35,209 nt of DNA from Acidimicrobiia bacterium (GTDB lineage Bacteria; Actinomycetota; Acidimicrobiia; Spongiisociales; JAENVV01): the NCBI GenBank assembly GCA_041577335.1, contig JBFGJH010000033.1, positions 1 through 35,209 of the forward strand, written 5' to 3'. The notes under the pieces were generated by a model. The model did not search any database, had not been told where the DNA came from, and was given only the letters and a program-made list of their open reading frames with translations. Made by a program: the position numbers and the translations under genes. Each line of letters starts with the position of its first letter. The stretch's first letter is position 1. Below, piece by piece: positions 1 to 35,209 of the stretch.

Positions 1-403
<403 letters not shown>

Positions 404-464
404 ATTTGAATCCAAACGTTCGTGCTCGCTATGGAGTGCTCAAAGTGTTGAGCACGCAAGATTT

Positions 465-582
<118 letters not shown>

Positions 583-599
583 ATAAAACGTACGGAGAC

Positions 600-630
600 A
601 GGGCTGACTCGCATGAGTCAGCCCTTCTTC
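600..630 (+). terminator. rrn operon intrinsic terminator
   Basis: Perfect 11-bp stem AGGGCTGACTC-gcat-GAGTCAGCCCT followed by TCTTC, just after 5S. Confidence 0.8.
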
Positions 631-677
631 GTAGAGTCGCGGTATACACCTCGGCGTCGAGCAGCCGAACGGACCTG

Positions 678-1637
678 ATGAGCGAACGATCCTCAAATCA
701 ACCAAGCAAGGGCTCGCAGTCTTCGCGCCGTCAAAACGGCGGGTCGAGTTCCTCGCGAGGTGGACGATCAGGCGGGAGCCAAAATCGTGACCAGAAAGCC
801 GGCGGGTCGCGAAGCTCGAGCGGTGACAGCCGCTCCGGAAAGAGCCAGGGACGAAGCAAGGGGAGTAGCGCAAAGGGATCAGGTGGCTCGTCACGTCAGC
901 AGTCGACCTATCGATCCGGAGATCGAAAAGGCTCACAGAGTGGCCGACCGCCGTCGAGCCGTTCGCGCGAGCAACTCCGTACCGCCGGCTCTGGCGGCGG
1001 TGACCTGCCGAACTGGATCAAGGAGGAGGTCGCCCGCACGACGCCCAAGGAGAAGCGGCCGATCGTGCTCGGCCTTCTGTCAGAAGCGGCGGACGCCTTC
1101 GCCGCTGGGCGGTATCCGCGTGCGCACCAAATCTTGCTCCGTGCCAAGAAAGAGACGACGCGAGTTGCCACGGTTCGCGAGCTTCTCGGCCTCACGGCCT
1201 ATCGCATGGGCCGGTGGGACGAAGCCCTCAAGGAGCTGCGAACGTACCGGCGCATCGACGGCGACACCTCGCACATGCCGGTCGAAATGGACTGTCAGCG
1301 AGCGCTGGGGCGCCCTCAGGACGTGGAAAAGACGTGGGAGCGCTACAACGAACTCGGCGGGCAGGCTTCGACCGACGCAGAGAGCAAAGTGGTCTACGGT
1401 GCCTTCCTGCTCGACGAAGGCCGGGGTCGAGAGGCCTGGAAGGTAGTCAACCCGGGGCGAATCTCCCAGAACCCGAAAGAATGGGACCTCCGCCAATGGT
1501 ATGTGGCGGCCCGGGTGGCGGCTCGCCTCGGTGACGGTCACACGGCCCGCCAGCTCCTCGGCGCCATCGAACGACACGAGCTGGCATTCCCCGGGCTGGA
1601 TGTCGTCCGCGACGAACTGGCAGCTCTCGACCAGTGA
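678..1637 (+). CDS. Tetratricopeptide-repeat protein with Ser/Gly/Arg-rich disordered N-terminus
   Basis: About 105 aa of low-complexity SRG tail, then helical TPR-like region (VRELLGLTAYRMGRWDEALKELRTYRR, DCQRALGRP). This type of gene is typically found after actinobacterial rrn operons. Confidence 0.85.
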   Translation: MSERSSNQPSKGSQSSRRQNGGSSSSRGGRSGGSQNRDQKAGGSRSSSGDSRSGKSQGRSKGSSAKGSGGSSRQQSTYRSGDRKGSQSGRPPSSRSREQLRTAGSGGGDLPNWIKEEVARTTPKEKRPIVLGLLSEAADAFAAGRYPRAHQILLRAKKETTRVATVRELLGLTAYRMGRWDEALKELRTYRRIDGDTSHMPVEMDCQRALGRPQDVEKTWERYNELGGQASTDAESKVVYGAFLLDEGRGREAWKVVNPGRISQNPKEWDLRQWYVAARVAARLGDGHTARQLLGAIERHELAFPGLDVVRDELAALDQ

Positions 1638-1705
1638 TTCTGTCCTAGCCACGTCATACGGTCCCTCCAGTTCCCGCCCTTCCCCACGACGGAAGGAACG
1701 ACTCA

Positions 1706-2056
1706 ATGGACATGAACCTGGTCGTCATCTCCGGGCTGCTCGCTGCCCCACCGGAGCTGCGCACCCTCAACTCTGGCGCCGTCATCGCCAGGTATCTGCT
1801 CACCACCCGAACCGATGACCCGCGTCGGCGAGTGGACGTGGTCCCGGTGACCCAGTGGAACCCTCCCAGCGAGGCGTCGACCTATGCCTCGGGCTCTCGG
1901 TTGTGCGCCGTCGGGTCTATCCAACGCAGGTTCTGGGACGCAGCAGACGGACGGCGTGGCCGGCTGGAATTCGTGGCATCCCATGTCGTCGACGAGCGCT
2001 CTCAGCTCGATATACCTGCGTGCGACCCGGCAAAGAACACCGAGACGTCGTCATGA
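1706..2056 (+). CDS. Short single-stranded DNA-binding protein (SSB paralogue, no acidic C-terminal tip)
   Basis: OB-fold signature MNLVVISGLLAAPPELRTLNSG...DVVPVTQW...AVGSIQRRFW; SD AAGGA upstream. Confidence 0.8.
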   Translation: MDMNLVVISGLLAAPPELRTLNSGAVIARYLLTTRTDDPRRRVDVVPVTQWNPPSEASTYASGSRLCAVGSIQRRFWDAADGRRGRLEFVASHVVDERSQLDIPACDPAKNTETSS

Positions 2057-2346
2057 CGGATTGCTTGGGTTCCGGCCACGAAGACATACGCACCCAATGC
2101 CAGGTTCCCCAGGACCGCCAAAGCAAGAATCCACCCAGCCGTCGCCGGCAGCGAAGACTCCCGATAGGCAACCCAGACGGCGGCAACCGCCAAGCCCAGG
2201 TAGAGATCGACCAGCGAGACGATACCCCACGGCTGGTCTGTGATGATCGAGAAGTCGTCCGTGATGGAGCTTTGCGAAGCAGCCCAGAGAATGATGCCGA
2301 GCATCGCCAGTACCACCGTTGCTCCACCTACCTGAATCATCCTCAT
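2002..2346 (-). CDS. DUF1475-like small membrane protein
   Basis: Three hydrophobic helices; PWGIVSLVDLYLG...WVAYRE...LGN pattern. Confidence 0.7.
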   Translation of the reverse strand: MRMIQVGGATVVLAMLGIILWAASQSSITDDFSIITDQPWGIVSLVDLYLGLAVAAVWVAYRESSLPATAGWILALAVLGNLALGAYVFVAGTQAIRHDDVSVFFAGSHAGISS

Positions 2347-2385
2347 GTCTTGCAGTCCTCCATGTGCCGGTAACCTGCTTCCCTC

Positions 2386-3882
2386 ATGGGAACACCAGGA
2401 AGGGTCACGGTAGCGGCGCCCTCACAACTCGCTGCGGACGCCGGCGGAGCGATGGCCGCCGAAGGCGGTAATGCCGTGGACGCCGCCGTGGCGGCAATGC
2501 TCGTAGCAATGATCTCCGAGCCAGGCGTGTGCTCCCTCGGTGGCGGCGGTTTCATCACGATTTGGGGCGATCATCCCGCCGTGACCATCGATGGCTATAT
2601 GGAAATGCCCGGCCGGGGCCTGCCGCAGGAAGCGTTTGGCAATGGGTATTCCGAGGTGACCATGGAATATGGCGGGGGCGTGACGACACAGATCGGATTT
2701 GGGACCGTCGCCACCCCGGGCGGTCTCAAGGTGCTGTCGGCGGCCAACGAACGATATGGCGTCGTGCCCTGGAGCTATGTTCTCGCGCCGACGATCGAGG
2801 TCGCCGACCAAGGATTCCCCTTGTCGGACTCGGCCGCCCATTACCTCACCTTCTCACACGAGCCGCTGTTTGGCCTCGACCCCGTCGGGTATGCGGCACT
2901 CGCTCAAGATGGGCGCACCAAGCTCGCCGGCGAGACGGTCGTGGTACCGAATCTCGCCGACACGCTCGAGGCGATCGCCGCCGAAGGCGTTGGCCTCTTC
3001 TACGAGGGTGAAATCGCGGTTGCGCTTGCCGAGACGATGGCCAAAGAGGGTGGCATCCTCACGCGCCGGGACCTGGCGTTGTACCGGGAGCTCTATCGAG
3101 ACCCCATCATGGCGGAGTTCGGCGAGTGGACCATCGCAACCAACCCTGGCCCTGCCATCGGAGGCGCCACGCTGGCAGCGATGTTGGAGCTGCTCGCCGG
3201 CGGTGAGGGAAGCTACATCGATATCCAGCTCGCGGTCCTCGGTTTTCGCCGGGACCGGCTCGACGACGCGGCCGACCGGTCGGCTGCCGTCGCGACACTG
3301 CTCGCCCTGGCCCGGAGTGCCGAGTGGCGTTCGCTGCTGACCTCGCCGTCGACGGTCCACGTCTCAGCGGTCGATCGCGACGGCATCGGTTGCGCGATCA
3401 CCATGTCAGCAGGATATGGGTCGGGAGTCATGGCTCCCGATACGGGAATCTGGCTCAACAACGCCCTTGGTGAAGTCGAATTGAACAGACGAGGCTTTCA
3501 CGCCCTGCCCGTGGGAGAACGCCTGATATCGAACATGGCTCCGACCGTCGCCAAGAGTCACCTCGGCTCCACGGTTGCGATCGGTTCTCCCGGTGCCGAC
3601 CGGATCACCACCGCAATGGCGTCGACGCTTGCCAATCTGGCAGAGGGCCACTCGCTCTCCGAAGCGATCGAGGCGCCACGCTGCCACGTCGAGTTCACCG
3701 ACCAAGGTCCGCGCGTTGCCGCCGAGCCAGGCGTGAATGTCGAAGGGACGGAGCTACCGATCCGGTGGTTCGACAACCTGGACATGTTCTTTGGTGGAGT
3801 AGCGGCTGCATTGGTCCATGCCGATCATCGCACTGAGGCCGCCGCCGATCCGCGCCGCACAGGCGGCACGGCGTACGGATAG
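2386..3882 (+). CDS. ggt: Gamma-glutamyltransferase family protein
   Basis: GGNAVDAAVAA, SLGGGGF, ATPG, nucleophile Thr in STVHVSAVD, SNMAPT and GSPGADRI motifs. Confidence 0.9.
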   Translation: MGTPGRVTVAAPSQLAADAGGAMAAEGGNAVDAAVAAMLVAMISEPGVCSLGGGGFITIWGDHPAVTIDGYMEMPGRGLPQEAFGNGYSEVTMEYGGGVTTQIGFGTVATPGGLKVLSAANERYGVVPWSYVLAPTIEVADQGFPLSDSAAHYLTFSHEPLFGLDPVGYAALAQDGRTKLAGETVVVPNLADTLEAIAAEGVGLFYEGEIAVALAETMAKEGGILTRRDLALYRELYRDPIMAEFGEWTIATNPGPAIGGATLAAMLELLAGGEGSYIDIQLAVLGFRRDRLDDAADRSAAVATLLALARSAEWRSLLTSPSTVHVSAVDRDGIGCAITMSAGYGSGVMAPDTGIWLNNALGEVELNRRGFHALPVGERLISNMAPTVAKSHLGSTVAIGSPGADRITTAMASTLANLAEGHSLSEAIEAPRCHVEFTDQGPRVAAEPGVNVEGTELPIRWFDNLDMFFGGVAAALVHADHRTEAAADPRRTGGTAYG

Positions 3883-3884
3883 CG

Positions 3885-4670
3885 GTGTACGGATTCCTGC
3901 GCAGGCCGAGCTGGATCGGTCTCGGGCTCGTCAGCCTGTTGCTGGGGGTGGCTTTCGCGAGCCTGGGACTCTGGCAGATGCGACGTCTCGGCGAGGTGCA
4001 GCGCCAGAACTCCCTGATCGCCGAGAGGCTGGCGGGGCCTGTCAACTCGATCGAAACGGTGGTCGATGGTCGAGCCGACCCTGTGATGGCGGCTGACGAG
4101 TACGCCTTCATCCGGGTGACCGCGACCGGGACCTTCGACCCGACCGAAGAGGTGCTCATCCGTTCGCAAACCAACAACGGAATAGCTGGCTTTCACGTCG
4201 TCACGCCTTTGATCCTCGCCGATGGCATGGCCGTGCTCGTCAACAGAGGATGGGTGCCGTTGGACATGGAAACTCCTCCTGTCCCGGCGTCGCCTCCCGC
4301 CGGGCCGCAAACCGTGGCGATCGTGCTGCAACCGACCCAGTTGCGGGGCCGCTTTGGACCGACCGAACCAGAGGGAGAACTGCCTCGGCTCAGCAGGATC
4401 GACATCGAACGGATCGCCGAGCAGGTGCCGTACGATCTGTATCCGGTCTACGGCCTGGCAGCAGCCTCGGGTGAGGCGCTCCCCGTTGCGGTCGAGCTCC
4501 CCGAGCTGACCGACGGCCCGCACCTGTCCTACGCGATCCAGTGGTTCGCTTTTGTCGGGATTGCAGTCGGTGGCTTCGCGTTATTGGTCAGGAGAGAGGC
4601 GAGTCGCTCGGCCGGCACAAGACCCCCGGCTGGTGATGTCGTGGAAGAGGCAGGGGAAGCCCGACCCTAG
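3885..4670 (+). CDS. SURF1 family cytochrome oxidase biogenesis protein
   Basis: LGLWQMRR, GFHVVTPL, VLVNRGWVP, GPHLSYAIQWFAF motifs; two terminal TM helices. Confidence 0.93.
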   Translation: MYGFLRRPSWIGLGLVSLLLGVAFASLGLWQMRRLGEVQRQNSLIAERLAGPVNSIETVVDGRADPVMAADEYAFIRVTATGTFDPTEEVLIRSQTNNGIAGFHVVTPLILADGMAVLVNRGWVPLDMETPPVPASPPAGPQTVAIVLQPTQLRGRFGPTEPEGELPRLSRIDIERIAEQVPYDLYPVYGLAAASGEALPVAVELPELTDGPHLSYAIQWFAFVGIAVGGFALLVRREASRSAGTRPPAGDVVEEAGEARP

Positions 4671-5050
4671 TGATCGTGCGCAGTTTCTTGGGCGGTCCGC
4701 TCGGCGATCTGACGATGGACATCTTCCATGTCGAGATCACGCACCTGCTTGATCAAGTCTTCGAGCATCGGAGCCGGCAGTGCGCCGGCTTCGCGATAGA
4801 GAACGACGTTGTCTCGAAACACCATCAACGTGGGTATCGAGCGGATGTCAAAGGATCCGGCGAGTCGTTGCTGATCTTCCGTGTCGACCTTGGCGAACAC
4901 GATGTCATCGTGGGTCTCGGAGGCAGACTCGAACGTCGGAGCGAAGCTCCGGCACGGTCCGCACCACTCGGCCCAGAAGTCGACGATCACGATGTCGTTG
5001 TCGGTGATGGTCGATTCGAAGTTGTCTTCGGTGACAGTCACGGTTGCCAT
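4667..5050 (-). CDS. trxA: Thioredoxin
   Basis: DFWAEWCGPC active site and IRSIPTL. Confidence 0.95.
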   Translation of the reverse strand: MATVTVTEDNFESTITDNDIVIVDFWAEWCGPCRSFAPTFESASETHDDIVFAKVDTEDQQRLAGSFDIRSIPTLMVFRDNVVLYREAGALPAPMLEDLIKQVRDLDMEDVHRQIAERTAQETAHDH

Positions 5051-5088
5051 AGCTCAATGCTCCAAAGTTTGGTGGGTATCGCCGGGTT

Positions 5089-5115
5089 CAACGGCGCGCC
5101 CAGGAGGCTTATTCC
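5089..5115 (-). promoter_or_regulatory. SigR/SigH-type ECF sigma promoter of trxA
   Basis: Minus strand reads GGAAT-N18-GTTG, the actinobacterial disulfide-stress sigma consensus, 38 nt upstream of the trxA ATG. Confidence 0.8.
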
Positions 5116-5121
5116 CCTGGC

Positions 5122-6435
5122 CTACCGCTGAAAATCGTAGATCGCCCCGAGGCCGAGGAGCTGGCTGAGCTCATCCAAGGCGGTTCTGCTCTGGTCGAGT
5201 AATGAGGGGTCGGCGAGATCGCCTGGCAGGAGCTCGTCGCGGTAGTGACGATGGACCCACGCGACGAGAGCGGCGTAGCGCTCCTCGGTGAGGAGGCTGC
5301 CCGCGTTGACGTGCGCCTGCTGATCGCCCGTCAGAACGACTCGAAGTCGGAGACAGGCCGGCCCGCCGCCGTTGCGCATGCTCTGTCGCAGGTCGAAGAG
5401 CAGCACGCGGTCGATTGCCGAGTCGCCTTCGAGGAGCTCCGTGACGAACTCCCACACCGCCGAATCGCTTCGTACCTCTTGCGGTGCCACGAGGACATGC
5501 TCTGCCCCGACCTTCACCAGCTGGCTGTTGAAGAGATAGGTGCCCACCGCGACGTCGATCGCCACGCGACTCTCCGGCACCTCGACGAGCCGGACCCCAG
5601 GGAGCGCCGACCGCACCGCCCGTTTGACCTCGACCGGGTCGAGGAAGGCTCGCTCGTGGAAGAAAAAGACGTCGAGGTTGCCGACCGAGATGACGTCGTT
5701 GTGGAATACCCCTTGATCGATCGCCGCCGGACTTTGTTGGGCGAGGATCGTGCGGCTCGGGGCAAGGCCATGACGGCGAATCACGGCTTCGCAGGCACCC
5801 CGATGCTGGCGGGCCCGATACCGAGAGGGCTGGCTCGTACCGGGTGCGCCAAACACGAAGAGCTCAATCCCTGGGGACGCATAGTCGCGGGTCAGCCGTG
5901 TGTGGTTGGCGGCCCCTTCGTCACCGAAGGCGCTGGGGAGCGGCGCATGCACGGCGAACAGTTCTTCCGCTGGAAACGTCGCCTCCAGGATCCGCTGTGT
6001 CTCACCGGCTTCGATGCTGCGATGGAACTGCGAGCTGAGATTGGCAACGGTGAGATGCACCCGACCATCCGCCGTATCGGGGGACGGGGAGACCGTGGCG
6101 GCGTTCGCCGCCCACATCGCCGAAGCAGAGGAGGCCGCTTCGAGCAGCCTCGGATCGGCCTGAAGAGCTGCCTGGAGGACCGCCCCGTCGCCTCCGTCGA
6201 ACCCCAACGACCGCAGCGTGGGAATGTGCGGCCGTTCCTGCGGAGGGAGCACTCCTTGGATGAGCCCCAGATCGAACATGGCTTTCATCTTGGCGAGCCC
6301 CTGGAGAGCTGCTTCTTTGGGTCGAGAAGAGAGCCCAGCATTGGCCGCCGATGCGACATTGCCGGCTGCCAATCCACCGTAGTGGTGCGTGGGGCCGACG
6401 ATTCCGTCGAAGTTGACTTCTGCAGCAGCGGTCAT
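5122..6435 (-). CDS. astB: N-succinylarginine dihydrolase
   Basis: EVNFDGIVGPTHHYGGL, SASAMWAANAATVSPS, GDEGAANH, GVFHNDVI, SMRNGGGPACLRLR, YDFQ. Confidence 0.96.
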   Translation of the reverse strand: MTAAAEVNFDGIVGPTHHYGGLAAGNVASAANAGLSSRPKEAALQGLAKMKAMFDLGLIQGVLPPQERPHIPTLRSLGFDGGDGAVLQAALQADPRLLEAASSASAMWAANAATVSPSPDTADGRVHLTVANLSSQFHRSIEAGETQRILEATFPAEELFAVHAPLPSAFGDEGAANHTRLTRDYASPGIELFVFGAPGTSQPSRYRARQHRGACEAVIRRHGLAPSRTILAQQSPAAIDQGVFHNDVISVGNLDVFFFHERAFLDPVEVKRAVRSALPGVRLVEVPESRVAIDVAVGTYLFNSQLVKVGAEHVLVAPQEVRSDSAVWEFVTELLEGDSAIDRVLLFDLRQSMRNGGGPACLRLRVVLTGDQQAHVNAGSLLTEERYAALVAWVHRHYRDELLPGDLADPSLLDQSRTALDELSQLLGLGAIYDFQR

Positions 6436-7877
6436 TGGCCGGGCATGGGCGGCGGCATCACGAGCTCACCGGACTCCATGGAGGCGACGGGATACGAGCT
6501 GTAGTCGGCGGCGTAGAACGCCGCCGGGCGATGATTGCCCGACGCACCGACACCGCCGAAGGGTGCGGCGCTCGAGGCCCCGGTTGTGGGCCGGTTCCAG
6601 TTGACGATGCCGGCACGAAGCTGCGACCAGAGCCGGTCATAGGTCTCTCGATCCCCGCCGATGACACCGGCAGCCAGGCCAAACCGCGTGGCATTGGCGC
6701 CCGCCACGGCGTTGGGGAGGTCTGCGTAACGAGTAACGGTGAGCAGCGGTCCGAAATGCTCCTCATCGTCCACGTCTGCTCGAGTGACGTCGAGAATGCC
6801 CGTAGTTACAAACGCGTCGGAGAGCCCTTGGACGGGCGTCATCTTGAGAAGCGGCACTGCGCCGGAGGCCACCATCCGATCTTGGGCGTCGAAGAGCTTG
6901 CCGGCTGCCTCCGTCGAGATCACCGGGCCCATGAAAGGAGCCTCTTCCTCGTCTTGGGGATCGCCGATGCGAATGTGCTGGGCGGCTGCCAGGAGCTCGG
7001 CGATCAGGGTGTCGCCGTAATCCCCGTGAGGCACGAACAACCGGCGCGCACAGGTGCAGCGCTGGCCTGTTGTGACAAAGGCCGATTGGATGATGATCGC
7101 GACGGCCGCCTGCAGCTCAGCGCCCTCGATGACGATGAGCGGGTTGTTTCCCCCCATCTCCAGGGCGAGCAGGACCTCAGGGCGACCGCCGAACTGTCGG
7201 TGCAGCAAGGCACCGGTTGCCGCGCTACCGGTGAACAGCAGCCCCTCGATGGCAGCGGCTGCGAGTGCCGCTCCGGTGTCGCGCCCGCCCTGCACCAGGT
7301 TGAGCACTCCGGCAGGCAGCCCGCTCCGCTCCCACAAGTGCACCAGATGCTCACCGACGAGGGGGGTGAGCTCGGAAGGTTTGAATACCACGGTATTGCC
7401 TGCGAGCAGGGCCGGGACGATATGGCCATTGGGAAGGTGAGCAGGAAAGTTGTACGGCCCGAACACCGCCATCACCCCATGTGGCCTGTGTCGTGTGATA
7501 CCCCCGGAGGCCTCGTCGACGTGGACGCCGGTCCGCTGTCGATACGCCCGCACGGAATGGCCGATTTTGGCGGCGACCGAGCCGACTTCGGTCTTTGCTT
7601 CCCACAGGGGTTTACCGACCTCTCTCGATATCAGGCCAGCGAAGATGTCAGCGTCGTCTGTCACGGCGTCGGCGAACCGTTCGAGTAGCTCGATACGCCG
7701 GTCTACTCCTGCTTCGCTCCAGCCCCCGAAAGCAGCATGCGCGGCGACAACGGCCGCGTCCACCTCACCGGATGTGGCGGCGGTGCCTTCCCAGAGGAGA
7801 TGCCCAGAGGCCGGGTTGAAGGAGGTCATCGGCTCTGCTGATCCGGCCAACCATTGGCCGTCGATGTAGTTGGACAT
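6432..7877 (-). CDS. astD: Succinylglutamate-semialdehyde dehydrogenase
   Basis: FGPYNFPAHLPNGHIVPALLAGN, LEMGGNNP, GQRCTCARR, SGNHRPAAFYAADY. ATG at 7877 overlaps the astA stop (TGATG). Confidence 0.95.
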   Translation of the reverse strand: MSNYIDGQWLAGSAEPMTSFNPASGHLLWEGTAATSGEVDAAVVAAHAAFGGWSEAGVDRRIELLERFADAVTDDADIFAGLISREVGKPLWEAKTEVGSVAAKIGHSVRAYRQRTGVHVDEASGGITRHRPHGVMAVFGPYNFPAHLPNGHIVPALLAGNTVVFKPSELTPLVGEHLVHLWERSGLPAGVLNLVQGGRDTGAALAAAAIEGLLFTGSAATGALLHRQFGGRPEVLLALEMGGNNPLIVIEGAELQAAVAIIIQSAFVTTGQRCTCARRLFVPHGDYGDTLIAELLAAAQHIRIGDPQDEEEAPFMGPVISTEAAGKLFDAQDRMVASGAVPLLKMTPVQGLSDAFVTTGILDVTRADVDDEEHFGPLLTVTRYADLPNAVAGANATRFGLAAGVIGGDRETYDRLWSQLRAGIVNWNRPTTGASSAAPFGGVGASGNHRPAAFYAADYSSYPVASMESGELVMPPPMPGQ

Positions 7878-8905
7878 CAGGGCCGCACAGGAAGGCATCG
7901 AACTGAGTCGCCATCGGAGATCTCCAATGCGTCGGCGACCTCCGGCCTCAGTGTCACCACGTTGTCATTGATCGTCGTCTCTTCGACGACTGAGCGGAAG
8001 TTGGCCAGACCCCGGTTGGTGACGAGGTAGGCGGTACCTTCGGAGGTCGGCTCGGCCACAACGACCGTCGCGATCTCGCTTTCGGCAACGGCTCGGAGGC
8101 GCCGCTTCTCGACCTCGAGCGTCGGACCGCCGTCGAAGATGTCGATGTATCCGCCGGAGGCGAAGCCCTCGCTCTGGAGGAGCCGGAGGGCAGGCTCGGT
8201 TTCGGGATGGACGCGTCCGATGGCGTCTTGGACTGCGTAAGGGAGCAGGGTCACATAGATGGGAAGCACAGGCATCAATTCGGCAATGAAGGTCTTGTTG
8301 CCGCGGGCAGAAATGTCGTCCGCCTCCGGAAAGGGCATGCCGAAGAAGTGACGTCCTATTCCTTCCCAGAACGGCGCAGTCCCGTCGGGGAGCTGGAAGC
8401 CTCGCATCTCCGCAAAGATCTTGTCGGTGAACCGCTCAGGATGCTCGGCGATGAAGAGAAGCCGTGAGATCGACGTGAGCCGCCCGCTGTTGTTCCGTCG
8501 ATAGGCACTGTCGAGGAACAGGCTTCCGATCTCGCTCTTGCCGGTGTAGTCGTTGGTGAGGAACAGGGTCGGGACCTGCTTGTACACCCCCAACTCGCGA
8601 CTGGTGAACACGCGGGTCCCAATCCGGTAGGAGTAGAACGCTTCGGGCTTTCCCACCGAGGCGTAGATCGCTCCCGTGCCGATGATGGTGCCGGCGTCCG
8701 TGTCCTCGAGCACGAAGAAGTACACCTCTTCGCCCGGCTCGGCTACCTCGGCGCCAAACGACTCGACCCCCTTGGCGAGGCGTCCCTCGATGAGGTCTGG
8801 GTACGGTCGCAACGTTGACAGCCCCTTCAGGGAATCACCGGCGTCGGTGAGCAACTTCAGCACACCGTCGAGGTCGTCCAGGTTGCCCGGGCGGAAGCGG
8901 ATCAC
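7877..8905 (-). CDS. astA: Arginine N-succinyltransferase
   Basis: YFFVLED, FYSYR, LFLTNDYTGKSEIGSLFL, AEMRG, PFWEGIGRHFF, FIAELMP, YIDIFDGGPTLE. Probable GTG start at 8905 overlaps the M20 gene stop (GTGA). Confidence 0.94.
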   Translation of the reverse strand: MIRFRPGNLDDLDGVLKLLTDAGDSLKGLSTLRPYPDLIEGRLAKGVESFGAEVAEPGEEVYFFVLEDTDAGTIIGTGAIYASVGKPEAFYSYRIGTRVFTSRELGVYKQVPTLFLTNDYTGKSEIGSLFLDSAYRRNNSGRLTSISRLLFIAEHPERFTDKIFAEMRGFQLPDGTAPFWEGIGRHFFGMPFPEADDISARGNKTFIAELMPVLPIYVTLLPYAVQDAIGRVHPETEPALRLLQSEGFASGGYIDIFDGGPTLEVEKRRLRAVAESEIATVVVAEPTSEGTAYLVTNRGLANFRSVVEETTINDNVVTLRPEVADALEISDGDSVRCLPVRP

Positions 8906-10110
8906 GGCACCAGCCTCCCCGACGCGAATTCGAGGAAGAGCACTGTGGCCAGCTGCGACCGGGTTACGAGACTCTCGGTCCACATGAATTCCTCCGAGCT
9001 GTGGATGTTGGCGCCGTGTACGCCAAGGTTATCGATGTTCGGCAGGCCGGCCTCGTACAGGTTGTTGCCGTCAGAGACTCCGCCTGTTTCTTGAATGGTG
9101 ATGGTGAGGCCGAGCTCTTCGCCGATCCTTGCCGCCGCTTCCAGCAGCCGGCGCTGTTGGTTGTCGTAGGGCTTGGGCGGCCTGGTGAAACCTCCGGTGA
9201 CGCTGGTCGTGATGCCGTCGGTCTCGGCATGCCGGCAGATGCGGCGGATCTCGGTGACGGCGGTGTCGGCATCTTGCTGGGTGGCGGATCTGACGTTCAG
9301 CTTCAGCACCGCCACGTCGGGAACGATGTTGGTCGTGTGCCCTCCGCGAACGACGCCAGGATTGATGGTGACACCGTCCCACTGACCGTTGAGGCCGTCG
9401 ATCTGAGAAATGATACGGGCGAGGGCCGTCACGGCGTTGCGACCTTCGGCGTGATCTCGGCCGGCGTGGGCAGCCCTTCCGCGAACCACGATCGAGAAAG
9501 TGCCGCTTCCTTTCCGACCTCCCGCCAGACCGCCGTCGGGAAACGAAGGCTCGAAGATGAAACCGACGTCCTTGTCTTGGGCGGCCTCGGCGAGCACGGG
9601 CGCCGAACCCACCGAGCCGAGCTCCTCATCAGGGTTGAAAAGCAGCTCCCATCCCACACGTGAGGCCAACGGAGATTGCTCGAGCTGCTCGAGTGCGGTC
9701 TTCAGGACGAGTAAACCTCCCTTCATGTCGGCCACTCCTGGTCCCAAGATCTGCTCATCGGTGATGGTGACTGCCTGGAAAGGGTCATCAGCACCGAACA
9801 CAGTGTCGTAGTGACCCACGAGCAACATCTGCAATGGCGCGTCGGGTCGTCGGCGAAATCTGACCACATTGCCGAGCGGTTGTGTCGTTTGGGCGCCGTT
9901 GTCGGCAATGATGTTCCACGGCTGGAGCGCTTCGACGCTCGATGTGGTGGCGAGCGCGCCGAACAGGTCGAAGAGCTCGGCCTCGAATGCGGCGAGTCCG
10001 ACGAGGTTGGTCGAACCCGTGTTCATGGCGGCCATCGCCTCGAGTCTCTGAATCAGATGATCTCGCTGGGGGGGGATGGCATCGATTGCGGCGGTATGGG
10101 TTTCGGGCAC
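8902..10110 (-). CDS. M20 family metallo-hydrolase (carboxypeptidase G2-like); probable succinylglutamate desuccinylase replacing AstE
   Basis: GHYDTV, GPGVADMKGG, DEELGS, FEP, GGVSDGN, IHSSEE motifs; first gene of the coupled ast operon; probable leaderless GTG at 10110. The substrate is inferred from context. Confidence 0.88.
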   Translation of the reverse strand: MPETHTAAIDAIPPQRDHLIQRLEAMAAMNTGSTNLVGLAAFEAELFDLFGALATTSSVEALQPWNIIADNGAQTTQPLGNVVRFRRRPDAPLQMLLVGHYDTVFGADDPFQAVTITDEQILGPGVADMKGGLLVLKTALEQLEQSPLASRVGWELLFNPDEELGSVGSAPVLAEAAQDKDVGFIFEPSFPDGGLAGGRKGSGTFSIVVRGRAAHAGRDHAEGRNAVTALARIISQIDGLNGQWDGVTINPGVVRGGHTTNIVPDVAVLKLNVRSATQQDADTAVTEIRRICRHAETDGITTSVTGGFTRPPKPYDNQQRRLLEAAARIGEELGLTITIQETGGVSDGNNLYEAGLPNIDNLGVHGANIHSSEEFMWTESLVTRSQLATVLFLEFASGRLVP

Positions 10111-10170
10111 GGGCCGACAGTAACTGAATCGCCCGGTGGGTTGCACGTCTGGCGGTACACTCCCCGGGCC
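10111..10170. promoter_or_regulatory. Back-to-back -10 elements of the divergent ast genes
   Basis: TACTGT on minus (10122-10117) lies 6 nt before the GTG at 10110; TACACT on plus (10156-10161) lies 9 nt before the ATG at 10171. No SD on either side. Confidence 0.6.
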
Positions 10171-11376
10171 ATGAGCTCAGATGTCACCCGCGCCGATTTC
10201 GATACCTACATGATGCCGAATTACGCCCCGGCGCCGATGGTCATGACCCGCGGGGCGGGCTCGAAGGTCTGGGACCAAGAAGGCCTCGAGTACATCGACT
10301 TCGCCGGAGGGATCGCTGTCAATGCGCTCGGTCATGCCAACCCGGATCTCGTCGACGCCCTCATCGATCAAGCGGGCCGGATCTGGCATGTGTCCAATGC
10401 CTATGCCAACGAGCCGGCCATCCGGCTGGCCCGCAGCCTGGTGACGGCGACCTTCGCCGACAAGGTGTTCTTCTCCAACAGCGGCGGGGAAGCGAACGAG
10501 GCTGCTTTGAAGCTGGCGCGCCGCTATGCGTCCGATCATCACGGACCGGGCAAGGACGAAATCATTTCCTTCCGAATGGGCTTTCACGGGCGAACGTTCT
10601 TCACAGTCTCGGTGGGGGGCCAGACCAAGTACTCGGACGGCTTCGGACCAAAGCCGGCGTCGATCACCCATGTCCCTTTCAACGACATCGACGCATTCGG
10701 CGACGCAATGTCTGATCGCGTCTGCGCCGTCATGATCGAGCCAATCCAGGGGGAGGGCGGCTTGATTGCCGCCGAGCCGGCGTTCCTCCAGAGGTTGCGA
10801 GCGTTGTGCGATGCCCACGAAGCGTTGTTGATCTTCGACGAAGTGCAATCCGGCATGGGCCGGACGGGCAAGCTCTACGCCTACATGGACTACGACGTTG
10901 TCCCCGACGTTCTCACCACTGCCAAGGCCCTCGGGGGCGGGTTTCCCATTGCAGCAACCTTGACGACCGAACAGATTGCCGCAAGCTTCGTGGTTGGCAC
11001 CCATGGTTCCACCTATGGCGGCAACCCGCTGGCTACCGCAGTTGCGCTGCGCGCGCTCGAGCTCATCAACAACGAGGAGTTCCTCGCTGGAGTGACGGCG
11101 AAGGCCGAGCGCACATTTGACCGGCTCCGCCATATCGCTGCCAACACAGGTGTCTTTGGCGAGATCCGCGGAAAGGGACTGTGGATAGGGTGCGAGATGG
11201 ACGACGGCTCGCCACTCGGATCAGCCGACGTCGTCACTGCTGCTTTGGAGAAGCGACTCCTCGTCCTCAAAGCGGGACCAAGAGTGGTCAGGCTGGCGCC
11301 GGCACTCAACATCCCCGAGGACGACCTGATGGAAGGACTCGATCGTCTCGAGGCGGCCGTGGAATCTCTCGGATGA
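10171..11376 (+). CDS. astC: Acetyl/succinylornithine aminotransferase (class III PLP)
   Basis: YIDFAGGIAVNALGH, NSGGEANEAALKLAR, FHGRT, DEVQSGMGRTG, TAKALGGGFP (PLP Lys), HGSTYGGNPL. Divergent from the ast operon; could also act as ArgD. Confidence 0.9.
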   Translation: MSSDVTRADFDTYMMPNYAPAPMVMTRGAGSKVWDQEGLEYIDFAGGIAVNALGHANPDLVDALIDQAGRIWHVSNAYANEPAIRLARSLVTATFADKVFFSNSGGEANEAALKLARRYASDHHGPGKDEIISFRMGFHGRTFFTVSVGGQTKYSDGFGPKPASITHVPFNDIDAFGDAMSDRVCAVMIEPIQGEGGLIAAEPAFLQRLRALCDAHEALLIFDEVQSGMGRTGKLYAYMDYDVVPDVLTTAKALGGGFPIAATLTTEQIAASFVVGTHGSTYGGNPLATAVALRALELINNEEFLAGVTAKAERTFDRLRHIAANTGVFGEIRGKGLWIGCEMDDGSPLGSADVVTAALEKRLLVLKAGPRVVRLAPALNIPEDDLMEGLDRLEAAVESLG

Positions 11377-11425
11377 TTGCGACGCCACCACATCAGGTGG
11401 TCGGGGAACCTGGTAGATTTCCGCC

Positions 11426-13693
11426 ATGAATAGGGTGGGAGTTAGCGGTTCCTTGCTGGTAGCCGCATTGATGTTGACGACCGCTCTGCCCGTGGGAGCG
11501 CAGGCTGGGCCGACCTGGCAGGACGTGCCAGATCCGGGCCAGAAGCGCATCGAGCCTGAGGCCACGTCCACTTCCCCGCCGACCGCCCTCTTCGTTGGCG
11601 AATTCACGCTCCCGGGGATCGGCGGAGAGTTCATCGACGTCGTGGACATCGACAACGACGGTGACAACGACCTGGTAACGGCTGACGGGTTCGGAGCAGG
11701 CACCGACGTCCGCGTGTATACCGGCAACAACGGTGACTACACCCTGTCCGACACCACCAACTTCGCCGACGGCACCGGCGCCGGGCTCACCCTCGTCGGC
11801 AAGTTGAATGGAGATTCCCTACCGGACGTTGTGGTGATCACCAGCACGGGTTTCCAGGTGGCCATGCGACAGGCCGGGGGCTACATGGCTGCGACCTCCT
11901 ACACGGGCTCAAAGCCGATCCAGCTGGCCGACATCGATGGCGACGGCGACCTCGACGTGATCGGCAAGAGCCAGTTCTGGCGGAATGACGGCTCCGGAGG
12001 CTTTGGGGCCTTCGAAGGGGTGGTGGCCGGCGTTTGGTACGGCGACGTCGATGGCGACGGGCTGGCAGACGTTATCGACCTCGATCCGGAGGGCTATCCC
12101 AACCAAGAAGTCATGAGCGTCGCATACGGCACCGGTGGCGGCAACCACGATCCCTACGTCGAGGTGTGGGTCTCGTTCGAGGAGGAGCACCCCACCGGCT
12201 TGTTCTTCGGGGATCAAGACAAAGACGGCACCAATGAGATCTACATACCGACCGACCTGGAATGGCGCGAAGGCGACCATTTCTACCGGTTCGTGACGGC
12301 CGAAGACGACGGCGGAGGCTTCGAGTCCTACCGCACCGACATTCCCGATCTGGCCGTGGAGGGTTGGGTGCGAGACCTGGACGGTGACGGGGACCGCGAC
12401 ATTCTCATGGTCAGCGGGAGCACCATCATCGTTCAGCAGGCAGTCACAGGCGGCTTTGAGCAGAACGAGTTTTCCGCCCAGTTCGATACCTTCGCAACCC
12501 CCCGCCTCGCAGACTTCAACGACGATGGTGTCCCCGACATCGTCGACATCCGCACCAACGAAGTCGTGTACGCGCTCGGCGTGGATGCTGCCTCCCCGGG
12601 GACACTGACGGTGGACATCGGCAAGGCCGACATGTGCGTTGATGTGATGCGGAGCGGCGTCGGGACCTATACCGGAGAGAGCGCGGAGACGGGCTCGGCC
12701 GGAACGGTGACATTTGATCTGCCGTCCGGTCATTATGACCTGTTCGTGTGGGACTGTTCGTTCGAGTCGACCGGGGTCATGACTCGCCATCCGTACGCGT
12801 GGCAAACGGTGAAGGACGCGTCCGGAGCGCACACGGGGCCGGGCGTGCTGGTGAATCCGAATGAGACGACCGTCGCCGACGTCCAGCTGGAGCTGGGCGC
12901 GATCTACTCGGGGACGGTCACCGATATCCGATCGGGCGCTGCCATCGCTCGGATCACGGTCGGTACCGACAGCGACGATTTCTCGCCCACCAAGACCGAG
13001 ACACCCGGGACGTGGTCGTGGGTCGGCGTTCCGCAAAAAGACGTCCCTGAATTCGTCATCGAGGACCTGGAGGGGTTCTACTTCGAAGAAACCAAGGTTG
13101 GTCCCACCGCCGAGGTGGGCAAGGTGTATGCAACGGTGGATCAGGCGCTCGATGGGCGCTTGGTCGATGCCCGCGACAACATCTTCGCGCAAGACGTCAT
13201 TTGGATCGCCGACGCCGGCATCACCAAGGGCTGCGAGAGCACCGGCTATCTGTACTGTCCAGGCAACAACATCTCGCGGGGCCAGATGGCTGCGTTCTTG
13301 GTACGAACGCTGGGCCTCACCGTCATCGATCCGACTATCTCATTCGACGACATCGATGGGAACCTCTTCGAAGCAGACATCCTCAAGCTGGCGACGGCCG
13401 GCATCACCGCCGGCTGCAACGCCGATGGCAGCGACTACTGCCCGGGAGATCCGGTCAAACGCGGGCAGATGGCCGCGTTCTTGGTGCGAGCCTTTGAACT
13501 GACCGAATCCGACCCGACGATCTCGTTCACCGACACGAGCAAGAGCATCTTCGAGGCCGACATCATCAAGCTGGCCACCGCGGAAGTCACCTTCGGCTGC
13601 AATGCCGAGCGCACCGAATACTGTCCGGCCAAGGAAGTGACTCGTGGCCAGATGGCAGCCTTCATAAGGAGAGCCGTGGAGGGCTCGACGTAG
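11426..13693 (+). CDS. Secreted FG-GAP/VCBS-repeat protein with C-terminal triple S-layer homology (SLH) domains
   Basis: Signal peptide (AQA); multiple DxDxDGxxD repeats; beta-rich middle; three GIT(K/A)GC...YCP...RGQMAAF-type SLH repeats. Confidence 0.88.
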   Translation: MNRVGVSGSLLVAALMLTTALPVGAQAGPTWQDVPDPGQKRIEPEATSTSPPTALFVGEFTLPGIGGEFIDVVDIDNDGDNDLVTADGFGAGTDVRVYTGNNGDYTLSDTTNFADGTGAGLTLVGKLNGDSLPDVVVITSTGFQVAMRQAGGYMAATSYTGSKPIQLADIDGDGDLDVIGKSQFWRNDGSGGFGAFEGVVAGVWYGDVDGDGLADVIDLDPEGYPNQEVMSVAYGTGGGNHDPYVEVWVSFEEEHPTGLFFGDQDKDGTNEIYIPTDLEWREGDHFYRFVTAEDDGGGFESYRTDIPDLAVEGWVRDLDGDGDRDILMVSGSTIIVQQAVTGGFEQNEFSAQFDTFATPRLADFNDDGVPDIVDIRTNEVVYALGVDAASPGTLTVDIGKADMCVDVMRSGVGTYTGESAETGSAGTVTFDLPSGHYDLFVWDCSFESTGVMTRHPYAWQTVKDASGAHTGPGVLVNPNETTVADVQLELGAIYSGTVTDIRSGAAIARITVGTDSDDFSPTKTETPGTWSWVGVPQKDVPEFVIEDLEGFYFEETKVGPTAEVGKVYATVDQALDGRLVDARDNIFAQDVIWIADAGITKGCESTGYLYCPGNNISRGQMAAFLVRTLGLTVIDPTISFDDIDGNLFEADILKLATAGITAGCNADGSDYCPGDPVKRGQMAAFLVRAFELTESDPTISFTDTSKSIFEADIIKLATAEVTFGCNAERTEYCPAKEVTRGQMAAFIRRAVEGST

Positions 13694-13742
13694 GCCTCCC
13701 GTGCAAGCTGTCGTGGTTCACGCACTCAACTAATCTGCCGCC

Positions 13743-14735
13743 ATGGTGTTCGCCGCGGAAGAATCCGCAACCAAGAATTTCGTCGATATCACCGTCCCCA
13801 CATGGGGTTGGGTGGGGCTTGGCGTCATCATCATGGTCATGCTCGCCATCGACCTCCTGCGGCACCGCGATGACCACGAGCCGACATTTCGCGAGGCGGC
13901 ATTCGAGTCGGGAGTCTGGGTCGCCACCGGTATTGCGTTCGGGGGAGTGGTTGCGTTCGCCTTCGGCGCCGCGGCTTTCGGTGAGTACATCTCGGGCTAT
14001 CTCATCGAGAAGTCGCTCAGCGTCGACAATGTGTTCGTTTGGTCGTTGCTCTTCACAACACTGGCGATCCCGCTCAAGTATCAGCACCGCGTCTTGTTCT
14101 GGGGCATCTTCGGTGCGCTGGCTCTGCGGGGCATCTTCATAGCGATCGGCACGGCGTTGATCAGCCGCTTCGTGTGGGTCCTGATCGTGTTTGGGCTCTT
14201 CCTGGTTTTCACCGGCTTCCGTATCATCAGACACCGCGACGACGAGGGAGAGAGCGCCGAGACCATTCTGGCGTTTGTGAAGCGGATCCTGCCGGTGTCC
14301 CACGAGTACGACGGCAACCGCTTCATCACCCGCATCGACGGCGTTCGTGCCGCCACTCCGCTATTGGCGGCACTGGTCGTGGTCGAGCTCACCGACGTCG
14401 TGTTTGCCGTCGATTCGGTGCCGGCCATCCTGGCCGTCTCTCAGGAGCCGTTCTTGGTCTTCGCCTCGAACGCCTTCGCAATCCTCGGACTGCGGGCGAT
14501 GTACTTCCTGCTCGCCAACGCTCGCCAGCGATTCCACTACCTATCCCACGCGCTGGGAGCCATCCTGATCTTCGTCGGCCTGAAGATGACGGCGGTCCCG
14601 TGGTACCACGTCGACACCTACATCTCGTTGGGCGTCATCGTGCTGATCCTTGCGGGAGGGATCTACTTCAGCGAACGGAGAGCCCGCGCCCTCGGGATCG
14701 TGGGTGCATCACACCCAGACGAGAAGGTTCTCTAG
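13743..14735 (+). CDS. TerC/Alx family membrane protein
   Basis: GYLIEKSLSVDNVFV, QHRVLFWGIFGAL, DVVFAVDSVPA, SNAFAILGLRAMYF. Confidence 0.95.
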   Translation: MVFAAEESATKNFVDITVPTWGWVGLGVIIMVMLAIDLLRHRDDHEPTFREAAFESGVWVATGIAFGGVVAFAFGAAAFGEYISGYLIEKSLSVDNVFVWSLLFTTLAIPLKYQHRVLFWGIFGALALRGIFIAIGTALISRFVWVLIVFGLFLVFTGFRIIRHRDDEGESAETILAFVKRILPVSHEYDGNRFITRIDGVRAATPLLAALVVVELTDVVFAVDSVPAILAVSQEPFLVFASNAFAILGLRAMYFLLANARQRFHYLSHALGAILIFVGLKMTAVPWYHVDTYISLGVIVLILAGGIYFSERRARALGIVGASHPDEKVL

Positions 14736-15727
14736 GGGCCGGCGGCTCGCCACGCTGCGAGCTCTCGGCGGAAGGCGCCAACCGTCTCCGAATCGGCGAA
14801 GGACGAGTCGATGGCGGTGTTCTGAAGGTCGGCGAGCTCGTCCAAAGTGAAACCGTGATGGCTTGCGGCGATGGTGAGCTCCTTGGTCAGGGTCGTGTAG
14901 AAGTAGGCGGGATCGTCGGTGTTGATGGTCACCGCCACGCCGGCTTCGACGAGGGCCCGAATCGGGTGGTCAGCGAGCGTCGCCACGACACCGGTGCACA
15001 CATTCGAAGTCATCGATATCTCGAGCGGAATCCGGTGGTCACTCAGATACGCCAGCAGCGCCCGATCCTCCAACGCCCTGATCCCGTGCCCAATGCGTTG
15101 GGCACCGAGGTCGCGAATTGCCGACCGCACGCTGGCGGCGCCTTCTGTTTCTCCCGCGTGGGGGAGCGCGGCCAGCCCGGCCGAAGTGACCCGTGCGAAC
15201 GATCGCTGGAACGCGGCGGCCGGCCAGCCCGGTTCGGGCCCGCCCAGCCCGATTCCGACAACACCGACCGGCGCCAGCGGTCCGAGGATGTAGTCGGCGG
15301 TGAAGCCATCGGCAGGCGGCTCGAGCTCACGGGGTATGTCGAGAATCCAGCCGATCCCAACGCCGAGCTGCGCGGCTCGTTTCCGACCTTCGTTGAGCCC
15401 CTCGCGGTATTCCGCCATTGCCATCCCACGCCGATGATGGTTGAACGGTGTCGAGGTCACCTCGGCGTACCGGACATTCTGTTCGGCGAGCTCCGCAGCG
15501 AGGTCTTCCGTTATCTCTGCGAAATCTTCCGAATCTCTCAGAAGCTCGAGCCCGGCAAGGAAGGCGCGCAGGAACCCGTCAAAACCAGTGAACTCGGGCT
15601 CGGTCGACTCCGGCAACGAGGCGCCGTGGCGCTCAGCAAGGCGTTGCGCAGTCCCCGGCCGGATGGAACCCTCGAGGTGCAGGTGCTGCTCAACCTTGGG
15701 CATTGTCGCAATGTGGTCTTCTGTCAT
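14732..15727 (-). CDS. add: Adenosine/adenine deaminase
   Basis: PKVEQHLHLEGS, YAEV, HAGE, RIGHG, TINTDDP metal-binding motifs. Confidence 0.92.
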   Translation of the reverse strand: MTEDHIATMPKVEQHLHLEGSIRPGTAQRLAERHGASLPESTEPEFTGFDGFLRAFLAGLELLRDSEDFAEITEDLAAELAEQNVRYAEVTSTPFNHHRRGMAMAEYREGLNEGRKRAAQLGVGIGWILDIPRELEPPADGFTADYILGPLAPVGVVGIGLGGPEPGWPAAAFQRSFARVTSAGLAALPHAGETEGAASVRSAIRDLGAQRIGHGIRALEDRALLAYLSDHRIPLEISMTSNVCTGVVATLADHPIRALVEAGVAVTINTDDPAYFYTTLTKELTIAASHHGFTLDELADLQNTAIDSSFADSETVGAFRRELAAWRAAGP

Positions 15728-15838
15728 GCCGCGACTCGGTCCCGGAGAATCCGGCCGCATGCCGCCCAAATCGGGCCATCGGGCCCTATGTCACGAGATG
15801 TGCACGCCATACGGTCACATCGTAAAGGAGGTGGACCA

Positions 15839-16243
15839 ATGCTGGACACCAGTGAATCCCAGCAGACGGGTACGCCCTTCCTCCGGCGGAGCAAATCCGA
15901 TCGAATCGTCGGAGGCGTGTGTGGCGGCTTGGGCCGCTATTTCGGCATCGACCCTGTCTGGTTGCGGATCGCATTCGTTGCCCTCGTTGTTGGCGGCGGG
16001 TCGGGGATCATCCTGTACATCGTCGCCTGGATCCTGATACCCGAAGAAGATGAGGACGCGCCGGTTGCCCAACGTCCTCCCACAGACCGCACCACGGCCG
16101 GTGTCATCATTGGCACGATCTTCATCGTGTTTGGGGCAGTCGCCCTGACCAACCGATTCGTGCCCTGGTTCGACGATTTCGTCTGGCCTGCCGTTGTCAT
16201 CGCCATCGGGTTGGGACTTGTCGTAGGAGCGTTGAAACGATGA
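15839..16243 (+). CDS. pspC: PspC domain-containing membrane protein
   Basis: LRRSKSDRIVGGVCGGLGRYFGIDPVWLRIAFV...LYIVAWILIPEE; strong SD AAAGGAGGT before ATG 15839; two extra C-terminal TM helices. Confidence 0.92.
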   Translation: MLDTSESQQTGTPFLRRSKSDRIVGGVCGGLGRYFGIDPVWLRIAFVALVVGGGSGIILYIVAWILIPEEDEDAPVAQRPPTDRTTAGVIIGTIFIVFGAVALTNRFVPWFDDFVWPAVVIAIGLGLVVGALKR

Positions 16244-16908
16244 CTGACCGAATCGAAACCCAAGAAAACATGCCGGAGCTTCCGGCAGCGGCACCACCAA
16301 CACCCAGGCACCGCCATGGTTCGCTCGGCACAGCCACATTTGGTTTGGTGCTGGTCGCGATTGGACTGTTCTGGTTGCTCGATCGGCTCGATGTAGTGAG
16401 CGTCGATGGGGCCGTCGTGCTGCCTCTCATTCTCACCGCGGTTGGTGTGGCCCTGCTGATCGGTTCGTTCGACGGTGAACATGCCGGTCTGGTCGTTCTC
16501 GGCGTCTTCTTGTCGGTTGGCGTCCTGATCGCGTCAACGACCCCGTTAGCCTTTCTGACGAACGGAGTCGGCGAGAGGGTGTACACACCGACGTCCGAAG
16601 CCGCACTCGGCGACGCATTCCAACTCGGCATAGGTGAGCTTCGGCTCGACTTGAGCGGGCTGGCCGTGATCGACGAGGCAGTGGTTGTCGGCGAATTGGG
16701 TATCGGGGAGCTCCGAGTGGTGGTTCCCGAAGGCGTGGCTGTTGACATCACCAGCGAGGTAGGCGCCGGCGAGATCAATCTCTTTGGAGCAACCCGATCC
16801 GGAACGGGCGTCTCCGACACGTTTCGCTCGGCGAATTTCGACTCCGCATCCCAGCGCCTGGTCCTTGAGCTCGACGTCGCCATCGGTACAATCGAGGTAA
16901 CAAGATGA
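16240..16908 (+). CDS. LiaF/DUF2154-like membrane protein (N-terminal TMs plus C-terminal beta-solenoid)
   Basis: Three TM helices then LGIGELRLDL...LGIGELRVVVP...VGAGEI...VAIGTIEV repeats; ATGA-coupled to pspC. Confidence 0.82.
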   Translation: MTDRIETQENMPELPAAAPPTPRHRHGSLGTATFGLVLVAIGLFWLLDRLDVVSVDGAVVLPLILTAVGVALLIGSFDGEHAGLVVLGVFLSVGVLIASTTPLAFLTNGVGERVYTPTSEAALGDAFQLGIGELRLDLSGLAVIDEAVVVGELGIGELRVVVPEGVAVDITSEVGAGEINLFGATRSGTGVSDTFRSANFDSASQRLVLELDVAIGTIEVTR

Positions 16909-17105
16909 AACGAGACTTCCATCCAGGAACGTTCACCGCGGGTGCCATTTTCGTGGTGTTCGGCATCGCATTCACGCTCGAAGGTCTGGAGGTTTGGACT
17001 CTGCGATTGCGCGATCTGGATGTGCTGTTCCCGGTAGCCGTCTTGGCCATTGGGATCGCCATTCTGTTCGCAGCTATGTGGGCCCGGCCTCGTAGGAACA
17101 TGTGA
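16905..17105 (+). CDS. Small two-TM membrane protein of the Psp/Lia-like module
   Basis: 66 aa, two hydrophobic helices, basic tail; ATGA overlap with the upstream gene. Confidence 0.75.
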   Translation: MKRDFHPGTFTAGAIFVVFGIAFTLEGLEVWTLRLRDLDVLFPVAVLAIGIAILFAAMWARPRRNM

Positions 17106-17149
17106 CCCAACAACCGAAATACCCGAATCCGTAAGAGGAGGCCCTTCCC

Positions 17150-19102
17150 ATGCCGGCCTTGGGAGCACTGATCGGAGTCTCGCTGGCTCTGGCGGTCGCT
17201 TTGTCGGTATGGGCGCGCCGCCGGTTGGACACGCCTCGAAGCGTCGCTGCTGAGCGATCTCAGACAATGGCAGTATCCGATAGGCACGTCTTCTGGCGTT
17301 TCTCGCGGCCCTACCGCGGGCCACTCCTGGTGGCAGTTGTACTGACTCTCGCGCTCGTCGTCATCGACCTCGCGCTGCCGTGGCCGCTGGCAATCGTGAT
17401 CGATCACGCCATCGGAGGAGCGGCTCTCCCGGGACCGCTCAGCGCACTCGAGAACCTCACACCGTCCGCCCTCGTCGCTTTGGCGGCTATCAGCACTGTT
17501 GCCCTCACTGCTCTCAGCGGCCTCACGATGTACATGGTCACCTACCTCAACGGTGGGGTCCAGGCCCGCATCGGGGCAGACCTGCGGTCCGAGGTGTTCG
17601 CCCGCATGCAAGACGCCTCCTTACGCTTTCACGACCGAATCCGCACCGGTGACCTGCTCGCCCGCCTGAGCATCGATGTCTCATTCGTCGAAGACATGCT
17701 GGTGGCGTGGTTCGAAACAGCCCTCCCCGAAGTCCTCACCCTGTTGGGCGTGTTCACAGTGATGGTCATCATCGACCCGACGCTTGCGCTGACGGCGCTC
17801 GTCGTGCTTCCCTTGTTGGTGTGGTGGGCGCGGTGGGCTCACGGGGCTGTCCGCTCTGCTGAAATGCGAGCTCGTTCATCGACCGGATCGATGCTCGATA
17901 CGGCGGGAGATTCCTTGCGCCACGTGCGCGCCATCCAGGTGTTCTCTCGCCAACAGCAAGCGATCGAGACGTTCATCGCCGAGAGTGACGAGGCTGCCGA
18001 TTCTCAGATGGCAGCAGTGGAGCGGTCGGCGAGGCTCGCCCCGTTCGCGGACGTTGTGCTGGCAGCCGGAGGCGCAGCGGTTCTCTTCGTGGGCGCGCAG
18101 CGTGTCCTCACCGGAAACCTCACCGTGGGCATCCTCGTCGTTTTGCTCACTTACATTGCCCAGCTGTACGGCCCAATCGAGAGCCTCTCGCTGCTGGTGA
18201 TGACCATGGCGCGGGGGGCGGCCAGCAGGGATCGACTGGTCGAGTTGTTGGATGCGGAGAGGGCGGTCACGGATCCTGTGGAACCGGACGAGGCGCCTTC
18301 GGGGCCGGTCACGCTGTGCGTCCGCAATGTCAGATTCTCGTACGGAGACGCCCAAGCCGCCCTCCAGCGATTCTCTTTCACCGCCCGACCCGGTGAAGTG
18401 GTTTCGATCGTTGGCTCAACAGGCGCAGGCAAGTCGAGTCTCCTGTCGCTGCTGGTGCGCCTCTACGACCCGGACTCCGGGGCCATCATGCTCAACGGGG
18501 TTGATGTGAGACGCCTGACCGTCCGTGCGGTGCGGGACCGCATCGCTTTCGTGCCGCAGGACATGTGGATTCTGGACGGCACCATTGCCGAAAACATCGC
18601 GTTCGGACGACCCGATGCAACCGACGAAGAGGTGGCCCGGGCAGGACGCGCTGCGCTCGTGAACGAATTCGTGGACGACCTACCCGACGGTTACGACTCG
18701 GTAGTGGGGGAGGAGGGGATTGGACTTTCCGGTGGTCAGCGACGTCGTGTCGCTCTCGCACGGGCGTTGATTCGCGAAGCGCCGGTGGTGATCCTCGATG
18801 AACCCACCTCGGGATTGGACGCAGACGCCGCCGCCCAAGTGTGGGGTTCGATCGAGGCTCTTCGCGATACCCGAACGGTGCTCATCGTCACGCACGACCT
18901 GCAGCTCGCCAGTCGCGGAGATCGCATCTATGTCATGGAATCTGGCCGCAACGTCGAGTCGGGCTCGCACAGGGTCCTCCTCAAGAAGAACAAACGATAT
19001 GCCGGCCTGTGGCGGAGTCAGGGACCCGCCCTCGTCGGTACTGGGGGCCATGGCGCCGCTGACGCGGTGTCGCCACCCAGCCGAGGCGAAGAAGGGAGGT
19101 GA
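17150..19102 (+). CDS. ABC exporter, fused TMD-NBD (MsbA/MdlB-like), no C39 peptidase domain
   Basis: TMD (LALPWPLAIVIDH, TGDLLARL), Walker A GSTGAGKS, signature LSGGQRRR, ILDEPTSGLD, VTHDL; SD GAGGAGG. Confidence 0.94.
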   Translation: MPALGALIGVSLALAVALSVWARRRLDTPRSVAAERSQTMAVSDRHVFWRFSRPYRGPLLVAVVLTLALVVIDLALPWPLAIVIDHAIGGAALPGPLSALENLTPSALVALAAISTVALTALSGLTMYMVTYLNGGVQARIGADLRSEVFARMQDASLRFHDRIRTGDLLARLSIDVSFVEDMLVAWFETALPEVLTLLGVFTVMVIIDPTLALTALVVLPLLVWWARWAHGAVRSAEMRARSSTGSMLDTAGDSLRHVRAIQVFSRQQQAIETFIAESDEAADSQMAAVERSARLAPFADVVLAAGGAAVLFVGAQRVLTGNLTVGILVVLLTYIAQLYGPIESLSLLVMTMARGAASRDRLVELLDAERAVTDPVEPDEAPSGPVTLCVRNVRFSYGDAQAALQRFSFTARPGEVVSIVGSTGAGKSSLLSLLVRLYDPDSGAIMLNGVDVRRLTVRAVRDRIAFVPQDMWILDGTIAENIAFGRPDATDEEVARAGRAALVNEFVDDLPDGYDSVVGEEGIGLSGGQRRRVALARALIREAPVVILDEPTSGLDADAAAQVWGSIEALRDTRTVLIVTHDLQLASRGDRIYVMESGRNVESGSHRVLLKKNKRYAGLWRSQGPALVGTGGHGAADAVSPPSRGEEGR

Positions 19103-19107
19103 ACACG

Positions 19108-19194
19108 ATGCGTCGCTGCCGCTGCCGTTGCCATGGTAGGCCCCGCTGCTACTACCGGTACTACGGGCATCATCGGCATTGTCACCATCGATAG
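19108..19194 (+). CDS. 28-aa Arg/Cys/His/Tyr-rich peptide MRRCRCRCHGRPRCYYRYYGHHRHCHHR
   Basis: Read directly from the sequence. The perfect SD GGAGGTGA contains the ABC exporter stop codon and lies 5 nt before ATG 19108; TAG at 19192-19194; GC hairpin 21 nt later. Below the size cutoff of the ORF track. Confidence 0.7.
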   Translation: MRRCRCRCHGRPRCYYRYYGHHRHCHHR

Positions 19195-19215
19195 AGAAAC
19201 CCACTAGTCAGACGC

Positions 19216-19241
19216 GACCGCGGCCCGAATGAGCCGCGGTC
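19216..19241. terminator. Hairpin between convergent genes (probable bidirectional terminator)
   Basis: GACCGCGGC-N8-GCCGCGGTC, perfect 9-bp stem, no U-tract. Confidence 0.65.
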
Positions 19242-19258
19242 CCGTCGCGAGGAGGCGA

Positions 19259-19861
19259 TCACCGGTGAGTCGAGTCGGTCCCTTTCCGCCCCACGAAGAG
19301 CAGGTCGATCGCCGAGCCGTTCCCGGTTGTTCGGGTCTGCCGCTCGACTCTCAGTGGCTCCACGACCCCTGCGAAATCGCCAACGATGTCAGCCTCGCTG
19401 AACAGCACCGTCGGGTCTTGCGGACCTCCCGAGCCGTGCTCCAGATTGTCGGTGTGGTGGGCAACCACCAAGTACGTGCCGCCTCGAGCGAGTGCTGCGC
19501 CCATCGACCGGTGAACCCGACGCCGCAAGGCCTCCGGCACCTGCAGATAGAACTCGATAATGAGATCGAACGAGGTCGTTGGTTCCCAGGTACTCAAATC
19601 GGCGGCAACGAACTCTGGGCTGACGCCGGCCTGTTGGCTCAGTCGCCCGGCTTTTGCGATGGCGACAGGGCTGAAATCCACCCCGGTGACATCCCATCCT
19701 TGTGACGCCAGCCAGATGGCGTTTCGGCCCTCACCGCAGGCCACGTCGAGTGCTCGCCCAGGGGAGAGGTCCGCTACGAGGGCAGGTAGGAATTGGTTGG
19801 GCTCTGCAGTCCACACGAGGTCTGTCGAGGCGTACCGCTCGTCCCATTCTGAGGCGTCCAT
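19259..19861 (-). CDS. Class I SAM-dependent methyltransferase (TehB-like)
   Basis: WDERY, ALDVACGEGRNAIWLA, VTGVDFS; leaderless (TAGGAT 6 nt upstream). Confidence 0.92.
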   Translation of the reverse strand: MDASEWDERYASTDLVWTAEPNQFLPALVADLSPGRALDVACGEGRNAIWLASQGWDVTGVDFSPVAIAKAGRLSQQAGVSPEFVAADLSTWEPTTSFDLIIEFYLQVPEALRRRVHRSMGAALARGGTYLVVAHHTDNLEHGSGGPQDPTVLFSEADIVGDFAGVVEPLRVERQTRTTGNGSAIDLLFVGRKGTDSTHR

Positions 19862-19939
19862 CGGGAGATCCTATACACCTGGCGTTTACTCGTTGTTAAG
19901 GCCGGCCCGGGATACTGGATTGGACAGAAGGGGACCGGC

Positions 19940-20218
19940 ATGGAATCACGACCGAGAACGAATGCTCTCGATCATCTCTGGGATGACGGCATTCGAGCAC
20001 TGCAGATCTTCACCGAGGCTCATGGGCACCCATACGTACCTCGTGAATACTGCCTTCCAAGCGGGTTCTCCCTAGGGCTATGGGTCGCGGCAGTCGCCGA
20101 TTTCCACAAACGTGGCCACCTCACGCTGGACCAGTCCCGCGACATCGAGGCCGTTCCCGGTTGGACGCTCGTTCATGACCTGAAGGCGCTCGCTCCTGTC
20201 GGAAGTTCAGAGCGTTGA
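19940..20218 (+). CDS. Stand-alone helicase-associated (HA) domain protein
   Basis: WDDGIRAL..F...HGH..VP..Y....GFSLGLWV......KRGHLT.....IEAVPGW matches the HA repeat pattern. Confidence 0.78.
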   Translation: MESRPRTNALDHLWDDGIRALQIFTEAHGHPYVPREYCLPSGFSLGLWVAAVADFHKRGHLTLDQSRDIEAVPGWTLVHDLKALAPVGSSER

Positions 20219-20256
20219 TCGCGGCTCGAAAAGCACCGCTGTCGGCGCGGGGGCCC

Positions 20257-20275
20257 TATAATCGTCACTGTGACG
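20257..20275 (+). promoter_or_regulatory. TATAAT -10 element plus palindrome CGTCACTGTGACG covering the GTG start
   Basis: TATAAT 20257-20262; palindrome 20263-20275; GTG at 20270, 7 nt after the -10, so leaderless. Confidence 0.7.
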
Positions 20276-20623
20276 GAATCTCATTCCAAGCGGTGCAAGT
20301 GGTGTGGAGTCGCGTTTCCGATTCCACCTGGTCCGGGGCGAAAGCCCGAATACTGTCGGCGCTCGCATCGTCAGCGGCACTATGAGGCGCGAACGCTGGC
20401 CGAGCGGCGCGGCCTGGCTGCCAACGAGGCGCTCGTGGAACGATCAGCCGTCCGACGACTCAATGACAGGCTCTATGTGCTGGAAACGGCATGCGAGGAT
20501 GTCATTGCCGACCTGAGGGGGGAGGTTACCGTCGACACGTATCGTGAGGCGCTGACATATCTTCTCGAGGCGGCGCTGCCATTGAAGAACGCCCACATCG
20601 AGCCCAAGGCAGCCGCCGGTTGA
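20270..20623 (+). CDS. Uncharacterised zinc-finger-like protein (CxxC-x16-CxxxH plus coiled coil)
   Basis: RCKWCG...GRKPEYCRRSHRQRHYEAR followed by an amphipathic helix (LNDRLYVLETACEDV). Confidence 0.78.
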   Translation: MTESHSKRCKWCGVAFPIPPGPGRKPEYCRRSHRQRHYEARTLAERRGLAANEALVERSAVRRLNDRLYVLETACEDVIADLRGEVTVDTYREALTYLLEAALPLKNAHIEPKAAAG

Positions 20624-20658
20624 GTGCAGGACCGGCGCCGGGCGTCGGCCACCGAGGG

Positions 20659-20943
20659 TTAGAGCGGGTCTCCCTGATCGGGTTCAGGCGGCTGACGGTG
20701 GTGTTCCTTGCGACTTGCCGGATGGGGCATGCCCAGAAACACGCCTCCTTCGCGGAGTTCCTCGACCATTTGGCTGGCGCGAGCCGCGCGCTCGCCCTCA
20801 CCGTCGGACTCACCAATCCACTCGACGTATTTCGTTCTCTGGTCCTTGGGCCGATCGTTGAATTCGTTTATCACCTTGCCGGCGACCAACGCTTCGAGCA
20901 CATCGGCGGGGATCCACTGTTCGGGCCTCACCATGGCCGCCAT
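20659..20943 (-). CDS. Short YdeI/OmdA-domain protein
   Basis: IPADVLEAL...FNDRP...RTKYVEWI...ERAARASQMVEEL resembles the OmdA helical domain. Confidence 0.7.
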   Translation of the reverse strand: MAAMVRPEQWIPADVLEALVAGKVINEFNDRPKDQRTKYVEWIGESDGEGERAARASQMVEELREGGVFLGMPHPASRKEHHRQPPEPDQGDPL

Positions 20944-20999
20944 CGTACCGGGCGTCGGTCGCTGATTGTCGCTCTTCGCCTGCCGATGGTCCTATATTA

Positions 21000-21012
21000 C
21001 GTCACTGTGACG
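21000..21012. promoter_or_regulatory. Second copy of palindrome CGTCACTGTGACG
   Basis: Identical 13-mer next to TAATAT (minus, 20999-20994), upstream of the OmdA-domain gene. Confidence 0.65.
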
Positions 21013-21014
21013 AA

Positions 21015-21413
21015 TTAGGCGTCGACCGGAGGGGCGAGGGAGTGGGCAACCTTCTCGAGTTTTCGACGCACCTCCCGGCCGAGCTCGGAGATCTCCGGTG
21101 ACTGAGCGAGGTCCATCGCGGCTGCCGGATCCATGAAGTCGACGATGACCTGATCATCATCCTGGCGAACCACGACGTTGCACGGGAGCAAGGCGCCGAT
21201 GGTTGGTTCGGCAATGACTGCCTTGTGAGCCAGCGGCGGGTTGCAAGCACCGAGGATCCGGTAGGCCGGCATGTCCTCGTTGAGCTTGGCCTTCATCGTG
21301 GCTGCCACGTCGATCTCGGTGAGCACACCGAAACCCTCGTCAGCCAGCGCTGATTTGGTCCGCTCAACAGCTTCGTCGTAGGGAAGGCGTAGGGTTACTG
21401 AAAAGAAGTACAT
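21015..21413 (-). CDS. DUF302 family protein
   Basis: GFGVLTEIDV, YRILGACNPPLA, IGALLPCNVVV, MDP; leaderless (TAGGAT). Confidence 0.93.
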   Translation of the reverse strand: MYFFSVTLRLPYDEAVERTKSALADEGFGVLTEIDVAATMKAKLNEDMPAYRILGACNPPLAHKAVIAEPTIGALLPCNVVVRQDDDQVIVDFMDPAAAMDLAQSPEISELGREVRRKLEKVAHSLAPPVDA

Positions 21414-21446
21414 GCGGATATCCTAATATACAAGAGATCGCAGTGC

Positions 21447-21474
21447 TTGTCCCATAATACTCGTTATGTAAAGT
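21447..21474 (+). other. dif: dif-like XerCD recombination site
   Basis: TTGTCCCATAA-TACTCG-TTATGTAAAGT: 11-6-11 layout with CATAA/TTATG inner dyad and a conserved XerD-type arm (E. coli TTATGTTAAAT); intergenic and AT-rich. Confidence 0.88.
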
Positions 21475-21520
21475 CACTTTGTGCGGCACTACGGATCTCG
21501 CGGTCCCTCAACTCCGATGA

Positions 21521-22873
21521 TCAGGGACTGGAGGACTGGAGATAGTCGATCGCAGCCCGAAGGATCGGGTCGGTGCCCGCCAGCAAGTCGCTGCGCTGGA
21601 CCGCAACGGGGAGGTCGGGGATCACGCCGCTGCCTTCGACAATGAACCCGTCGGCCATGATCGGCTGTGAGGCCGGGTAGATCATCACGGCCCCGATCGG
21701 GAGCTGAGCAATCTCGCCCCCGAGCAGTCGGCCCGATGTGCGTTCTCCTGCGATGACCGCCCGGCCCATTGCTTGGAGCCCGGCCGCGAATGCCTCAGCC
21801 GCGGAGCCGCTGACGACGTCGACCAGAACCACGACCGGGCCCTCATAGGAGGTGGCGGAGGGGTTGGTGTACGTGTTTCCGGTGCCATCCTTGGTCCTCC
21901 AGGTCCAGATCAACGCCCGTTCGCTCACCAGGCTGTCGATGATCTGTTTGCCAACCGTGGAATCGCCTCCGTGGTTGCCGCGAACGTCGAGGATCAGGCC
22001 GGGGGCGTCACCAATGGCTTCGATGGTTTGCAGGATCGGCGTGACCAGGCTGGGGGCGAAGGGGTCGAAGCCGATGTACTCGACACCTCCGTCGAGGCGC
22101 ATCATCTTCAGAGTGGTAAACACGGGTGGGAAGCCGGGAATGAGCTCTGCGCTGGGCCCCCGGTGCTGGAAGGTCAGCGTCGTCTGCCGGGTTTCGTCGG
22201 CGGCGTCACGGTAGCCGAGCGTGATGTCCGCACCGGGCTCTCCGTATAGGAACTCCTCAACCGCGAGGATCTGGCCACTGCGTACGCCTTGCTCGTGTAA
22301 TGGAGGCAAGGGGTAGGCGGAGGCAGCGATGTCGGTGACCGCCTGCCCGTCGATGCTGTCCAGCAGATAGCCAGGTTGCAGGCCGGCGTGCGCGGCGGGA
22401 GTGTCGGGATGAACGGCGCTGATCACCCATTCGCCGTCGAGACGGCGCACCTGGATGCCGAGTTCTCCTTCGGTGGTGAGTGTCGGATCGATGAAGTCGA
22501 CATCGGGCGGGACCACAAACAGATGCGAGACCCCCAGCTCGAAGAGCATCTCGTTCAACAAGTTGACGAACGCCTCGTCGCTGTCCACGGCGCCCACCTT
22601 GGGCAGATAACGCTCGTGGGCCGACCCCCAATCGACGCCGCCGAAGGTCGGATCGTAGAACTCCTGGTTGACCGTCGCCCAGACAAACTCGAAGTTCTCG
22701 CGATATTCCTCGGTGTCCAGGGCCGTTGCAGCAGCCGCCGGCTCCTCTATGACGATTGTCGTGGCTCGCGGTTCTGAGGTTTGGGTCGGCGCGCTTGCTG
22801 TGCCCTGCCCCGCCTCACCAGCACAACCGGAAACCACCAACGCAGCAACGAGCGCTGCGGCGAACCGTTTCAT
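21521..22873 (-). CDS. S41 family peptidase lipoprotein with PDZ domain
   Basis: Lipobox VVSGC; SHL; PDZ (TPAAHAGLQPG); LILDVRGNHGG; SGSAAEAFA; GERTSG; VEGSGVIPD; SD GGAGG before ATG 22873. Confidence 0.9.
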   Translation of the reverse strand: MKRFAAALVAALVVSGCAGEAGQGTASAPTQTSEPRATTIVIEEPAAAATALDTEEYRENFEFVWATVNQEFYDPTFGGVDWGSAHERYLPKVGAVDSDEAFVNLLNEMLFELGVSHLFVVPPDVDFIDPTLTTEGELGIQVRRLDGEWVISAVHPDTPAAHAGLQPGYLLDSIDGQAVTDIAASAYPLPPLHEQGVRSGQILAVEEFLYGEPGADITLGYRDAADETRQTTLTFQHRGPSAELIPGFPPVFTTLKMMRLDGGVEYIGFDPFAPSLVTPILQTIEAIGDAPGLILDVRGNHGGDSTVGKQIIDSLVSERALIWTWRTKDGTGNTYTNPSATSYEGPVVVLVDVVSGSAAEAFAAGLQAMGRAVIAGERTSGRLLGGEIAQLPIGAVMIYPASQPIMADGFIVEGSGVIPDLPVAVQRSDLLAGTDPILRAAIDYLQSSSP

Positions 22874-23368
22874 CGCCAAACCTCCCCGTGACCATCGTGC
22901 CCACCACCGTGGCTCGGCGCCAGGGCCCAACGGCCTCACTCAGGGAGCCTGGGTCCCGCGACCTCCCATGGGCGGGCTTGATCAACGAGCTCTCACCAGC
23001 AACTGGTGCAGGACCAACACGTGGAGAGCAAAGAACCAGCCTTTCGGGTGCCGCTCCTCCCCCGTGGTCGTGTCGTAGGCCAGCGCCCCGTTTCCGTGCG
23101 CTGTGAGATACTCCCCCAAGAGCGGCCGCCGAAGTTGCTCAAACAGCACTCGGACGATCAACAGCGGTCCACCCGCCCAGCAGGACCCGGCGCGCCGCGT
23201 GATCCACGAGCTCTGGAGAGTCCGGGATCCGGTAATCCCTGCACTCCCCCACCGCTTGGGAGAGACCACTCCCCTTCGTGGTTCGCCCCGGCATCGGTCC
23301 CTCGTAACAGGGCTAGATAGCCCCTGGCAGACGGTAACGGGTGGGAGATACTTTGGGCTGGGAGATGT

Positions 23369-23581
23369 ATGGGTCGCAGCGGGCTGATCAATTCCGGAGG
23401 AGCCGCTACGGGAGCCGGTGACCTGGCTCAGGCGGTGCGCACGGCAGTGATCAACAAGCGGGCCGGCGGCATGGGTCTCATCAGCGGAAGAAAGGCCTTC
23501 CAGCGCCCGATGGCGGACGGAATCGAGCTTCTGGGGGCCATCCAGGACGTGTTCCTGTCCAACGAGGTAACGGTCGCCTGA
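23369..23581 (+). pseudogene. fbaB: 3' remnant (70 codons) of class I fructose-bisphosphate aldolase
   Basis: [11 protein letters not shown]...[30 protein letters not shown]...IQDVFL...VTVA is the FbaB C-terminus. The frame closes at TAG 23318-23320 and the upstream codons show no similarity. Confidence 0.85.
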
Positions 23582-23615
23582 AACTCAACCTGCGGCGTCG
23601 CGGTACCTCGGCCGC

Positions 23616-26051
23616 CTATTCCATGATTCGGAGCGTCGACGGGATGTCGGTCCGAGAGAGTTTTCGCCACGTGAGCAGCGGTGCCATCGTCACCGCGGCG
23701 ATCCCGAGCAACACGGCAAGTCCAATGAGCGTCGGCGTGTAGCTGATCGTCATCTCGATATCGGGGACGGTCTGCTCGATGTTGGAAGCCATGGCAGTAT
23801 TCACGAACACATACCCGCCTGCCAAGCCCAGCAGGGTGGCCAGTACCCCAATCGTGCCGCTCTCGATGACCGCCATCCGCACGATGGTCCTGCGTTTCAC
23901 TCCGTAGGCCATCATGGTGGCGTGCTCGCGGGCCCGCTCATCGAACGCAACACTTGCCGAGTTGAAGGCGATCAGCAGAATCAGGAGCACGGCAACTGCT
24001 TCGGCTACCTGCAAGATCTCCGTGAATTGGCCCATGAAGTCCCGCAACAGATCTGCCACGCCGCCGGCTCCCTGCACAGATGCAACCACTGGCTCTGAGA
24101 AGAGCTGCCGTTGAAGCTCGGAGAGCGTCACTCCCGGGGCCGGGTTGACGCTGACACTGTTGGTGACACCGGTCAGGCCGAGCAGACCGGCTTGACCAGA
24201 ATCGAGATAGGCAACGAAGCGGAACGGGTGTGGATGGAGCCCCTCCACCTCCAAACTGGACTCGACCAACGTGAATGATGTCAAACCTTCCCGTTGCGGA
24301 TGGCGAAGCATCACCGTATCTCCCACTTCGACGCCCAGGTCGGCGGCCGCTTTGCGGGAAAGCACGATCCCTTCCCCGCCGGCCTGGCCCTCCACGACAG
24401 TTGGATGCCACAGATCGCTGCGGAGGTCCATCACCTCCAATAGGAGCTCCAGTTCGCTCCCGTCCGGCCCGATCGCTGACGCCGGCAACTTGAGAACGGG
24501 ATCGGCGTCGAGGATCAGGGGCGACGCCAAGACCGCCTGCACCCCGGGCTCAGCCTGAGCATGGAACGTGTCTAGGCCTACCACGATCCGGTCCGGCGCA
24601 CCGCTCGTCACCTCGTCCGCTCCAAGGTCGATGGTGGCGGTGAATGAGTCGATCATCACGATCATCCCGACCAGCACGGTGACCGATGCTCCGATTCCCA
24701 GCGCGGTGAGCACTGTTCGACGCGGGGCGCGCAGGACATTGCGAAACGGGATCTTGGCCAGTGAGCCACCTGGCAGGCGGCGCAGCCATCGAGCGGCCCC
24801 GGCGCCGCGTACAGCTAGATGTCCCGTGCGGATCGCTTCGATGGGGGGCACACGCAGCGCGCGCCATACCGGAATGAAGACCGCGATGAGCGTGGACACC
24901 AAGCCGAGGGCGGCGGCGGCTGCAAACGGGCCAGCTCGGAAGGGTGTGAGCCATACCGGAAGAGGAAAGAAGTCGGCCATGACCGACTTCATGACCGCGT
25001 TGATCACGAACCCGACCCCAATACCGAAGATGACACCCAACACGGCGACCTGGACGCCGAAGAGAAGGGGTCTCAGAGCGACCGATCGTCGGGGCGAACC
25101 CAACGCCATGCCAATTCCGATCTCACGTCGGGTTGCTTCCACCATACGGTTGGTGAGGTTGAAGGCGGCCACCACCGCGCCGACGAGGATCAGGACGGCA
25201 AAAAGGCGGAAGAACTGCTGATCCCCCTCGAGATCGTCGTAGAGAAGCCGGAGGGTCTCATTCTCGGAGCCCAGTGTCACCGTGGCACCGAGCTCAGGGA
25301 CCTGCCCGTCGAGGAATGTCTGAACTTCGGCGCGGGCGTCGGCAGGTTCGACGCCTGGGGCAGTCAAGGCAAGCAGATCGTTGACCTTCCCTTCGAAGCC
25401 GCTCAGCGTTTGGGCGGTAGCCAGGGAGGTGACCACGAGGGCGTAGTCGGCTTGGGAGAAGAACCCGCCTTCGGGTGGTTGTACCACGAAAAACTCGGGA
25501 GTGAGCGCTTGACCGACGTAGTCAACGGTCTCGCCACCAGCCAGGTCGATTGTCCCCGAGGAAGGCAGGTCGTAGAAACGTGCGAAATTGTGTTCGAGAA
25601 TCACTCTTTGCTGTCCGACGTCTCGACCGTCGAGGGGTCGGCCTTCCTTCACGGCGTAGCCGTTCACGAAAGGCCGACCGTCGGCAACCGGGATTCCCAT
25701 GAGCAAGCCCCGCACGATGATGTCACCTTCGGTGGGGGTAGGAACGTCCAGCTGCGTGGGGACGAGCAGCCGCTCCTCGACAACAGACAGGCGAGAGGCG
25801 ACCTCGGAGTCCTCCAGCAGGTCAGACAATTGCCCCTCGGAGGCAAAGCTTCCGGCAGCGAGCGTCACCTTGACGTCGTACATGTTCAACTGAGCGAAGT
25901 TCTCGTCGTAGGACATGCGCGCCCAGTCGATATTCGACATGAGCCCGGCGTACATGCCCGTACCCAGCGCGACGACCAGGGCGATAACGATCACTTGGAC
26001 CCACCGGGCCCTCAGGTCCCGCCAAGACCATTTCAACAGCAGCCAACTCAT
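23616..26051 (-). CDS. ABC transporter permease, double FtsX/MacB-type
   Basis: Two TM-periplasmic-FtsX modules (RREIGIGMALG; RAREHATMMAYG). Confidence 0.92.
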   Translation of the reverse strand: MSWLLLKWSWRDLRARWVQVIVIALVVALGTGMYAGLMSNIDWARMSYDENFAQLNMYDVKVTLAAGSFASEGQLSDLLEDSEVASRLSVVEERLLVPTQLDVPTPTEGDIIVRGLLMGIPVADGRPFVNGYAVKEGRPLDGRDVGQQRVILEHNFARFYDLPSSGTIDLAGGETVDYVGQALTPEFFVVQPPEGGFFSQADYALVVTSLATAQTLSGFEGKVNDLLALTAPGVEPADARAEVQTFLDGQVPELGATVTLGSENETLRLLYDDLEGDQQFFRLFAVLILVGAVVAAFNLTNRMVEATRREIGIGMALGSPRRSVALRPLLFGVQVAVLGVIFGIGVGFVINAVMKSVMADFFPLPVWLTPFRAGPFAAAAALGLVSTLIAVFIPVWRALRVPPIEAIRTGHLAVRGAGAARWLRRLPGGSLAKIPFRNVLRAPRRTVLTALGIGASVTVLVGMIVMIDSFTATIDLGADEVTSGAPDRIVVGLDTFHAQAEPGVQAVLASPLILDADPVLKLPASAIGPDGSELELLLEVMDLRSDLWHPTVVEGQAGGEGIVLSRKAAADLGVEVGDTVMLRHPQREGLTSFTLVESSLEVEGLHPHPFRFVAYLDSGQAGLLGLTGVTNSVSVNPAPGVTLSELQRQLFSEPVVASVQGAGGVADLLRDFMGQFTEILQVAEAVAVLLILLIAFNSASVAFDERAREHATMMAYGVKRRTIVRMAVIESGTIGVLATLLGLAGGYVFVNTAMASNIEQTVPDIEMTISYTPTLIGLAVLLGIAAVTMAPLLTWRKLSRTDIPSTLRIME

Positions 26052-26057
26052 CTCGTA

Positions 26058-26768
26058 CTACCAGTGGAGGTCGGCAAGCTGAGCGCGGCCTCGTTGCGGA
26101 GGGCCGTCGGAGACGATGCGGCCGGATGACAGTTCGACCACCCGATCGGCAATCCGCGAGATCTCCCTGTTATGGGTCACCACGAGCACGCATCGCCCCT
26201 CGTCGGCTTGGCTACGCAGTAGTTCGAGAATCTGGACACCGGTTTCGAAGTCGAGTTCGCCGGTCGGCTCATCGGCCAAGAGCACCGGATTGCCGGTTGC
26301 CAACGCGCGGGCAACGGCCACGCGTTGTTGTTCGCCGCCGGATAGCTCGTGCGGAAAATGGTCGGCCCTTTCACCCAAGGCAACCGCGTCGAGCACTCCT
26401 TCAACGGACAGCCCCCTTTCTCCACCAGCGATGTCGATGCCGAACTCGACGTTTTCGGCGGCGGTGAGGCCGGGAAAAATGTTGAAACTCTGAAAGATGA
26501 AGCTGACCGTCCGCCGTCGAAATTCGAAAAGCTCAGCGTCTGACGCTTTCGTGATATCGACCTCCCCCACCATGATCGTTCCGCTCGTTGGGCTGTCGAG
26601 GGCGCCGACCATGTTGAGGAGCGTCGTCTTACCGCTTCCCGATGGCCCGAGCACAACCACGAACTCCCCGCTGTCGATGTCGAGGTCGACGTCTTGGAGC
26701 GCCACGACGGTCGTGGAACCGACTCTGTAGTGGCGAGAAACGCCGACCAGGTCAATGAGGTGTCGCAC
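26058..26768 (-). CDS. ABC transporter ATP-binding protein (LolD/MacB-like)
   Basis: GPSGSGKTT, LSGGEQQRVAVARA, LADEPTGELD, VVTHN; probable GTG start at 26768. Confidence 0.93.
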   Translation of the reverse strand: MRHLIDLVGVSRHYRVGSTTVVALQDVDLDIDSGEFVVVLGPSGSGKTTLLNMVGALDSPTSGTIMVGEVDITKASDAELFEFRRRTVSFIFQSFNIFPGLTAAENVEFGIDIAGGERGLSVEGVLDAVALGERADHFPHELSGGEQQRVAVARALATGNPVLLADEPTGELDFETGVQILELLRSQADEGRCVLVVTHNREISRIADRVVELSSGRIVSDGPPQRGRAQLADLHW

Positions 26769-27048
26769 CAGTCCAGTATCTGGTGTTCCGACAGGGTGTG
26801 GAAGAGGCCGAAGCCCTTGCCGCAAGGGACGGGGGGAGGAATTCCCCACCGGCATCGAACATCTCGCCGAGCACCGTGGCTGGGTCAATCCCGATGTGAA
26901 CCGCCTTGGGCATGGCGCCGGAACCCACACCAACGTGCTTTGTGATACGACGGTGTGGGCCCTCGGCATTTCGCATTGGGACCTTCGACTCCTGGGAAAC
27001 ATGGCTCCGCTGCGGCAGCATGTTCGAAAGGACCTCGAGGAGGACACC

Positions 27049-27753
27049 ATGGCGACCGGAGTGGGTCTGGACGACAAGCGTCGTGGACGAACAGGTCACT
27101 CCCCCGGCGTAGGCTTTCTGGCAGCGCTGGAGGGAGCCGCCCTCATTGTGTGGAACCTGGTGGCCACGCCGTTCATCGCGCGGAGCCGGCTGCGGTGGGG
27201 CTTGGTGGGGACCGAGGAGGGTGATGCACTGCCGGGCGATGAGCTCGTGCCCGAAGCCAAATGGTCGTACACCCTCGGAATCGCCGTCGAGGCCGCCCCG
27301 GAGGAGGTGTGGCCGTGGATCGCCCAAATCGGACAGGGCCGCGGCGGCTTCTACACCTATCAGACGCTGGAGAACATGGTCGGCTGCCAGATCGCCAATA
27401 CAACCGAGATACTCCCCGAACACCAGCATCCGGAGGTCGGCGACGACATCTACCTGCATCCGAGCGCGCCCCCGATGCGAATAGAGATCGTGGAACCTCC
27501 CAACGCTCTCGTGCTTCTCGGTTCACCCGCCGATATCGGAGGAGAGGACAGTTGGGGAATATCGACCTGGCAGTTCGCCGTCAACGCCGGCTCCGATGGC
27601 GGCAGCCGGTTTCTCACCAGGGGCCGCTACGACTACACGCCGGATTGGAAGAGCCGCCTTGCGTTTGGACGCTTCCCTCTCGAAGTGATCTCGTTCGTCA
27701 TGAGCCGCAAGATGATGCTCGAGATCAAGAGGCTGGCGGAGCGTCACGCCTAG
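27049..27753 (+). CDS. SRPBCC-like protein
   Basis: [62 protein letters not shown] before ATG 27049. Confidence 0.8.
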
Positions 27754-27880
27754 CCAACACCGATCTGGCTCCGACGAGCCAAAGGTCCCCACCGATGTGT
27801 CGACGACCGCCTCCACAACCGACGTATCCCGGACAAAAGGAGAGACCTCTTCGGTCGGTGTCTTGTCGTTCTCAATTCCA

Positions 27881-28396
27881 CTAGTCGGCGTCGACGATCG
27901 GAAGGAAGACCCGCCAGGCCCCTATCTCGCTGCGGTACTGCTTGGCCATGGCCTTGACGATCTGGCCGATGTGATTGTGGTCATGCGTGACCCAAGCCGC
28001 CAGGAGGTTGCTCATCCTCACCGGCCCCAGCTCTTGGTGGAGGCCCGGTCGCTGAGCATCGAAATCCAAGCCGCGCACGGCTTCGAGACTGGCGTTGCGA
28101 CGGTGCTCGAAAGCGTCGAGCAGTTCCTCGAGCATGTGGTTTCCGAACACTTCGAGATGATCGGACCGGTCAACCAGAGGGAAGGGGCGGGCATCGGCAT
28201 ACAGAGACACGTGGTTCAGCCGATCCACCCAGCTTGGTTCGACATGGACGAGATGTGCCAGCGTTCCCAGCGTGCTCCAGGTGCCCGGACCCTCATCGGC
28301 GGCGAGCCACGCCTCGCCCAATCCATCGAAAAGCGAGCGCAATGTGGCGGGCGTCCGGCGCAACGCGCTCGTAGCGTCCGTGAGCAAGACTTCCAT
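27881..28396 (-). CDS. DinB family protein
   Basis: LRRTPATLRSL, TWS....AHLVHVE, HQELGPV, WVTHDHNHIGQI; leaderless ATG 28396 (TAGGGT). Confidence 0.88.
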   Translation of the reverse strand: MEVLLTDATSALRRTPATLRSLFDGLGEAWLAADEGPGTWSTLGTLAHLVHVEPSWVDRLNHVSLYADARPFPLVDRSDHLEVFGNHMLEELLDAFEHRRNASLEAVRGLDFDAQRPGLHQELGPVRMSNLLAAWVTHDHNHIGQIVKAMAKQYRSEIGAWRVFLPIVDAD

Positions 28397-28560
28397 GTCA
28401 CGAACCCTATACGGGGGTCGCAGCCCGGCGCGATTGTTAGCTGCGAGGCGCAGCGGCCACTTCTGACCGTCATGATCGCGGATTCGCGTCGAGCGAGGTC
28501 TTCGCTTCTTTGCATCGCCGGCGTAGTCATGACTGCGCCGCGCGGATGGTCGATGGACTA

Positions 28561-29175
28561 TCAGGTGTGAGCCCGTTCTCCGAGTGCCGCCTTCTCGACG
28601 ATTTGGTGGATGCGTCGGAGTTTGGTCTCTTCCTTGGCAGCACTGATCACCCACCACAGCATCTGCTTGCGTGCGCTCGGCGGGAAACCGTCCCACTGTG
28701 CCCGGGCATCCGGATCAGCGTCAAGAGCGGCTCGAAGAGCGTCAGGCTCGATGAGGTCTTCGACTGCGTCATGGATGGTCCACCAGCCGTTGTTCTTGGC
28801 GACCGCGACGGCACTTCGCCCAGCGTCGGTCATGAGTCCTCGTTGCTCCATCTCAGCCACCCGAGCCCGGTTCAGGCGAGTCCAGCTGCTCTTGGGCTTC
28901 CGGGGTGTGAAGAGTTGTAAGCCGCGCTCCTCGTCGAGGACGACGGCGGTCGAATCGATCCAGCCAAAGCAGATGGCCTCCTCCACCGCATCGGGGTAGG
29001 GGCACCGAGGGCGATCGACGGTAGCCCGCCACGAACAGAGCCACACGCCGCGCTGGGAGGCGTGGTGCTGCTCGAGCCATAAACGCCACTGCGCTCGGGT
29101 TTCTGCGTGGTAGATCAGATATCCGAACTTCCCTGTCGGAGGGTGGTCCGAGACCGGGGAGCAAGATGCTGTCAT
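28561..29175 (-). CDS. YdeI/OmpD-associated family protein
   Basis: WRLWLEQHH, YPDAVEEAICFGWIDS, FTPRKPKSSWTRLN, GLMTDAG, AKKEETKLRRI; leaderless ATG 29175 (TACCCT). Confidence 0.9.
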   Translation of the reverse strand: MTASCSPVSDHPPTGKFGYLIYHAETRAQWRLWLEQHHASQRGVWLCSWRATVDRPRCPYPDAVEEAICFGWIDSTAVVLDEERGLQLFTPRKPKSSWTRLNRARVAEMEQRGLMTDAGRSAVAVAKNNGWWTIHDAVEDLIEPDALRAALDADPDARAQWDGFPPSARKQMLWWVISAAKEETKLRRIHQIVEKAALGERAHT

Positions 29176-29383
29176 CTCAAGAGGGTACGCGCATCCGCGA
29201 AGACAGATCGAAGACGCTGTGGTGGTGATCACGGGGGGCGGCGGTCCCCGGTCTGTTGTGACGTTGGTCTCTATTGCTTGGGAAAGGGGTCTTTGATGAT
29301 GGAGTAGACAATCTTCGGATCCAGCATCTGTGGGTTGGCACTTTGAGGTGTGGAGTCCGACCAAGCCGAGAAGGAGGCTCAGG

Positions 29384-30169
29384 ATGTCAATCTCATCACA
29401 ACGCGACGCGCCGACTCGGCGTTCTGAGACCGGTAGGCCCGGAACGTCTTCACCAACCGACGACTCTGCGGATCGCCAACTGCGACGTTGGGGCGGAGTT
29501 GCGGGCCTGGTCGGTGTTCTGTCTCTGTTTGGTTCGCTCGTCGTCGTGATCTCGTTGGGGCTGCCGGATGCCTCAGATCCCAAGACGCTCACGGACTTCA
29601 CCAATATCGAATCTGGTCGCATCGCCGAGCATTTCCTGTATCTCGGTGCCTTGGTGCTGTTTGCGCTTCATCTCCTCGTTCTGAACCGCTTGCTCAGGAG
29701 GGCACATCCGGCGGCTGCACTCTTCGGCACGGCGACCGCCGTCTTCGGCTTGATCATCATGGCGGCCAGTTCTCTGCTGCACGTGTCCACAGCGCCTCTG
29801 GCAGACCTGTACAACACGCCGGGTGCATCTCCGCAGGACCTGCGAGCGATTGAGTACGCGTGGTACGGCGCCCAGAGCGTTTTTGACACGATGCTTGCGA
29901 CGGGCGTCCTGTTGGTCCCGATCGGCTTGGTGCTCGTCGGAATCGCGATGCGGTCGGAACCCGCCTTCAGCTCCCGCCTCGCTGCCCTCACCATTGGGCT
30001 CGGCACGGTGGGCGTCATTGGCGCTGCCTTTTCGGTTATTGTTCCTGGCTCCGTGGCCTCAGCTGCCAGCGTCCTGGCCATGGCCGTTGTCTTCGCGAGT
30101 ACCGGTTGGTGGACGCTGAAACTCGGTCGGGCGACGACGACCGATCTCACAGATGGGCCGCGATCGTGA
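29384..30169 (+). CDS. Multi-pass membrane protein (DUF4386-like)
   Basis: About six TM helices; SD AAGGAGG before ATG 29384. Confidence 0.7.
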   Translation: MSISSQRDAPTRRSETGRPGTSSPTDDSADRQLRRWGGVAGLVGVLSLFGSLVVVISLGLPDASDPKTLTDFTNIESGRIAEHFLYLGALVLFALHLLVLNRLLRRAHPAAALFGTATAVFGLIIMAASSLLHVSTAPLADLYNTPGASPQDLRAIEYAWYGAQSVFDTMLATGVLLVPIGLVLVGIAMRSEPAFSSRLAALTIGLGTVGVIGAAFSVIVPGSVASAASVLAMAVVFASTGWWTLKLGRATTTDLTDGPRS

Positions 30170-30711
30170 GGTTCGTCACGACCACACCAACGGAGCGCGT
30201 GACCCAGAACGCTCGGGAATTCGTCGGCCCGGATCACGACGTCGTCATGGCACTTCGGGTCGAGTGGGGGCTGGGCACCGAACAGCCCACCTTGTCGGCC
30301 GCGATCGCAAACTGGTCGACCCTACGGCTACCGCTGGTCGTCCCGTTGCGCGCAATTGCGCGGTCCCGTGCGACGAAACGGACGATGTTCGACGATCGCG
30401 ACGCAGGCTGCGGGATCCTCGCGCTGACGTCCAACGGCGGCCACATCCTGTTGTCCGCGATGCCTCTTCGGCGCAAGATTCCGACGGGATTCGTCGATGT
30501 CCTACCTGACGACACTCCTCTCCTTGTTGATGTCGAATGGATGGAGAATTACCTCGTCCCTCGCATGACCGTCGGCGAACACGATCTCGTGGTGGACGGC
30601 GTCGATTTCAAGGCACTCCTCGAAGCCGTCGAGGATGGCTCCGTGACGTCTCCCGAGCTGGCTGCGAACCTCCACCGTCTGAAGTCTGTCAGTCTTTTCA
30701 GATTCGGTTGA
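30166..30711 (+). CDS. Hypothetical protein
   Basis: Open frame with GC-biased codons; GTGA overlap with the upstream stop; no recognised motif; start uncertain. Confidence 0.55.
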   Translation: MRFVTTTPTERVTQNAREFVGPDHDVVMALRVEWGLGTEQPTLSAAIANWSTLRLPLVVPLRAIARSRATKRTMFDDRDAGCGILALTSNGGHILLSAMPLRRKIPTGFVDVLPDDTPLLVDVEWMENYLVPRMTVGEHDLVVDGVDFKALLEAVEDGSVTSPELAANLHRLKSVSLFRFG

Positions 30712-30966
30712 TACCGCGGCGACACGCTCTGTGGTTCGCACAGGTGAGTGACAGGAGCTGTTTGCTCCTGTACGTGTCGGTCGACGGCTTGAACAAGCGC
30801 TATCAATTCCACCGAAACCGCTCATCGCGGAAGTCAGTCGGCTGCTGATTCGGGGACCCCACTCCCGTTCCCGCAGCCACCAAGCGAAAGGCACTCGGAA
30901 CGTTGGGCGAACCCGAGTCACGAACATTGACCCTCTCCGACGCGCGAGCAGACGAACGTGTGGCGT

Positions 30967-31461
30967 TCAGCTTGGGATTCGTGACACTGCGTACCCAACC
31001 GGAGCGCGCGCTCTCGATCTCTCCGGGAACCGCATCTGTAGCACGGAGACGCCGACGCCGTAGGTGATGAAGTCCTTCTCCGGGGTTACTTCGATGGCGC
31101 ACCATTCGTTCCTGCCTTCTTCATGGCGATACAGCCGTAGGAACAGCTCTGCTCCGATCTCCTCCTTCGCCAGGATCTTTGCAGTACCCGAGAACGTGAT
31201 TGTGGTGGCCGGTACCTTGATCCACGGCATGAGCGGGACACGTCGAGCGATAGCAACCGTCATCGACACGTGGGGGTTCCGAGCAATGTGTTTCGTCTTC
31301 CACGCCGAAGTCTCGGCGCCAACGTAGAGCTTGCGATCCTCTACAACGTAGACAATGCCCACGGTCCGAGCTTCGCCATCGGCTGTGACCATGCCAAGCA
31401 CGCCGAAGTTGTTCTTCTCGATTTCTGCCCAGACTTGATTGGATGTCACTTGATGGGTCAT
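30967..31461 (-). CDS. Pyridoxamine 5'-phosphate oxidase-like (split-barrel flavin/F420-binding) protein
   Basis: FGVLGMVTADGEARTVGIVY...SAWKTKHIARNPHVSMTV...ITFSGTA; SD GGAGA before ATG 31461. Confidence 0.82.
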   Translation of the reverse strand: MTHQVTSNQVWAEIEKNNFGVLGMVTADGEARTVGIVYVVEDRKLYVGAETSAWKTKHIARNPHVSMTVAIARRVPLMPWIKVPATTITFSGTAKILAKEEIGAELFLRLYRHEEGRNEWCAIEVTPEKDFITYGVGVSVLQMRFPERSRARAPVGYAVSRIPS

Positions 31462-31899
31462 GATCGTCTCCATTACGCGTGCGAACCATCTGGAAGTGAC
31501 TTCCCGCCGTTGCCGTTTACGAGAGTCAGACTTCACCTGGCTGCTTCCCCAAAAGCTGACACGATGGAGCACGTGGCGCCAGAGGATTTGGTCCTGACAG
31601 GCAAGCTCTCGGTCGGGAGGAATATGCGACCCGACACCCGGCCGCCCGGGATCCCGCTCCCAGGTCCCGGAACCGGCGACGCCGCCCTGACCTCCGATTC
31701 GGTTGGGATCGCGGTCAATAGGATCACTCCGGAAGGGGATCATCGCTTCTGCCTCCGATGCTTCAGTTGACCTCGATGGCCAAGCGCCGGATTGACTCTT
31801 GGCGGAGAGCCTCGAGCCGCGGCTGAGCATCCGCGAACGCGTCAAGCTATGTAGCGCACTTTGACTGCTCGTGGCCGTGAGCATGATCCGGCTGTAGGA

Positions 31900-32355
31900 C
31901 TACGCTCGTGAGCCGAGTTTCGCTCCGGCCCGAGTCGAGGACAGCGCAACACGACTCGGAGCGACGATCACCGGCCTGCCGCTGTAGGTGACGATGCGCT
32001 GGACCAACTTGTCGGCCACGAGGCGCTCCGGGATTGCAATGGCGGTCGTGTCGGCGGTGACGTACTTCACCACGTTGCTGCCGAGGGGCCCGTAGTGAGT
32101 GGCAAGCTCCGGCGAGCCACCGACCCGATCGCTGCAGCGATTGCGTAGTTGGTCGAGGGCCAGTGCCTCTGCCTCGCCCCTATCGAGGTCTTCGGAGTCG
32201 GCGAAGGCCCGAATATCGCGTTGGACACGATCGGTGATGACCATCACCACGCTGGCGCTGCCACCGCGGGCCACGGTTTCCTGAGCGAGTTCGAGGGTGG
32301 CATCACCACCCGTTGTGGGTTCGACAATTGTGAGCAGGTGCTCGCGATTGGTCAT
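31900..32355 (-). CDS. Divergent universal-stress-protein-like protein
   Basis: HLLTIVEPTTGGDATLELA at the N-terminus and VQRIVTYSGRPVIVAP at the C-terminus follow the USP pattern; SD GAGGA. Confidence 0.6.
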   Translation of the reverse strand: MTNREHLLTIVEPTTGGDATLELAQETVARGGSASVVMVITDRVQRDIRAFADSEDLDRGEAEALALDQLRNRCSDRVGGSPELATHYGPLGSNVVKYVTADTTAIAIPERLVADKLVQRIVTYSGRPVIVAPSRVALSSTRAGAKLGSRA

Positions 32356-32369
32356 GCTTGGTTCCTCTT

Positions 32370-33035
32370 TCATTGTGAGACGCCGGCAACGATGCCGCCG
32401 GCGTGGTTTTCTGTTGTTTCTTTGTTCTCAGATGGTGCGGCGCCTTCAGTCCACGCGGTCTCGTCGCCTTCCTCGGTCCAGGGAATGGCGACGACCAGAT
32501 CCCATAGGTATTCATCGGTGACCTCGGTGCGAGTGAGAAGCAGGCGGTAGTAGATCGGCCCGAGCAGGGCGTCGAGGTGCGTTTCGATGTCTTCCTCGGT
32601 CGCCTCTCGCCCCACGACGTCCCGAACGAGTGAGGCCGCGATTGTGCGCCGGCGTTCCCAGAACTCTGCGAACTTGCGGGCGAGGTCGACGTTGCGAGCG
32701 GCTTCGCCGACCATTCCGGCGATCAAGGGCCCGAAATCGGTGGTGCGATAGAGCCGGACAATGTCCTTGACGAACATGAACAAGTTGAGTCGAGGGTCAG
32801 GATCGATCGGAGATGGCCGCACCGCGTCACGGGCAAGCGTGTCCACGAGGTCGAGTGCGAGTTGCTCCTTGGTGGACCACCGCCGGTAGAGCGTGTCCTT
32901 GCCCACCCGGGCGAGTTTGGCGATTGCCTCCATCGTGGCTCCCGTGTAGCCACTCGATGCAATGGCGGTTCGGGCCGCAGCGAGGATTGCTTGGTCTCTA
33001 CTGGGGTCACGGGGTCGTCCGCGGGTCTCCTTCAT
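32370..33035 (-). CDS. TetR/AcrR family transcriptional regulator
   Basis: RGRPRD, TMEAIAKLARVGKDTLYRRWSTKEQL HTH, LLGPIYYRLL C-terminal domain; leaderless ATG 33035. Confidence 0.94.
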   Translation of the reverse strand: MKETRGRPRDPSRDQAILAAARTAIASSGYTGATMEAIAKLARVGKDTLYRRWSTKEQLALDLVDTLARDAVRPSPIDPDPRLNLFMFVKDIVRLYRTTDFGPLIAGMVGEAARNVDLARKFAEFWERRRTIAASLVRDVVGREATEEDIETHLDALLGPIYYRLLLTRTEVTDEYLWDLVVAIPWTEEGDETAWTEGAAPSENKETTENHAGGIVAGVSQ

Positions 33036-33042
33036 GGTGACC

Positions 33043-33070
33043 ATTATATCCATACGGATGCGTTTGGTAA
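33043..33070 (-). promoter_or_regulatory. tetR promoter (TTTACC-N17-TATAAT) overlapped by probable autoregulatory operator
   Basis: TATAAT at 33048-33043; imperfect palindrome CCATACGGATGCGTTTGG at 33050-33067 (14 of 18 positions symmetric). Confidence 0.72.
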
Positions 33071-33150
33071 AGTATTGAGGGTTCAACGGCGGTGGCCTCC
33101 CCGCAGGCGGCGCGCCACAATGAGGGGTACCCCAGCGAGGAACCACCAAC

Positions 33151-34395
33151 ATGAACATGAGCAACTGGGCCGAAAACCTCGAATACACCGCAACCGACAT
33201 CCACGTTCCGGAGTCCGTCGAAGAGGTACAAGCGCTCGTTGCTCGCCTACCCAAAGTGAGAGCGCTCGGGACGCGACATTCCTTCAGCGATATCGCGGAT
33301 TCGCCGGGCGGCGATCTCATCTCGCTCAAACGATTGGCGCCCGGGATCGTCGTCGCCGGCGATGCGCAGACGGCATCCGTGACAGCAGGCACGCCCTACG
33401 GCGTTCTGGCGCCTGAGCTCGAGGCTCGTGGACTCGCGTTGGAGAACCTGGGCTCACTCCCCCACATCTCCATCGGTGGAGCGATCGCCACCGCCACCCA
33501 CGGATCCGGCGATACGAACGGTGTGTTGTCGACCTCGGTCGCCGCCGTCGAGCTCGTCCGAGCCGACGGCTCGTTGATCCGGGTCGACCGATCGAGCCAG
33601 GACCTGGAGGCGTTGGCGGTGGGCCTCGGTGCGTTTGGGATCCTTGCGCGGGTCGAGCTCGATGTCCAGCCGTCCTACCTCGTCCGCCAGGACGTCTACC
33701 GCAACGCCTCGTGGGATCTGGTTCTGGATGCGCTCGACGAAGTCATGGCCATGGCCTACAGCGTCAGCCTGATCGGAGACATTGCCGGCCCCGTCATCCA
33801 CACACTGTGGTTGAAGCAGCGCCTCGAGGCCGGCGACGGGACGGCGCCGCCGTCGATGTATGGAGGAACCTGGTGGGACGATGCCGACCTTCCCCCCGAT
33901 CATGCGCTCACGGAACGGCGTGGGATCCCCGGGCCATGGTCCCATCGCATGGCGCATTTCCGTCTCGACGCACCACCGTCGGCCGGAGGTGACGAGCTGC
34001 AAACCGAATACTTCGTCGAGCGCTCCCACGGACCCGCTGCGTTGCGGGCGCTTCGGGCGATGGCCCCGCGCATCTCTCCTCACCTCCATGCCATGGAGAT
34101 CAGGACGGTGGCCGCCGACGAGCTATGGCTCAGCCCGGCCTACCAGCGGGCCAGCCTGTCGCTGGGATTCACCTGGCGAAAGCACCCCGAAGAGGTTCTG
34201 GCGCTGCTCCCCGCCATCGAAGAGGCGCTGGCGCCGTATGCGCCCCGGCCGCACTGGGGCAAGCTCTTCGCCGAGAAACATCTCCAGGATCGGTTTCCCC
34301 GATTGGGAGACTTCATCGACCTGGTGCATGAGTACGACCCGGCGCGGAAGTTCTGGAATCCCTTCCTCGATCGCCTCGCGACCGGGCGGCCCTAG
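33151..34395 (+). CDS. FAD-linked alditol/xylitol oxidase-like protein (ALO family)
   Basis: NWAEN, GTRHSFSDIAD (flavinylation His), NLGSLPHISIGGAIATATHGSG, ELQTEYFV, EIRTVAAD.LWLSP, RPHWGKLF. Confidence 0.92.
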   Translation: MNMSNWAENLEYTATDIHVPESVEEVQALVARLPKVRALGTRHSFSDIADSPGGDLISLKRLAPGIVVAGDAQTASVTAGTPYGVLAPELEARGLALENLGSLPHISIGGAIATATHGSGDTNGVLSTSVAAVELVRADGSLIRVDRSSQDLEALAVGLGAFGILARVELDVQPSYLVRQDVYRNASWDLVLDALDEVMAMAYSVSLIGDIAGPVIHTLWLKQRLEAGDGTAPPSMYGGTWWDDADLPPDHALTERRGIPGPWSHRMAHFRLDAPPSAGGDELQTEYFVERSHGPAALRALRAMAPRISPHLHAMEIRTVAADELWLSPAYQRASLSLGFTWRKHPEEVLALLPAIEEALAPYAPRPHWGKLFAEKHLQDRFPRLGDFIDLVHEYDPARKFWNPFLDRLATGRP

Positions 34396-34407
34396 TCAAG
34401 GCCCCTC

Positions 34408-34957
34408 TCATCCCTCTTGGGCCGCTCGATCGAGAATCCGGGCAAGCTCGGCGGGCTGACTCACCATCGGCCAGTGGCCCGAATCGATGTCGACAAACGA
34501 GACGCGCTTGGCCTTATCCAGTTCGGGCAAGTCGCCCGCAGCGATCCAGGCCCGGGCCTCGTCGGGCGTGTATTCGGGGCACCATGAGGATCGGGACCTC
34601 GAAGCGTCGATCGTCGACCAGCCGGACCACGCCCTTAAAGACACCCTCGGGGACAGGGACCGCGTTCGCAGCGATCTGGCCCCTGGCCGCCTCGTCCAGG
34701 TCAGCGCTATCGGGCCCTTCGAAGGGATCCCAACCCGGGAAGGGCATGACGCCGTCGATCGCCTCGAAGAAATCGGCATAGGCGGCACCGTCTGGTTTGG
34801 GGAAGCCGCCGATCAGGGCGATGCCACTGATCCTATCGGATCGCTGGTCGGCGACGATCCAGGCCAACGCGCAGGCGGCCGAGTGGCCGACGACCATGGG
34901 TCGGTGGGCGGCGTCAACCGCAGCGACAGCGGTCGCGACCTCGAGTGTTTGCTCTGG
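34408..34957 (-). pseudogene. Alpha/beta hydrolase, 5'-truncated and frameshifted
   Basis: VVGHSAA nucleophile region is in one frame and CPEYTP...DSGHWPM (catalytic His) in another, with the shift near 34580. The first frame is closed upstream by TGA at 34958-34960, so the N-terminal strands are missing. Confidence 0.8.
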
Positions 34958-35209
34958 TCAGACTGCTCCTGAGACGATCCGATAGGCGCGCCCTTCTCCC
35001 GGAGCGAGGTTCTCGAGGCGGTGAAAGAAGCCATTGGAGGTAAGGACGCGGTCGCGATCATCGACACGGCCAAGCGTAGAGAACTCGACCTCCAAGACTC
35101 CATCCACCGGTAGTCCCGGAATTCCGAAATAGCCAGAGTGGGCTCCGAGATCGTAGTTGGCAGCAAAGACATGGCTGGCCACCTGGTCGTTTTCGGAACT
35201 CTGGGTCCA
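34958..35209 (-). CDS. C-terminus of a larger protein running off the window (possibly a glycoside-hydrolase C-terminal beta domain)
   Basis: Frame is open to the window end (WTQSSENDQVASHVFAANYDL...LAPGEGRAYRIV). The family guess is weak. Confidence 0.5.
   Translation of the reverse strand, partial: WTQSSENDQVASHVFAANYDLGAHSGYFGIPGLPVDGVLEVEFSTLGRVDDRDRVLTSNGFFHRLENLAPGEGRAYRIVSGAV

Follow-up and report, generated by a model that had tools for sequence, protein, structure and literature searches.

We report a rare and so far unannotated family of gene modules in which an ABC exporter is followed by a micro-ORF encoding a short peptide, represented here in a window of 35,209 nt (the whole stretch of DNA analysed) from the genome of an Acidimicrobiia bacterium. 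Comparative analysis indicates that the micro-ORF is a real gene and not a chance ORF, and the most likely role of its product appears to be that of a leaderless cargo or partner of the exporter. We hold the combined reading, a real gene in a mobile module whose peptide is probably leaderless exporter cargo or a stoichiometric partner, with about even confidence. Under the mechanism that we propose, the micro-ORF would be translated from an extended Shine-Dalgarno (SD) sequence overlapping the exporter stop codon, and the peptide, made without a leader, would either be carried by the exporter homodimer as its dedicated cargo or be tightly stoichiometric with it. It is the linkage to the exporter alone that suggests export.

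Features of the exporter-micro-ORF locus and its upstream neighbourhood in the window
Feature	Position	Strand	Basis or detail
PspC-domain, LiaF-like and LiaI/LiaF-TM genes	15839..17105	+	Pfam; PspC start 15839 from the original prediction
LiaF-like gene	16240-16908	+	Pfam
LiaI/LiaF-TM protein, 66 aa	16905-17105	+	Pfam
Inserted module (exporter, micro-ORF and hairpin)	17106..19258	+	Extent relative to same-genus genome G001
ABC half-transporter, exporter type, 650 aa	17150..19102	+	Pfam ABC_membrane and ABC_tran
Extended Shine-Dalgarno GGGAGGTGA	19094..19102	+	Exporter stop TGA (19100-19102) within
Micro-ORF	19108..19194	+	28 codons and TAG, product MRRCRCRCHGRPRCYYRYYGHHRHCHHR
GC-rich stem-loop, no U-tract	19211..19246	.	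Core 19216-19224 / 19233-19241, 9 bp

Re-reading of the sequence reproduced the arrangement described in the original prediction, with the exporter stop codon inside an SD sequence and the small ORF behind it; the ATG at 19108 starts 5 nt past GGGAGGTGA, from which translation is presumed to begin. The 28-aa product MRRCRCRCHGRPRCYYRYYGHHRHCHHR includes 9 R, 6 H, 5 C, 4 Y, 2 G and 1 P, with no acidic residue and no Ser or Thr, and inspection of the peptide revealed neither a leader nor a GG motif; Leu, Ile, Val, Phe, Trp and Lys are all absent, and no stretch of it is hydrophobic or amphipathic. Its R+C+H+Y fraction is 0.86, the next-highest ORF in the genome reaching 0.60, and among 6169 SD-led ORFs of 18-70 aa across the whole genome it alone attains at least 0.7. 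Composition by itself is nonetheless weak proof, because Arg-rich out-of-frame ORFs are common in a genome of 63% GC, in which 45 of the 6169 SD-led small ORFs get through a loose filter for cationic composition. The decisive support lies elsewhere, in the position kept in relatives and the frame kept in strain variants.

The upstream gene encodes an ABC exporter of the ABCB-like half-transporter type (type IV fold), matching PF00664 (E 2.6e-36) and PF00005 (E 4.8e-32) and carrying the Walker A (GSTGAGKS), signature (LSGGQ) and Walker B (LDEPTS) motifs in the alignment. Peptide-linked exporters form one clade, comprising six sequences and L036 in a tree of 109 rows (SH-aLRT 99) and nine sequences and L036 in a second tree of 87 rows (SH-aLRT 100). 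This small clade has members in Actinomycetota, Ca. Eiseniibacteriota and Ca. Sysuimicrobiota, and the exporter is rare (3/401 genomes of the class). The micro-ORFs of the clade, of 21-55 codons, are SD-led and occupy the same place behind the exporter; an R-GG-R-GG-TGA motif lies 3-7 nt 5′ of the start in all 13, and their products are low-complexity and mostly polycationic repeats of the (RC)n, (RS)n, (RT)n or G/S/K type.

We scored positional conservation with a composition-blind test, which asks for GG[AG]GG located 4-11 nt upstream of an ATG or GTG and an ORF of 18-70 aa starting between -45 and +200 from the exporter stop. Such an ORF was found at 13 of the 14 evaluable clade loci and behind 4 of 117 other exporters, and at 3 of 12 loci in a separate exporter clade in which micro-ORFs are mostly TTG-started; 19 loci were not evaluable. 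The original prediction had proposed to look for an SD-led small ORF at the equivalent spot in orthologous exporters, and its suggestion of an undescribed exporter-micropeptide system is supported by this conservation within the clade and extended to several phyla. One clade member, L036, lacks a co-directional ORF and has instead a K/D-rich ORF of 28 codons in convergent orientation. It might still be argued that the window ORF arose by chance in the GC-rich DNA that separates a gene end from a terminator, as the 45 small ORFs passing the loose filter would allow; set against the clade contrast, the extended SD in front of all 13 micro-ORFs, the unique R+C+H+Y content within the genome and the intact frame of strain variants, this explanation is barely credible. 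A frameshifted extension of the exporter was also considered and ruled out, because the micro-ORF of L033 starts 155 nt past the exporter stop and that of L031 has an in-frame TGA two codons 5′ of its ATG, giving both independent starts.

The module can be defined as an exporter-linked polycationic micro-ORF cassette with four core features, namely a clade exporter, an extended SD, a co-directional low-complexity ORF of 21-55 codons and a hairpin, all of which are found in the window. The peptides of nine other members share a (V/I)(K/R)G-x3-VF motif that is missing in the window and in L002, so the homology of the peptide rests on synteny and not on sequence.

Contigs from three other metagenome studies contain strain variants of the locus. 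The 87-nt ORF shows four variant sites and no indels, with R5H, G10C and one synonymous change, and the 65 nt 3′ of it have accumulated about 14 substitutions and three indels; on another contig, of 605 nt, a variant ORF has an ATG and a TAG of its own on either side of the same CYYRYYGHHRHCHH-like core. Disruption of the frame in close relatives, which the original prediction had named as a sign of error, was thus not seen among these variants. For close relatives, the ORF frame gives pN/pS values of 0.18-0.40 and the other frames 0.75-3.4, except for 0.36 in one pair, all estimated from few sites, and as judged from these sequence comparisons the peptide is under purifying selection.

The 9-bp hairpin noted earlier behind the micro-ORF is confirmed and can be extended to the limits given in the table (approximate), with a folding MFE of -30.1 to -30.5 kcal/mol and a z of -3.5. 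In one strain variant, 19224 C>A is compensated by 19233 G>T, and all 11 loci that were folded have a comparable hairpin 3′ of the micro-ORF. The hairpin is likely to be the 3′ end of the exporter/micro-ORF transcript and, because it lies between convergent genes, may serve both of them. The order of ORF, hairpin and kinase in kinase-linked loci would also fit a cis-acting leader or attenuator ORF, whose translation or poly-Arg stalling controls the hairpin and read-through into the gene behind it and whose product is irrelevant. We regard this as very improbable, since neither the window nor G005 has a co-directional gene past the hairpin, the next genes being convergent, and since the peptide sequence appears to be selected in close relatives and its composition follows the presence of the kinase.

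Upstream of the exporter and on the same strand, Pfam identifies PspC, LiaF-like and LiaI/LiaF-TM genes, in agreement with the pspC, LiaF-like and two-TM genes of the original prediction. The last of them is separated from the exporter by a 44-nt gap that contains an SD and no terminator-like site, which makes co-transcription plausible here. The functional tie that had been proposed between these genes and the exporter was not supported. In the same-genus genome G001, the PspC-LiaF-LiaI operon abuts a methyltransferase gene, with exporter and mini-ORF absent, and the LiaI-like (58% identical) and methyltransferase (60% identical) genes overlap tail to tail; exporter and mini-gene are therefore an inserted two-gene module, and the Psp/Lia adjacency is a product of the insertion. 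The nearest exporter orthologue, in G005, lies between a DNA methylase gene and infA and retains the micro-ORF, other clade members have unrelated neighbour genes, and no Psp/Lia genes were found beside the exporter in G005, L031/L041, L033, L039, L042, G454 or G692. The linkage is peculiar to the window genome, and a functional unit of Psp/Lia genes with exporter and micro-ORF is not supported. These comparisons indicate that the Psp/Lia context is incidental and that the exporter-micro-ORF pair is mobile, moving horizontally as a unit.

The same comparisons bear on the proposal of a leaderless secreted antimicrobial with PspC, LiaF and LiaI as self-protection. The cationic Arg/Cys/Tyr composition of the peptide and the closely spaced co-directional Psp/Lia genes are what one would expect of such a system. 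However, every other member examined lacks the Psp/Lia neighbourhood, G001 has the operon and not the module, no segment of the peptide is hydrophobic or amphipathic, and no conserved immunity gene accompanies it, and we consider this proposal improbable.

A standalone Ser/Thr kinase gene lies directly 3′ of the micro-ORF in ten relatives. It encodes a lone domain of some 300-340 aa, in which Pfam detects neither lyase nor cyclase, and its best NCBIfam match is of the generic PknB type; response regulators follow it in L033 and L042. Ser and Thr make up 22-32% of the peptides at the ten kinase-bearing loci and 0% of those of the window and L002, which carry Cys where the others carry Ser. Searches of the window and L002 genomes recovered no cassette kinase: their best matches reach 154.6 and 147.9 bits, whereas those in cassette genomes reach 485.8 and 414.4 bits. 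The earlier statement that no modifying enzyme is present accordingly stands for the window and fails for most relatives, in which a dedicated Ser/Thr kinase sits beside the peptide gene. Because both a cassette-level kinase and the (V/I)(K/R)G-x3-VF motif are absent, the window can be regarded as a kinase-less variant, and because window and L002 are sisters, the contrast in kinase and Ser/Thr content counts as one evolutionary event. In the proposed scheme, the Ser/Thr-rich repeats of kinase-bearing relatives would probably be the kinase substrate; the window lineage would have lost the kinase and replaced Ser by Cys, with (RC)n instead of (RS)n, and the chemistry of its peptide would depend on thiols, His and Tyr, through disulfides or metal, in place of phosphate. 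Phosphorylation of the relatives' peptides, and an extracellular role for the peptides, are accordingly put forward as suppositions.

A bolder extension of this scheme, which we consider rather unlikely, is that the family performs charge-switchable polycation export: the exporter would secrete, or be gated by, a ribosomally synthesised Arg-X repeat peptide whose charge is tuned by the dedicated kinase, with thiol redox or metal as the switch in the window. The kinase step would then be a bacterial counterpart of SR-peptide and protamine phosphorylation. Somewhat better placed, though still unlikely, is the idea that the peptide stays inside the cell as an exporter modulator, as a substrate, docking element or regulator of the kinase, or as a protamine-like binder of nucleic acid or polyphosphate. 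It would account for the lack of a signal or leader sequence and of a C39 domain, for the response regulators behind the kinase in L033 and L042, and for the N-terminal (V/I)(K/R)G-x3-VF motif, which occurs in kinase-linked members only and fits kinase docking. Yet the exporter is the sole gene that is always linked, the window and G005 keep the pair without a kinase, and tight translational coupling to the exporter is most simply understood as cargo or subunit stoichiometry, the reading that we prefer.

With Cys or His at 11 of its 28 positions, the window peptide could also be a metallothionein- or metallophore-like binder that carries or scavenges Zn, Cu or Ni, with the pump exporting or buffering it. 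Between 3 and 6 His are present in each of the six f68 peptides that have an RS or RT tail, and the L031 peptide ends in GGGCH. But L033 has neither Cys nor His, L002 has no His and no conserved metal-homeostasis gene was found nearby; with no metallothionein family matched in Pfam or NCBIfam, metal binding seems quite unlikely as the role of the peptide. Assignment to the bacterial metallothioneins was separately rejected (no Pfam or NCBIfam match at E ≤ 1; Cys/His pattern not conserved in the family).

Several known systems resemble the module in part. Leaderless ABC-exported peptides include bacteriocins of the aureocin A53 / lacticin Q type and the staphylococcal phenol-soluble modulins with Pmt, which are amphipathic helices of 20-55 aa with many Trp, Lys and hydrophobic residues. 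One paper on such systems is PMC11580447. The family shares with such systems the absence of a leader, signal peptide and C39 processing, the tight exporter linkage and the cationic character, but its peptides, made up of Arg-X dipeptide repeats or Gly/Ser runs, contain hardly any hydrophobic residues, its exporter is a single ABCB-like half-transporter and not of the Pmt or ABC-2 type, and a Ser/Thr kinase lies beside most members. An aureocin A53 / lacticin Q-like bacteriocin was rejected for the window peptide (28 aa, no Trp, Lys or hydrophobics, no family match). A peptidase-containing transporter of the SunT/LagD type (PCAT) was likewise rejected: the exporter has, as originally stated, no C39 domain in a Pfam scan, it has no accessory domain, there is no GG leader, and the NCBIfam bacteriocin_ABC and NHLM models match the core only, far below cutoff.

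Class III/IV lanthipeptide and SapB (ram/amf) systems combine a kinase-containing synthetase, a Ser/Thr/Cys-rich peptide, an ABC exporter and a response regulator. The relatives likewise have a peptide, a Hanks-like kinase and an exporter, with a response regulator in L033 and L042, and the kinase weakly matches LanL (84.7 bits) and LanKC (56.4 bits), both sub-threshold; unlike a synthetase, it has no lyase or cyclase, most family peptides lack Cys and the window lacks the kinase. This class was rejected, the relatives having only a standalone Pkinase domain and the window no cassette-level kinase. Eukaryotic protamines and SR (Arg-Ser) domains with their kinases are compositional analogues: they too are short polycations, of Arg/Cys/Tyr/His as in the window or (RS)n/(RT)n as in relatives, and a dedicated kinase adjoins the RS-type peptides. 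The likeness is compositional only, without homology, the family peptides being bacterial, 21-55 aa long and linked to a membrane exporter; Pfam near-matches, to RS-rich eukaryotic regions, are also compositional only (E 0.4-0.8). As to the Psp/Lia envelope-stress modules, the window has PspC, LiaF-like and LiaI-like genes directly 5′ of the exporter, but the module occurs without them in all other members.

No entry fitting the peptide family was found in Pfam, NCBIfam or the Atlas, and our literature search found no paper describing an exporter-micro-ORF family; a search of RNA runs found none containing the stretch, and a profile of nine family peptides recovered one called protein among 5.8 billion. 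Proteins of fewer than 50 residues are routinely overlooked, and the cassette of exporter clade, extended SD, repeat peptide, hairpin and usually kinase is recognisable and testable, and it is present in at least three phyla. Should the peptides be exported, they would represent a new type of leaderless secreted polycation and, if their charge is indeed switched, unmodified or phospho-modified secreted micro-proteins of a new class, unseen by current gene callers. The co-occurrence of kinase and Ser/Thr content raises the hypothesis of a bacterial kinase with the gene of its natural substrate as its neighbour, an arrangement seldom seen for Hanks-type kinases, and the Cys-for-Ser, kinase-less variant of the window offers a natural experiment on the relation of kinase and substrate.

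The exporter itself has only sub-threshold generic matches in NCBIfam (MsbA_rel, 405 bits against a cutoff of 780), and its closest solved chains are of the ABCB type (ABCB1/ABCB19), Sav1866, TmrAB-like and MsbA. Nothing in its sequence hints at a peptide cargo, and the net charge of the transmembrane domain does not set the clade apart, averaging +4.4 in its members and +6.3 in other exporters. An unusually acidic transmembrane domain (-6) is seen in the exporters of the window and L002 only.

The window (G+C content 63%) contains every element described in the original prediction: the sequence and Pfam searches confirm an exporter stop codon within a Shine-Dalgarno (SD) sequence, a 28-codon ORF, a hairpin and upstream PspC, LiaF and 2-TM genes. 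The exporter TGA is embedded in GGGAGGTGA, and the micro-ORF product, MRRCRCRCHGRPRCYYRYYGHHRHCHHR, comprises nine Arg, six His, five Cys and four Tyr residues, with no acidic residue and no Ser or Thr. Pfam detects no C39 domain in the exporter, and the 44-nt gap ahead of it holds an SD and no terminator-like site. Two antisense ORFs overlapping the 3′ end of the exporter, 18680-19204(-) and 19018-19188(-), were set aside as having no family match. Further upstream, 11426-13693 encodes 755 aa that include FG-GAP repeats and an S-layer homology (SLH) domain; TerC comes next (13743-14735), and then an adenosine deaminase gene in convergent orientation (14732-15769).

Features of the exporter locus in the window
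Feature	Coordinates	Strand	Description
PspC-domain gene		as exporter	upstream of exporter; Pfam
LiaF-like gene	16240-16908	as exporter	upstream of exporter; Pfam
66-aa LiaI/LiaF-TM gene	16905-17105	as exporter	upstream of exporter; Pfam
Exporter ORF	17150-19102	+	ABC_membrane and ABC_tran (Pfam)
Micro-ORF	19108-19194	+	28 codons; ATG at 19108, 5 nt past GGGAGGTGA; TAG at 19192-19194
Hairpin	19216-19224 / 19233-19241		9-bp GC-rich stem, extendable; MFE ~ -30 kcal/mol, z -3.5
SAM methyltransferase	19259-19861	opposite	convergent; Pfam

Among 40 relatives, an exporter orthologue was found only in G005 (607 bits, 49% identity; next best 358 bits), where GAAGGGAGGTGAAC-ATG, as in the window, directly follows the exporter stop and opens a 21-codon ORF, MYPYRRRRCRRRRCRCRCRCR, with a hairpin behind it. 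The exporter is carried by only 3 of 401 sampled genomes of the class (E <= 1e-115), and in the third of these, G314, AAGGAGGTGAAAC precedes an ORF of 55 codons rich in Gly, Ser and Lys. Scanning one genome per species and a phylum sample with a profile of the exporter clade yielded additional members: L033 in Ca. Eisenbacteria (peptide MDIKGTATVFRSRRRRRKGSRSRSRSRSRT), L039 (peptide beginning MGNRSRSRRRRTKGCWNPCGG), L042 in Ca. Geohabitans (MAIKGVPRVFHGGNSGSGGGSTAPTPPTPPTPATVTTTTTV) and, within the single actinomycetotal family f68, seven genomes (for instance MSRGRGRGRRVRGGHKVFSHHGGHSASSMSKSRTRTRTRTRTRG and MSHGRGRRVRGSVHVFSHRHGHSHSRSRSRSRSRSRERSRSRD). L036 is the sole clade exporter with no co-directional micro-ORF, and its locus has no kinase. 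Just past the terminator hairpin of that exporter lies an SD-led, convergent 28-codon ORF with a roughly neutral K/D repeat, MQTAPTSRDRHQDKEIEKDKDKDGGRDR (L036:5885-5971, minus strand). All 80 metagenome loci from a related-locus search are at most 38% identical in the transmembrane domain (TMD), and none of those long enough for the tree falls in the clade; a plasmid search returned no cassette (best match 39% identity). Searching protein representatives with the exporter gave top matches dominated by 1200-aa two-half ABCB proteins, with about 13 half-size proteins at 625-955 bits.

In GC-rich DNA, composition by itself is weak evidence for a gene. A loose "cationic, low-complexity" filter is passed by 45 of the 6169 small ORFs (18-70 aa) that have an SD in the whole genome, which favors a chance ORF, and the window micro-ORF alone among those 6169 has R+C+H+Y of at least 0.7 (0.86; next 0.60). 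In 789 kb, scanned on both strands, a composition filter that asked for an SD, a length of 18-70 aa, at least 65% for the three commonest residues and a net charge of at least +6 left only 10 distinct ORFs, of which five are post-exporter ORFs. A composition-blind criterion required GG[AG]GG 4-11 nt ahead of the start codon (ATG or GTG), an ORF 18-70 aa long and, on the strand of the exporter, a start between -45 and +200 of its stop, with 19 loci left out of the count because the exporter end was not reached or fewer than 120 nt lay beyond it. Such an SD-led small ORF occupies the same place in 13 of 14 evaluable clade loci, as opposed to 4 of 117 other exporter loci, and this bears out the exporter-micropeptide system of the original prediction. 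A further exporter clade, distinct from this one, has it in 3 of 12 loci; most of its micro-ORFs start with TTG and are thus not counted. A chance ORF is therefore scarcely credible, and the micro-ORF is very probably a real conserved gene of an exporter-linked family.

Initiation and variation are consistent with translation. An extended SD ending in GGTGA, which we take to be complementary to the 16S 3′ end, precedes 13 of 13 ORFs. The micro-ORFs do not depend on the exporter frame for their initiation, since a 155-nt gap separates the L033 micro-ORF start from its exporter and an in-frame stop lies just ahead of the ATG in L031; the same two loci rule out that the peptide is joined to the exporter C-terminus by frameshifting. 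In three further metagenome studies (X7, X9 and X10), contigs 90-99% identical to the window show four variant sites and no indel over the window micro-ORF (CGC>CAT, R5H; GGT>TGC, G10C; GGT>GGC, synonymous), 14 variant sites over the final 503 nt of the exporter ORF, and about 14 substitutions and three indels in the 65 nt past the micro-ORF stop, where 19224 C>A and 19233 G>T form a compensatory stem pair. Among near-identical f68 peptides, with few sites and the ungapped, misaligned L139/L164 pair left out, pN/pS is 0.18-0.40 in the ORF frame and, in the other frames, 0.36 in one pair and otherwise 0.75-3.4. A hairpin follows the ORF in all 11 folded loci (z -0.99 to -5.86; at most -2.8 in 9 of 11), and Rfam gave two sub-threshold chance matches only; that the ORF acts as a cis-regulatory element is, beside the frame-specific pN/pS values, highly improbable. 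A search of sequencing runs with the stretch returned no RNA run among its matches; DNA nearly identical to it is present in sediments and soils. One 605-nt contig (record 15 of run X7) matches only codons 14-27 (19147-19188; 4 differences in 42 nt); upstream of the match it reads ATG AGT CAT CGT CGG CAT CGT CGT CGG (MSHRRHRRR...), Arg/His-rich, and TAG follows directly. Its predicted translation makes it a variant mini-gene whose N-terminus differs, and a third member of the Cys/His/Tyr type.

Exporter phylogeny was assessed in two quick IQ-TREE runs, in which L031, L039 and L036 have long branches. The first (109 exporter rows, with 24 loci omitted as partial or stop-containing) joins the six peptide-linked rows then known and L036 in one clade (SH-aLRT 99); the second (87 rows, comprising each locus up to L056 or from L137 onward and, between these, one in three of L057-L136, without the partial L042, L143, L145, L147 and L164) joins nine peptide-linked rows and L036 (SH-aLRT 100) and places the window and G005 as sister to the Eisenbacteria member. 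The unpublished genomes G036 (locus L025) and G715 were used only as outgroup or control row and tally entry, and no conclusion depends on them. Taken together, these comparative data establish the micro-gene as SD-coupled, conserved and constrained, and the exporter clade as dedicated.

No gene other than the exporter accompanies the micro-ORF throughout. Neighbor genes were assessed from Pfam-positive calls only, given that greedy ORF calling in GC-rich loci produced many without a match. In G005 a DNA methylase lies upstream and infA converges downstream, and the remaining members have unrelated neighbors. The same-genus genome G001 (98% complete) carries LiaF-like, LiaI-like and methyltransferase genes 53%, 58% and 60% identical to those of the window, the latter two converging and overlapping at their 3′ ends without an intervening exporter. 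It follows that 17106-19258 of the window is a module of two genes that was inserted. Comparison of these junctions demonstrates that the unit of exporter and micro-ORF is mobile, and its patchy distribution, with an exporter tree at odds with taxonomy, points to horizontal transfer. The coupling to Psp/Lia genes that the original prediction put forward is not supported, and an antimicrobial peptide with Psp/Lia immunity is decidedly unlikely. In two of two genomes examined from genus g206 (L178 in G454 and L180 in G692) the cassette lies beside a maltokinase (TreS/Pep2-like) and glgB, probably as shared synteny of close relatives.

Beyond the hairpin, a standalone Pkinase-domain protein is encoded on the same strand in 10 loci (L031/L041, L033, L039, L042, L138, L139, where it is cut by the contig end, L140, L143, L145 and L164; L141 was not evaluable), and response regulators follow it in L033 and L042. 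These kinases are about 300-340 aa long and share 38-50% identity between lineages; three features do not vary among them, namely the catalytic Lys, the HxD-x4-N loop and the DFG-position Asp. Kinase-linked peptides contain 22-32% Ser+Thr, and nine of them share the motif (V/I)(K/R)G-x3-V(F/H), whereas the kinase-less window and G005 peptides lack the motif and have no Ser or Thr, their repeat carrying Cys instead. No cassette-type kinase was found elsewhere in the window's genome (90.75% complete) or G005 (best 154.6 and 147.9 bits, versus 485.8 in G454 and 414.4 in G314). Because the window and G005 are sisters, the contrast amounts to a single event, and the co-occurrence of kinase and Ser/Thr content is only suggestive. 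Complex prediction of the G454 kinase with its peptide, ATP and Mg gave an uninformative score of 0.01 (mark 0.32).

We propose that the peptide would serve as leaderless cargo or stoichiometric partner of the exporter, that the kinase may phosphorylate the RS/RT/GS tails and that the RC/His/Tyr variant may rely on thiol or metal chemistry instead of phosphorylation. On sequence evidence, this full scheme, including peptide export by the clade exporter, is an even call. A metal-binding peptide, a role that may overlap with that of cargo and would suit the Cys and His content, is an unlikely reading. The window exporter is a half-transporter of generic ABCB-like type, and ABCB1/ABCB19, Sav1866 and MsbA are the nearest proteins of solved structure. 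It stays below all NCBIfam equivalog cutoffs (the best match, MsbA_rel, scores 405 bits versus 780), and its subfamily-marking residues (E194, R257, W473, D476, R532) are uninformative on cargo. An intracellular partner or regulator is a minor possibility. TMD net charge, considered as a hint of cationic cargo, gives no signal across the clade. The most acidic TMDs of the set are those of the two exporters paired with (RC)n peptides, in the window (TMD at 17150-18270) and in L002, the G005 locus (net charge -6; 133 other exporters, 5th percentile -2, median +7), and both exporters have an additional hydrophobic N-terminal segment ahead of the canonical TMD.

The peptides have no Pfam or NCBIfam match and no usable ESM Atlas match, and a profile of nine of them found one 44-aa "hypothetical protein" among 5.8 billion sequences. 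The nearest functional kinds are presumably leaderless peptides that have an ABC exporter of their own and lanthipeptide/SapB clusters that include a kinase. The window system differs from both, the defining features of each having been tested and found absent. The literature covered, outside which most subscription journals lie, yielded no description of such a cassette; PMC11580447, which deals with leaderless bacteriocins of Actinomycetota, and PMC12501420, whose subject is small proteins of the DUF1127 type, are unlike it. As judged from its predicted products, the window system belongs to a rare family of exporter-linked polycationic micropeptides that had no earlier annotation, and is a variant of it that lacks the kinase and has Cys for Ser.

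An exporter clade from family f73, different from that of the window (L149, L151, L154-L158, L160, L162, L163 and L165; SH-aLRT 100; 34-38% identical to the window exporter), has a coupled hydrophobic ORF of 20-27 codons directly after the stop, MRELL(I/V)xxxIVLTxxVxxIY(I/L)SF(A/L), which frequently overlaps the exporter stop codon and frequently starts with TTG or GTG; it has no Pfam match and looks like a conserved single-helix membrane micro-protein. In the sister-group exporter locus L090, an SD-led 57-codon ORF 4 nt past the stop encodes a mixed-charge, non-repetitive small protein, MPERGWIEKRESQYVRIKEG...
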